Origin: Mobula hypostoma
Taxonomy: Eukaryota
NCBI RefSeq assembly: GCF_963921235.1
Contig: NC_086097.1
Location: 13,392,001 to 13,456,000 of the forward strand
Length of the DNA stretch: 64,000 nt
Direction of reading: 5' to 3'
Below are positions 1 through 64,000 of this stretch, piece by piece (positions within the stretch are counted from its first letter, which is position 1; each line of letters opens with the position of its first letter). Under the pieces are notes generated by a model. The model made no database searches. It was not told the origin of the DNA and saw nothing but the letters and a program-made list of their open reading frames with translations. The translations under genes were made by a program, and so were the position numbers.

Positions 1-124
1 CCTCCAGCTATCTCAAAATGTTATGGTGCAGGAAAAGATAGGGAGACTGTGTATAAAATTGTCCAATATGGATACAACTATGTACTTGAATTAAGTAAAA
101 TTTGAAAATACACCATATTCATCA

Positions 125-505
125 TCAGCATCATTATGTTCCGTGTCATGTGATGTGGGTAACCATGGTCCCCATAATCATGATTGTTCTTGGCAAGTTT
201 TTTTTTACAGACGTGGTTTGCCATTGCCTTTTGGTCAGTGTCTTTACAAGGCGGGTGACCCCAGCCTTTATCAATACTGTTTGGAGATTGTTTGCCTGGC
301 ATCAGTAGTCACATAACCAAGTTTTGTGATATGCACCAACTGCTCATATAACCACCCACCATCCTTTTCTATGGCTTCACGTGACCCTGATTGGGGAGGG
401 GGCTAAGCAGGTGCTACACCTCGTCCAAGAGTGACTTGCAGGCTCGTGGAGGGAAGGAGCACCTTACACTTCCTTTGGTGCAGATGTATCTCTACCCCAC
501 CACAC
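125..505 (-). mobile_element. Non-autonomous SINE-like repeat with RTE/BovB-type 3' tail
   Basis: Minus strand reads AAGGCAATGGCAAACCAC, a BovB/Sauria-type tail motif. Homologous copies at 27125-27520, 58265-58630 and a partial one at 15140-15285. Confidence 0.6.
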
Positions 506-599
506 AAACACCATGGATTATCTCTCTGAATTTCAACCTAGTGAAATTTACGATGAGCTTTGGGTCTTGATACTGCCAAATACTTCAACATGACTTAGA

Positions 600-768
600 T
601 TCCATAAGACATAGGAGCAGAATTAGGTAATTCAGACCACTGAGGCTACTCCACCGTTGCATCATGGCTGATCCTGGATCTCACTCAACTCCAGACACCT
701 GCCTTCTCATCATATCCTTTGATGCCCTGACCGATCAGGAAAATATCAACTTCTGCCTTAAATATACA
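600..768 (-). mobile_element. CR1 LINE 3' end, interrupted by an LTR (resumes about 1495-1570)
   Basis: Reverse complement of the CR1 3' UTR seen at 9200-9275, 17690-17800 and 27800-27900. Confidence 0.75.
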
Positions 769-1467
769 TCTAAAAGGGTTTTGTCTTTTATGTTACTGCA
801 TAGGCTAATTAAAATGGCTTCTTTGTTATGTTATATTTAAGAATGCTTCTTTGTTATGTTAAACGGTGAGAAAGTCCTTTCTGCTAGCAGTTTGTTTTGT
901 ATTATCTATTGATATGAGGACGAATGAACCAATTGGGATAGTTGTTATGGTTTTGGTGTATTTGAAAATACTGTATGTGCGGCGTTTTGAGGCAGAAGGC
1001 GGGAGAGAGAGACAGAGAGTGGACCAGGTGCTGTGAGTCCGCTAACGGGGTCGGCCCCTGAGGAGGGCGTTTGGCAAGGAGATGGAGACGGACTCATGTG
1101 GAGCGTCTGGTCAACCACCGTTGTTGGTCCCAGGCGGCTGGTCAATGTGGTCCGAGGGGTTGTAGGGTGAAGAAGAAGGGTCCCGTGCTCCAACTGTTTT
1201 GTGCACGAAGAGATTGAACTTTGATAAGTGTGGCGCCTTTTTATTTTCCTTTTATATTTTATTCTCTAGTAATTATATAGTTCCAGTAATATCTATAAAC
1301 TGTAAATCATTTAATCGTATCTGGTGTATTGTCTGTTATTTGGGCGGGGTGGGGTACATCACACAGCATCCACACAAACTAATTACCCAGTTTGCCGGGG
1401 CTGAGGGCTGTTTCCCTAGACGACAACGAGCCGAGCGACCCTGAGGGTGGCCAGCGGTGGGGCTACA
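769..1467 (+). mobile_element. 5' LTR of an LTR retrotransposon or endogenous retrovirus
   Basis: About 700 bp non-coding block interrupting a CR1. Starts TCTAAAAGGG (expected TG altered), ends GGGGCTACA, and is followed after 3 nt by a tRNA primer-binding site. Confidence 0.75.
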
Positions 1468-1470
1468 TTG

Positions 1471-1488
1471 TGGGGGCTCGTCCGGGAT
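1471..1488 (+). promoter_or_regulatory. Primer-binding site for tRNA-Pro
   Basis: TGGGGGCTCGTCCGGGAT is the 18-nt complement of the tRNA-Pro 3' end, identical to the classic MLV PBS. Confidence 0.9.
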
Positions 1489-1674
1489 TGGGTCTACTGG
1501 TTCTCTAGTTCTCAATACCCCCACCATAGGAAACATCCTCTCCACATGCACCCTATCTAGTCCTTTCATATACTGTATGTTACAGTGATACAATAGTATC
1601 ATCTACTGTACGTTACATAAAAATTGATAAGTTCACACTTTAAGGGTGAATTCTACTGTGAAGGCAAAACGAGG

Positions 1675-1895
1675 AAAGTTGGGCATGAGGCTAGCAACCC
1701 CACCCCAAAAAAATCCAGAGCTGCAGAAACACCAACCGAAGCCCTAAAGACCTCATCCCTTGGAGAAGAAAAGTCTTCAAAGATGGGTTACACTTAGGGA
1801 TAACTTGAAAGACTGGCCCAGGGTAGGAGTCTCTGGTGAGCTGCTGTTGGCAGCCTATGCCCCCGTAGGGGGGATGGGCTTAAGAAGAAGATGAC
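1675..1895 (+). mobile_element. RTE-derived non-autonomous fragment
   Basis: GGGCATGAGGCTAGCAACC 5'-UTR-like motif joined to an RTE-like 3' end with an (AAG)n tail. Confidence 0.45.
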
Positions 1896-1904
1896 TTTAA
1901 GACT

Positions 1905-2135
1905 GGCACAGTCACATTGGGGTTAGTGTAACGTTATTATAACCCTAATAAATCAGGTTCATTTCTGCTGTTATCTGTATGGAGTTTGTACATCCTTCCC
2001 ATGACTGCATGGATTTCTTCTGGGTACTCTGATTTTCTCCAATGTGCCAAAGATGAACGAGTTAGTAGGTTATTTGATCACATGGGTGTAGCTGGGCGGT
2101 ATGCCTCATTGGGCCAGAAGAGCCTGTTACAAAAT
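1905..2135 (+). mobile_element. tRNA-derived V-SINE-like element
   Basis: Degenerate V-domain GGAGTTTGTACATCCTTCCCATGACTGCATGGATTTCTTCTGGGTACTCTG. Related copies at 12985, 41470, 57860 and 62905. Confidence 0.65.
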
Positions 2136-2234
2136 TAATAACTTCAACAAAGCATGCCCAAGATCCAAGAGAACATTTACTCTCTGATTATTAGCTGAGC
2201 TGCAGCTAATTTATTTTCTCCCTGTTAACCCTTA

Positions 2235-2770
2235 CCAATTTTGATCAATGCACCATAGAAAGTATTCTGTCTGGATACATTATGTTTAGGTATGGCAACT
2301 GTTCTGCATGTGACCACAACTAACTGTAGAGAGTTGCAGACATAGGTCAGCACACCATGGAAACCAGCCTCCTCTCTATCTACAACTCTGGCTGCCTCAG
2401 TAAAGCAGCCAGCATAATCAAAGACCCCACTCATCCTGGATATTCTCTCTTCAATCCCTCTCCCATCGGGCAAAAGATACAAAAACCTAAAAGCATTTAC
2501 CACCCGACTCAAGAGCAGCTTCTACCCCACTGTTATCAGACTCTTGAATGGACTAGCTGTACAATAAGCTGGATCTCATAATTCACCTCATTATGATCTT
2601 GTACTTTATTGTCTACCCGGACTGCAATTTTTTGGTAGCTATTCTGCATCGTGATTATTTTACCTTATTCTAGCTCAGTAAACTATGTAATGTTTTGATC
2701 AATATAAGCAGAATGCAAGACAGGCTTTTTGCTGTATCTTGGTACATATGACAATAACAAACTGATATCG
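2235..2770 (+). mobile_element. Rex1/Babar-like LINE 3' fragment
   Basis: ORF 2357-2581 contains KAASIIKDPTHPGYSLF, a typical C-terminal motif of this clade, followed by the 3' UTR. Confidence 0.7.
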
Positions 2771-2820
2771 ACACCAATAACAGGTTTTTTTTGGTATAAC
2801 ACATGTTGCTGTTACACACA

Positions 2821-3092
2821 AACACGAGGAAATCTGAAGATGCTGGAATTTCAAGCAACACACATAAAAGTTGCTGGTGAACGCAGCAGGCCAGGCAGCA
2901 TCTCTAGGAAGAGGTATAGACGATGTTTCAGGCTGAGACCCTTCATCAGGACTAACTGAAAAAAGAGATAGTAAGAGATTTGGAAGTTGGGGGGGGAGAT
3001 CCGAAAAGATGGGAGAAGACAGGAGGGGGAGGAATGGAGGCTAAGAGCTGGAAAGTTGATTGGCAAAAGGGATACAAGGCTGGAGAAGGAGA
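2821..3092 (-). mobile_element. PLE 3' tail fragment with degenerate hammerhead
   Basis: Closely similar to 33212-33440. Hammerhead core at about 2917-2955. Confidence 0.8.
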
Positions 3093-3388
3093 TGAGTTAT
3101 TAACTTCAAACTTTCTGCATAACCACTCAAAGAGTTGAACTGCACATGCATGTAACGAGAGCTGCATAACTCATCTCCTTCTACCTTAGGCCACAAACTT
3201 ATCAATCATCCCAGCTGTTGACGACTTTCTGGAGGTCCAAGATGCTGACTTCTACAAAGAAGAGATCAGTATGCTCCATGACCGCTGGACGAAGTGTGTA
3301 AATGTAGGAGGGGACTATGTTGAAAAATAGGTTTTCTAAAATCGACTCCTTCAACCTTAGGCCACGAACTTATCAATCACCCCTCGTA
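3093..3388 (+). mobile_element. Mariner relic (transposase C-terminus plus TIR)
   Basis: Encodes DFYKEEISMLHDRWTKCVNVGGDYVEK*. Ends CCTTAGGCCACGAACTTATCAATCACCCCTCG followed by TA. A second TIR-like copy lies at about 3184-3212. Confidence 0.8.
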
Positions 3389-3479
3389 GGTCGGAACAAC
3401 GATCATGAGATGACCAGCGAAGTCTGGCAGATGTACAATTATAACTTGGCATGCAGAACTTGAATACGACTTCTGTAAA

Positions 3480-3990
3480 GATATCAGAGTTGTCCAGGGA
3501 AACACCAGTCCAAAATCAAGTCTGAGACAAGCCATCAGTTGTGGAAGGGCTCACATGCTATGCCGGGCCACAAATGAAGTTGGGCAGCATTGCGGACAAC
3601 AGCACATCCTTTCCCAGGGAGCTTAATGCATGTTTTGAACAGCGAGAGATTGAAATGTCGCCACCCTCTCTTACTGCCTCCAATGCATCTGAACCCACAG
3701 TCACCGTTGCAGATGTAAGATCAGTCTTCCAGAGAGTGAAGCTACGAAAAGCACATGCCCTTAGATCCTGTACAGATTTGAGGCAGGGGTATTTGCAGAC
3801 ATTTTAACCTCTCACTATTTCGTACTATCATTTCCACCTGCTTTAAAAAGCCACAGTCATCTCAGTACCAAAGAAAAATAAGGTAACATCCCTCTATGTC
3901 TACTGCCCCATGGTTCTGACGTCCACCATCATGAAGTACTGGTAGGCTGGTAAAGACACACATTAACTCCAGTCTCCCAAACAATCATAG
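3480..3990 (+). mobile_element. Degraded Rex1/Babar-like ORF2 fragment (region upstream of RT)
   Basis: ELNACF..VTVADVRSVFQRVK and a decayed VPKK..YCPMVLTSTIMK, homologous to the start of ORF 19164. Confidence 0.6.
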
Positions 3991-4399
3991 AGCTGCAGAT
4001 TTGAGGTTTACAAAATTCAGATACCCTTCAGCAAGGGAAATCAGCTATCCTTACCATGTTGGGTCAAATTATAACTTTTACTTGTCCTGACCTCCTGACT
4101 AGCTAGCTGTTTGGTTCATTGAGTCAATACTCAGAGCTGTCCTTGTCAGTAATTTCCTATTGTTCAGCTGACTTTCTTGGACCCTTTACTCCTGTAGGCT
4201 CAGAACCTAATGTTTTCAGTGCCCACTGCACCATGGATATATGGTGAAACCACTTGGAGGGGGGTCAACTAGCAATTGTTCATCTTTAGTTTCCCTTGAG
4301 AAAGTGGGCTGGTAGTTGTGTGTGGATTAATCTATCTGCTGTAACATTCATAAACCACTTAACAGGCCCATGACAAAATTGAAACACATTGCACGCAAG

Positions 4400-5450
4400 G
4401 GACATCGATATGGCGTTGGTACAGTCACCAACAAAGATGAGGTGACCTACAGAGAGGAAGTGGAAGAGCTTAGGCCTGCTGTCAGGGAAATGAACTCTTC
4501 CTCAATGTCAACAAGACAAATGAGATGGTTAATGGCTTCTGGAGAACTGGTACCACTCACACCCCTCTTTGCATCAGCAGCACGGTGGTGGAAACCAGGA
4601 GCAGCTCCAAACTCCTGGGACTGCACATCTTGCACAACCTCTCATGGTCTGAGAGCACATTCTACACATCAAGAAAACTCTGCTTTCTGAGGAGGCTTGC
4701 GAGAGCTGGGCTATGCATATCAATGCTTACTTCCTTCTACAGATACAATGGAGGAATCCTAACATACCACGTCACTGCATGGTGCGGAAACTGCACTGTG
4801 GCCGACAGGAATACTCTACAAAGGATAGTCAAGCCTGCTGAAAGCATCCCCAGCACCAGCCTATCCACCATTAAGGACATATATACAGAAAGGTGTGGGG
4901 AAAATGCCAGTAACATCATGAAGGATCCCACCCACCCTGCACATGAACTGTTAGTCCCACTTCCAACAGGAGGAGGCTACGTAGTGTCCACACCAGGATC
5001 ACCAGACTCAAAGACGGTTACTTTTCACAAACCTCCACCCACTGATCACCCTCTAAAACCCCACCGCCACTACCTTATCATTACCTGTCAGTTACCCTAT
5101 GAAAAGACACTCCTGTGCCTAATGTCACTTTATGAACATACAATTAATCTATATGTATAAGCTGTCACGAGGAAATCTGCAGATGCTGGAATTTCAAGCA
5201 ACACATATAAAAATTGCTGGTGAATGCAGCAGGCCAGGCAGCATCTATAGGAAGAGGTACAGTCGACGTTTCGGGCCGAGACCCAGCTGTCATATGTATT
5301 TACTGTACATTAATTTTTGTTATTATTGCATTCATTGTGGGGGTTTTTTTTGTACTGCATTGGATCCGGACTAACAATTATTTTGTTCTCCTTTACACTT
5401 GTATACTGGGAATGACATTAGGCAATCCTGAAACTTGGAACCTTGAATGA
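4400..5450 (+). mobile_element. Rex1/Babar-like LINE 3' part
   Basis: ORF 4525-5160 has KLLGLHI..LSW, FLRRL, ILTYHVTAWCGN and IMKDPTHPAHEL. The 3' UTR is interrupted at 5168-5284. Confidence 0.75.
5168..5284 (-). mobile_element. Very short PLE tail insertion with 8-bp TSD
   Basis: AGCTGTCA at 5160-5167 and 5285-5292. The insert matches the PLE 3' terminus and is truncated inside hammerhead stem II. Confidence 0.8.
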
Positions 5451-5662
5451 GGAGCTATGGTAAATAATTGCTTCTTGTACAGGAAAGAAGTGGACAGAAG
5501 TGTTCCCCAGCAATGGTGTCCAAGGATCAAAGTTGGTGACAATAGATTTAATGAAATGTTAATGCAGAACACCAGACTGAACTGTTATAAATCACTGGTG
5601 TAACCTCAAGCAGAGAACTGTCTTCAGTTTCAGTCGCTGCTTTGTAAGAAGGATGTGAGGAT

Positions 5663-6521
5663 CACTGTCCCCTCTAAGCTCATGGCTGCACAGCGGCGCA
5701 GTAACTGCATTGCTCCCATGCACATAGCCTTTGCTGCCATGCAGCTGAAAATATTTTTCAGTCAGAAATCAGTCCTGATGAAGGGTCTCAGCTTGGAACA
5801 TTGACTGTTTATTCCCATACATAGATGCTGCCTGGCCTGCTGAGCTCCTCCAGCACTTTATGTGTATCACTCTAGATTTCCAGCATCTGCAATACCGTTT
5901 GTGTCCATGGAATTTCCTTTCATACAAGATGAAAGCGTTTACCTCAAAAATATCACAGCAATACTATGATTTCAAATTTATCATTTCTGAGAAAGTTAAA
6001 ACTGGTTCAACTAAGACGTTTTCTGATATGTTGAACTACGTGCTTAGAAATTAAGAATTCGAAGAACTGTCAATTCTTGTTGACATTGTTGGAATATTTC
6101 AAGTTTCTAGTGCTGACTGTGAACATGGATTCAGTCTTTTGAATTCAATCAAATGTAAATCGAGAAACAGACCAGAAGTGGAACATTTTGTTGATCTAAT
6201 GAGGATTAAGATGCATCTTTCACCTGGAGGTGAAATTATTCTGGACAGTGCTTATAGACAATGGATTTGTAATAAAGAAAGCTGAAAAAAAGTTTACAAA
6301 ATGTGGAAGGTTTTTTTGCTGTACTGTATTTCATTATACCCTACAATTAATAAATAAAATCAAAAGTATATGATTTTTCAATATTCATTCTAAATATTCA
6401 TAATATGCATATTACAAAAATAACATTTAAAGTGCCACGTATTTTTCAGTTGGTGAAAGTATTTCCTGCTCAGAACAATGGTTGATCCATGCAACTGTAC
6501 AAATAATTAGAGGGATCACTG
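5663..6521 (+). mobile_element. Non-autonomous hAT transposon
   Basis: TIRs CACTGTCCCCTCTAA and TTAGAGGGATCACTG. 8-bp TSD GTGAGGAT/GTGAAGAT. Internal hAT dimerisation-domain remnant VSSADCEHGFSLLNSIKCKSRNR at about 6100-6172. Confidence 0.85.
5769..5905 (+). mobile_element. PLE-derived short repeat nested in the hAT element
   Basis: CAGTCCTGATGAAGGGTCTCAGCTTGGAACATTGACTG followed by ATAGATGCTGCCTGGCCTGCTGAG...TTCCAGCATCTGCA. Confidence 0.75.
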
Positions 6522-6574
6522 GTGAAGATGTTGGAGAAGGTCCAACATTCCACCTGAAAGAATGCTCTCTGAAA

Positions 6575-7760
6575 GTAGTTGCACAGATTGATAGAGTGTA
6601 GATGAAGGTGTATGGTAAGCTGGCCTTTATTAGTTGAGGTGTTGAGTTCAAGAGTCAGGGAGTTATGTTACAGCTTTATAAAACTCCATTCAGGCTGCAT
6701 TCTTCAACACCCTTTAACATCTGCTGGACGATACTGAGGATGTTCTACGAGTCTGTGGTGGCCAGTGCGATCATATTTGCTGTTGTGTGCTGGGGCAGCA
6801 GGCTGAGGGTAGCAGACACCAACAGAATCAACAAACTCATTCGTAAGGCCAGTGATGTTGTGGGGATGGAACTGGACTCTCTGACGGTGGTGTCTGAAAA
6901 GAGGATGCTGTCCAAGTTGCATGCCATCTTGGACAATGTCTCCCATCCACTACATAATGTACTGGGTGGGCACAGGAGTACATTCAGCCAGAGACTCATT
7001 CCACCGAGACGCAACACAGAGCATCATAGGAAGTCATTCCTGCCTGTGGCCATCAAACTTTACAACTCCTCCCTTGGAGGGTCAGACACCCTGAGCCAAT
7101 AGGCTGGTCCTGGACTTATTTCCTGGCACAATTTACATATTACTATTTAACTATTTATGGTTTTATTACTATTTAATTATTCATGGTTCAACTGTAATGA
7201 AAACCAATTTCCCCCGGGATCAATAAAGTATGACTATGACTATGATTCAGTTCTGGTCACCCCATTATAGGAAGTTGTGGAGGCTTTGAAGAGGATGCAG
7301 AAGAGCTTTAGCAGTTTGCTGCCTAGATTAGAGGGCAGGTGCTCTATGGGGAGTTTAGGTAAACTTAGATTATATTCTCTGGAATGGTAGAAGCTGAGGG
7401 AGACCTGACAGAACTCTATATACTATGAGAGACACAGAGTGCTAGTATCTTTTTTCCCAGGGTCAAAATGTATAAAATTAGAGGGTGAGAGAGGGCAAGT
7501 TCAAAGGTGATGTGCAGGGCAAGTTTATCATCCAGTCACTGGTGGGTGCCTGGAATGCACTGTCTTGGATGGTAGTGGAGGCTAATATGAGAGAGATGTT
7601 TAAGAGACTCTTAGATAGGTGTGGAGAATAGAAAGTTATGATTATAATGTAGGAAGAAGGGATTAGTTTAATTAGTTAGATATTTAAATACTAGCTTCAT
7701 TAATTGAGCATAATATCATGGTCCAAAGGGCCTGTTTCTTTACTGCACGGTACTATGTCT
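6575..7760 (+). mobile_element. CR1 LINE 3' fragment interrupted by Rex1
   Basis: IEFKSQGVMLQLYK-like sequence before 6700 continues with QFWSPHYRK after 7245 and ends in a CR1 3' UTR. Confidence 0.7.
6710..7245 (+). mobile_element. Rex1-type LINE, 5'-truncated young copy
   Basis: Near-identical to 19978-20527. AATAAA followed by a (TATGAC)n tail. Confidence 0.9.
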
Positions 7761-8157
7761 TATTTTGGATGTTGAGAAAGATTTCTAAGACAAGGCATTG
7801 TAGTTACAATGATGAATTGGGGAAGCCATGCTTGTTTTATTTAACAAAGAGAAAACTGGGAGAAGCTTTCACTGAAGTGATTGGGAATCTGGGCAGTGCG
7901 CATGGTGGGAGGCAGTTCCCATTGGTAATTTATAATGTATTTGAGGACATTTCCATTTTTTTGCAGAGAATGTGACTGGAACCTTTGGAACCTTGGATAA
8001 ATGTTGGAGAAAAATTTACGCAACATCTTAAGGAGAGCTGAAGGTGAAATTAGAGAGTTGCTCTGGTAGAGATCTGGCATGAACACTATGGACTAAGAGC
8101 GTTACTCCTGTGCTATGATCATCTGTATTTCTCCGATATTAGTCACTGTTAGCATGA

Positions 8158-8480
8158 TCAACACACAAAATGCTGGAGGAACTCAGCAGATCAGACAGCG
8201 TCTATGAAAATGAATAAACAGTCAATATTTTGGGCTGTAACCCTTCATCAGGACTGGAAAGGAAGGGGGAAGATTTGGAAGAAAAAGGTTGTGGGGTAGA
8301 GAGGGAAAGGAGGATGAGCATTAAGGTGATAAGTCAAGTCAGGTGGGTAGAGAAGATAAAGGACTGGAAAAGAAGGCATCTAATAGGAGAAGAGAATGGA
8401 CCATGGGAGTAAGGGAAGAAGGAGAGGCACCGGGAGGGAGGGGGGGTGATAGGCAGGTGAGGAGAAAAGGTAAGAGGCCA
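8158..8480 (-). mobile_element. Older PLE-derived tail repeat
   Basis: ACACACAAAATGCTGGAGGAACTCAGCAG...CCCTTCATCAGGACTG followed by a purine-rich tract. Decayed hammerhead at about 8219-8256. Confidence 0.7.
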
Positions 8481-8849
8481 GGGTGAGAAATGGAGTGGAG
8501 AACTGTCGGTATGAATAATCTGATAAGGAGGAGTTTACACCATAATCACGAATATCTCTGTGAATTAGATTAATAGTGTGAATAAATAGTTGATATTGGT
8601 TCTCTAGATCGCTATCAGATTAGCAGATTAAATGTTGTTTACTGATATAAAAACAGATCATGTTAAATACACTCAGCAGATAGGCAGCATTTGTGGACAG
8701 AAAAACGTTAACAGATTAACGACTTTTCATCAGACCTGGGAAAAGTCACAAATAATTTTAAAGTTGCACAGACAAAGGGGAGGGACAGATGGAACGAAAG
8801 CGAAGGCCTTCTTCAGCTGGTAAGATTGGAGAGTTTGGGAAGTGCTGTC

Positions 8850-9275
8850 AAAGGAATTCAGGAATGAAATGGTTAATGTATGAGGAGAGATTGATGACTG
8901 TATTCACTGGAATTCAGAAGAATAAGTGGATATATCACTGAAACATATCGAATATTGAAATCCCTAGTTAGAGTGGATGTGGAGAGGATGTTTCTAGTTG
9001 CCTAGGACCAAAGGGAATAGACTTGGAATAGAAGGACATCACTTTAGAACAGAGATGGCGAGGAATATTTTTAGCCAGAGACTGGTTAATCTGTGGAACT
9101 CATTGCCACAGATGGCTGTGGAGTCTAAGTCTTTGGGCATTTTTAAAGTGGAGGTTGATAGTTTCTTGATTAGTAAAGGCATCAAAGGTTACAGGGAGAA
9201 GGCTGGAAAATGGGGTTGAGAGGGATAATAAATCAGCCATGATGGAATGGCAGAGAGGACTAAATGGGCCAAAGT
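8850..9275 (+). mobile_element. CR1 LINE 3' end
   Basis: ORF 8998-9219 contains FFSQRLVNLWNSLP-type C-terminal sequence. Confidence 0.8.
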
Positions 9276-9384
9276 GGAAAGTGGATTGGGAAAACCAGGT
9301 CTGGACCTCAAGAGTGAGAATTTGTAGAATGTCTAAGGGATGGCTTTTTAGAACAGCTTGTTGTTGAGCCCACAAGGGGATTAT

Positions 9385-11065
9385 TGTGCTCGGTTGGGTG
9401 TTGTGCAATGATCCGGAGATGATAAGAGAGCTTAAGGTTAAGGTACCCTTAGGGAACAGTGATCACAATATGAACAAGTTCACATTGAAATTTGAGAGGG
9501 AAGAAATAAAATCCAATATGTTGGTATTTCAGTGGAATAGATGAAATTACAATGAAATGAGAGGGGAACGAACTGAAGCAGGCTGGAAAGGGACATTTTC
9601 AGGAAAGAAAGCAAAGCAGCAATGGCTGGAGTTTCTGTGAAAACTGAAGGAAGTGCAACTCAGATATATTCCAAATAAGAAGAAATTTTTCACAGGGAAG
9701 AAGGACATTACCATGGCTGACAAGTGAAGTCAGAGATAAGTAAAAGCAAAAGAGAGGGCATACAAGGAAGCCAAAGCTAGTGGGAAGATAGAGGATTGGG
9801 GAGCTTTTAAAAACTTGGAGAAGGAAACTAAGAAGGTAATTTCGAAGGAAAAGATGAATTATGAGAGGAAGCTGGCGACTAATATCAAAGAAGATACGAA
9901 AAGCTTTTTTAAGTATATAAAGGGTAAAAGAGAGTCGAGGGTAGACATAGGACCAATACAAAATGACGCTGGAGATATTGTAATGAGCAATGCAGAGATG
10001 ACAGAGGTATTTTGCATCTGTTTTCACAGTGGAAGACGTTTGCAGTATACTGGACATTCAGGGGTGTCAGGGAAGTGAAGTTTGTGCAGTGAAAATTACG
10101 ACTGAGAAGGTGCTCTGAAAGTTTAATGGTCTGAGGGTGGATAAATCTCCTGGACCTGATGGAATGCACCCTCAAGCTCTGAAGGAATTAGCTGGAGAGA
10201 TTGCGGAGGCATTAACGATGATCTTTCAAGAATCGATAGATTCTGGCATTGTACCGGATGATTGGAAAATTGCAAATGTTACTCCGCTACATAATGAGGC
10301 AGCAGAAGGGAGACTAAAGACCTGTTAGCCTGACATCAGTAAGTTGTTGGAATCGATGGTTAGGAATGAAAATACGGAGTACCTGGAGACACATGAGAAG
10401 ATAGGCCAAAGTCAGCATGGTTTCCTGAAAGGAAAACCCTGCTTAACAAACCTACTACAATTCTTTGAGGAGATTACAAGCAGGGTAGACAAAGGAGATG
10501 TAGTAGACGTGGTGTACTTGGATTTTCAGAAGGCCTTTGACAAGGTGCCGCACTTGAGGCTGCTTAGCAAGATAAGAGCCCATGAAATGGCAGGGAAGTT
10601 ACTAGTGTGGTTGGAGCATTGGCTGGTCGGCAGAAAACAGAGAGTGGGAATAAAGGGATCCTATTCTGGCTGGCTGCTGGTTACCAGTGGAGTTCCACAG
10701 GGGTTGGAGTTGGGACCACTGCTTGTTACAATGCATGTCAATGATTTGGACTATGGGATTAATGGATTGTGGCTAAATTTTCCAATGATACAAAGATAGG
10801 TGGAGAGGACTTATTTAGATGGGGAGAAAATTTAAAATGCAGAGATGCAAAGGGACTTGGGAGTCCTTGTACAGGATACCCTAAAGGTTAATCTCCAGGT
10901 TGAGTCAGTGGTGAAGAAGGCGAATGTAATATTGGCATTCATTTCTAGAGGTAAGAATATAAGAGCAGGGATGTGAAGTCGAGGCTGTATATGGCACTTG
11001 TGAGAACACACTTGGAGTATTGTGTGCAGTTTTGGGCTCCTTATTTTAGAAAGGATATACTGAAA
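9385..11065 (+). pseudogene. CR1 ORF2 fragment (endonuclease end, linker, RT N-terminal half), disrupted
   Basis: KSPGPDGMHP, SQHGFLKGKPCLTNLL, VYLDFQKAFDKVPH and SGVPQG, with stops, frameshifts and an internal deletion near 10810. Confidence 0.9.
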
Positions 11066-12624
11066 CTAGGAAAACTGTTGCAATACATGCTGTAAACACC
11101 GCAAGGGCCCACTCACGCGTTTGTCATTTGGCTGAGAAATTTGTGTTTCACTTGAAGAGAAACCCTGTGGCGACTGTTAGGAGAAGGAATGAAGCAACAG
11201 AACACAATGGGCAGCAAAGGCCTGTTTTCTTTTCCCTCCCCATGAGAACAAGCAGCAAATCTACCCTTGAGCAGAGCAGCTAAAGAAGATCTCTAATGGC
11301 TGTTTAACTTCACTTACCACTTCTAATGGCCATCGGGGCCTGTCACCCTCTCCATTCAGAACACCAGCAGCTCTGCAGTCATTAATATTCCCTGGGCACA
11401 GAGTTCTGGAAATATGTGTTTGCTAAGTGCTAATGGGCTGCTTATAGGAGGTGGACTGATATTTTCAGTCCAGTTCCCCACGGGCATGAATCCACAAAAA
11501 TAATACTCAAATCTGAAATCTTCTAATTGACGACACAGTCTTATATCAGTGCTTGTGCAAAAGAATTCCTATCTTACCATACACATACAGGGGAATTAAC
11601 CAAGGTGGATTCAGTTTTCTGTATCATTGTCGACATTAAAAGGTAAAGCCATATTCTATGATACAAGCGTAAAATACTTCACAGATGAATGTTTAGCAGA
11701 AGCTTGAGCCATTTATTTTAATGTCTCTGTGCATCTATTAGTGAGGAGAGAAATTTTATTTAGAAGTTTCAAGGAATCATAAAGCTATCACATAACAGAA
11801 TTTTCATTCTGTATAAATTTACCAAATGTTTCACTTTGAGACGGGTGGTTTTATGTTGTCTTTTGGCAGGCAAGCCAAGAATCATGATTAACCAATATAA
11901 TTTAAGGGGCTGATCGCAATTAAAAGTGCGACAGGAGTAGTTTATTGAGAGACATTCAGATTGGTGTCAATTAACTTTTTCCCCACAATTAAACATTTGA
12001 AGTTCTACAAAACCAGTGTTCATTGGGGTTGGGGGATTAAAACTAAATTCATGAGAAGAAGAAAGTCTGGCTTTTCTGACTGAAGGCCTCAACTTCTGAA
12101 TCACACTCCAGCTCCTTCTTGGTAAGGTTCTATTGCAAATACCAGTTACACAGCTTGAATTTATAAACGATTAATCACAGCATTTAAATTCTTATGTAAT
12201 TGGTTTATTAAAAATGAGAGCAAAATGTCAAAAGCTGCATGAAGCCATTCTCCATAAAGGTAGAATATTCCTGATTGAATTTTTTTGAGTGGGAGAAGGT
12301 TATGCAGCCATTTTCTTAATGTTCTCCCACTCAGCTGACAGTGTAGTTAAGGTCATGCTATCTTCAGTGTTCCCAGTGTAAACTAAATTCCTTTTGATTT
12401 TGATTCTGCTTTGATTGTGGAGAGAAGGATTTGCCTCAATCTGTTGGGTTCATCTGTCAGCATCTTCACTGGGGAGATACCAGAGTAACGGAGGCCATGA
12501 AGAAAAGAAAGTTGACAGAAAGTTATCTGAGGCATTCTGAATGAAGGACTGTAGGAAAAAGTTGTTCCCCTTTCAGAAGTGTTAGTCACAAGGCATCTGG
12601 AAGTAGGACTGCAGTGAGTGCGTG

Positions 12625-12960
12625 CACACAACTCAACAGGTCAGAGAGCATCTACAGAGGGGAATAAACAGTCAAAGTTTTGGGCTGAGACCCTCTATCA
12701 GAAATGGACAGGAAAGGGGGCATAAGTCAGAATTTAAAAGGTAGAGGGAGGAGGAGGAGTGCAAGATGGCAGGTGACAGGTGAATATCACCAGCTGGGGA
12801 ACCATGACAGAGGGTCTCAAAGAACTCCTATCGAAGGGAGGTGGAACATTTCCTCAAGATGGGTCTGTTCAGCATGTCACGCAGCATCTATGGAGGGGAA
12901 TATACAGGCGATGTTTCGGGCCAAGACCTTTCATCAAGGCTGAAAAGGAAGGGGACAGAA
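12625..12960 (-). mobile_element. Two decayed PLE-derived tail repeats
   Basis: Hammerhead-like remnants at about 12669-12705 and 12905-12942 with the usual flanking motifs. Confidence 0.6.
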
Positions 12961-12984
12961 ACTATCATATAATGTTGATCTGAT

Positions 12985-13290
12985 GCACCATAGTTAGTTC
13001 AGCATTTGCCTCACAATACCAACTACCTTGTTTCAATTGCCGCCTGTGTGGAACATGCACATTCTCCATGGGACCCCATGGGTCTCCTCCTCGTGCTCTA
13101 GTTTCCTCCCTCAGCCCAGGGATGTGTGGATTGGTAGGCTAATTGTTCACTGCAAAGTACCCCTTGAGTGTTGCTGAGTGGTAGGATCTGGGGAGAGTTG
13201 GTAAGAATGCAGGGAGTGAGGGGATAGGTTGCATGGACGGTTAGTGGGGGGAATGGGATTGACCAGCAAACTATTATTGACTTAATGGGC
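12985..13290 (+). mobile_element. V-SINE-like element
   Basis: Decayed tRNA-like head plus V-domain TGCACATTCTCC...GTTTCCTCCC. Confidence 0.6.
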
Positions 13291-13291
13291 G

Positions 13292-14335
13292 GTACTTACT
13301 CACTTACTGCCCATTACATCACTGGCATTTAGGGAAGCAATGAAGGTCCTCCATCTCTGTCTGCATGTAAGGAATCTTCATTGCTGTATCCGTAAGTTTT
13401 GTTTGACCAATCAGGGTTGTTAGCCCTGGGCTGAACCCATGGACCACTCTTAGTCTGGCCTATAGCCTTTGACCTGTTTGACATGGGTGACCTACCAAGA
13501 GCCAAAGCACAAGGCCATGACTCCAGCCAATACAGCTCTCCGGGTCAAAGAGGCATGCAAGGCTCCAAAGCCTACAACAAGGTCGTGGTCCTCTTTGAAG
13601 TTAATGGGCAGAAGTGCCTCCAATATCATAGGGAAATACAGTTCCAAGATTTTCCTCCAGAATATGTGGTGGCCGCACTATATGGGAAAGGAAATTGGAT
13701 TTGTATAGGCAAAGGATAAAGATGTAATTCCTCCCGAACTGGTCTGTGCACACTCAGTGAGTTGTGATAGTGTCTAGGACTATACTCAGTATCATTCAGA
13801 AGAATGAGAGGGGACTGTCTAAGTCAATACTCAAGCCAGGGCAGTACAATATGGAGAGCAAGCTGTTGCCTCTGAAGCCTCGACTCTCACTCTCCATGCA
13901 ACTGATGAATCCAAAGGAAAGGCAGAGACTGGTATTGTTTGGCACCAGTAGCATCACAGGAGTTGCCAGTCAGCATTGAACTCAATGCAGGACTGCCTTG
14001 GAGACTCCAGCTCTGGATTTTTCCGTTGGGTTTACTCCTGAAGTCTTCCTCATGAGTGGGTATAGCCATAAGGCAGCGGAGGTTTGAGATCACAGTTTTT
14101 CTTCTCCTAGGTGAGCTGCCAACCACGGCTGATGAGCTCCATCTGCCTGAAGCAAACTGATTCTAAAGCAGTAGTAACCCAACTTTGCCCTTTTTCCTGT
14201 CAGTAGAAACGGTTCCACCAGGCTAAGTAGCTCAGCCACGTATGAAGGCCAGGAGCTGGACTTGCTTATCAGAGGCCATTTTAGATGCACATCACTGGGA
14301 ACATTTAATAGGTATTGGAATCTTATCCCCAGAAC
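13292..14335. mobile_element. Cluster of RTE-derived non-autonomous repeats
   Basis: Minus-strand (AGTA)n-tailed RTE-like end at 13292. RTE 5'-UTR-like motifs (GGGTTGTTAGCCC, TTCTCCTAGGTGAGCTGCCAACCACGGCT). Confidence 0.4.
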
Positions 14336-14379
14336 TACCCCTCTGCCCCCCTCACCCTCCTTGCTATGGCAACCTTAGG

Positions 14380-14700
14380 GAACCAGGAGATCTTATCGAA
14401 GCATGTCAAATTATGAAAAGGATAGATGAAATTGAGGCAGAAAAGTGTTTCCACTTGTAACTTAGAACTGAGACATGAACGAATGGACATAGCCTTAAAA
14501 TTCGGGGGAACAGGTTTTTGGATGGAAATGTGGAGAAACTGCTTTTCCCAGAAAGTAGTGACTCTCTGTGGAATTCAGTTCCCAGGGAAACAGTAAGTGC
14601 TACTTTATTAAATATATTTAAGGCATGGTTAGATGGGTCTTTGCACGGTACGGGAATGAAGGGCGATGGGAAAAGACAGGTAGGTGGAGCTGATCAGCTA
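14380..14700 (+). mobile_element. CR1 3' fragment
   Basis: GDLIEACQIMKRID and LWNSVP motifs. Confidence 0.7.
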
Positions 14701-15289
14701 TGCAATCACTCTGGCGATCAGGACATGAGTAATAGTCATGGTGCCATCCAGGGAGAGTGGTGAACTCTGCGAGTTCCATCATGGCTACAGCTTTCTCCAC
14801 ATTGGACAACATCTACAGGAAGGGATATCTCACCATTCCACCATGCCCTCATATCATTGAGGCAGGAGGTACAAGCCCTGAAGACCCACATCTCAAGGTT
14901 TAGTAAAAGCTGCTGTCAAGTTCTTGAAACAAACTAAAAAAAAACCTTGGATAATGTTTCACTCAACTTCCAGGAATGCTATGGTTATTTTTATTATGCC
15001 ATGTAAGTTACGTATAACAAGTTAAATTCAGACCATGCAATTTATGTTTGAAATGTACTGTGCTGCTACTGCAAAGAGCTGTTGTTAATGGCATTTATAC
15101 CTTGGACAACATGTCTACGAAATTAAACTTAAACTTAAGGTGCTGTGTCGTATGACGTGTGCAATCATGGTCTTGTGACGACGATTGTTCTTAGCAAATA
15201 TTGCCTTCTGGCAATATTTTTACAAGATGAGTGATCCCAGCCATTATCAAAACCCTTCAGAGGTTGACTGCCTGGCATCAGTGGCAGCA

Positions 15290-16200
15290 CAACCTGGACC
15301 CCTGGACCTCCCTCTGTAATTGGGTCCTCAGCTTTCTAACCGGAAGACCCCAATCTGTGCAGATTGGAAATAATATCTCCTCCTTGGTGACAATCAACAT
15401 TGGTGCACCTCAGGGGTGTGTGCTTAGCCCACTACTCTACTCTCTCTATACCCATAGCTGTGTGGCTAGGCATAGCTCAACTGGCATCTATAAATCTGCT
15501 GATGTTACAACCATTATTGGTAAAATCTCAGATGGAGACGAGAGGGAGTACAGGAGTGAGATTTACCAGCCAGTTGAGTGGTGTCACAGCAACAAACTTG
15601 CACTCAGTGGCAGTAGGACAAAAGAGCTGATTGAGAACTTCAGGACGCATATGTTAAGGGAACACAAACTAATCCTCATAAAGGAATCAAAAGTGGAGAG
15701 TGAGCAATTTCAAGTTCCTGGGTGTTAAGGTCTCTGAGGATCTAACCTGAACCCAACATATTGATGCAGCTATAAGAAGGCAAGACAGCAGCTATGTTTC
15801 ATTAGGAGTTTGTTGAGATTTAGTTTGTCCCCTGAAACACTTGGAAACTTCTATAGATATACCATGGAGAGCATTCTGACAGGCTGCATCTCTGCCTGGT
15901 ATGGGGGGTGGGGGGCTACTACATAGGATTGAAAGAAGCAACAGAAAGTTGTAAAATTAGTCTGCTCCCTCTTGGGTACTAGCCTCTATAGCATCCAGGA
16001 CATCTTCAAGGAACGGTGCCTCAGAAAGGCGATGTCCATTATTAAGGACCCCCATCACCAGGACATGTCCTCTTCTCATTGTTGCTGTCATAAAGGAGGT
16101 ACAGAATCCTTAAGGCACACACTCAGCAATTCAGGAACAGCTTCTTCCTCTCTGTCATCTGATTTCTAAATGGATACTACCTCACTTTTTAAAAAATTAT
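15290..16200 (+). mobile_element. Rex1/Babar-like LINE RT fragment
   Basis: [17 protein letters not shown] and KSADVTT (decayed KFADD). Same family as 52798-53930. Confidence 0.85.
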
Positions 16201-16211
16201 TTCTGTTTCTG

Positions 16212-16395
16212 GCAGACATGTCTGAACGGGAGTGGGAATTGGAATTAAAATGTTTGGCTATTGGGAAGCCCCACTTGTGGCTGATGGTATGGAGGTGCTC
16301 GATGAAACAGCCCCCTATTTTGTGATGGGCCTCACCAATGTAGAGGAGTCTGCATCGAGAGCACCGGACACAAAAGATGACCCCAGCAAATCTGC
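16212..16395 (-). mobile_element. Old PLE GIY-YIG fragment
   Basis: Diverged homologue of 33730-33905 (LLYIGE..HFNS region). Confidence 0.7.
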
Positions 16396-17059
16396 GTGAT
16401 TGCTAATGGGGATGATTGGAGTGCATGGACGTATGCAGGAAAGATACGGATAAAAACTCCACTGGTCAATCAAGGTTATTCCATTCTGTCATGGTGATAT
16501 AATAGGAGCAAACTGATAGATCACATGGAGTCGGTGTTCAAAGTAATGGGCAATTCATTAAAAACTGCTGTGCACCAGAAGACCAGTCAAAGCTGAACTA
16601 CCTGAGCATGAATTCGGTAGAGCTTATATATTCTCAGTTGATGAGGTTACCAGTAAAACTATACTTTGATAATGGAATAGTGGCTATAGGAAGACATAAT
16701 TTAAGCTGCAGAGTAGGTCTTGATTACAGAATAAAATGATTATCCACAGATCTAACGCAATTTTCTATTCCACAATGGGTGCGCTCTATAAGACCAATAA
16801 TTAGAGAAGTTTCTGAAACTTGTGTGTTGTTCCTGTTACATTCTATGTCTCTACTTTTGTCTCTAGTTCCCTGTGAACACACCAGCGTAGTCCACATCAC
16901 TATTTACTAGTTATTAGCTCTCAACATTCTGTTCCCTACCCCCACAGTTATCATCTCCCAAGTAACTCGCTCACAAAGCTTCCAAACCCAGTTATTGCCA
17001 CAGAGACCACTAACAGAAATTGCGTCACTACTGACAAAACCATGTCAGTCAATGATTTG

Positions 17060-17800
17060 GAGCAATTTGGAGTATAAAAGCAAGGATATAAGGCTGAGGC
17101 TTTATAAAATACTGGGGAGGCCTCTCATGGAGTATTGTGAGCAGTTTTGGGCCCCTTATCTAAGAAATGCCTCCCGAGCCCAAGCACGGCAGGATGAACC
17201 CTGGGCGCCCTCACAAGACTATGGTCAACACGCTCCTAGAAGACAGAGGTGTGGCTAATGTAGATGAACTGAACACACTGATGAGGGTGAGGGAGAAGTG
17301 GAGGGTACGTCATCGTGCCCGATGCCGGCCCCCTAGGCCTGAGTTGACGTAGTAGTAGAATCTAAGAAAGGATGTGCCGACATTGGAGAGGATTCAAAGG
17401 AAGTTCACAAAAATAATTCCAGGATTGAAAGGCTTATCATAAGACAATATGGCATTGGAACAGAATTAGGCCATTCAGCCCATCGAGTCTACTCTTGCCA
17501 TTCCATCATGGCTGATCCTGGATCCCACTCAACCCCATATATCTGCCTTCTTGCCATATCCTTTGATGCCCTGACTGATCAGGAAATGAACAACTCAGCC
17601 TTAAATATAAAAATACTTGGCGGTGGAAATCAAGTCATTGGGTGTGCTTAAGGCAGAGGTTTATAGATTCTGGATGGTCAGGGCATGGGGAGAAGGCTGG
17701 AGATTAGGACTGAGAGGGAAAATGAATCAGCCATGATGAAATAGCAGAGCAGACTCAATGGACCAAGTAGCCTAATTCTGCTCCTATAGCTTATGGTCTT
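17060..17800 (+). mobile_element. CR1 3' fragment with nested insertions
   Basis: EYKSKDIRLRLYK..QFWAPYLR. Contains an RTE tail at 17169-17359 and an antisense CR1 tail at about 17440-17620. Confidence 0.7.
17169..17359 (+). mobile_element. RTE-clade LINE 3' end with TSD
   Basis: PKHGRMNPGRPHKTMVNTL, a (TAG)n tail, and ATCTAAGAAA duplicated on both sides. Confidence 0.7.
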
Positions 17801-19074
17801 AAGGTAATTTGAGCACAAATGCAAGACAAATAATGATAATTTAATCAATGGGATCAATGTAAAGACTAGAAGAAACAGAGCAAATTAAATAATTTCTCCC
17901 ATTAAATCAAGGTAATTTTGCTAGAAAAATACAATAAGTAGGCATAACCTAAACATTTGAGTGACTTTACAATGACACAATCATTCTTTTTTCCTTTTTG
18001 AAGTGGTGAAGGTTCTAAATATGTCCTCCATATAATTCCGGTCAGTGGAAGTAAAGTTCCCAATAAACTGGATGAACATCTGTCTTACAACAGCCAAACA
18101 GGAAGAAACTTCAGAAAACCATGTGTCCAACAAATTGCTGGCACTGAAGAACTTTACATTGCTCACTGAACTAAACATGGCTATTTTGAAATCAATAGCA
18201 AACCTCCTTCCAAGTCCCTACCCCTGTTCTGTAACTTTATAAAACTTTGATAACTCTTGCACATTGTGAAAATATTAACCCTCCTCACTGAACTGGAACT
18301 CCTGAAAGAGACGATCAGCTGTTTGCATTCCCCCAGCTATGTGTCAAAGCAGACAAGAGGCTGATGAGTAACTCTATCAGCAAGCCTCCAAGTCAAATTT
18401 GACAACACTACTTAACGCCCCAGTGACAGGAGCCTTTCTGGCTGTTTTCTGTTCTGTATCTGGTGTTTTGCTTGGAGCATTAAAGACAATGAATTAATGA
18501 TGATCCTGTGGGATAATTATAAGCAGAGATGACACAGATCTGATGACGTTTCAGAGGGAGCTCATGGTGCTGGTGGGACTGGGGAGAGAAGGGCAGTGGA
18601 TCGGTCTTAGCTCATGCTAGGCTGGCTTGATTGGCCTACTGGGATGTCTCTCAGCCTTACCTGCAAGTGCCTAAATTCCCCACACAGCTTAGGCAACCCC
18701 CTTCCCACCAGCACTAACAGCAACACAAACTGAGAGCTAGGGGTTCAGGTGGCGATCCTCACAGAGAGAAAAGAGACCCAAGTACTTACAGATTCAGTCC
18801 TCTTTATGTGGCTGGCATCAGTGTTCACCAGTTGCTCGCTGCGTTGACTGGAAAAAGGTTTGCTCAAGGGTCACTTACCAACATGACGCTATTGCATTCT
18901 GCTTTTAAACGTGGTTGCATGGATGTTGTGCAGGCAGTAAATGAAAGGAAGGTGCAAGACTGCATTTGTTGAGGCACACTGCAATTCCAGTCACACTCTG
19001 TCCTGCTCTAGAATAAAAACTGCCAAAAAAAAAGAACATACTAAACGTCAGTAGATCAAATGTTTCTTTTGACC

Positions 19075-20578
19075 AAGGCAGAAAAAATCTGCAGATGCTG
19101 GAAATCCAAGCAACACACACAAAATGCTGAGAAAATCAGCAGGCTAATCAATGCCTCATCCCTGTGCTGAAGACGCCGCGCCCCAGCGGCCTCAATGACT
19201 ACAGACCGGTGGCATTGACCTCCCACATCATGAAGACACTGGAGAGACTTGTTCTGGAGCTGCTCCGGCCTATGGTCAGGCCACACTTAGATCCCCTCCA
19301 GTTTGCCTACCAGCCCCGACTAGGAGTTGAGGATACCATTGTCTACCTGCTGAACCGTGTCTACGCCCACCTGGACAAGCCAGCGAGCACTGTGAGGGTC
19401 ATGTTTTTTGACTTCTCCAGTGCGTTCCACACCATCCACCCTGCTCTGCTGGGCGAGAAGCTGACAGCGATGCAGGGGTCATGGGTTCTTGATTACCTGA
19501 CTGGCAGACCACAGTACATGTGCTTGCAACACTGTGTGTCCGACAGAGTGATCAGCAGCACTGGGGCTCCACAGGGGACTGTCTTATCTCCCTTTCTCTT
19601 CACCATTTACACCTCGGACTTCAACTACTGCACAGAGTCTTGTCATCTTCAGAAGTTTTCTGATGACTCTGCCATAGCTGGATGCATCAGCAAGGGAGAT
19701 GAGGCTGAGTACAGGGCTACGGTAGGAAACTTTGTCACATGGTGTGAGCAGAATTATCTGCAGCTTAATGTGAAAAAGACTAAGGAGCTGGTGATAGACC
19801 TGAGGAGAGCTAAGGTACTGGTGACCCCTGTTTCCATCCAGGGGGTCAGGGTGGATATGGTGGAGGATTACAAATACCTGGGGATACGAATTGACAATAA
19901 ACTGGACTGGTCAAAGAACACCGAGGTTGTCTACAAGAAGGGTCAGAGCCGTCTCTATTTCCTGAGGAGACCGAGGTCCTTTAACATCTGCCGGACGATG
20001 CTGAAGATGTTCTACGAGTCTGTGGTGGCCAGTGCTATCATGTTTGCTGTTGTGTGCTGGGGCAGCAGGCTGAGGGTAGCAGACACCAACAGAATCAACA
20101 AACTCATCCGTAAGGCCAGTGATGTTGTAGGGATGGAACTGGACTCTCTGACGGTGGTGTCTGAAAAGAGGATGCTGTCCAAGTTGCATGCCATCTTGGA
20201 CAATGTCTCCCATCCACTACATAATGTGCTGGGTGGGCACAGGAGTACATTCAGCCAGAGGCTCATTCCACCGAGATGCAGCACAGAGCGTCATAGGAAG
20301 CCATTCCTGCCTGTGGCCATCAAACTTTACAACTCCTCCCTTGGAGGGTCAGACACCCTGAGCCAATAGGCTGGTCCTGGACTTATTTCATAATTTACTG
20401 GCATAATTTGCATATTACTATTTAACTATTTATGGTTTTATTACTATTTATTATTTATGGTGTAACTGTAACGAAAACCAATTTCCCCTGGGATCAATAA
20501 AGTATGACTATGACTATGACTATGACTAGGAAAAGAGTAAACTGTCGACGCTTCGGGCCGAGACCTTTCATCGGGACT
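19075..20578 (-). mobile_element. PLE-derived tail repeat split by Rex1 insertion (halves about 19075-19146 and 20528-20578)
   Basis: AATCTGCAGATGCTGGAAATC...CAGCAGGCTA on the left; GTCGACGCTTCGGGCCGAGACCTTTCATCGGGACT on the right. Confidence 0.75.
19147..20527 (+). mobile_element. Rex1-type LINE, 5'-truncated, open RT frame 19164-20369
   Basis: NDYRPVALTS, QFAY, FFDFSSAF, GAPQGTVLSPFLF, KFSDD and YKYLG. AATAAA followed by (TATGAC)4. Confidence 0.95.
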
Positions 20579-20824
20579 CCTTTAACCAGATGGGACCTCC
20601 ACAGATTCCTTCAGACTCCACAAGTTTTCTTCCACTCTCTGGATTTGTTGGCCTATCATAACTTCAGCCTCAACATCCTCCAATCCTTTCATGATTTAGT
20701 GCTGACACATGCTTGCCCACCCTGCCAGGTTCTCTTCTGCCTACACTATATTAAGGCTAGCTTTAAATGTTGCCCACATTTCCAAAGAGCCCTAGAGTGC
20801 AAACTTGCAATCAAACTGGAATAA

Positions 20825-21625
20825 TCGGAATCAGAATCAGGCTTAATATCACCAGTTTATGTTGTGAAATCGGTTGTTTTACAATAAGAAAATATAGAAT
20901 CATAGAGCTATAGAAACGTACAGCACAGAATCTGGTCTTTTGGCCTATCTAGTCCAGGCTGAGCCATTTAACCTGCCAAGTCCCTTTGACTAGGTATCAA
21001 TATATATGTAAACATTAAATTAAATATGTAGTGCCAAAAGAGAGCAAAAATAAATAGAGAGTTAGTTCACAAGGGCTCATTGTCCACTCAGAAATCTGAT
21101 GGCAGAGGGGAAGAAAATGTTTCTAAAATGATGAGTGTGTGCCTTCAGGAACTTGTACCTCCTTCTTAATAGCAGAAATGTGAAGAGGACATGTTCTGTT
21201 CCTGAATGGGTTTGTGTTGTCACGTGCAGTGAAAAGCTATTTGTTTGCCGTACGAAAGCAACATCCGCCATCAAAGATCCTCACCACCAGGGCCATGCTC
21301 TTTTCTCACTGCTGCCATCAGGTAGAAGGTACAGGTGCCTCAGGATTCGTTCCACCAAGTTCAGGAACAGTTACTACTCCTCAACCACCAGACTCTTAAA
21401 CAAAAGTTACACTCATCTAAGGATTCTTTTATTTTGTTATTTCATGCTCGCTATTTATTACTATTTATTTTTTTATCTGCATTTGCACAGTTTGTTCCCA
21501 AGGTTTACAGTTTACAGATCCTGTTTACAGTTACCGTTCTATAGATTTTCCAAGTATGCCTGCAGAAAATGAATCTCAGGGTTGTATGTGGTGACAAGTA
21601 TAATAAATTTTACTTCACTTCACTT
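20825..21625. mobile_element. Rex1/Babar-like 3' ends on both strands, with a short CR1 tail
   Basis: Minus: RRRYKFLKAHTHHFRNIFFPSAIRFL with a (GATTCT)n tail. Plus: IKDPHHQGHALFSLLPSGRRYR. Confidence 0.65.
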
Positions 21626-21904
21626 GTTATCCAGGCAGATCATTCTATACGTAAGTACATTAAAGTAGTAAAAAGAAAAGAGGATGCAGAATAGAGTGTT
21701 ACAGTTACAGAGATGGTGCAGTGCAAGAGCAAGAGTTATAGTGAAGTAGAGTGGGAGATCAAGAAATCACCTTTCGTGCATGAGTGCTCCATTCAAAGTA
21801 TAGTGTGGTGGAAGCTCTCCTTGAGGTCACAGTATATGCTCACAAGTTTTTGTTTCTTTTGCTTGTGACAGTATAGACACCTTCAATGAGCATCTGACAC
21901 CAAA

Positions 21905-22451
21905 ATACACATTATTAGATCCACTTGTACACCTGCTCGTTAATGCAAATATTTAATCAGCCAATCATGTGGCAGGAACACAATGCATCAGGACATACAG
22001 ACATGGTCAAGAAGTTCAGCTGTTGTTCAGACCAAACATCAGAATGGGGAAGAAATGTGATCTAAGTTACTTTGACCGTGGAATGATTGTTGGTGCCAGA
22101 TGGGGTGGTTTGAGTGTCACAGAAACTGCTGATCTCCTGGGATTTACACACACAGCACTTTCTGGGTGCAAAAAGAAAAAGAAAATCTAGTGAACTGTAG
22201 TTCTGTTGGTGAAAATGCCATGTTAATGAGAGAGGTCAGAGGGGAATGGACAGACTGGTTTAAGCTGACAGGAAGGCGACAATAACTCAAATAACCATAC
22301 ATACAACAGTGGTGTGCAGATGAGCATCTCTGAACTCACAGCACATCGAACTTTGAAGTGGATGGCTACAGCAACAGCAGAGCATGAACGTACACTCAGT
22401 GGCTATTTTATTAGGTACAGGAGGTACCAAATAAAGTGGCGATTGAGTGTA
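21905..22451 (+). mobile_element. Tc1-like deletion derivative
   Basis: MGKKCDLSYFDRGMIVGARWGGLSVTETADLLGF is a Tc1 N-terminal HTH. Ends in a TIR hairpin at 22391-22451. Confidence 0.8.
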
Positions 22452-23332
22452 GATTTGTCTGGAAGTGATGTGAGTGGAACAGAAACAGTACCTGTCACTA
22501 ATGCCAAAGAAAGCCTCCCAAAAGGAATTCGTGACCTCTGTGGTAAGATGTATTTCTCCGAGACGAGCTCCTACTATCCATTGGGTTCTCCAGAGTTCTA
22601 TAACTGTGATAGCTTCAAACTACATGAGCAACCACTTCCTTTGCAGAATCCCTGCAGAAAATATAGTAGGAAACAGAATTTGTTACTAATAAAAGCGCTA
22701 AAAATAAATTCAAAACCTATGATTAAAGTAGAAGCTTAAACATTTAAAAATGTGTCAAATCCTTCACACATTGAAATATTCATGCGAGGAAATTACAATT
22801 AGATTTTTAGTACCAGATAGTTTTCTAAGTAGCAATTACAACTTTTTATGTCATTAGGAGCTCACAGAACTCATGAAACAAGGACTAAGATTTTCAGATA
22901 TTTAACGGCGAAGCTAGTTATTCAACATCTTAAATTTGCACCCTTGCTAGTGAGTACTGGAGTGAAAGTCATGGACACACAATTAGAGTCTGTTTTAGGT
23001 TTTAGTGATTTCCACAAAAAGCTGTAAGGTTACAATGAATATGATTGTCCTCCTGTAAATACTTCACTCAGTCACTGTTGAAGAACCCCCCCTCAAGTTA
23101 TCTCAGCAATGGTAAAATCATGCACATGCCAAAGTCTTGGGTGTTTATCTATAGCGATGTTCTCACTTGGTTCACATCCCCAATATAGTACGACTCGTTG
23201 AGACGAAGCTTTGGGTTCCATGAAACTTTGGCAGAGCAAGCTGAAGGTTGTTAGTATGTTCAGCTAATTTGGTGTACAGTCCCCTTGTTGATTGTAAAGG
23301 AGTTTTTAGTCACAATTTCTAAAGAACAAGTT

Positions 23333-23645
23333 CAAATGGTTCAATTTAATATCAGAGAATGTGTATAGTATACAACCTGAAATTCTTACTCTCCACAGAC
23401 ATCCATGAAACAAGAACCCCAAAGAATGAATGACAGTGAGGCCCCCTCCCCCTCCCTCTCCCACACACAAGCCCCAGCAGAAACATCAACCATCCCCCTC
23501 TCCCCACTTGCACCAGCGGAAGCACCAACACCTCCCTCACCCCTCTCATCATGCAAGCAATATTAAAAGCCCCCAAAGAGACCTTGATCTAGAGTCCATC
23601 AAAAACTGGTCTACAACCCAGCACTTCGGTATCTCAAACAGGGTC
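23333..23645 (-). mobile_element. Dispersed LINE-tail-like repeat
   Basis: ATGGTTCAATTTAATATCAGAGAA...CCCCAAAGAATGAATGACAG. Recurs at 52767/53935-54110 and 54737-55080. Confidence 0.6.
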
Positions 23646-23702
23646 AGTTTGGCCCTGCCAATTCCCTCTTTTAAGTTTTACTTTCATTTCATGTATCGTG
23701 AC

Positions 23703-24180
23703 TGATGTGAAGAAAGGTACAGAGGAGATTTACCAGGATGCTGCCTGGTTTAGAGAGTATGCATTATAATCAGAGATTAAGGGAGCTAGGGCTTTACTCT
23801 TTGGAGAGAAGGAGGATGAGGGGAGACATGATAGAGATGTACAAGATAATAAGAGGAATAGATAGAATGGATAGCCAGCGCCTCTTCCCCAGGGCACCAC
23901 TGCTCAATACAAGAGGACATGGCTTTAAGGTAAGGGGTGGGAAGCTAAAGGGGGATATTAGAGGAAGGTTTTTTACTCAGAGAGTGCTTGGTGCGTGGAA
24001 TGTACTGCCTGAGTCAGTGGTGGAGGCAGATACACTAGTGAAGTTTAAGAGACTAGTAGACAGGTATATGGAGGAATTTAAGGTGGTGGTTTATATGGGA
24101 GGCAGGGTTTGAGGGTCGGCACAACATTATGGGCCGAAGGGCCTGTAATGTGCTGTACTATTCCATGTTCTATGTTCTAA
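23703..24180 (+). mobile_element. CR1 (HER1-type) 3' end, young
   Basis: ORF 23738-24112 with LERRRMRGDMIEMYK and FFTQRVLGAWN; (ATGTTCT)n tail. Confidence 0.9.
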
Positions 24181-24319
24181 ATACAGTATGGTATGTCATT
24201 ATGTAAAAAAAAGCTTAGCATGATCATTTCCAAATAGTTTGTTATATATTTTAAAAGTGGAACTAATTCATTTTGACTAAATGAGCTAAAGCCCCAGTTT
24301 AATAGAAAATTGGCTGACT

Positions 24320-25730
24320 GGTTAAAATTGTACAAGATATCAGCGAGGCCTAATTTGAAGTATTGTGTGCAGTTTTGGTCACCTTCCTACAGGAAAGATG
24401 CAAATAAGATTGAAAGAGTACAGAATAAATTCTCAAGGAAGTTGCCAGGACTGGAGGACCTAAGTTATAAGGAAAGATTGAAGTGATTGAACTTTATTTC
24501 CTAGAACATAGAACAATGAGGGGAGATTTGATAGAGGTACAGAAAATTATGCTGGGTATAGACAGGGTAAGTGCTTAGCAGGCTGTTTTTTACTGAGGTT
24601 GGGTGAGACTATAACTGAAGGTCATGGATAAAGGTGAAAGGTGGACTGTTTAGGGGAACATGAGGGGAAAATTCTCCACTCAGAGGGTGGTGAGAGTGTT
24701 GAACAAGCTGCCAACACAAGTGGCGTTTGTGATTTCTATTTCAAGATTTAAGAGAGGTTTCGATAGGTACATGGATGGCGAGGTATGGAGGGCTATGGTC
24801 CTGGTGCAGGTCATTGGAACTGAGCCGTTTAAATGGTTTGGCATGGGCCGAATGGGCTGAAGGGCCTGTTTCTGTGCTGTACGTTTATATGACTCAATGA
24901 CTCTTCTATGACTTGCAGAAGGCAGAGTGGGAATAAAGAGGGGCCTTTTCTGCTGGCTGCTGGTAACTACTGGGGTTCTGCACGGATTGTGTCGGATCTG
25001 CTACTTTTCACCTTATATGTTAATAATTTTCCTGATGACTTTGTGGGCAAGTTTGTGAATGATACAAAGATAAAGATAGTGTTGAGGAAGCAGGAAGTCT
25101 GCAGGAGCACTTGGACAGATTAGGAGAAAAGGTATAGAAATGGCAGGTGGAATATAGTGCAGGGAATTGTATGGTCATGCAATTTGGTAGAAGGAATAAA
25201 GGTATAGGCTATTTTTGAAATAGGAAGCAAATTGAGAAATCAGAAGTGCAACTGGACCTTGGAGACCTAGTGCAGATACGCTCAAGGTTAACGTGCTTGT
25301 TGAGTCAGTATTAAGGAAGGCAAATGCAATATTAGCTGTCCTTTCAAGAGGACTTGAATATAAAACCATGGATGTAATTCTGAAGCTTTATAAGACATTG
25401 GTTAGACTGTAGTTGGAGTATTATGGGCAGTTTCAGGCCACTTACCCGGGAAAAGGATGTGCTGTCGCCGAAGAGGGTCCAGAGAAGATTTACAAGAATG
25501 ATCCCAGAATGAAAGAGTGAATGAAAGGAGCATTTAACAGCTCTGGTCCTGAAGTTCAGATGAAATGGGGGTGGGGGAGGAATTCTCATGGAAATGTTCT
25601 GAATATTGTAAGGTCGAGACAGAATGAACATCCAAAGGGTGTTTCCAACAGTGGGAGGGTGTTGGGTCAAAGGGCACAGCCTCAGACTAGAAGGGCGTCC
25701 CTTTAGAAAAGAGAAGAAAAGGAATTTCTG
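24320..25730 (+). mobile_element. Two adjacent degraded CR1 fragments (24320-24905, 24915-25730)
   Basis: CR1 C-terminal motifs and decayed RT motifs (KFVNDTK). Confidence 0.75.
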
Positions 25731-26158
25731 CACACTGCAAAAATACCAGATTGCACAGGTGGTTCAAAAGCTCAACTCTGAAAGGGAAGTTCCAGGCTAT
25801 TGATTGAAGTGATCATTTACCAGAGAAGTGTGATTAATACAATAGTTTTGTTTGTTTGTTTGTTTTGTTGGCAAGCAGTCACTGCCCTTCACCAACGCCA
25901 TCTTAAACCAGATCTTAAAACTTCCCCTCCACCATCAGATTTATGAATGAACAATGAATCCATCCATGTTACTCACTATTTTTGTTCTTTTTTTACACTA
26001 CTTATGTAGTTAATTTAAAATTTATATATATTTTCTCATTGCAATTTGTAGATTTTTAATGTTATGCATTGCAATGTACTGCTGCCGCAAAACAACGAAT
26101 TTCACGGCATATGCTAGTGATATTAAACCTGATTCTGATTCTGATTCAGAATACACAT

Positions 26159-26243
26159 GGCCTCGGCCCGAAACGTCGACTGTACCTCTTCCTAGAGATG
26201 CCGCCTGGCCTGCTGCGTTCACCAGCAACTTTGATGTGTGTTG
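26159..26243 (+). mobile_element. PLE tail fragment
   Basis: GGCCTCGGCCCGAAACGTCGACTGTACCTCTTCCTAGAGATG, the 3' half of the hammerhead plus the terminus. Confidence 0.8.
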
Positions 26244-26879
26244 TTTATATCCGGATACCTTGATAGGTTGTATAGAAATGCCTTGTGAAGGAAATGGCTC
26301 ACAGCTTAAGCCTCCTGTCACGTACAAATCAAAGATAGCACATACCGAGAAAGTGCTGCATTATCAGAGATGTTCATTTTTCAATGTAATGTAGGAGGGA
26401 GGAAAGTGACCTGGTTCTGCTATTGCTGCTACTTGTTGTGTGTGTGTTTTTTTGTGCTCTGTGTCACTCTGCCAAGGCCGAGGATTGTGGACATGCTAGG
26501 GCCAGCGCCTGAAAGTGTGGCAACACTTGTGGGCTGTTCCTAGCTCACCCTTGAGTACTTTAGTTGTTAATGCAAATGACAGATTTCACTGTACGTTTCG
26601 ATGTATGCATGATAAATAAATTAACATGAATCTTGAATCAAACCAAGGCCCAGTCTGCTCTCTCTTGTGAATATAAAAACCCCATTGGCACTATTTTATA
26701 AAAGAGCATTGATATTATCTTAAGTATCCTGACTAATATCTAACCCCTAACCAGCATATTGTAAATCAGATTAATAGTGCCATTGTTGTTCTGCTTGTAC
26801 CATGGTTGCAGTATGCAAATTAGCTGCCACATTTCAGGAGATCAGAAGCAGGAGCTGGTCACTTGGGTCCTCGTACCAG

Positions 26880-27902
26880 CTCTGCCATTCATATCGAGAC
26901 GACCAGAATATAAAAGCAAGGACGTTATGCAGAGGCTTTATAAGGTATTGGTCAGACGGCATTCGGAGGATTGTGAGCAGTTCTGGTTCCCTATCTAAAG
27001 ATGTGCTGGTATTGGAGAGGGTCCAGAGGAGGTTTACGAGAATGATCTCAGAGATGAAAGGGTTAACATGAAAAAACATTTCAAAGGCTTGTACTCAATG
27101 GAGTTTCCGAAGGATGAGGGGATTCATTCATTCGTTACGTGCCATGTCTTGTGACGTGGGCATTTATGGTCTTTCCATGATAATGATTATTTTTGGCAAA
27201 TTTTTCTGCAGAAATGGTTTGCCATTGCCTTCTTCAGGACAGTATCTCTGCAAGATGGGTGACCCCAGCTATTTTCAATACTCTTCAGAGGTTGTCTGCT
27301 TGGCATCAGTGGTCACATAACCAGAACTTGTGATATACACCAGCTGCTCATACAACCATCCACCACCTACTCCCATGGCTTCATGTGACCTTGATCGGGC
27401 GGGGGGGGGTGATGGGTGGCTAAGTGGGGCTACACTTTGCCCAAGAGTGACCTGCAGGCTAGCAGAGGGAAGGGGCGCCTTGCACCTCATTTGGTAGTGA
27501 CGTAACTCCTCACCGCCAGCCAGCGAGGAGGTATATGATTGAAACCTATTGGATATGGAAAGGCCTACATAGAGCGGAGGTAGAGGAAATACTTGCAGGA
27601 GTGAGATAGTCTATGATCAGACTGCACAGCCTCAGAATACAAGGACATCCCTTTAGAACAGAGAACATTTTTAGCCAGAGGAGGTGAATCTGTGGAATTC
27701 ATTGCCACAAATGCTGTCGAAGTTACTGGGTAAATTTAAAGCAGAGGTTGATAGGTTCTTGATTACTAAGTAATCAAAGGTTATAAGTAGAAGGCAAGAA
27801 AATGGGGTTGAGAGGGTTAATAAATCAGCCATGATGGAATGACAGAGCAGATTTGACAGGCTAAATGGCCTAATTCTCTTCCTATGTCTTCTGGTCTTAT
27901 AA
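26880..27902 (+). mobile_element. CR1 3' fragment interrupted at 27125-27520 by an RTE-tailed SINE-like repeat
   Basis: EYKSKDVMQRLYK and LERVQRRFTRMI. The inserted block is homologous to 125-505. Confidence 0.75.
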
Positions 27903-29424
27903 TCTAAAACTACAACTGATCTGATCATTACCTTAGCTCCCCTTCCCTGTCTTTCATCTATATGTCTTTATTCCCCTGGTTCCCATAACTGTCTTTAGAG
28001 CGACATTGGTGAGCGTCCTTCTTTGGACAAAGACCCACTTACCCTGCACAGGAAGCAGACCTTAATTCGCAGGTATGCACACTTGAGGTCTAAATTCTGT
28101 TTGAGTTCAGTCTTCCCGGGTATTTGCTCTGTGATGCCGACACCGTGGCCCTTGAAGAGTTAAGCGAAAGGTTTTAATCTTAGCTGGTGCACCCAGTAAT
28201 CAATGAAGCCTCACAATAAGCCAATCATGCAAATCTGTGATACTTCCACTGTGATCTTTTTTTAATTATAACACATTCTTTACATCTGTCCCGCTGAATA
28301 TCTTTTAATTGCAATAACACTTCCAGGAGTTTGGGGCACATTTCACTCCCCCCGCCAACAAACCCTCAGCCATTTCTGAAAGTGACTCCGAAGAAACAGA
28401 CTGAACTCACAGCTGGAAATTCGTCAAGGTTCATTTACATTTTTACATGATTAATTTGAATTTAATATCTTAAATCAAAACCTGATTAATTTAAATAAAA
28501 TTTTGATGGTGCCCTAGTTCTAATAAACATCGGAGTAATTAGATTGCACTTAATATGATTTCACCAACCTCCTCCCCCCCATAATTTAAGACCGCCATAC
28601 TTTAGAGCCATGGAATTTGTGTGAAATCTTTAGCGTGAACTCTATGGATCTTCTCTGCTATTACAACAGGATCATGTTAATTGCATTAAAAATGTTGCCA
28701 CAGAGAGCAAGCAGTTTTCAACACAGGCTGGTATATATGAGCAGCAGACATGATTGGCATTTGCCCCTTCAACAAGAAGAATTTTACCTATTCTTCATGT
28801 CCCTTTGGGGTAGATTACTGTGGAAAGTGGGAGAGGATTCATCTTGTAATGAGCAGAAGAGAACGAGGGAGATAGCAAATGGTGGCAACAGGATAGGTCA
28901 TATTCCATGAAAGAGTAAGGAGAAATAAATGCTTTAACTAGAACAGTACAGCAGTACAGCACAGTACAGGCCCTTCAGCCCACAGCACACCTCCTATCAA
29001 GACTGTTAGTATGGGAAATACTATCTTCCCCCAGGTCGTAATACTAATGAGCTCTCTGCCACCACCCAGATCTCATCGTGTATGAAGCACTAGTAGCATT
29101 ACAATGTTTACTTTTTAACGTCTGTCGTAAATGCACTTATAAGGGGTCGTAGAGATCTCCCTACCATCCATTGGGGACACTTATCAGGAGCGTTGCATAC
29201 ATAGGGCCCTAGGTATTATCAAGGATTCTATCATCCATCCAGCATCCTCTTTGACTTTCTAACCATCAGGCAGGAGGCTCCCATGCATAAAAACAAGAAC
29301 GGTCAGGATGGGAAACAGTTTCTTCATTCAGGCCATTAGGTTTCTGAACTCCCTGCCACGTCGGTTTTGAAGGGTCGCCAGTCATACCCTACAATAGTTA
29401 ATTTATGTACTTTACTTTTTTATT

Positions 29425-29793
29425 TGGTGGTGTCTGAAAAGAGGATGCAGTCTAAGTTGCATGCCATCTTGGTCAATGTCTCCCATCCACTACATAATGG
29501 ACTGGTTGGGCACAGGAGTACATTCAGCCAGAGACTCATTCCACCAAGATGCAACACAGAGCGTCATAGGAAGTCATTCCTGCCTGTGACCATCAAACTT
29601 TACAACTCCTCCCTTGGAGGGTCAGACACCCTGAGCCAATAGGCTGGTCCTGAACTTATTTCATAATTTACTGGCATAATTTACATATTACTATTTAACT
29701 ATTTATGGTTCTACTACTATTTATTATTTATGGAGCAACTGTAACGAAAACCAATTTCCCCCAGGATTAATAAAGTATGACTACTATGACTAT
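29425..29793 (+). mobile_element. Rex1-type LINE, short 5'-truncated copy
   Basis: Near-identical to 20155-20520, with AATAAA and a TATGAC tail. Confidence 0.9.
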
Positions 29794-30035
29794 TTAGACA
29801 TATTTCATCTGTGGATTTTATCCTTATTTTCATACATTATTGTGTGTTATGTGTGTGTTGTGTTTACGACTGTGCTTTGCACCCTGGTCCAGAGAAACAT
29901 TATCTCATGACAATATACACGTATATAGTTAAATGACAGTAAACTAGACATGACCTGGCTTGACATTATTATTTGTACATTTAGTTGTGGTAATATTACT
30001 TTATGTGTTGCGTTTATCAATTATATATACTGTGT

Positions 30036-30195
30036 TGTAGAGTCCCACACGGGAGCGACAGTCTCGCTGCAGCCGTCATTGTCACTCCCATGTGGGCCTC
30101 TACAGCCACAACAGACGCTGCTCTAACACAGACTGGAGCAAGACTCTCCAGGCGCAGATCCATGGTCTCACGAGACTAATGGATGCCACTACCAC
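30036..30195 (+). mobile_element. RTE LINE extreme 3' end with 5' fold-back
   Basis: Encodes CSRHCHSHVGLYSHNRRC, an RTE/BovB-type C-terminal Cys/His motif. Inverted repeat at 30036-30060 and 30080-30104. Confidence 0.65.
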
Positions 30196-30589
30196 ACTGT
30201 GCTGTGCATCTTGGTCTGGAGGAATGTTGTTTCCTTCGGCAGTATACATGTGTACAGTTGAATGGCAATAAACTGAACCGGAATGATGTTGTGCTGACCT
30301 TTTCATGTGCTCCAAGATCAATCTCTCCCTCCCCTGCCACATGGCCCTCCACTTTGTTTCCTTCATCTAGGTATGCAGGTACAAGCGAGGAGCTTCCACA
30401 TTTGTTCTCAAACATAGTTAAGGGCCCATGGCTCAGATAACACAGATATCAAAAGGTTAAAAATAGCAGACTGAGAAATTAAAATAAGAAATAGTGATCA
30501 AACAACAGAGGGCGCGACCTTAATGAAAGTAATAGGCTAATAAGATGATTTTCAGACCTGAAATATTAGAAGCACGTGAAAACATTGAA

Positions 30590-31233
30590 GGACAATGCTT
30601 TTGGTACATTGGCCTTTATAAATCAAAGTATTGAGTATAAGAGTTGGAATGTTATGGTGAGGTTGTATAAGGCATTGGTGAGGCCAAATTTGGAGTATTG
30701 TGTTCAGTTTTGTTCACCAAATTACAGGAAGGATATAAATAAGGTTGAAAGAGTGCAGAGAAGGTTTACAAGGATGTTGTCGGGACTTGAGAAACTAAGT
30801 TACAGAGAAAGGTTGAATAGGTTAGGACTTCATTCCCTGGAGCGTAGAAGAATGAGGGGAGATTTGATAGAGGTATATAAAATTATGATGGATATAGTTA
30901 GAGTGAATGCAAGCAGGCTTTTTCCACTGAGGCAAGGGGAGAAAAAAACAGAGGATCTGGGTTAAAGGTGAAGGGGGAAAAGTTTAAAGGGAACATTAGC
31001 GGGGGGGCTTCACACAGAGGGTGGTGGGAGTGTGGAATGAGCTGCCAGATGAAGTGGTAAATGTGGGCTCACTTTTAACATTTAAGAAAAACTTGGACAG
31101 GTACATGGATGAGAGGTGTATGGAGGGATATGGTCCAGGTGCAGGTCAGTAGGACTAGGCAGAAAAATGGTTCGGCACAGCCAAGAAGGGCCAAAAGGCC
31201 AGTTTCTGTGCTGTAATGTTCTATGGTTCTGTG
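30590..31233 (+). mobile_element. CR1 3' end
   Basis: ORF 30576-30965 with LYKALVRPNLEYCVQF; (TTCTATGG)-type tail. Confidence 0.9.
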
Positions 31234-31913
31234 GACAAATAGAACAACATGGCTAGAGCAGTGAATATTGATTTGGATAGTGCAGAGAACTATGATAAAA
31301 TTTGTAATAGAAAGAAATCAGTGAAGGCAGTGGGAAGAGAGGGATGATTGTCACTCATGAATGATGGTAAACATCTGGATTGGATAGCATCCCAACTGGA
31401 TATCACTATCATAATGGGGCAAAACAGTGAATGTTTTGGTCAAAGGCTATTCATGGCAAAATTGGATGATCTCAAAGTCCTTAGGGTTCCATCATGACCC
31501 AGGCAACATTCTACATTTATTGAGGTGAAATTGTGTTGCCTTATATGACTGTTGGGTGTTTATTGGTGTGCCTAAGCCCCATCTGGAGTCTACGACCATG
31601 ACCTTTCCAGATTGATTGGCATCAAGAGAAGTGGTGCTGTTGACTGGTGTAGAGGCAGATGGGGTCTTGGGATTGTTTATTTGAAGTCTAAGAGGGCCTC
31701 AGAGGTAAGAGGAATGGAGGGGTTGTGTTCATGGTCAGGATGAATGGAGTAGATCAGGCTGAGTGATTGAGGGATGAGGGATTATGGTTCCTGGGGCAGA
31801 ATAATTGACTAGAAAGGTAACAGCATCTATGGATGTGGTACGGGTTGGACCTGGGGGAGGCGGGGGGTATAGGAGGGTGAAATGATACTACCAGCAGTTG
31901 AGTTGAGGAGCTA

Positions 31914-32156
31914 AGTGGCCTGTCCAGCTCTTGGCTCCATCTCTCCCCCTCCTGTCTTCTCCTATCATTTTGGATCTCCCCTCCCCCTCCCACTTTCAAA
32001 TCTCTTACTAACTCTTCCTTCAGTTAGTCCTGACGAAGGGTCTTGACCTGAAACATCGACTGTACCTCTTCCTAAAGATTCTACCTGGCCTGCTGCACTC
32101 ACCAGCAACTTTGATGTGCGCTGCTTGAATTTCCAGCATCTGCAGAATTCCTTTTG
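31914..32156 (+). mobile_element. PLE 3' tail fragment
   Basis: Matches 45775-46013. Hammerhead core at about 32025-32062 reads GAAACATC. Confidence 0.85.
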
Positions 32157-33211
32157 TATACGATCAGAAGTCAGTCTCAGATGTCTATTCAAGATTGAGG
32201 GGTAGTTAGTCGGTTTACAGTGGGAGGATTTGTGAAATGGCAACTATGTCAGGAGTTTGGAACTGGGAATCAGGACGGTTTCAGAACTAGGGATTCTACT
32301 GGGAGCCAGAGACTGGGACTTCATGCACTCTCTAAATTGGGAGGAAAACAGAAATGTGGATCAGAGTTTGTAATGGTGATTGGTTCAATTCATTTTCTGG
32401 CCTGGACTCAAGGGCAAGCAGTGAGAGCAATCTCTCATAGGAGTCCATTTTACCATAGGGTTAATAAACCATGGTCATTCCAGTCTGAGAACAGCCCATC
32501 TATTAAGAGTCGCTCTCAGAACAATTCTCTGTCCGATATTCCAAAAGGAATATTACACGTGAAGTGACATCATCAAAGTGAGTGTGAAAGAGAACCTGTC
32601 AAACTACTGGTGAAATGATAAATGTTTAACAAAAATATCTCAATTGCCATTTTGTTGCTCACAATTTAAATTTGGATCCAGTTGTGCAGAAAAATAGAAC
32701 AAAACCAATCTAATTTCTAAACTTTAGTCCAAAAAATAAAGATTAGGTTCTCCACATACATTCACAAATGATCATGAACAGCCCCTTGAAGAATAGATCA
32801 TAAGGAATAAATCATGAAGGGCCTTGAGCTTATTCTGCCACTCAGTGTGACTATGGACATCATAATCTTGGCTTCAAACTTCCTGCCCTTTCCCCTTGAT
32901 TTTTGATTCAAAGATCTATCCATCCCTACCCTGGACATATTCAGTGAAGCTGATTCTACCACACATCCACCCCTGAAGCAAAATCCTCTACTCATTAAGC
33001 AAGGTTATAGAATTAAAGAACACTGCAGAATAGAAACAGGACCTTTGGCCCATCTAATTAGTGCCAAACTATTATTCTACCAGCTCTCATTAACCTGCAT
33101 CTGGACCTTAGCCCTCCATAAATCTTCCATCCAGGTACTATCCAAACATCTACTAAATGTTTGAATAAAATCTACATCTACCACTCCCACTGGCAACTTG
33201 TTCCATACTCA

Positions 33212-34360
33212 AGCAACACACATCAAAGTTGCTGGTGAACGCAGCAGGCCAGGCAGCATCTCTAGGAAGAGGTACAGTCGACGTTTCAGGCCGAGGCCCT
33301 TCGTCAGGACTAACTGAAGGAAGGGTTAGTAAGAGATTTGAAAGTGGGAGGGGGAGGGGGAGATCCAAAATAATAGGAGAAGACAGGAGGGGGAGGGATG
33401 GAGCCAAGAGCTGGACAGGTGATTGGCAAAAGGGATATGAGAGGATCATGGGACAGGAAGTCCGGGAAGAAAGACGGGGGGGGGGGGGAACCAGAGGATG
33501 GGCAAGGGGTATAGTCAGAGGGACAGAGGGAGAAAAAGGAGAGTGAGAGAAAGAATGTGTGTATAAAAATAAATAACAGATGGGGTACGAGGGGGAGGTG
33601 GGGCATTAGCAGAAGTTAGAGAAGTCGATGTTCATGCCACCAGGTTGGAGGCTACCCAGACGGAATATAAGGTGTTGTTCCTCCAACCTGAGTGTGGCTT
33701 CATCTTTACAGTAGAGGAGGCCGTGGATAGACATGTCAGAATGGGAATGGGATGTGGAATTAAAATGTGTGGCCACTGGGAGATACTGCTTTCTCTGGCG
33801 GACAGAGCGTAGGTGTTCAGCAAAGCGGTCTCCCAGTCTGCGTCGGGTCTTGCCAATATATAGAAGCCCACATCGGGAGCACCGGACGCAGTATATCACC
33901 CCAGCCGACTCACAGGTGAAGTTTCGCCTCACCTGGAAGGACTGTTTGGGGCCCTGAATGGTGGTAAGGGAGGAAGTGTAAGGGCATGTGTAGCACTTGT
34001 TCCACTTACAAAGATAAGTGCCAGGAGGGAGATCAGTGGGGAGGGATGGGGGGGACGAATGGACAAGGGAGTTGTGTAGGGAGCGATCCCTGCAGAAAGC
34101 AGAGAGAGGTGGGGAGGGAAAGATGTGCTTAGTGGTGGGATCCCGTTGGAGGTGGCGGAAGTTACAGAGAATAATATGTTGGACCCGGAGGCTGGTGGAG
34201 TGGTAGGTGAGGACCAGGGGAACCCTATTCCTAGTGGGGTGGCGGGAGGATGGAGTGAGAGCAGATGTACGTGAAATGGGGGAGATGTGTTTGAGAGCAG
34301 AGTTGATAGTGGAGGAAGGGAAGCCCCTTTCTTTAAAAAAGGAGGACATCTCCCTCATCC
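33212..34360 (-). mobile_element. 5'-truncated Penelope-like element, GIY-YIG ORF 33606-about 34355
   Basis: C..KCYTC linker, VIYCVRCSRCGLLYIGKT..R..EH..HF..E..N GIY-YIG motifs, hammerhead in the 3' region, and short TSD TACTCA at 33206-33211 and 34361-34366. Confidence 0.92.
33275..33312 (-). ncRNA. Minimal type I hammerhead ribozyme
   Basis: Minus strand: TAGTC CTGACGA AGG-GCCTCGG-CCT GAAA C GTC GACTG. Confidence 0.8.
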
Positions 34361-34719
34361 TACTCACACCACCTCTGAGTGAAGAAATTCCCCCTTATGT
34401 CTCCTTAAACATTTCACCTTTCACCCGTAACCTATGAAGTCTTGTTCTAGTATCACTTAGCCTCAGTGAAAGAAGCCAGCTTGCATTTACCCACCAGTAC
34501 ATATTAGGCTCCTGTACATCTATGAGTAATCCTGTACTCAATACTTCGATTTATAGAGGTCAATGTGCCAGAATCTCTCTTTATGACTCTGTCTACCTGT
34601 AATGCCAATTAGGTTTACATTAATTTGGTAAGTAAATGGAAACTTGGGGCCTAAATATGAAGAGAGAATAGTTAAACTAGAAATAAAACATGTTTCAGGT
34701 GAGCTGGTGTTTATAAAAG

Positions 34720-35240
34720 ACAGAAATAGAAAGGTCCAACACAGAAACAGGTCCTTCAACCCATAATGTCTCCACTGACCATGATCCCAGTTTAAGCTGT
34801 CTGAGTCTATCCATATCCCTCCATTCCTTACCTGATCATGTGTCTGTATAAATTCCTCTTAAATGTTGCTATCATATCTACGTCCACTATTTTCACTGGC
34901 AGGCCACTTCCAGGCACCTTTTGCTCTCTCTGTAAAAGCTTTTAGTGTTTACTATTTCCATCAAGGGGCGGGGGGGGGGAACTCTGACTCTCTATCCTGT
35001 CTATGCCTTTTGTATTTCTATCGAATTCTACCAGGTCACCCCCCGCAACCCTCCGATGCTCTGGAGAAAACAATCCAAATTGAGGCAACATCTCCACAGA
35101 GCAAATACATTTCAAACTAGGCAACGTCCTGATGTGCCTTTTCTGCATCTTCTGCAAGCCTCCACCCTCCCTGCAATGTGGCAACCAGAGCTGCACACAG
35201 TAGCCCAAATGTAGCCTAACCAAAGATTTGTAAGCTGCGA
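34720..35240 (-). mobile_element. CR1 3' fragment
   Basis: VRLHLGYCVQLWLPH and GDLVEF motifs. Confidence 0.7.
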
Positions 35241-35589
35241 GACGGCAAAGAAAACGCAGCAGGGTAAGGAAGTGATGGGGGTGATGATAGCCACAGTATT
35301 ATCAAGACGTATACAAACTTGTAGGACGATGAATACGTGGAAGCAGAATAAGCGAAAAATAAAACTAAGAGCTTTTTACCTGAAAGCACACTATATTCAC
35401 AAGATAAATGAGCAAATGTCACAAATGGAGATAATGGGTACGATCTGATAACTGTTATGGTGACATGGTTCTATGGTGAACAATGCTGGGAACAGGATGT
35501 TAAAGAGAATTTGAACACCTTGAAAGACTATCCAGAGAGGAAAAGAAGTCTGCTATGAGAGTTGGCTCTCTGGGCATGTGACTACTTCA

Positions 35590-35930
35590 ATTGTTGCCAG
35601 ATACCAGGAGCTGGTAGAGCAGTGTCAGAGACTAGACTGGAGGGCATGATGTGAACATATAGAGGTGGGGTGTAGAGGTTTTGCTGGCTGCTCACTTCTC
35701 GGCATCATGGGGCTGCAAAGTAAAGAGCTATCAGAATGATCGCCGAGGCGGCTGAGTGAGCCTATGGATGGTATGGATCAAGAGGTGTGAGGAATGGAGC
35801 AGAGCTGCTGGGACACAGGCCAGAGCCTGCTCAACCGTGGCAGGGTTGCCTTTCGAAAGACCTGAAACACCTGATGACTCCAGGTTACATCACTGATGAT
35901 ATGTCATAGTCCATCCTAGGACGTATCTCA
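35590..35930 (+). mobile_element. HERO-like (restriction-like endonuclease) non-LTR element, 3' end
   Basis: RYQELVEQCQRLDWRA*CEHIEVGCRGFAG...AEAAE*AYGWYGSR resembles the EVGCRGF / AERAS.WLW C-terminus of HERO-clade elements. Confidence 0.65.
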
Positions 35931-36669
35931 ACATAAAGAGAATAAATATGCTGATGATTATGTTTGATGTTCTAAGAGCAAAAGTAATCAAACTCACACC
36001 TTCCTTGATCTCAATTACAATGGTTCAGACATCTTAACTAAAGATGTCTGATGCCTCGTTTAATGTGGGTTAAGTTAGCCCTGTTAGCTGAACGTTTGGG
36101 CAAAATAATGAGAATACCTAATGGTTATGACAGTTTCCAAACCATATCTCTTAAGTGGCTTTCCTCTGTGACTCTACAACCTGCTCTCTACGTAAACAAT
36201 GGTGTCTGTTTGATTACTGATTGCAACAGCAAGTGAGCAGATGTGAGAAGTTTAAGGACTGTAACTGGTTGCTGCCTTCCAGTGTTACCAATAAAAGTTG
36301 CTTAATAAGTCTTTTCAGTTTCAAGATGAGAAACACTGCTTTAAAAATAGTGTCAATGATATTAAAAGTTTTACACTATATCCTCCTACATCATAGAAGG
36401 AGGCTATTCAATCCACTATGTTTAAATTGGCTCTCAGAGTAATTCTGTCAGTCCTACTGCCCTGTTTACTTTCTTTAACCTGTCTTTCGTACATACCCAT
36501 CCACTCTACTCCGATTCCCTTGCCACCCTCCGACACTAGGAGCAGGGACCTAGCTGCTCCTAGTTGTGCTGAAGGGTCATTGACCTGAAATGATAACTCT
36601 GTCTCTTTCTCCTCAATTCTTGCCACACTTATTGGGTATGTCCGTCACTTTCTATTTTTGTTTGACACA

Positions 36670-37490
36670 AGTAGTAGTTATGGCCCAGTCCACTTTGGGT
36701 AAAGCCCTCCCTACCACTAAGCATATCTACAAGGAGCAGTGTCACAGGATGATAACATCCATCATCAGCGACCCCCACCACCCAAGCCATGCTCTCTTCT
36801 TGCTGCTGCCATCAGGAAAAAGGTACAGGAGCCTCAGGACTCACACCACTAGATTCAGGAACAGTTATTACCCTCAATCATCGGGCTCCTGAACCAGAGA
36901 GGATAACTTCACTCAACTTCACTTGCCCCATCACTGACTGTTCCCACAGCCTACAGATTCACTTTCAAGGACTCTTCATGTCGCGTTCTCAATATTTATT
37001 GCTTCTTTATTTATTATTATTATCATCTTTTTTCTCTTTTTTATATTCACTGGACCTGGCCGGTGGCGTAGTGGCATCTGTGCCAGACTTCGGGACGAAA
37101 GGTCCCGAGTTCGAATCCAGCTGGCTCCCCAGCACGCTTTCCATCCGTGCTGGGTTACGAGCTGGTGATCTCTTGGAAGCTCACCCAGCAGAAGGCAGTG
37201 GCAGACCACTGCTGTAACTTGCCGTGTACGCGGTTCCCCACTACGTCAGAGAGGCGTGGAGGGAAATCATCTGCTAACTGGAGAAACTCTGGACGCGTCG
37301 TACCTTTTTTATTAATCTTCACAGTTTGTTGTCTTTTGCACACTCATTATCCACCTTGCTGGTGCAGTCCTTCATTGATTCAATTATAGTTATTGAATTT
37401 ATTGCATATACTCACAAGAAAATGAATCTCAGGTTTGTAGACAGTGATCTATATGTACTCTGATAATAAATTTACTTTGAGCTATAAACT
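36670..37490 (+). mobile_element. Rex1/Babar-like 3' end with nested SINE
   Basis: IISDPHHPSHALFLLLPSGKRYRSLRTHTTRFRNSYYP. The 3' UTR ends AATAAATTTACTTTGA. Confidence 0.75.
37056..37310 (+). mobile_element. tRNA-derived SINE with intact Pol III boxes
   Basis: A box TGGCGTAGTGG at 37064-37074 and B box GAGTTCGAATCC at 37107-37118; CpG-rich body. Confidence 0.75.
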
Positions 37491-37950
37491 TTTGAATTTT
37501 TCTGTTGCATTGGCATCTGTGGATCCAGCTGTGGAGAGATGAGAGAAATTGGTGGTCAAACTCACTGACCCATTTATCTTGCTGAATTTCTTTCAAAGCA
37601 AAAGGCAAGACCAAAGGCAACGTTATATCGCTGTTGGTAACCGTAAGTTTCAGCACAAGGCTGTCTGTATTCAATATGTTCAGCAGCAACAAAATCTGGA
37701 GGCTTCTCCACCACATTACTTTCATACCAACCTCACAAGGGCTTGATGTCTGTATCATAACTGCACCTGCCATTTTGCAAAGCTCTATATTCTTACAGCC
37801 AAGTCCACTGCCCTCTGTGGCCACTTTAGTAGGTAGTTCCTGTACCTCATAATGTGGCCATTGAGTGTATGATCATGGTCTTCTGCTGCTGTAGCCCATC
37901 CGCTTCAAGCTTTGATCTGTTGTGTGTTCAGCGATGCTCTTCTGCACACC

Positions 37951-40424
37951 TCAGGAGGGACAAGAGTCATCAGGAATGACAGCACAACCTGACGTTGGTG
38001 ACTGTAGAGGCTAATTCTGTATCTTCAAACTCTATCAGTAGGGATATAGGAACAACTGGGATGTGGCCACTTGGCTAGTAGGATCCCTCCTGCATCTCTG
38101 CTTCTGTTCAGATTCCTCAAAGTTCTTGGCTCTGCCTTTTGCAAATTTCTCCGGCGGGAGGAGAAGATGGCGGCACGACACAGCGCGCGCAGCTCTCTGG
38201 TGAAATGATATCGTATTTGTTAAATAGGGTACCGTGCACAATTCTGATTTGATGGAGACAGCCGTGAGAAGCATGGAGGAACATCTGGAGAAACTTCTGA
38301 AATGCCCAGTTCGCTGCCGCTACTACTGTGCAATCGAGAGTCTCCGGAGGGAAGACCCCAAAATCCTCGGCTTTACCTGCCGCTGGCGGCCGGGGCTGGG
38401 GTCGAAGTGCTCGGCAGAGATGGTGCTCGGTGTCAGAGTGCTGGTCGGAGGCTCGAAGTTTTCGGATGACTCAGAGTCGGACTGTGGTCGGGCATGGCAG
38501 GGAGAGTTTTCTTCCTTCTCCTGTCTGTGTGAGATGTGGGACTTTCGAGAGACTTTGAACTTTTTTTACCGTGCTCATGGCCTGTTCTTCATCAAGTTAT
38601 GGTATTGCTTGTACTGTTGTAGCTATATGTTATAATTATGTGGTTTTTGTCAGTTTTTCAGTCTTGGTCTGTCCTGTGTTTCTGTGATATCACACCGGAG
38701 GAATGTTGTATCATTTCTTAATGCATGCATTACTAAAAGACAATAAAAGAGGACTGCGTGTCCTCATCATCTAATCTAATCTCCATGGATCAGCGTTCTC
38801 CAGCAGCATCTGTCACAAGCCACCTGCTGCCACACATTGACCTTGATATTTGCCTGATAGAGCAGCTGCTTCAGTTGGTCTTTGTACCTCTTGCACGGGG
38901 CACCACGATCTCTCTTGCCCTGAGAGAGTTCTCCATAGAGTACTGCTTTCGGTAACCATGTTGTCCGTGTGAGACACGTGGCCTGGCCAGTGGAGCTGCT
39001 TGAGCAATAAAGTAGCTTCAATTATTTGGAAGTTGAGCCTCCTCCAGGATCTCGTTGTTGGAGACGTGATCCTGCCAGTTGATACTCATGATGGAGCGGA
39101 GGCAGCACTCGAGTGACCAGATTTGCTTATGGTACAAGACCCCGGTTTCAGAGCCAACTAGCATTGTTGTGACGACAGCGCCCTGTATTCCTGGATTTTT
39201 GTGGACAGACACAGCTGGTGATTCTTCCACACATTTCTGGAGGCAGACAAAGGCACTGCTAGCTCTGGCAAGTCGTTTGTCAACGTCCCTTACTACCACA
39301 GTGTAGTTGGAGATGATGCGCCCAGGTAATCCGAGGAGGGCTGTAAAAGCCAGAAGGGGGCTTCTGTTGGAAGACCGTTGTTTTTTTCAGACTGACCATT
39401 AACCCAGAAGTTCAGCAGCCTTGGGGAATTGTGATTGCAGCCTGTAGTACGTACTCTGCATGCGTGAGAAGAACACAGTCATCCATATATAGTAGCTCAA
39501 GAATGGGCTTTTGAACGGTTTTTGTTTGAGCGAGAGGCGGTGGAGGTTGAAGATATTTTGGTCAGTGCGGAACCAAATTTAGATGCTCTCCAAGGTGGTC
39601 TCCTTTGCTTCCCGTAGCATCCTGCTGAAAAAGATGGCAAAAAGCCAAAACAGAGCCTTGGTAATGCCTGTGTAGTTTGAGCAATCCACTTTCTCCCCTT
39701 TGCTCTTGTACAGAGAGACAATTACAGTGTCACATGTCATTTAGAACTGAACCTTCCCACCGACAGAGTGTGAACAGGTTTGTGAGTTTGCTCAGGAGAA
39801 TGTCTGCCCATTGTGCATGCTTCTGCTGGGATGCCATCAATGCATTTCAGCTTGGAAATAGTGGCTTTGACCTCGTCCGGAGTGGGTGGGCCATCAAGTT
39901 TAAGCCTGATCTCATGCTGGGGATCATTTCAATGGATGCTTCTTGTACTTGATGATTATCCCCAAAGAGGCTCTCGTAGTGCTCTGCCCATTGCTTCATG
40001 AAGGTTTCCTTGACTGTCAGCAGGCTGGAGACGTCGCATGAGTATAGAGGGGCTTGAATCTGACAAGTTGGACTATGCACTATGCGTAGCGATTTGTAGA
40101 GGGCCCAAGTGTTGCCAATGTCTGCATGGTGCTACATTTGTTCTGCTGGGAGGACTGTTCCTTCTGGGGCAGGTTCCGGATTTCAACATTGTTTTCATCA
40201 AACTAGTTCTTGTTTCTCCTTGATGAGTACCCATGTACCTCGACAGCCATATCTTGATGGCAGTCTTCAGGTGTTCCTATTTCTTTACTGTGTCGGAGTC
40301 ATTATTTGTGTTATTGCCGCCTTCCTGTCAGCTTGACCTCTTTCACTATCAAGGGATTTTTTCCCCACAGAATTGCTTCTCACTGGATGCTTTTTTTGGC
40401 TTTCACATCACTCTCTGTAAAATC
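37951..40424 (-). pseudogene. Degraded RTE/BovB-type LINE
   Basis: LPKAVLYGELSQGKRDRGAPCKRYKDQLK, RLARASSAF, catalytic ELLYMDD near 39480 and QWAEHYESLF. Many frameshifts. Confidence 0.85.
38153..38781 (+). mobile_element. CpG-rich non-autonomous retroposon, copy 1
   Basis: Starts GGAGGAGAAGATGGCGGC; ends AATAAAAGAGGACTGCGTGTCCTC plus (ATCTA)n. Inserted in the RTE. Confidence 0.8.
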
Positions 40425-40777
40425 TAGAGACTGTTATATGTGAAATTCCCAGCAGATCAGCATTTTCTGAAATAGTCAAACCACCCCATCTGGCACCAAC
40501 AATTGTTCCACAGTCAAAGCCACCTAGATCACATTTCTTCCACATCCTGATGTTTGGTCTGAACAACACTGAACTTCTTGACCATGTCTGCGTGCTTTTA
40601 TGTATTTATTTGCTGCCACATGATTGGCTGATTAGATATTTGCACCAATGAGCAGATTTACAGATATACCTAATAAATAGGGATCGAGGTGGGGACAATG
40701 GCATTTCATATTTATCTCTAAATGACCTCATGAATTGAGTGACATTTCCGAATGTCATACTGGTAGGTTTGGAGTTA

Positions 40778-41260
40778 CACTGAACTGAATTGACTTTATT
40801 ACCTACATCCTTTATATACATGAGGAGTAAAAGTCTTTACATTGCGTCTCCGTCTAAATGTGCAACGTGCAATTTATAGTAATTTATAATAAATAGTATG
40901 TACAACAGGACAGTCAATATAACAAATACAATTGTATCAACATGAATTAATTAGATTAATGGCCTGGTGGAAGAAACTGTCCCGGAGCCTGTTGGTCCTG
41001 GCTTTTATGCTGCGGTACTGTTTTCCAGATGGTAGCAGCTGGAACATTTGTGTTTGGGGTGACTCGGGTCCCCAATGATCCTTTGGGCCCTTTTTACACA
41101 CCTGTCTTTGTAAACGTCCTGAATAATGGGAAGTTCACAACTACAGACGCGCTGGGCTGTCCGCACCACTCTCTGCAGAGTCCTGCGATTGAGGGAAGTA
41201 CAGTTCCCATACCAGGCAGTGACGCAGCCAGTGAGGATGCTCTCAATTGTGCCCCTGTAG
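40778..41260 (-). mobile_element. Rex1-like LINE 3' end (different subfamily)
   Basis: Minus strand encodes a YRGTIESILTGCVTAWYG-like segment; AATAAA followed by a (TTCAG)n tail. Confidence 0.75.
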
Positions 41261-41469
41261 CAAGGATAGACCGTAAGGATGGCAAACTTCCTTTCCCAAA
41301 GCAGATTTGGTCACCATCACTGACACTAAATTTTGTTCCAATTTTATTTTATCACTTAAACTTTTCCAGCAAGCATGATAGAATTCAAATGTTTGTCTCC
41401 TCGTGAGTGGTTCTGGCCTCCAGCTGGTGAGTCCATGATGTTTATTTGTTTCTTTATCTTGTTGAGATA

Positions 41470-41740
41470 TACTGAGGAACAAACCCTTTTGGCCCACCAA
41501 GCTGCACACCAATCAGCAACCCACCTATTTAACCCTAGCCTAATCACAGGACAATTTACAGTGACCAATTAACCTACTAACCGGTACATCTTTGGAATGT
41601 GGGAGGGAACAAGAGCACCCGGAGGAAACCCATGCAGTGCTGGGAAGGACGTACAAACTTCTTCTAGAGGATGGTGGAATTGAACTTCAACACCCCGAGT
41701 TGTAATAGTGCTGCACTACCCACTACACTGCCCTGCCACT
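41470..41740 (-). mobile_element. V-SINE-like element
   Basis: GAGCACCCGGAGGAAACCCATGCAG...GTACAAACT, the V-domain in reverse orientation. Confidence 0.7.
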
Positions 41741-42065
41741 CCAATATTTTACAATATTCTGTGGCTTTTTTGCAATATTTATTGTAAATATGCCTCTGAA
41801 ATGAACGTTGTGGTTATATGCTTAACCTAACCATATGACTTGTTCTGACCAGCTTAAGTTGATGATAATTTTACTGAGTAATTAACTTCAGGACTTCTGG
41901 ATGGTTTGATGGTTACTGCTATTTACTGGGTATGATATAGTGGAAGTTCAGTAACCTTCTTATTAAATATGCTGTAGAAATCAAACTGAAAAGCTGACAT
42001 TAGTTATCCTGCTGATAGTCCAGTATCTGACAGCATCATTCTTGGAACATTTCATTGTGATATTT

Positions 42066-42665
42066 AATTATGATTATGATTATGAAAACACGCAGTCCCC
42101 TTTTATTGTCATTTAGTAATGCATGCATTAAGAAATGATAAAAATGTTTTTCCAGAATAATATCATGAAAACTCATGACAAACCGACTTAACATATAGTT
42201 ACAACAGTGCAAAGCAATACCATAATTTGATAAGAACAGACCATGCAACAGTAAAAGTCTCAGAGTCACTCGAAAGTCCTATCATCTCACGCAGACGGTG
42301 AACCTCCAGCGCCGCCAACTTGCCGATGCAGCATCCTGGAAGCATACGACCACAGTCCGACTCCGAGTCCGTCCGAAAAACTCCGAGCCTCCGACCACCT
42401 ATTCGACACCGAGCACCGAGCACCGTCTCTGCCGAGCGTTTCGACCCCGGCCCCGGCAACAGGCGATACGCAAAGCTGAGGATTTGGAGCCTTCGTCTCC
42501 GGAGATTCTCGATCACACAGTAGCAGCGGCAACAAAGCAGGCATTTCAGAAGTTTCACCAGATGTTCCTCTGCGCTTTTTCACGGCTGTTCCCATCAAAT
42601 CCGGATTGATGCACGGCCCCCTAGTTACACATATCAATATTCATTTGTAACGGCTGCACACGCTG
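42066..42665 (-). mobile_element. CpG-rich non-autonomous retroposon, copy 2
   Basis: Reverse-complement match to 47310-47970; (ATAATC)n tail; slightly 5'-truncated. Confidence 0.8.
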
Positions 42666-42820
42666 ATTACTGTAATATTTAGTAATTTGCACCATTAGAG
42701 TAACACTTTGTGCTTGGGTTATAAAAATGCTGTTTACATATGATGGACAGTGTCATTCTTCCAGTTCTCATGCACAGATAGTGGCCAATTTGCAGAGAAT
42801 GTAACATAAGTTCTATAATA

Positions 42821-42886
42821 CAGTACTGTGCAAAAGTCTTAGGCACATGTATATAGCTGGGGTGCCTGAGACGTTGCAGAGTACTG
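42821..42886. mobile_element. Tc1-type mini-MITE
   Basis: TA-flanked inverted repeats CAGTACTGTGCAAAAGTCTTAGGCAC...GTGCCTGAGACGTTGCAGAGTACTG. Confidence 0.75.
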
Positions 42887-43159
42887 TATTTGTCAATGCA
42901 AAATGGACAGTGAGTTTGGAAATTGGTGGGAGCAAAGGATGTTGGGAATGACAAAGGTGGAATGCCGGGGGAAGAGTGTGGGACAGGTGGCAGAGAAAGA
43001 TAACCAGGGACGGGGTGGCATGGGTAAATTGAACTGAATTAAATAGGATTAGCCTGTCTCCATTCCTCCTGTGCTCCACAACCTGCACTTTTGTTCTTGC
43101 CACTTTGAGGGAGAGGGTGTTTTCTTGACACCACTGTGTCAGGATGATGACTTCTGGAT

Positions 43160-44493
43160 AGCATACGGCACATCTGGATAGCAGAAACAGGATCGGTCGA
43201 AGTCAACATGGATTTACGAAGGGGAAGTCGTGCTTGGCTTATCTTCTGGAATTTTTTGAGGATGTAACTATGAAAATGGACAAGGGGGAGCCAGTGGATG
43301 TAGAGTACCTGGACTTTCAGAAAGCCTTTGATAAAGTCCCACATAGGAGATTAGTGGGCAAAATTAGGGCACACGGTATTGGGGGCAGAGTACTGACATG
43401 GATTGAAAATTGGCTGGCTGACAGAAAACAAAGAGGAGCGATTAACGGGTCTCTTTCGGAATGGCAGGCGGTGACCAGTGGGGTACCGCAGGGTTCAGTG
43501 CTAGGACCGCAGCTGTTTACAATATATATTAATGACTTAGATGAGGAAATTAAAAGTAACGTTAGCAAATTTGCCGATGACATAAAGCTGGGTGGCAGTG
43601 TGAAATGTGCGGAGGATGTTATGAGAATGCAGGGTGACTTGGACAGGCTGGGTGAGTGGGCAGATGCATGGCAGATGCAGTTTAATGTGGATAAATGTGA
43701 GGTTATCCACTTTGGTGGTAAGAACAGGAAGGCAGATTATTATCTAAATGGAGTCAAGTTAGGAAAAGGGGAAGCACAACGAGATCTAAGTGTTCTTGTA
43801 CATCAGTCACTGAAAGCAAGCATGCAAGTACAGCAGGCTATGAAGAAAGCTAATGGCATGCTGGCCTTCATAACAAGGGGAATTGAGTACAAGAGCAAAG
43901 AGGTCCTTCTGCAGCTGTACAGGGCCCTGGTGAGACCACACCTGGAATACTGTGTGCAGTTTTGGTCTCCAAATTTGAGGAAGGACATTCTTGCTATTGA
44001 GTGAGTGCAGCATAGGTTCACAAGGTTAACTCCTGGGATGGCGGGACTGTCATATGTCAAAAGATTGGAGCAACTGGGCTTGTATACTCTGGAAATTAGG
44101 AGGCTGAGAGGGATCTTATTGAAACATATAAGATTATTAAGGGATTGGACATGCTGGAGGCAGGAAGCATGTTCCCGCTGATGGGTGAGTCCAGAACCAG
44201 AGGCCACAGTTTAAGAATAAGAGATAGGCCATTTAGAACGGAGTTGAGGAAAAACTTTTTCACCCAGAGAGTGGTGGATGTGTGGAATGCTCTGCCCCAG
44301 AAGGCTGTGGAGGCCAAGTCTCTGGATGCTTTCAAGAAAGAGATGGATAGAGCTCTTAAAGATAGCGGAATCAAAGGTTATGGGGATAAGGCAGGAACTG
44401 GATACTGATTGTGGATGATCAGCCATGATCACAGTGAATGGTGGTGCTGGTTCGAAGGGCCGAATGGTCTACTCCTGCACCTATTGTCTATTG
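43160..44493 (+). mobile_element. CR1 LINE, young 5'-truncated copy (RT frame 43234-44004)
   Basis: YLDFQKAFDKVPH, SGVPQGSVLGPQLF, KFADD and WQMQFNVDKC. Premature stop at 44004; (CTATTGT)n tail. Confidence 0.95.
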
Positions 44494-44927
44494 TTCTCTC
44501 TGTAGGCTGTATCGCTATTATTTGATATTAGGCCAATCAGTGTAGTATCATCAGCAAATTTAATTAGCACACTGGCACCGTGGCAACACAGTTATGGCTG
44601 TACAGCAAGTAAAGGAGGGGGCTTACGACACAGCCCTGAGGGGCACCTCTGTTGAGGTCTCAGACACACACAGCCCCTGAGACACAAAGCAGTGTCATTT
44701 GATTCCAAACAATTGGTTTATTACAGAATGTCTCTTTGTTGCTTCCAGTTCCCTCCTGTCTCCATTCCCCTTTTTCCCAACCATGATTCCCCTCTCCCTG
44801 CCTCCTTCCTACTCACAGTCTAAAATAGAGAGGCATATCAGAATCAGGATTACCATCATTCATATGAAACTCACATCAAAGTTGCTGGTGAACGCAGCAG
44901 GCCAAGCAGCATCTATAGGAAGAGGCG

Positions 44928-44965
44928 CAGTCGACGTTTCAGGCCGAGACCCTTCGTCAGGACTA
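44928..44965 (-). ncRNA. Minimal type I hammerhead ribozyme
   Basis: Minus strand: TAGTC CTGACGA AGG-GTCTCGG-CCT GAAA C GTC GACTG. Confidence 0.8.
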
Positions 44966-45880
44966 ACTGAAGGAAGAGTGAGTAAGGGATTTGAAAGCTG
45001 GAGGGGGAGAGCCAAAATGATAGGAGAAGACAGGAGGGGGAGGGATGGAGCCGAGAGCTGGACAGGTGATAGGCAGAAGGGGATACGAGAGGATCATGGG
45101 ACAGGAGGTCCGGGAAGAAAGACGGGGGGGGGGGTGACCCAGAGGATGGGCAAGAGGTATATTCAGAGGGACAGAGGGAGAAAAAGGAGAGTGAGAGAAA
45201 GAATGTGTGCATAAAAAAGAGTAACAGATGGGGTACGAGGGGGAGGTGAGGCCTAGCAGAAGTTAGAGAAGTCAATGTTCATGCCATCAGGTTGGAGGCT
45301 ACCCATACGGAATATAAGGTGTTGTTCCTCCAACCTGAGTGTGGTTTCATCTTTACAGTAGAGGAGGCCGTGGATAGACATGTCAGAATGGGAATGGGAT
45401 GTGGAGTTAAAATGTGTGGCCACTGGGAGATCCTGCTTTCTCTGGCGGACAGAGCGTAGATGTTCAGCGAAGCGGTCTCCCAGTCTGCGTCGGGTCTCAC
45501 CAATATATAAAAGGCCACATCGGGAGCACCGGACGCAGTATATCACCCCAGTCGACTCACAGGTGAAGTGATGCCTCACCTGGAAGGACTGTTTGGGGCC
45601 CTGAATGGTGGTAAGGGAGGAAGTGTAAGGGCATGTGTAGCACTTGTTCCGCTTACACGGATAAGTACCAGGAGGGAGATCAGTGGGGAGGGATGGGGGG
45701 GACGAATGGACAAGGGAGTTGTGTAGGGAGGGATCCTGTCCCATGATCCTCTCGTATCCCCTTCTGCCTATCACCTGTCCAGCTCTCGGCTCCATCCCTC
45801 CCCCTCCTGTCTTCTCCTATCATTTTGCATCTCCCCCTCCCCCTCCAGCTTTCAAATCCCTTACTCACTCTTCCTTCAGT

Positions 45881-45918
45881 TAGTCCTGACGAAGGGTCTC
45901 GGCCTGAAACGTCGACTG
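45881..45918 (+). ncRNA. Minimal type I hammerhead ribozyme
   Basis: TAGTC CTGACGA AGG-GTCTCGG-CCT GAAA C GTC GACTG. Predicted cleavage after C45913. Confidence 0.8.
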
Positions 45919-46077
45919 CGCCTCTTCCTATAGATGCTGCCTGGCCTGCTGCGTTCACCAGCAACTTTGATGTGTGTTGCTTGAATTTCCAGCATCTGCA
46001 GAATTCCTGTTGTATTCATATGAAACTTGTTTTTTTGCAGCTGTAGCAGCAGTACAGTGCAATACATAAAATTACTA

Positions 46078-46142
46078 CAGTGCTGTGGAAAAGTCTTAGC
46101 ACCCTAGCTATACATGTGTGCCTACGACTTTTGGCAGTACTG
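46078..46142. mobile_element. Tc1-type mini-MITE
   Basis: TA-flanked. Same TIRs as 42821-42886 with the spacer in opposite orientation. Confidence 0.7.
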
Positions 46143-46764
46143 TAGGTACCACCAGTTCATTTGTCAATAGATCTGTGGTCCCGGATAACGTGCTCATACA
46201 ACTCTCACATGTGAGCTACTTAAGGAATGCTGACTTGGTTTGTACTTATTTCTTCATTGATTTTCTTTGTAGAATCCTTTCTTCAAGCTAGACTACAAAT
46301 AAAGCCTTTCCCATTACAATGTTGGGGAAAGGGCACTCAATGGATGCAAGTAACTCAGCTTCAACCTTCTATTTAGAGCTGATGCTTTACCTGGCCTCTA
46401 TGTATTGGCCCAAACCCAATACGTCAGCCCAGATAGCAGGAACCTGCCACTGACAACCATGTGTCCTCACTACCCAGAGGTAATAGTTATCATTTTTTAA
46501 GAATGGTAGTTCCCAAACATCGCTGAGTGACTATTTGTCAGTGTATCAGAGAATTTAAGGTGCTACTAGACTAATTATGGTGGTTTAAGAAAACATTGAA
46601 TTTTCTAACTTCTAGTAAATTCCTTCCCTCTCTCTCCTCTCTTTTGCTATTCCCCATTTTGCTACCCCTTACCCTTTCTCTTCTCTTCATCTGTCACTGA
46701 TCACCTCACTTGGATACCCCTCCCTCTTCCCTTTTGCCCGTGGTCTAATCTCCTCTCCTATCAG

Positions 46765-47152
46765 ATTCAAAGTTCAAAGTAAATTTATTATGAAAGTACA
46801 TATATGGCACCATATACAACCCTGAGATTCATTTTCTTGTGGGTATACTTAATAATTCCATAACAGAATAAATGAAAGACCACGCCAACTTGGGCATTCA
46901 ACCAGTGTGAAAAGACAACAAACTATGCAAATATGAAAATAATGAATTAATAATAAGAAATAAATAAGCAGAAAATATTGAGAAGATGAGATGAAGAGTC
47001 CTTGAAAGTGAATCCATTGGTTGTGGGAACAGTTCAGTATTGGGGCAAGTGAAGTTGAGTGAAGCTATCCCCTTTGGTTCAAAAGCCCGGCGTTTGAGAG
47101 GTAACAACCTTTTCTGAACCTGGCAATGTGAGTCCTGAGGTTCCTGCACCTT
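46765..47152 (-). mobile_element. Rex1/Babar-like 3' end
   Basis: Reverse-complement match to 36820-37490; (TTTGAAC)n tail. Confidence 0.7.
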
Positions 47153-47154
47153 CG

Positions 47155-48430
47155 ACTAGGACTAGAATATAAATTAAAAGATATAATATTGAGGCTTTAT
47201 AGAGCAGTGGTGAGGCTTCATTTGGATATTGTGAGTAGTTTGGGGCTCTTATCTAAGAAACGCTGCGCTGACATTGGAGACATTTCAAAGGAGTTCCACA
47301 AAAAGAGGGAGGAGAAGATGACGGCGCGACGCAGCCTCTCTGGTGAAATGATATTGTATTTGTAACTAGGATGCCGTGCACAGTTCTGATTTGATGGAGA
47401 CGGACGTGAGAAGCACAGAGGAACATCTGGAGAAACGTCTGAAATGACCAGTTCGCTGCCGCTGCTATTGTGCGATCGAGAATCTCCGGAGAGTAGGCCC
47501 CAAATCCTCAGCTTTGCCTGCTGCTGGCGGCCGGGACTGGGGTTGAAGTGCTCGGCAGAGATGGTGCTCTGTGCTCGGTGTTGGAGGGCTGGTCGGAGGC
47601 TCAAAGTTTTCGGACGGACCGAGAGTCGGACTGTGGTCAGGTTCTTCCAGGATGCTACATCGGCAAGTTTGCGGCGCTGGAAGCTAATGGCAGGTAGAGT
47701 TTTCTTCCTTCTCCCATCTGCGTGAGATGTTGGGACTTTTGAGAGACTTTGAGACTTTTTTTTACTGTGCCCATGGTCTGTTCTTCTATCAAATTACAGT
47801 ATTGTTTGCACTGTTGTAACTATATGTTATAATTATGTGGTTTTTGTCAGTTTTTCAGTCTTGGTCTGTTTTCTGTTTCTGTGATATCACACTGGAGGAA
47901 CATTGTATCATTTCTTAATGCATGCATTACTAAATGACAATAAAAGAGGACTGCGTGTCCTCATAATCTAAAAAAATTGAACCCAGGATTGAAACACTTG
48001 TCAATGAATAGCATTTGAAGTACTCACTGGAATTCAGAAGAATGAAGAGTGACCTCATTGAAATCTATTCAATGGTGAATGGCCACATTAGAGTGGATGT
48101 GGAGAGGATGTTTCCTATGATGGAGGAGTCTAAGACCAGAGGACAGAACCTCAGAATAAAGGAGTGTCCTTTTAGAATGGAGAGGAGGAGGAACTTGCTT
48201 AGCCAGAGAGTAGTGAATCTGCGGAATTCATTGCCACAGGAGCCCAAGTCATTGGGTATATTTAAGGCAGAGGTTGTCAGATTCCTGATTATTCAGGGCA
48301 TGAAGGGACACAGGGAGAAACCAGGAAACTGGGGCTGAGAGGGAAAATGGATCAGCCATGATGAAATGCCGGAGCAGACTCGATGGGCTAAATGATCTAA
48401 TTCTGCTTGTCTATCTTATAACCTTAAGGT
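47155..48430 (+). mobile_element. CR1 3' fragment interrupted at 47306-47970
   Basis: ORF 48015-48338 with YSLEFRRMKSDLIEIY and SQRVVNLRNSLP. Confidence 0.75.
47306..47970 (+). mobile_element. CpG-rich non-autonomous retroposon, copy 3
   Basis: GGGAGGAGAAGATGACGGCG...AATAAAAGAGGACTGCGTGTCCTCATAATCT. Inserted in an A-run of the CR1. Confidence 0.8.
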
Positions 48431-48529
48431 TTTTTCCCTGATGGCAGCAGCGAGAAGAGGGCATGTCCTGGTTGGTGGGCCAAGTGGACCATGTCCTTCG
48501 TGGACTCAATGACATCATTCAGTGTCATT

Positions 48530-48657
48530 AACACAAGAGATTCTGTAGATGCTGGAAATCTTCAACAACACACAAAAAAAGCTAGAGCAAATCAGAGAGC
48601 ATTTATGGAGGGGAATAAACAGTCGACGTTTTAGGCTGAGACCTTTTATCAGGGCTT
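48530..48657 (-). mobile_element. PLE-derived tail repeat
   Basis: ACACAAGAGATTCTGTAGATGCTGG...CAGTCGACGTTTTAGGCTGAGACCTTTTATCAGG. Confidence 0.7.
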
Positions 48658-49184
48658 CATTGCCATAAGATGCGTTTGATTCATGACAGTTTTAACTAAT
48701 TTTTTGAAGGCTTATGAATTCCTGTATTATTGTTTGTTTCATCATGCAAGTTTTGCCAGTGACACTCTTCCATACATAGAGTTTGATTTGGGCATCTTGC
48801 ACCATATTTCCAGCTTTCACGTCGCAAAGCCCCTGTTTTTTGTAATACACTGTTTATAGTGGTTGTATTCTGAAATTTATTGCGAGTGCACTGTATGGTT
48901 TATAGCTAAACTGTGAAGTTTATGTTATCGTTTACAGTTTGTTGCAGTTGTCCATTTTAATAAATTTTATTGCATTATTAAATGTTTGACTGAGTTGTTT
49001 ATTGGCTGTGCAACAGTATTTACAGAACTGATAATGAGCATCTTATATGTGTCTTTTGCAGCTTATTGTGGCTGTACTACACGGACTATAACAATTCTTC
49101 TAGGTTGAAACACTGCATCCAATATTAACAACACTGCCTATAATACTCCATATTTTCTATCTTGGTTGTACCCTTTATAAGGCC

Positions 49185-49487
49185 ATAAGACTACAAGACG
49201 TAGGAGCAGAATTAGGCTATTTGGCCCGTCAAGTCTGTTCTGCCATCTGTCATGGTTGATTTATTTTCGTTCCCAAACCCTCACTCCCCATAATCTTCGA
49301 TGTCCTGGCTAATCAAGAACTATCACCCTCTGCTTTGAATATATCCAGTGATTTGGCCTCCACAGTTGTCTGTGGCAATGAATTCCACAGATTCACTACC
49401 CTCTGGCTGAGAAAAAAATCCTCCTCATTTCTGTTCTATAGGGACATCCTTGTATTCTGAGGCTGTGTCCTTTGGTTGTAGACTCAA
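49185..49487 (-). mobile_element. CR1 3' end
   Basis: Reverse-complement match to 27625-27900. Confidence 0.75.
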
Positions 49488-50350
49488 CACTGTGTAAACT
49501 ATGAAGGTGGTACTGTGGGAGTTAGGAAGGTTGTACTGTATAGATTATGAAGATTGTACTGTGCGGATTATGACCCTTGTACTGTGTGGAATATGAAGGT
49601 TGTACTGTGTGGAGTATGAAAGTTGTACTGTGTGGATTATGAAGGTTGTACTGTGTAGATTATGAAGGTTGGACTCTGAATTATAAAGGTTGTGCTCTGT
49701 GGATTATGAAGGCTGTACTGTGTGGATTATAAAGGTTGGAATGTGTGGATTATGAAGGTTGTACTGTGTGGATTTTGAAGGCTGTACTGTGTGGAATATG
49801 AAGGTTGTACTTTGTGGATTATGAAGGCTGTACTGTGAAGGTTGGACTCTGTGGATTATGAAGGTTGTACTGTGTAGATTATGAAGATTGGACTGTGTGG
49901 ATTATAAAGGTTGTACTGTGTAGATTATGAAATTGTACTGTGTGGATTTTGAAGGCTGTACTGTGAAGCTTGGACTCTGTGGATTATGAATGTTGAACTA
50001 CATGGATTATGAAGGTTGTACTGTGTAGATTATGAAGGTTGGACTCTGTGGATTATGAAGGTTGTACTCTGTAGATTATGAAGGTTGTACTGTGTGGATT
50101 ACGAAGGTTGTATTGTGTGGATTATGAAGATTATACTGTGTGGATTATAAAGGTTGTACTATGTGGATTTTGAAGGCTGTACTGTGTAGATTATGAAGGC
50201 TGTACTGTGAAGGTTTGACTCTGTGGATTATGAAGGTTGTACTGTGTACATTATGAAGGTTGGACTGTGTGGATTATGAAGGTTGGACTCTAGATTATGA
50301 AGGTTTTACTGTATGGATTATGGAGCTTCTATTTTGTGGATTATGGATAT
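49488..50350. repeat. 23-bp minisatellite
   Basis: Consensus CTGTGTGGATTATGAAGGTTGTA, roughly 35-40 copies, decaying at the right edge. Confidence 0.95.
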
Positions 50351-51084
50351 TGTACTGCATGAATCATGGATCTTGTACTGTTTGGTTTTCTGATGTTGAA
50401 TTTTTCAATTTATGGAGATTGTTCTGCATGGCTTACAAAAGCTATACTGTGTACTTCATAGAGGTTAGACAGGTTTGTTTATAGAAATAATACTATAATT
50501 TATGGACACTATACTGTGTGGTTTATTGAAGCTGTACTATTCTGTTAATATTGGAACTACTGTTTAATTTAGGAGCTTGCACCAAATATTTGATGGAGAT
50601 TGTATATCGCTGTTTATAGAGGTTGTGATATGTACTGTAGGTTCTGAAGGGTGTGGACTATGGATTTTATTCTCTGTTTTACATAGTTTGCACTGTTTAA
50701 TTGTTTGGGTGTTTGTACAGTTCAACTGATTGTTTGTACTTTGCCTTCCATGAAGATATGAGCATATTTATCAAGAACGCTGCATATGCAGGGCTCTTAG
50801 CATTGTCAATGATCCCTCCTATCAGTCCAACAATCTCTTTGACCCCTATCCTCAGACAGGAGGTACCATAGCATTAGAACAAGGACCATTAGAATGGAAA
50901 ACGGTATTTTCCTCAAGGATGTGCAGCTCCTGTACTTCCTGCCACCACCCAGGTCTCATCACGTACAGTATAAAGCGCCAATAGAGTTAACAACAGGAAT
51001 TCTGCAGATGCTGGAAATTCAAGCAACACACATCAAAGTTGCTGGTGAACGCAGCAGGCCGAGCAGCATCTATAGGAAGAGGCG

Positions 51085-51122
51085 CAGTCAACGTTTCAGG
51101 CCGAGACCCTTCGTCAGGACTA
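51085..51122 (-). ncRNA. Minimal hammerhead ribozyme (GUU cleavage triplet variant)
   Basis: Minus strand: TAGTC CTGACGA AGGGTCTCGGCCT GAAA C GTT GACTG. Confidence 0.7.
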
Positions 51123-52341
51123 ACTGAAGGAAGAGTGAGTAAGGGATTTGAAAGCTGGAGGGGGAGGGGGAGATGCAAAATGATAGGAGAAGACAGGAGG
51201 GGGAGGGATAAAGCCGAGAGCTGGACAGGTGATAGGCAAAAGGGGATACGAGAGGATCATGGGACAGGATGTCCGGGAAGAAAGACCGGGGGGGGTGACC
51301 CAGAGGATGGGCAAGAGGTATATTCAGAGGGACAGAGGGAGAAAAAGGAGAGTGAGAGAAAGAATGTGTGCATAAAAATGAGTAACAGATGGGGTACGAG
51401 GGGGAGGTGGGGCCTTAGCGGAAGTTAGAGAAGTCAATGTTCATGCCATCAGGTTGGAGGCTACCCAGACGGAATATAAGGTGTTGTTCCTCCAACCTGA
51501 GTGTGGCTTCATCTTTACAGTAGAGGAGGCCGTGGATAGACATATCAGAATGGGAATGGGATGTGGAATTAAAATGTGTGGCCACTGGGAGATCCTGCTT
51601 TCTCTGGCGGACAGAGCGTAGGTGTTCAGCAAAGCGGTCTCCCAGTCTGCGTCGGGTCTCGCCAATATATAGAAGGCCACATCGGGAGAACCGGACGCAG
51701 TATATCACCCCAGCCGACTCACAGGTGAAGTGTTGCCTCACCTGGAAGGACTGTTTGGGGCCCTGAATGGTGGTAAGGGAGGAAGTGTAAGGGCATGTGT
51801 AGCACTTGTTCTGCTTACACGGATAAGTGCCAGGAGAGAGATCAGTGGGGAGGGATGGGGGGGACGAATGGACAAGGGAGTTGTGTAGGGAGCGATCCCT
51901 GCAGAAAGCAGAGAGGGGGGGGAGGGAAAGATGTGCTTAGTGGTGGGATCCCGTTGGAGGTGGCGGAAGTTACGGAGAATAATATGTTGGACCCGGAGGC
52001 TGGTGGGGTCGTAGGTGAGGACCAGTTGTGAGAACATTTCAATGATAGGCCCCACCTCCCCCTCGTACCCCATCTGTTACTCATTTTTATGCACACATTC
52101 TTTCTCTCACTCTCCTTTTTCTCCCTCTGTCCCTCTGAATATACCTCTTGCCCATCCTCTGGGTCACCCCCCCCCCCCGTCTTTCTTCCCGGACCTCCTG
52201 TCCCATGATCCTCTAGTATCCCTTTTGCCAATCACCTGTCCAGCTCTCGGCTCTATCCCTCCCCCTCCTGTCTTCTCCTATCATTTTGCATCTCCCCCTC
52301 TCCCTCCAGCTTTCAAATCCCTTACTCACTCTTCCTTCAGT

Positions 52342-52379
52342 TAGTCCTGACGAAGGGTCTCGGCCTGAAACGTCGACTG
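52342..52379 (+). ncRNA. Minimal type I hammerhead ribozyme
   Basis: Identical to 45881-45918. Confidence 0.8.
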
Positions 52380-52797
52380 CGCCTCTTCCTATAGATGCTG
52401 CTTGGCCTGCTGCGTTCACCAGCAACTTTGATGTGTGTTGCCAATAGAGTTAGACTATTTACTCTTTAACTTGTGTCATACATGCATCCTAAATATCAAT
52501 CCTATGGAATATGTTTTATTCTTTGTTAAATTATTTGTGGTAATATTACTTTAGGTGTTGTGCGTGTGTTGTGCACCTCGGACAGGTTTGGCGGTATGGT
52601 AGGTTTACTGGTCATTGTAAATGGTCTGGTGATTAGACGAGGGGTGAATTGAGGGTTGCCAGCTGCCGTGGCTGGAAGGACTGCAAAGACCTATTTCATG
52701 CTGTATCACAATAAATAAATAAATGAATAAGAATACGACTGAATGGCATTAAACTTCAGTGGTTTAATGGTTCAATTTAATATCAGAGAAGGTATAT

Positions 52798-53930
52798 TAG
52801 AATCAGAATCAGGTTTATTATCACCGGCATGTGATGTGAAATTTGTTAACTTAGCAGCAGCAGTTCAATGCAATACATAATACAGAAGAAGAAAACCCAC
52901 AACATAAAATAATAATAATAATTAATAAATAAGTAAATCAGTTACTGTATACATATGTTGAATTGATTAAAAATCATGCAAAAAATAGAAATAGTATATT
53001 TAAAAAAACAAGGTAGTGTCCAAAGATTCAATGTCCATTTAGGAATCGGATGGCAGAGGGGAAGAAGCTGTTCCTGAATCACTGAGTGGGTGCCTTCAGG
53101 CTTCTGTACCTCCTACCCGATGGTAACAGTGAGAAAAGGGCATGCCCTGGGTGCTGGGGGTCCTTAATAATTGACGCTGCCTTTCTGAGACACCGCTCCT
53201 TGAAGATGTCCTGGGTACTTTGTAGGCTAGTACCCAAGATGTAACTGACTAGATTTACAACCCTCTGCAGCTTCTTTCAGTCCTGTGCAGTAGCTACTCC
53301 CCCCTCCCCACCCCATACCAGACAGTGATGCAGTCTGTCAGAATGCTCTCCACAGTACATCTATAGAAGTTTTTGAGTGTATTTGTTGACACACCAAATC
53401 TCTTCAAACTCCAAGTCGCTGTCTTGTCTTCTTTTTAACTGCATCGATATGTTGGGACCAGATTAGATCCTCAGAGATCTCAACACCCAGGAACTTGAAA
53501 CTGCTCACTCTCTCCACTTCTGATCCCTCTATGAGGATTGGTATGTGTTCCTTCGTCTTACCCTTCCTGAAGTCCACAATCAGCTCTTTCGTCTTACTGA
53601 CGTTGAGTGCCAGGTTGTTGACTAAATTTACAACCTTCTGCAGCTTCTTTCTGTCTTGTGCAGTAGCCCCTCCATACCAGACAGTGATGCAGCCCGTCAG
53701 AATGCTCTCCATGGTACAACTATAGAAGTTTTTGAGTGTATTTGTTGTCATGTAAAATCTCTTCAAACTTCTCATAATGTATAGCCTCTGTTTTGCCTCC
53801 TTTATAACTACATCGATATGTTGGGACCAGGTTAGATCCTCAGAGATCTCAACACCCAGGAATTTGAAACTGTTCACTGTCTCCACTTCTGATCCCTCTA
53901 TGAGGATTGGTATGTGTTCCTTCGTCTTAG
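52798..53930 (-). mobile_element. Rex1/Babar-like LINE 3' part with internal duplication
   Basis: ORF 53404-53886 contains SFKFLGVEISEDL.WSQHID twice; (GATTCT)n tail at 52798-52812. Confidence 0.85.
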
Positions 53931-55076
53931 CCTAACTGTATACAACTTGAAATCCGTACTCTTCACAGACATCCACAAAACGGAAGAAAAGCCGCAAAGA
54001 ATGAATGACAGAAAAACGTTGGATCCCAAAGCCCCCCTCCCCCTCCCATGCACCAACAGCTGCAAAAGCATCGACCCACCCCCCTCCCCTTCCCCCCACT
54101 TGCTTCCCCATCTTGAACTTGAAGATTGTACAATGTGGATTGCACTGGGTATATGGTGCTATTTGTCAAGCTTGTAGGGTGTTTTGTGAAAGCTTTATTT
54201 TGTAATTAGTTGTAGTTTGATAGACTTTAATTGTTTTTAATGAAATTGTACTACCAAAAAACGTTAATTGTTCTTGGTTGTTGTGGTTCGGGGACCTTTA
54301 CGTTTGCTAGCTGTTAAGCACAGTTGTGTATTGAGGTGATATTGACCAGTTGATACGGTACTCACCCTTATATCATGGTTAGCCCATTCACTTTTTATTA
54401 GATCTGTTTCGTTTTGATGTGGTTCAGCATTCTGGTCACTGTGCCACATGAAAGGCTTGGGATTGAGCAACTTTACATTTTAATAGCAGCGTCACTGAAA
54501 ATAAAATACCGCCGATGCCGGAAATCTGATATAAAACCAGCAAGTGTGTAAAATACTCAGCCTGTCAGGCAGCACTTGCGGAGAGAGAAACAGTATCAGC
54601 TTTCCATTGGAAATGGGGAAAGCTAAACAATTAAACAAAATAGCCGGTATGCTCAAAATCAGAAATGAAAACATAAAATACTCAAAATATTTAGCAGAGA
54701 CAATCGTTGTATTGAATACAATAGTGCCTTTTTCAGTGGTTCAATGGTTCAGTTTAAAATCACAGAATCTATACAGTATGCAACTGGAAATCCTGACACT
54801 TCTCAAACATTCACAAAACAGAATAAGACCCCAAAGAACGAATGACAGGAAACATTAGAACCCCAAGGCCCCTTTCCTGTCTCCAACTCACAAGCAGCGG
54901 CTAAAGCAGCTAAAGCATCAGCCCTCCCCCTTCCCCCATTTGCTCCAGGAAAAGCACCAGTCCCCACCACCCACCATGCAAGCAATAAGAAAGCCCCAGA
55001 GACCAGGAACTAGAGTTCATCAAAAAACTACTGTCCATCCCAACACTTCAACATCTGAAACTGAAACAGGCTCTCC

Positions 55077-55084
<8 letters not shown>

Positions 55085-55107
<23 letters not shown>
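55085..55107. repeat. (CA)n microsatellite
   Basis: About 11 CA units preceded by a CT run. Confidence 0.9.
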
Positions 55108-55204
55108 TCGTGAGGTTGAGAGATATCACTCCTGCAACTTCTGGTTTCGAGAGTCGCTCCAATTAATTCAGTTGACTACTCCTAGCTGAGAGCTCAGTGT
55201 AAAG

Positions 55205-55672
55205 CCCATAATCAGGTTGGAGGAGGCGCCCGTCATATTCCATCTGGGTAGCCTTCAACCTAATGGCATGAACATTGATTTCTCTAACTTTTGGTAACTG
55301 CCCCACCCCCCCTTCACCACTCACTATTCCTGCTTCCCTCTCTCACCTTATCTCCTTACCTACCCGTCACCACCCTCTGATCCTCCTTGCCCTTCCCTTT
55401 CTTCCCTGTCTTCCATCCTGTCCTATCAGATTCCCCTTTCTCCAGCCCTTTATCTCTTTCATCAATCACCTTCCCAGCACGTTACTTCCCCCCCCCACAT
55501 ATCACCTACCGTCTTGTACTTTTTCCTCCCCTCCCCCACCTACTTACTCTAACTTTTCTCCTTCCTTTTCAGTCCTGATGAAGGGTCTCAGCCCAAATAA
55601 TGACTGTTTACTCTTTTCTATTGATGCTACCTGACCTGCTGAGCTCCTCCAGTATCTTGTGTGTGCTGCTTA
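55205..55672 (+). mobile_element. Older PLE 3' end
   Basis: RLEEAPVIFHLGSLQPNGMNIDFSNF followed by a pyrimidine-rich UTR and a decayed hammerhead at 55570-55607. Confidence 0.8.
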
Positions 55673-57164
55673 AAGAGAATCTATCCACCAGTCTTGGTTG
55701 CTGCTTGAGATTTTGAACATATTTCCCCAGTGCACCAGATTAATCTTTGATAATCTGTTTTATCATTCAACAATGTGAGAAAATAAGGAAGATTTGATTG
55801 TTGGTGTTTGTGGGAGCTCACAATGCACAAATTATGTGAAATGTTACCTAAACCACAGCTGCAATGACACTTCAAAAATACTACATTATTTTAAAGTGCT
55901 TTGGAAAATTATGAAAGGCACTATGGAAATGCAAGATTTTTGTTACGTTGTAATGTGCATGTTATAATGTGCACTTAATAATTGTTGAATTTTGTAATTT
56001 ATATTGGTTGTAGCTGTGCTTTTATTGGAAAGTTTATACAAACAGAATCATTTTTTCACACTGTAGTTGTTTTTACGCAATTCAGAATCAGGCTTAATAT
56101 CATTGGCATATATTGTGGAATTTGCTGTTTTGTGGCAGCAGTGCAAAGTTCAAAGTTCAAAGTACATTTATTATCAGAGTGATGATACTTTACACAACCT
56201 TGAGATTTGTTTCCTTACAGGCAGCCACAAAACAAAGAAACTCAAAAGGACCCATTAAAACAAACAAAGATTCTCAAACACCCATTGTGCAGAGAGAAAA
56301 GAAACTAATTGTGCAAACAATAAAGTAAGCAAATAGCACTGAGAAACAAAGTTTATGGAAGTGAGTTATTTGCAGGCTGTAGCCTCAGTTCAGTGCAGAG
56401 ACATCATGGAACAGAGAGCTGAACACGGGCCCATGCTCGCCTCCATACATGAAAATTGAGAAAATCTAGAAATTGCAATAAGAAGTGTATTTGAAAAAAG
56501 GAAATTTAAATTAAATAAGTAGAAATTAAATTAAATAAGTAAAAAGAGGGGGAAAATTGCTGAGGTGGTGTTCATAGGTTCAGTGTTCATTCAGAAATCT
56601 GATGACAGAGGGGTAGCAGCTGTTCCTGAAATGTTGAGTGTGTGCCTTCAAGCTCCTTTATTGAGAAATATGAAGTTTTGCTGTAAATTGTAACATTTTC
56701 ACTCGCTCTACTACGCAGTCGATGTGCTTATGTTGTGCTGTTTGTGGCTGTACTGTATGGTTTATGAAGGGTGTATTTGTTAGCTCAAAGCTAACTTACT
56801 TTCCAGTATATTATACCTATTTAGAATCATATTTTAGTAATTTTAGTAATTTATGGTAGATGCATTGAACAGTTTGGAGCAGTTAAAGAGCATAACAGCC
56901 ATTGGTGGAACTGAGTAGTCGTCTATTGTTTTTTTTATTGCATGGACAATTATAGTGATTGTAAACTGTAATTATTGTGCTTGATAATTTATGGCAATCA
57001 TGATGGGTATCTTTCATCACTCAATAGGTTTTAATTTATTTATTTTTCAGGACCTGGGCTTTACTAACAATGTCAGTATTTATTACCAATTCCCAGTTGC
57101 TGTCGAGAAAACAGTGATGAGCTGCTTTCTTAAGCCATTGCTGTCCTTCTGGTGAAGGCAAGCC

Positions 57165-57502
57165 CACAAGGGGAGAGGTGAAATGCAAGCAGGCATTTTC
57201 CACCGCGGTTGGGTGAGACAATTACTAGAGGTCGTGGGTTAAAGGTGAAAGGTGAGGTGCTTATGGGGAACATGAGCGGGAACATGTTCAGCCAGAGGGT
57301 GGTGAGAGTGTGGAATGAGCTGCCAGCAGAAGTGGTGGATGCAAGTTCAATTTCAGCATTTGAATAAGTGCATGGATGAGAAGGGTTTAGAAGGCTAGAG
57401 TCCAGGTGCAGGTTCATGGGTTGAAGCAGATTGATAGTTCAGTTTGGACTAGATGGGCTGAAGGGCCTGATACTGTGATGTAGAGTTCTATGACCCTATG
57501 AC
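57165..57502 (+). mobile_element. CR1 3' end
   Basis: Homologous to 30900-31230 (FSQRVVRVWNELP). Confidence 0.75.
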
Positions 57503-57859
57503 AAATGTTCTAGAAAGGAGATCCCAGATTTAAATGCAGCTAGAATGATGGAATGACAATGTAGCTCCAAACCAAAATACTGTGTGTCTTTGAGAGAATT
57601 CTGCAGATTATAGTGTGCTGCCCTTCTCCTTGGTGATAGAGTTGTGCAAGTCTGAAAGATGCTAGCAGAGTAGCCTAGTTGAGAAAATACATTTTGCAGA
57701 CAGTCTAGAAGAAAATGAATGTTTATAATGGTGGATAGCATACTGATCAAATGGATTGTTTTACTCTGGATTGTGTTGGGCTTCTTGAGAGGTTTGGCAC
57801 TGTGTTCATCTAGGGCAGTGGTGACTGTGCCAGGAGCCAAGGTCTTTGATTACATATAT

Positions 57860-58097
57860 TTTATTTAGAGACATAGCACGGTAGCAGGCTCTTCTCTCCC
57901 CACAAGTCTACTCTGCCCAATTGTGACCAATGAACCTACTAACCCATAAGCCTTTGAAATGTCGGAGGAAACTGGAGCACCCAGAGGAATCCATGCAGTC
58001 TCAGGAGAAACCTACTAACTCCTCACGGACACTGGTGGAATGGGATTGGATCGCCAGCACTGTAACGGCGTTATGCTAACCACTATGCTACCATGCA
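57860..58097 (-). mobile_element. V-SINE-like element
   Basis: GGAGGAAACTGGAGCACCCAGAGGAA...GCTAACCACTATGCTACC. Confidence 0.7.
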
Positions 58098-58264
58098 ACC
58101 TTGTGGATAGTGCAAAGTGTCAGGAGGTGAATCACTTGCCCAGGGCACTTCCCTTTGACCTGCTTTGGTGCCTGTGGTCTTTATGTGGCTAGTCAAGTTG
58201 AGTATCTCACCAACTGTGACCCCAGTGAGTTGTTGATGGTGTAGGGATTCAGAAACGACCATTG

Positions 58265-58630
58265 TCATTATGTGCCATGTCGTACGATGTCAAGGATCAT
58301 GGTCTATGACCACGATTGTTCTTGGCAAATATTTCTGCAGAAGTAGTTTGCCATTACCTTCTTCTGAGCAGTGTCCTTCAAGCTGGGTGACCCTAGCCAT
58401 TATCAATACTCTTCAGAGATTGTCTGCCTGGTGTCAGTGGCTGCATAACCAGGACTTGTGATATCACCAGCTGCACATACGACCATCCACCTCCTACTCC
58501 CATGGTTCCATATGACCCTGATCAGAGGGGGGGAGGAGCTAAGCAGGTGCTACACTTACCTGAGGGTGATCTACAGGGGGAAGGAGCGCCTTACACCTCC
58601 ATTGATAGAGACGTATCTCCACCCCAACAC
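58265..58630 (-). mobile_element. RTE-tailed SINE-like repeat
   Basis: Homologous to 125-505 and 27125-27520. Confidence 0.65.
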
Positions 58631-59189
58631 TCAGTGGTAATGTCTGTGAATGTCCAGTGTCAGTTGTTAGGAAATACTCACTGCCTAGTGCTTAGATCTT
58701 TAATGAGTGGACCATTTGGTTTTATGCTTTATTCCTCTGAACGTAACAGTCATAATGCAACTGAGTGGTTAGCTAGAGTATTAGAGTATCAAAGAGCCAG
58801 CTACTTAAGGTCGGCCTGGATTTTCAGACTGTGCTTAGAGGGTTCATTTCCCCTCATAACTAGAAGGATATTTAAGGCAATCTGGTAAAATCATCATTGC
58901 TAAGAAAGCTTGCTTTTTTCAGGTTATTGGCCAAAACTGCAGTGGTGGGATTTGAACTTGTGTCTGGACTGTTGGTCTAGTGTAACTGGATTGCTAGCCT
59001 GGTAATTTAACTGCTGGGCCATAACTGTGCTTAGAATTACGATGGATTACAAAAGTATGCACTTGTTCACAGTAATTTCCAGTGCTTGGACTTTGTCGCT
59101 TATTGTTCATTTGTTGTACAATAGACAGCATGCTTATTGACTCGTGGATATATCGAGTACTTGCCCTGAATATATTGTTTAAGGTGCAT

Positions 59190-60455
59190 TATGAGAACAG
59201 AAACAGGCAATTCAGCCGATCAAATCTGTTTCACCATTTGATCGTGGCTGATTTTTTTTTCTTTCAGACCCATTCTCCAGTCTTCTCCCCATAACCTTCA
59301 AACACTCTTCATATGTTAACCCTTTCATTCAGGAATTTTTCTTGCGAACCCCATCCTGCCCCTTTTCCGATGTTGACAAATCCTTTCTTAGATATGGGGT
59401 CCAAAACTGCTTACAGTATTCCAAAAGCAGTCTGACCAATGCCTTATAAAGTCTCAACATTACATCCTTGCTCTTATATTGTAGTCCTCTCAAAATGAAT
59501 GCTAACATTGCATTTGTCTTCCTTACCACTGACTCAACCTACAGATTAACCTTTAGGGAATTCCTGCACTAGGACTCCCAAGTCCTTTTTCATCTCTGAC
59601 TTCTGAATCCACTCCTGTTTAAAAAATAGTCTAAGCCTTTATTTCTTCTAATAAAGTGTATGACCATGCACCTCCCGACACTGTATTACATTTGCCACTT
59701 CTCCTAACCTGTCCAAGTCCTGCAAACTCTCTGCTTCCTCAGCATTACCTGCCCTTCCACCTATTTCCCCATCAATTCTCTCATCCAGATCATTAATATA
59801 TATTTTGAAAAGTAGTGGACTCAACACTGACTTCAGCAGAGTACCTCTAGTCACCGGCAGCCAACCAGAAAAAGCCCCCTTTATTCCCACTCTTTGCCTT
59901 CTACCAGTCAGCCAATTTTTATCCACACTTCCCTGTAATGCCGTCTTACCTTGTTTAGCAGCATCACGTGAAGCACTTTATCAAAGGCATTCTGAAAATC
60001 CAAGTAAACAACATTCACGGACTCACCTTTGTCTATCTTGTCTGTTATTTCTTCAAAGAATTCCAACAGATTTGTCAGGCAAGATTTCCCCTTAGGATTA
60101 CCCCGAAACCTCATCCTTAATAATAGTTTCCAAGTATTGCGAAACCTTGTCATTACTAATAGTTTCCAAGTATTGCAAAACATTGTCCTTAATAATAGAT
60201 TCCAAGCACCCTGAAATTGCATCCTTAATGATAGATTCTGTACCCCAAAATCTTTTCCTTAATAATAGATTTCAAGTACCCCAAAATCTCATTCTTAATA
60301 ATAGATTCCAAGTACCCCAAAATCTCATCCTGACTAATAGATTCCAAGTATCGTGAAACCTCATGCTTAAAAATGTATCTAACATCTTGCCAACCACTGA
60401 AGAAAGGCTAACTGGCCTATAATTTCCTGTCTTTTGCCTCACTCCCTTCTGAAAT
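59190..60455 (-). pseudogene. Degraded CR1 ORF2
   Basis: GNYRPVSLSSVVGKML, KGKSCLTNLLEFFE, VYLDFQNAFDKV and LYKALVR. Confidence 0.85.
60101..60386. repeat. 36-bp minisatellite derived from CR1 ORF2
   Basis: About 8 copies of CCCCAAAATCTCATCCTTAATAATAGATTCCAAGTA. Confidence 0.9.
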
Positions 60456-60974
60456 TTGGTGCCGTTGACTTCAATGGAAGGATATTTCTGGAATGGTATA
60501 CAACATGTACAGGTCATTAGAATGGATTTTTAATGTAATTAACAGAAGAGGAACTGAAATCGTACCCTGATTTTTGTGACATTGGTATCTAGGAGAATCA
60601 TCCTTGTGACCCAAGGGGGTTGCTAGGTGATGCGGTTCAAAGGGCAGAAGGGCATAGTCTGTGCTATACCTCAATAAATAAATAAAAAAGTAAAAAAGAA
60701 AGGAGTGACAATAATGGAACATACAGACATTGTATTGTTTCACTGGTTAGATGCTGCAGTTTGTAACAGTTTCAATGTGTAGCTTCAGATCATTATTCAG
60801 TGCTCTCCATAATAGTTTATAGAGATTATATCAGGTAGCTTATCTTGATAATATTGTGTAGTTTTGATGTAATTGTGCAATTCATGTTTACCTATTTAGA
60901 TTTATTTTAATTCAGAATCAGAATCAGATTATATAAAATTAAATAAAAATGGTAAAAAAAATGAAGTTTCATAA

Positions 60975-61522
60975 GATGTTGGAGTATTCTGAGCAGCTTT
61001 GCGCCTTTTATCTAAGAGAGGATGTGCTGGCATTAGTGAGGGTCCAGAGGAAGTTCTCGAGTACGATTCCGGGAATAGAATAGTTGACGGTGGCTCTGGA
61101 CCTGTACTCGCTGGAGTTTAGATGAATGGGCTGGCGGGGGGGGGGGGGGTGATCTCATTGAAACCTATCAAATATTGAAACGCCTGGACTGATTGAATGC
61201 ATCGAAGGTGTTTCCTATGGTGGAGAATCTAGGACCAGAGGGCGCAGTCTCAGAATAGAGATGAGGAAGAATTTCTTTAGCCAGAAGGTGATGAATCCGT
61301 GGAATTCATTGCAACAAACAGCTGTGGAGTCTCAGTCACTGGGCATACTTAAAGCGGAGATTGATAGGTTCTTTATTTGTCAGGGCATCAAAGGATAGGG
61401 GGAGAAGGCAGGAGAATGTGATGGAGAGGAATAATAAACCAGATATGATGGAATGATAGAATAGACTTGATGGACCTAATGGCCTAACTTTGCTCCTATG
61501 TCCGATAGTATTATGGTCTAAT
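60975..61522 (+). mobile_element. CR1 3' fragment
   Basis: Homologous to 47980-48430. Confidence 0.75.
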
Positions 61523-62059
61523 AAAGGAATTCATTGAGTAATTTATAGCGGTTTTATTCATTACTTACAATATTGGTTCTTGAGGTGTTAACAATTACAT
61601 CATACAGATTATAGCAATTATGCTGTGTAGCTGAGCCAATTACCCTCAAAAAGTGATAAAGTGTAATTTACAATAGAACTCATGTATTGGTTGTGGTAGG
61701 TTAACAGTGTGACATGGTAGTTACACTGTGTAGTCTGTTATAGCTAGACAGTATACATTTTTGTGATTATACTCTGGACATTCAGAAATGCTGGTAGCTA
61801 ATGATTGTTGTAATTCAGAGTTTACAGGCTTTTTTGTTGACATTGCAGTGATTGATATAAAGTTTATAGTATTTGTACTGTACAATTTAGAGTTCTTTTA
61901 CAGTGCAGTTTACAGCCATAGTTTAATGCAGGTTAAAACACAGATTAGTTTTTAGCAATTCTACTGCAACATATAGTGTAGTTTCATTCTGTGGTTAATA
62001 GCTCTGAATAGGTAGAGCTTATACTATCCTGCTTTCGAGAAGTTTATATATTAATTGGG

Positions 62060-62182
62060 GAGGGGTCTTGGCCTGAGCAATCGACTGTTTATTCATTTCC
62101 ATAGATGCTGCCTGACCTGCTGAGTTCCTCTAGCACTTTGTGTGCGTTGCTCTGGATTTCCAGATTCTGCAGATTTTCTAAT
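62060..62182 (+). mobile_element. PLE-derived tail repeat, decayed
   Basis: GGGGTCTTGGCCTGAGCAATCGACTG...ATAGATGCTGCCTGACCTGCTGAG. Confidence 0.7.
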
Positions 62183-62904
62183 GTTTATTGCATATTAATT
62201 TTACTGAATCATTACCCATGAAAACAGGGAACAATTTAAGTGGTTCTGCCTGTTCAGTTGTTCAGTTCATCATTGAAACACTGAATGGATTAAATTGATT
62301 GTAAATGATATAGGTCACTTCATAAAGGAGGTGGCAAGGTGGCAAGGTGGCATAGACCACCAGGTTCAAAGACAGTTACCTTCCCCAAGCAGTGAGGCTG
62401 ATCAACACCTCCACCCACTAACTCCATCTCGCTGACACTACTTTATCATTCCCTGTCAGTCACCCGATGGACAGACATTCCTGTATCTGGTATCACTTCA
62501 TGGACAATCCGTTGATGTATATAAGCTATTTTCTGTATTTATTGCATTTTTAAAATTATTATTATTGTGTTCTTTTTCTGATTGTGATATTGTGTTCCAT
62601 CAGACCATTATTTTGTTCTCCTTTCCCCTTGAGCGCTGGAAATGGCATTAAAAAATCTTGGAAGCTTAAAATCTTTTTAAAGACAATACCAAAGACAATA
62701 CTTCTACCAATATCTTACAGTGGTCACACTGCAAAATGGACATAGGTGTACTGTGATGTTAATGCTGGTCTATAATGTAACTTGTTGAGATTTTTCTGTG
62801 TTATTTATAATAGTTGTAAAGGTTGGTTTGTAGCATTGTTCTGTACATGTTATGATGTTTGTCCCAAGCAGTTTACAATGATTGTGTTATCTATTTATTC
62901 ATTA

Positions 62905-63145
62905 TTTACTGAGATACAACATGGAACAAGTCCTTCTGGCCTTTGAGCTGCACCACCCAACAACGCCCCACCCCCTGCCTAATCACAGGAATGACCAACT
63001 AACCTACCAATTAACTGTGGGAGGAAACTAGAACACCAGGAGGAAATCCATGCGGTCACAGAGAGAATGTACCATATCCTTACGGACAGCGTTGGGGATT
63101 GAACCCAAGTCACAGGTGCTGTAAAGCACTGTGCTGACCACACCG
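62905..63145 (-). mobile_element. V-SINE-like element
   Basis: TGTGGGAGGAAACTAGAACACCAGGAGGAAATCC and a reverse B box GGATTGAACCC. Confidence 0.7.
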
Positions 63146-63309
63146 ACTATGGCGTGTCATTTATTATGCCTGTATCATGCCACCATTGAAGACTTTAGAT
63201 AAGTAGGTAAAAGCCTTAGATAATTTGACAGTATTGATGAGGAGAGGTTGTTCTCCCTGGCTGGAAAGTATAGAACAAGCAGTGGAAGAGTTAGGATGTG
63301 GGCAGAATC

Positions 63310-63795
63310 TCAAAGTTCAAAAGTTCGAAGTAAATTTATTATCCAAGTGCATACAGTATATGTCACTATATGCAACCCTGTAATTCATTTTCTTGTGGGT
63401 ATTCACAGTAAATACAAAAGACACAGCAGTCAATGAAGGACCACATCCATCAGAACAAACAACCAATTTGCAAAAGACAAAAAACTATGCAAATACAAAA
63501 AATAGAAACTTTAATTATGAAGAACATGAGACGCAGAATCCTTGACAGTGAGTCCATAGCGTCTGGGAACTGTTCTTGGGCTGAGTGAGGTTATCCTCAC
63601 TGGCTGAAGAACCTGATGGTTGAGGGGTAATGACTGTTCCGAACCTATTGGTGTGCGTTCAAAGGCTCTTCTACCTCCTTCCTGATGGCAGCAGCAAGAA
63701 GAGAGCATGGCCTGGACGATGGAGGTTCTTGAGAAAGCACGTTGCTTTCCTGCGAAAGCGCTCCGTGTAGATATGTGCAATGGTGGGGAGGGAAT
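63310..63795 (-). mobile_element. Rex1/Babar-like 3' end
   Basis: Reverse-complement homologue of 36700-37490. Confidence 0.7.
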
Positions 63796-64000
63796 CTCAG
63801 GATAAGAATTCACCTATTTAGGATGGAGAGGCAAAGAAAATCTTTCAGTAGAGACTGCGTGTACCTTTGATATTCCCTAGTAGTGGACTGCTTCAGTATA
63901 AAATTAAAAGCTATTTCAAATCAATTTGACTGGAGCAAATGTAAACCCCACCTGGATTTGAGGGATTATACACTATCTTTTTCAACACTTAGTCAGAGCC

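Follow-up and report, generated by a model that had tools for sequence, protein, structure and literature searches.

The insertion at 44858..46027, termed E1 here, is a clean and real instance of a well-described PLE architecture, with two inverted arms, 3' ends outward, inside one exact 14-bp TSD. The best explanation, which we hold to be probable, is one retrotransposition event in which both nicked target strands primed reverse transcription and the two cDNAs were joined. The pattern was found again in a sibling insertion, E2.

Anatomy and target site of E1

The left (44858..44871, plus strand) and right (46014..46027, plus strand) TSD copies were identified as an exact repeat, ATTCATATGAAACT, which occurred twice in the whole window (the 64-kb stretch of DNA that was analysed), both times at the ends of E1. 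When 2000 position pairs were drawn at random with the E1 spacing and 25-nt slack, and 7 draws overlapping the E1 locus itself were dropped, the longest exact repeat in the remaining 1993 pairs was 11 nt, confirming the 14-bp TSD that the first-pass annotation had placed at both ends. Copy alignment revealed a long arm (44872..45736, minus strand; 865 nt) from a 5'-truncated, tail-less PLE, assigned below to the Neptune type, which was 95.8% identical to the copy at 51025-51898 and 93.5% identical to that at 33215-34089. The short arm (45734..46013, plus strand; 280 nt) was tailed and contained 3' UTR/pLTR only. The two arms were inverted copies of each other with 95.9% identity over 245 columns, as had been claimed, and differed by substitutions and one indel. 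They met head to head at the annotated TCC microhomology (45734..45736), which fitted both arms when judged against the family sequence of the copy at 50990-52025. The long arm ended at the base equivalent to 45974, and the roughly 40 nt of terminus that it was said to lack measured 39 nt in the arm comparison; these 39 nt (45975..46013, plus strand) were exclusive to the short arm and comprised the optional PLE tail. The description of the short-arm end as the complete terminus did not hold. Position 46013 is a preferred family end, and loose contig ends there continued with a weak TTGCG-like consensus (273 contigs of run X1; agreement 0.45), which agrees with internal initiation.

No poly(A) was seen when the E1 sequence was inspected. 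In L1 twin priming, cDNAs primed at the two target nicks are linked by microhomology or filler inside a single TSD; the arms derive from separate stretches of one RNA without overlap, the 3' end is poly(A), and the nuclease is APE. By contrast, E1 copied the same 245 nt twice, so this distinction from L1, already drawn in the annotation, was sustained, and it has a GIY-YIG nuclease and no poly(A). E1 works like twin priming but not in its L1 form, all three L1 traits being absent.

The E1 flanks adjoined each other in a single older host repeat: the left matched 26139-26108 and the right 26104-26057. This repeat was uninterrupted at 26139-26057 and 52802-52880, with the same flank order at both; as paralogous copies rather than an orthologous allele, these may serve as stand-ins for the empty site. 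Since one exact TSD encloses both arms and the flanks adjoin in uninterrupted host repeat, a single insertion is indicated. The dispersed host repeat, into which E1 inserted, starts with AGAATC-type units and was found at 44837-44871, 46021-46074, 26057-26139, 52802-52880, 20830-20851 and 56082-56111; another PLE fragment lay 20 nt from the copy at 26139. The right flank also held an element of about 70 nt that has terminal inverted repeats and looks like a miniature DNA transposon (46076-46144, and again at 42816-42888). Elsewhere in the neighborhood were a non-LTR reverse transcriptase fragment (43162-44408, plus strand; Pfam RVT_1, E 2.9e-25), which was broken by a stop and a frame change and which looks CR1-like, and an inverted repeat pair of 74% identity (38203-38780 and 42067-42646).

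Contig support was checked in 4 of the 23 listed runs on 45107-46560, a stretch that excludes the left flank. Among the contig pieces listed for these runs and positions, none crossed 45734 or the TSD, and right-flank contigs began beyond the TSD, at 46058 in X1 (0/503 differences) and at 46069 in X5, a run from the close relative (10/492 differences). The listed pieces thus gave two-strand priming neither junction nor empty-allele support, and they likewise left the E1 junction unconfirmed against an assembly artefact, i.e. a mis-joined inverted repeat. However, such an artefact deserves next to no credence, because the arms are not identical in sequence, the TSD copies match exactly and E2, an independent case, is found at a distance of 5 kb.

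Family assignment and published layouts

The C-terminal part of a PLE ORF with its stop codon, comprising a linker and a GIY-YIG endonuclease, was located at 45253..45736 (minus strand; ORF and Pfam), and the sister copy showed the upstream continuation of the ORF. Translation revealed the linker CKRNKCYTC (45631..45657, minus strand), a CX4CxxC motif diagnostic of Neptune/Nematis, and a GIY-YIG core with two internal cysteines, GVIYCVRCSRCGLLYIG (45499..45549, minus strand; Pfam and translation). The Pfam PF01541 score of the long arm was 21.4 bits (E 3.1e-4), just below the 22.6 cut-off, and that of the sister copy was 23.1 bits, above it, in support of the GIY-YIG domain annotated in the long arm. 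The ORF ended after this domain, and the endonuclease is C-terminal. For the CCHH motif, the two cysteines between GIY and YIG were present, and the downstream histidines are candidates by inspection. Neptune and Nematis are recognized by a CX2-5CxxC linker that precedes a C-terminal GIY-YIG, and the motif itself is common to Neptune, Nematis and Naiad (PMC8557442). Naiad identity was ruled out by the C-terminal position. The three longest copies in the window were truncated below the RT core, so that the placement between Neptune and Nematis is a motif-based one.

A hammerhead core was detected by motif scan in the long arm (44936..44960, minus strand). In the short arm, motif scan and dimer fold predicted a minimal type I hammerhead motif with a palindromic helix III (45881..45918, plus strand) and a cut after 45913; its stem I and helix III were read from inspection and the dimer fold. 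The core motif was present in 7 family arms, and minimal hammerheads of this kind have been described in PLE pLTRs (PMC4209133). The Rfam search returned no hammerhead match, its single match being compositional, to the Hsp83 3' UTR, and far below the gathering score; folding of the pLTR end was no better than that of shuffles (z -0.35). By its motifs, the CX4CxxC linker and the minimal hammerhead, the E1 element classifies as a Neptune-type PLE. The family is a very abundant one, with 231,158 X1 contigs aligned on 1454 bases; this figure counts contigs and gives no copy number.

All layout traits of EN+ PLEs were observed, namely an inverted 5'-truncated copy, an optional 30-40-bp tail and a variable TSD. 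A typical PLE has an adjacent inverted pLTR and may carry a 31-bp tail at one of its inverted ends, all within a 9-bp TSD (PMC3846280); an inverted 5'-truncated copy with a one-sided 30-40-bp tail is the standard arrangement in PMC8557442, which terms its origin undefined, and inverted terminal repeats are the commonest form of D. virilis Penelope (PMC2377424). E1 and E2 resembled these elements (Pen2a_Av in PMC3846280; Fig. 2 of PMC8557442; Penelope form C in PMC2377424) in their head-to-head order with 3' ends outward, and in having a 30-40-bp tail at one end and one TSD, although the TSD is 9-10 bp there and 13-14 bp in E1 and E2. Unlike the typical form as these sources present it, both arms were 5'-truncated and had no direct pLTR tandem, and the junction was a 3-nt microhomology (E1) or a 21-nt filler (E2) instead of a clean palindrome. 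The comparison of arm haplotypes (below) likewise sets E1 and E2 apart from the PLE descriptions in these texts. The first-pass annotation had considered inverted PLE ends known in general but E1 a clean mechanistic record; the insertion is clean and its kind known, but its layout is the typical published arrangement.

The 39 nt exclusive to the short arm bear on self-priming, in which one cDNA or antisense RNA folds at a palindrome and is copied into an inverted arm. Self-priming on an antisense template was proposed for head-to-head PLE inversions in the Discussion of PMC3846280, and the sequence at the E1 junction can fold weakly into a hairpin (-7.9 kcal/mol over 23 nt), as in our reading is expected where a GA-rich strand abuts a CT-rich one. 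However, a fold-back copy of the long-arm cDNA cannot contain 39 nt that this cDNA lacks, excluding simple cDNA fold-back for E1, and the reverse route fails as the short arm cannot template a longer one. Fold-back is also at odds with the filler of E2 and the different alleles in its two arms. A variant on antisense RNA from a tandem source is compatible with E1, and we regard self-priming overall as quite unlikely.

The sibling insertion and allele differences between arms

E2 (50977..52452; copy alignment and TSD) is a twin-arm insertion of the same family, independent of E1 and 5 kb from it. Exact-repeat comparison identified a 13-bp TSD (50977-50989 and 52440-52452), and copy alignment a tailed long arm (50990-52025, minus strand), a 21-nt junction filler (52026-52046) and a tail-less short arm (52047-52439, plus strand). 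Seven insertions in the window with a match of at least 84% over at least 80 nt were compared, leaving out about ten shorter or older fragments; two of the seven, E1 and E2, were twin-armed, and their junctions, TSDs and arm lengths all differed. Each had one tailed and one tail-less end. The tail was on the short arm in E1 and on the long arm in E2, showing that it can occupy either arm, and the filler of E2 shows that microhomology is not obligatory at the junction. The filler may be a sign of host end-joining. A local template for it had no significant support: 18 of its 21 nt lay in local 5-mers, a level matched by 700/20000 shuffles and 2783/20000 random 21-mers from the window.

The tailed ends of E1-short, E2-long and a third insertion, E4, had an identical stop base. 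The three mapped tail-less ends scattered (equivalents of 45974, 45978 and 45981), with 2-3 matches between the target 3' end and the element, the E1 match lying one base inside the end (n = 3). Both outer ends of E1 lay within the two end zones where single-arm copies stop as well. The TSDs of E3 (6 bp) and E6 (8 bp) were inside the null range, and none was found when E4, E5 and E7 were searched. The copies at 31919-32159 and 33209-34360 were rejected as a twin pair due to their tail-to-tail orientation. The longest single-arm copy (33206-34366, minus strand; about 1150 nt) was tail-less and open for 250 codons, with a 6-bp TSD candidate that overlapped the element end by 3 nt. At 5160-5292 (minus strand), an older subfamily was represented by a short copy with a tail and an 8-bp candidate TSD; further copies lay at 2820-3078, 26159-26246 and 31919-32159. 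Older related PLE families were represented by diverged fragments (about 69-80% where aligned) at 46592-46763, 55206-55315, 55528-55674, 62060-62198, 48527-48656 and 16214-16386.

These ends and junctions speak to whether an already inverted intermediate, from a source locus or extrachromosomal cDNA, was integrated whole and trimmed by a nuclease to leave a one-sided tail. The tail was attributed to nuclease resolution of an intermediate in PMC8557442, but was later mapped to two RT start sites (PMC11167929). Three of the 15 contig joints listed paired long-arm with short-arm positions (45134-45759, 45448-45964 and 45535-45959), a weak sign of other head-to-head inversions; their depth of about 3-10x the single-copy flank could point to amplification of inverted junctions, but their sides of 23-29 nt are in a range flagged as unreliable. 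Such an intermediate would also account for differing arm alleles. On the other hand, the junctions of E1 and E2 are unrelated, and both outer ends lie at positions used by single-arm copies; we consider integration of a pre-inverted intermediate unlikely. Some contig joints (e.g., 45509-45607 in X1) were at a depth several times that of the single-copy flank, as if derivatives with internal deletions or rearrangements had undergone amplification of their own.

The four young arms of E1 and E2 were separated from older copies by 11 of 224 aligned columns, picked post hoc after inspection of the alignment. At two of these columns E2-short matched the older state, by a 1-nt gap and by a T-to-A change, both also found in E3 and E5; E1-short did so at one column, in agreement with five older copies. 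These 3 discordant cells of 44 compare with 0.12-0.36 expected from a private change rate of about 0.8% per cell (P 3e-4 to 6e-3). A fourth discordant cell, E1-long at the indel, was ambiguous in alignment and may be the G allele seen in 71% of X1 depth at 45828. The signal came mainly from E2, since E1 alone, with one clean cell, was not significant (P 0.09-0.17). The two arms of each pair had a private allele in common (columns 196 and 226), indicating closely related templates. From this hint at two loci, the arms of E1 and E2 were probably copied from two templates, and the alleles are equally consistent with a pair of related RNAs and with two pLTR units on the same transcript. Gene conversion in short tracts, from other members of this very large family, could produce a similar discordance.

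If both strands had been primed on the same pLTR of a single RNA, with the second cDNA displacing the first and differences arising after insertion, the tailed end, the start 30-40 nt upstream and the private alleles common to both arms would all be accounted for. However, two reversions in E2-short and one in E1-short would be required unless gene conversion supplied the older alleles, making this highly improbable. The abundance of the family and the differing diagnostic alleles could also reflect two separate events, i.e. a second copy inserted into or beside the first, or an inverted arm built by later recombination or conversion. Against this, a single exact TSD spans both arms with none noticed at the junction, the arms of one insertion have private alleles in common, the E1 arms are 3/234 substitutions apart compared with 6-7 to the E2 arms, and the pattern recurs at E2. 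Two events are therefore very unlikely.

Priming from both nicked strands

The plus strand read antisense inward from the left TSD, and the minus strand antisense inward from the right TSD, which would fit cDNAs primed at nicks 14 nt apart with 3' overhangs. Counted from the predicted ribozyme cut, the outer ends of E1 were 61 and 100 nt downstream, suggesting starts that were internal and not at the RNA 3' end, as in the anole element. In vitro, purified Poseidon PAc from Anolis carolinensis nicks and extends both strands of AT-rich DNA. It initiates internally at two points beyond the hammerhead, and the tail corresponds to the stretch that separates them. The protein, modelled as a dimer, uses uncleaved RNA; inverted insertions are not a topic of that work (PMC11167929). 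Priming on both strands with joining of the cDNAs, as the annotation had proposed, fits the geometry of E1 and these PLE data, but its placing of the priming near the RNA 3' end was not borne out by the distances from the cut and the internal starts of PAc. E1 shares with PAc an AT-rich target, both-strand activity, two starts past the hammerhead and a tail equal to the gap between them. Unlike E1 with its CX4CxxC motif, PAc has no CX2-5CxxC linker, and its hammerhead overlaps the ORF start, whereas by inspection the E1 tail has no open frame through it; PAc is a Poseidon-clade protein with no reported strand difference in start site, which is a counterpoint to its use as a model (PMC11167929).

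We infer the following order of events. The GIY-YIG nuclease would make one nick per strand, 14 nt apart, in an AT-rich site, with the 3' overhangs implied by the TSD as the result, and each 3'-OH would prime reverse transcription in the internal start region past the hammerhead. From the 3' end of the bottom strand, at the right TSD, the short-arm cDNA would start at the distal, tailed site; from that of the top strand, at the left TSD, the long-arm cDNA would start 39 nt upstream of that site, perhaps aided by a few primer-RNA pairs. The two cDNAs, 280 and 865 nt, would run toward each other and be joined at their 3' ends via TCC, presumably by end-joining. Each would then be the template for the second strand of the other, by which the 14 bp would be duplicated. 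Their two templates were probably non-identical, whether these were separate RNAs or pLTR units within a single read-through transcript.

A search of titles and abstract openings found no paper deriving PLE inversions from two-strand priming, though PLE reviews of 2005-2006 may hold such a model; the available parts of PMC9977147 and bioRxiv 10.64898/2026.07.22.740005 added nothing on inverted ends. The formation of PLE inverted repeats is still listed as open in PMC8557442, and self-priming was the printed explanation found (PMC3846280). The structure of E1 itself is no surprise to a PLE specialist and is of modest mechanistic value; the new part is limited to a geometry that rules out simple fold-back and a two-locus hint of different templates. 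Together, E1 and E2 suggest a cheap genome-wide test, based on arm haplotype discordance and tail placement in twin-arm insertions. As a tentative extension, possible but speculative, PLE inverted repeats may be the product of a two-RT complex that extends each nicked strand on a different RNA: on one strand from a fixed start at the tail site that needs no homology, on the other from a start 30-40 nt upstream that is aided by microhomology. If so, each twin-arm insertion would combine two source templates, and a genome with many thousands of copies would preserve an extensive natural archive of such recombination.

What the first reader, a model, noticed from the sequence alone, without database searches (positions are those of the whole stretch)
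45881..45918. Intact minimal hammerhead ribozyme with palindromic helix III in a young PLE family
Seen: TAGTC-CTGACGA-AGG(GTCTCGG)CCT-GAAA-C-GTC-GACTG. This gives stem I AGTC/GACT, the full CUGANGA and GAAA core, stem II AGG/CCT and a GUC cleavage triplet. Helix III is collapsed to the self-complementary ACGT. The motif is intact in five places (33275, 44928, 45881, 51085, 52342). Established: PLE pseudo-LTRs carry minimal type I hammerheads thought to cleave as dimers. Inference: this family self-cleaves only when two copies pair through ACGT, for example in tandem transcripts. I do not know whether this family has been characterised.
Basis: partly seen in the sequence, partly recalled or inferred. 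Interest (0 to 1): 0.7.

Follow-up and report, generated by a model that had tools for sequence, protein, structure and literature searches.

The report
Penelope jumping gene's minimal hammerhead ribozyme
This is one of at least 45,000 copies of a tiny RNA motif of a known self-cutting kind, carried by a young Penelope-type jumping gene; it likely cuts only when two copies pair up, but the copies in this window face opposite ways and are predicted not to be able to, so the finding is ordinary.

Summary
The motif is real. It is a minimal type I hammerhead in the terminal repeat (pLTR) of a young endonuclease-bearing Penelope-like element with a Neptune/Nematis-type linker. One 34-mer of it has 45,751 exact genomic matches. 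It fits the published consensus and dimer model (PMC4209133). In 80 related loci, 24 of 25 sense-strand motifs have a self-complementary helix III insert, spelled six ways, so the palindrome is selected. Corrections: stem II is better read as GGGU/GCCU with an extra A. The 51085 copy has GUU. The five places are three insertions, two of them head-to-head inverted pairs predicted to bury the motif in a hairpin. Same-strand pairs occur in full-length elements and short deleted tandems, whose junction has 377 matches against 63,448 tails. Inserted copies come from uncut or re-joined RNA: 86 of 100 cross the cut site, 4 begin within 3 nt of it (2.9 expected), and 25 begin at the motif's 5' foot. 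Cleavage was not tested. The scan found this family before on other DNA of this genome. New member of a known kind.

The parts
45881..45918 (+). Minimal type I hammerhead motif: stem I 45881-45885/45914-45918; CUGACGA 45886-45892; extra A 45893; stem II 45894-45897/45902-45905 with loop 45898-45901; GAAA 45906-45909; predicted cut 45913/45914
45909..45912 (+). Palindromic helix III remnant ACGU (positions 15.1, 15.2, 16.2, 16.1)
   Evidence: sequence; self-complementary insert in 24 of 25 related motifs
45919..46013 (+). pLTR tail, which is also the start of the next element copy; genomic copies end about 65 or about 102 nt after the cut site
   Evidence: 50 and 50 of 100
45733..46013 (+). Short arm (pLTR) of a head-to-head inverted insertion
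44868..45736 (-). Long arm of the same insertion: 5'-truncated element end with 3' UTR and hammerhead
44928..44965 (-). Hammerhead motif, identical to 45881
45256..45816 (-). Open frame holding a GIY-YIG endonuclease remnant
   Evidence: PF01541, E 3e-4, below the curated cut-off
44858..44870 (.). 13-bp target-site duplication, left copy (right copy 46014-46026)
   Evidence: read by eye
50990..52441 (.). Second head-to-head inverted insertion; 13-bp target-site duplication at 50977-50989 and 52440-52452
51085..51122 (-). Hammerhead motif with GUU in place of GUC
52342..52379 (+). Hammerhead motif, identical to 45881
51418..51936 (-). GIY-YIG endonuclease remnant
   Evidence: E 6e-4, below the curated cut-off
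33209..34394 (-). Third, single-armed 5'-truncated insertion; GIY-YIG frame at 33609-34394
   Evidence: E 1e-4, 23 bits against cut-off 22.6
33275..33312 (-). Hammerhead motif with C-G instead of U-G at 10.4/11.4
32025..32062 (+). Older decayed copy (ACAU in helix III)
2917..2954 (-). Older decayed copy

Best explanation
The motif is a minimal type I hammerhead in the terminal repeat of a very abundant young Penelope-like retroelement; it is likely a normally silent ribozyme that would cut only as a strand-swapped dimer, probably with protein help, in the rare source elements that carry two same-strand copies, while the truncated copies in this window are likely dead passengers. Shown: the anatomy, the link to an RT plus GIY-YIG element, two same-strand motifs about 3.5 kb apart in full-length elements, palindrome-preserving changes in relatives, and that inserted copies run through the cut site. 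Predicted: the lone RNA folds into a rod in which G5-G8 pair with C15.2-C17 and hide the core. Inferred: two motifs in one transcript swap stem I strands and form a 4-bp ACGU/ACGU helix III. Inferred: cutting is a minor or late step (releasing a unit from a read-through transcript, possibly followed by re-joining) and is not needed for each insertion.
For: Six of 20 fetched loci hold a 1043-codon open frame with ADKGG, YIDD, a CX4CXXC linker and GIY-YIG, and all six have a same-strand motif at each end. Related loci: 25 sense-strand motifs in 23 of 80 loci, 0 in reversed and 0 in complemented controls, 3 antisense. With the insert left free (0-8 nt), 24 of 25 are self-complementary (CG 6, TA 9, GC 3, CCGG 4, CGCG 1, TAGCTA 1); the exception is TG. 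23 of 25 have the extra base after A9 followed by G10.1. The published consensus is the same (PMC4209133 Fig. S3); there, one S. mansoni motif gave no monomer cleavage and low dimer and trimer cleavage. Rod fold: -11.0 kcal/mol, P(G5-C17) 0.98. Uncut template: of 100 copies chosen by the tail alone, 86 start more than 3 nt upstream of the cut, and 4 start within 3 nt of it against 2.9 expected (p 0.34). In the Anolis Poseidon element the ribozyme is protein-assisted and not needed for insertion in vitro (PMC11167929).
Against: No cleavage data exist here for this family. Nearest-neighbour energies disfavour the double hammerhead (-11.5) against two rods (-22.0) or an extended duplex (-30.3), though they ignore core tertiary contacts. 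Within this genome there is no palindrome-preserving subfamily change: 440 double changes at 15.2/16.2, about 79 of the 100 listed being TA (expected from CpG decay), 2 AT and 0 GC, counted by eye. The commonest form has G10.1-U11.1 (68 of 83 copies) instead of the usual G-C, which could weaken it. Fixed subfamily differences number 1 of 38 motif positions against 10 of 71 flank positions (read), only a weak contrast. The relatives share ancestry, so they are not independent.
Confidence: 0.65

Rival explanations
1. The motif is activated as a monomer by the element's own protein, which melts the rod and holds the core; dimer formation is dispensable in vivo.
For: The Anolis PAc hammerhead cuts only when PAc protein is added, also with endonuclease-dead protein (PMC11167929). 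Same-strand pairs are rare here: 1 of 18 neighbour pairs within 4 kb among 100 copies is direct with both motifs whole.
Against: A protein-held monomer gives no reason for self-complementary inserts of 2, 4 and 6 nt in 24 of 25 relatives. A15.1-U16.1 cannot be closed by a 2-nt loop (established hammerhead geometry, recalled).
Confidence: 0.15
2. Two cuts release a unit-length RNA that is re-joined into a circle, and every copy is reverse-transcribed from such circles; this would explain why copies run through the cut site and why pLTRs arise.
For: This is the model proposed in PMC4209133. The 5' and 3' repeats of 14 full-length elements differ less at six diagnostic sites (mean 0.29) than repeats of different elements (0.95). 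Internally deleted tandems with 2-4 motifs 260-420 nt apart exist.
Against: Like repeats are also expected from a linear tandem source. L035 and L040 differ between their two ends at a diagnostic site. The pile-up of 5' ends at the motif's foot (25 of 100, 5.9 expected) fits a linear RNA end or a stall there better than a circle.
Confidence: 0.12
3. In this family the motif no longer cuts and is kept as a structural or protein-binding signal, or only by descent.
For: No excess of copy ends at the cut site; stable rod fold; G-U at 10.1/11.1 in the commonest form. Naiad PLEs proliferate without hammerheads (PMC8557442 passages).
Against: All 11 core positions keep the canonical base as the majority in the young family and in a second family of this genome with different flanks and loop. 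G10.1-U11.1 also occurs in 2 of 23 related motifs.
Confidence: 0.08

Closest known systems
Minimal hammerheads (min-HHR) in pLTRs of metazoan Penelope-like elements (Cervera and de la Pena 2014, PMC4209133; parts 1-2 of 4 of the text and part 2 of supplement 2 read)
   Same: CUGANGA, extra base, G10.1, GAAA, palindromic 15.2/16.2, NUH, short stem I, pyrimidine-rich 5' flank; found in both pLTRs, in opposite-strand pairs and as many lone truncated copies.
   Different: No cartilaginous fish appears in the Fig. S3 rows seen or in the searched supplement text (supplement file 1 could not be searched). The copy number is higher (at least 45,751 exact 34-mers, against about 9,000 motifs in Xenopus and 4,000 in coelacanth). 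Stem II is 4 bp with G-U at 10.1/11.1 in the commonest form.
Neptune/Nematis-type EN+ PLEs (Craig et al. 2021, PMC8557442; passages read)
   Same: Single ORF with RT, CX2-5CXXC linker and C-terminal GIY-YIG; partial tandems, 5' inverted copies, and a 30-40 bp tail on one end.
   Different: The clade was not resolved between Neptune and Nematis because no named reference sequences were held. The nearest named protein is an uncharacterized Chiloscyllium punctatum sequence, 71% identical over 80% of the query region.
PAc, Poseidon element of Anolis carolinensis (Frangieh et al. 2024, PMC11167929; parts 1-2 of 4 read)
   Same: Two 3' end positions 30-40 nt apart downstream of the hammerhead (+65 and +102 here); uncut RNA serves as template.
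   Different: A different clade. There the ORF starts inside the hammerhead; here the open frame starts downstream of it. Protein-assisted cleavage is shown there and untested here.
Non-LTR retrozymes (bioRxiv 10.64898/2026.07.22.740005; parts 1-2 of 5 and passages read)
   Same: Short direct tandems with a type I hammerhead in each unit, derived from PLE pLTRs; reported in one chondrichthyan with a mean unit of 363 bp. L141 (four motifs, 310-bp unit) fits.
   Different: The window copies are truncated or inverted element ends, not tandem retrozyme units.
Dimer-cleaving small hammerheads of PLEs (Lunse, Weinberg and Breaker, RNA Biol 14:1499)
   Same: Its title states dimer cleavage of PLE hammerhead variants.
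   Different: The paper is not held. It was seen only as a reference and through the review PMC6765202, so whether it covers this family is unknown.

Membership tests
Minimal type I hammerhead (min-HHR) | Core boxes CUGANGA and GAAA with an NUH triplet | tested here: met
   GUC in 4 of 5 named copies, GUU in 1
Minimal type I hammerhead (min-HHR) | Stem II with an extra base between A9 and G10.1 | tested here: met
   P 0.96 for this register; C/U variation at 11.1; same register in 23 of 25 related motifs
Minimal type I hammerhead (min-HHR) | Short open stem I | tested here: met
   5 bp in the minimum-energy and centroid folds
Minimal type I hammerhead (min-HHR) | Helix III reduced to a palindrome | tested here: met
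   ACGU here; 24 of 25 related motifs self-complementary; no compensatory subfamily within this genome
Minimal type I hammerhead (min-HHR) | Self-cleavage at C17, as a dimer | not testable with these tools
   Needs a bench assay; no raw RNA reads were available
Canonical hammerhead families in Rfam | Match to an Rfam hammerhead model | tested here: not met
   0 hammerhead hits among 6 matches at E<=1; the motif lacks a full helix III
EN+ Penelope-like element | Single ORF with PLE RT (DKG motif, catalytic YxDD) and C-terminal GIY-YIG | tested here: met
   Pfam RVT_1 E 3e-5 and GIY-YIG E 1e-3, both below curated cut-offs
EN+ Penelope-like element | pLTRs, partial tandems, inverted 5' copies and a one-sided tail | tested here: met
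Neptune or Nematis clade | CX2-5CXXC zinc-finger-like linker between RT and endonuclease | tested here: met
   CX4CXXC at residues 883-891 of the L034 protein
Neptune clade | Placement within Neptune in an RT tree with named references | not tested
   No named reference PLE sequences were held
Non-LTR retrozyme | Direct tandem units, each with a whole hammerhead | tested here: not met
   Not for the window copies; met by derivatives elsewhere such as L141, L142, L143, L146, L148

The most novel reading that the evidence does not exclude
The hammerhead is a concentration-sensing brake rather than a processing step. A cut at the 3' motif would separate the two reverse-transcription start sites (65 and 102 nt downstream) from the coding RNA. 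The rod-locked monomer therefore lets single RNAs transpose, while pairing between RNAs through the palindrome, driven by transcripts from tens of thousands of passenger copies, would destroy templates when the family is over-expressed.
Probability: 0.1. Interest if true: 0.65.

Novelty: new member of a known kind. Interest (0 to 1): 0.2.

Why it matters
As it stands it adds one more animal lineage (probably a cartilaginous fish, inferred) and a high copy number to a class described in 2014. The role of PLE hammerheads is still open. This family is a convenient test system because it has intact 1043-codon elements with a motif at each end, natural short tandems with 2-4 motifs, and a very large fossil record showing that inserted copies come from RNA that was uncut or re-joined at the ribozyme.

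Tried and rejected
Rfam scan: no hammerhead model matched. RNA evidence: no RNA holder on record was listed. Four contig-only runs of guessed type were laid on L155:2254-4400 and gave no places where molecules begin or end and no clear splice joint among those shown, which is no evidence either way. Viral collection: 52 pattern hits, none confirmed. In-genome covariation at the palindrome: only CpG decay. A structure-based scan of 1.03 Mb of this genome found 88 motifs, 0 in the reversed control, all of one stem II type. Per-position decay within the young family does not test selection on inserted copies: helix III CpG 13 of 170 changed, other motif CpGs 9 of 152, 14 of 172 and 11 of 163. Pairing through ACGU alone was rejected as too weak. 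A splice-acceptor-like stretch before the motif is not conserved in distant relatives (AG within 8 nt in 4 of 17) and was not pursued. The 5'/3' repeat comparison cannot separate circle from tandem templates (L159 is misaligned by an indel and was kept in the count). Literature searches for this family in cartilaginous fish listed no paper describing it; most subscription papers, Repbase and Dfam were not searchable, and the mobulid and shark genome papers listed were not opened.

Full report
Observation. The core pattern occurs 7 times in the window against a shuffle mean of 1.12. All five named places carry the motif. Three are identical, 33275 changes a stem II U-G pair to C-G, and 51085 has GUU for GUC. 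Rfam has no model that detects it. A 34-mer covering the motif has 45,751 exact matches in the 3.48-Gb genome and 0 in the reversed control; a 31-mer of the downstream tail has 63,448.

Anatomy. Folding gives stem I of 5 bp and stem II as GGGU-CUCG-GCCU with an unpaired A after A9. Position 11.1 is U in 68 and C in 15 of 83 genomic copies, which suits pairing with G10.1. The lone RNA is predicted to fold into a rod in which G5-A6-C7-G8 pair with C15.2-G16.2-U16.1-C17 (-11.0 kcal/mol, P 0.98), hiding core and cut site. The folding z-score of the 45881 copy is only -1.24, so the case rests on the motif and its conservation, not on stability.

The element. Frames next to the motifs encode GIY-YIG remnants. 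A search with one of them gave 146 scored genomic matches. Of 20 stretches fetched around those with long open frames, six hold a 1043-codon frame with ADKGG, YIDD, a CX4CXXC linker and GIY-YIG. All six have a same-strand motif at each end, about 3.5 kb apart. This is an endonuclease-bearing Penelope-like element of Neptune/Nematis type as described in PMC8557442 (passages). The nearest named protein is from Chiloscyllium punctatum at 71%, so the host is probably a cartilaginous fish (inference). Full-length copies are 98-99% alike and the window copies 93-98%, so 'young' holds.

Arrangement. The five places are three insertions. 44868-46013 and 50990-52441 are head-to-head inverted insertions, each with a 13-bp target-site duplication. 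A transcript through either holds one sense and one antisense motif, and folding puts 37-38 of the 38 nt into the long hairpin on both strands. Among 100 copies chosen by tail alone, 18 neighbour pairs lie within 4 kb: 11 head-to-head, 2 tail-to-tail and 5 direct, only 1 of the direct pairs having both motifs whole. The junction from pLTR into the ORF, which marks tandem organisation, has 377 exact matches, about 0.6% of the tail count. It is a lower bound, being an exact match to one subfamily. Of 18 such loci taken in order on contig C1 (three already held were skipped), 8 are full-length with both motifs, 3 are short deleted tandems with two motifs, 1 is rearranged with two, and 6 have one linked motif. 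Two more loci picked as tandems (L141, L142) have four and two motifs. So a two-motif transcript is possible, but in a small minority of loci and not in this window.

Is the palindrome selected? Within this genome the test is inconclusive: double changes at 15.2/16.2 are mostly CpG decay, and only one stem II type was found in 1.03 Mb. Across related elements it is clear. In 80 metagenome loci encoding related proteins (the best 80 of 461 confirmed), a descriptor that left the insert free found 25 sense-strand motifs in 23 loci, 3 antisense, and 0 in the reversed and complemented controls. Twenty-four of the 25 inserts are self-complementary, in six spellings, and the remaining one is TG. Grouped by eye these are 17 motif families, which share ancestry. 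This repeats what PMC4209133 reported.

Does it cut? This was not testable, since no raw RNA reads were available. The energy model does not favour the double hammerhead (-11.5 against -22.0 for two rods), and ACGU alone pairs at -1.7, so any dimer needs swapped stems I and probably help. The genomic record shows which RNA was copied. Every one of 100 tail-chosen copies ends 60-80 (50 copies) or 95-110 (50 copies) nt downstream of the cut site. 86 start more than 3 nt upstream of it, and 72 hold the whole motif. Four start within 3 nt of the cut against 2.9 expected, while 25 start 28-41 nt upstream, at the motif's 5' foot, against 5.9 expected. These 100 are the first exact tail matches on contig C1, not a random genome sample, and one was cut by the edge of its locus. 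The templates were therefore uncut or re-joined at the 3' motif. This matches PMC11167929, where the hammerhead of an Anolis Poseidon element is protein-assisted and not needed for insertion in vitro, and where two start sites define the tail. The idea of testing 5' ends came from earlier scan notes, several of which describe this same family; I repeated the test on my own sample.

Mechanism and comparison. Most likely the motif is a silent-as-monomer ribozyme that cuts as a strand-swapped dimer in full-length or tandem source transcripts, probably with protein help, as a minor or late step, and the window copies are passengers (0.65). Rivals are a protein-activated monomer (0.15), obligatory circles (0.12) and a non-cutting relic (0.08). 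It works like, and on every feature testable here belongs to, the minimal hammerheads of metazoan PLE pLTRs. The paper on dimer cleavage by Lunse et al. was not held and was seen only through a review. Searches listed no description of this family. One preprint reports retrozymes in one chondrichthyan; its supplements were not seen and may name the family. File 1 of the PMC4209133 supplements could not be searched.

Verdict. Real, well explained, and a new member of a known kind. Interest 0.2.

Noticed in passing
window 45862-45883 (+): A stretch resembling a 3' splice site (branch-point-like heptamer, pyrimidine tract, two AGs) ends at the motif's 5' foot. Older families of this genome also have a pyrimidine tract and CAG there. 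The Drosophila virilis Penelope intron ends at helix I (PMC4209133). It is not conserved in distant relatives (4 of 17).
   Followed up: partly
L141 (G000:C2:157813000-157822999), also L142, L143, L146, L148: Internally deleted direct tandems with 2-4 whole motifs 260-420 nt apart, resembling non-LTR retrozymes. The deletions leave the ORF 205-277 nt after the cut site. They are natural constructs for a dimer assay.
   Followed up: partly
L092, L094, L018, L099, L106: A second family of this genome has the same core, stems and ACGU but different loop and flanks.
   Followed up: partly
window 5771-5891, 8159-8255, 12870-12951, 48540-48656, 55528-55674, 62060-62179: Older, decayed relatives of the same pLTR (70-78% identity).
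   Followed up: no
window 49428-50330: Tandem array with a 23-nt unit, about 38 copies.
   Followed up: no
window 19131-20369 and 6638-7102 (+); 43162-44004 (+); 10329-10799 (+): Fragments that look like LINE reverse transcriptases of other families, judged by eye from the translations.
   Followed up: no
window 22388-22454 and 42817-42890: Short palindromic hairpins with weak microRNA-model scores far below gathering thresholds; they look like small inverted-repeat elements.
   Followed up: no
window 60063-60406: Degenerate tandem repeat with a 36-nt period.
   Followed up: no
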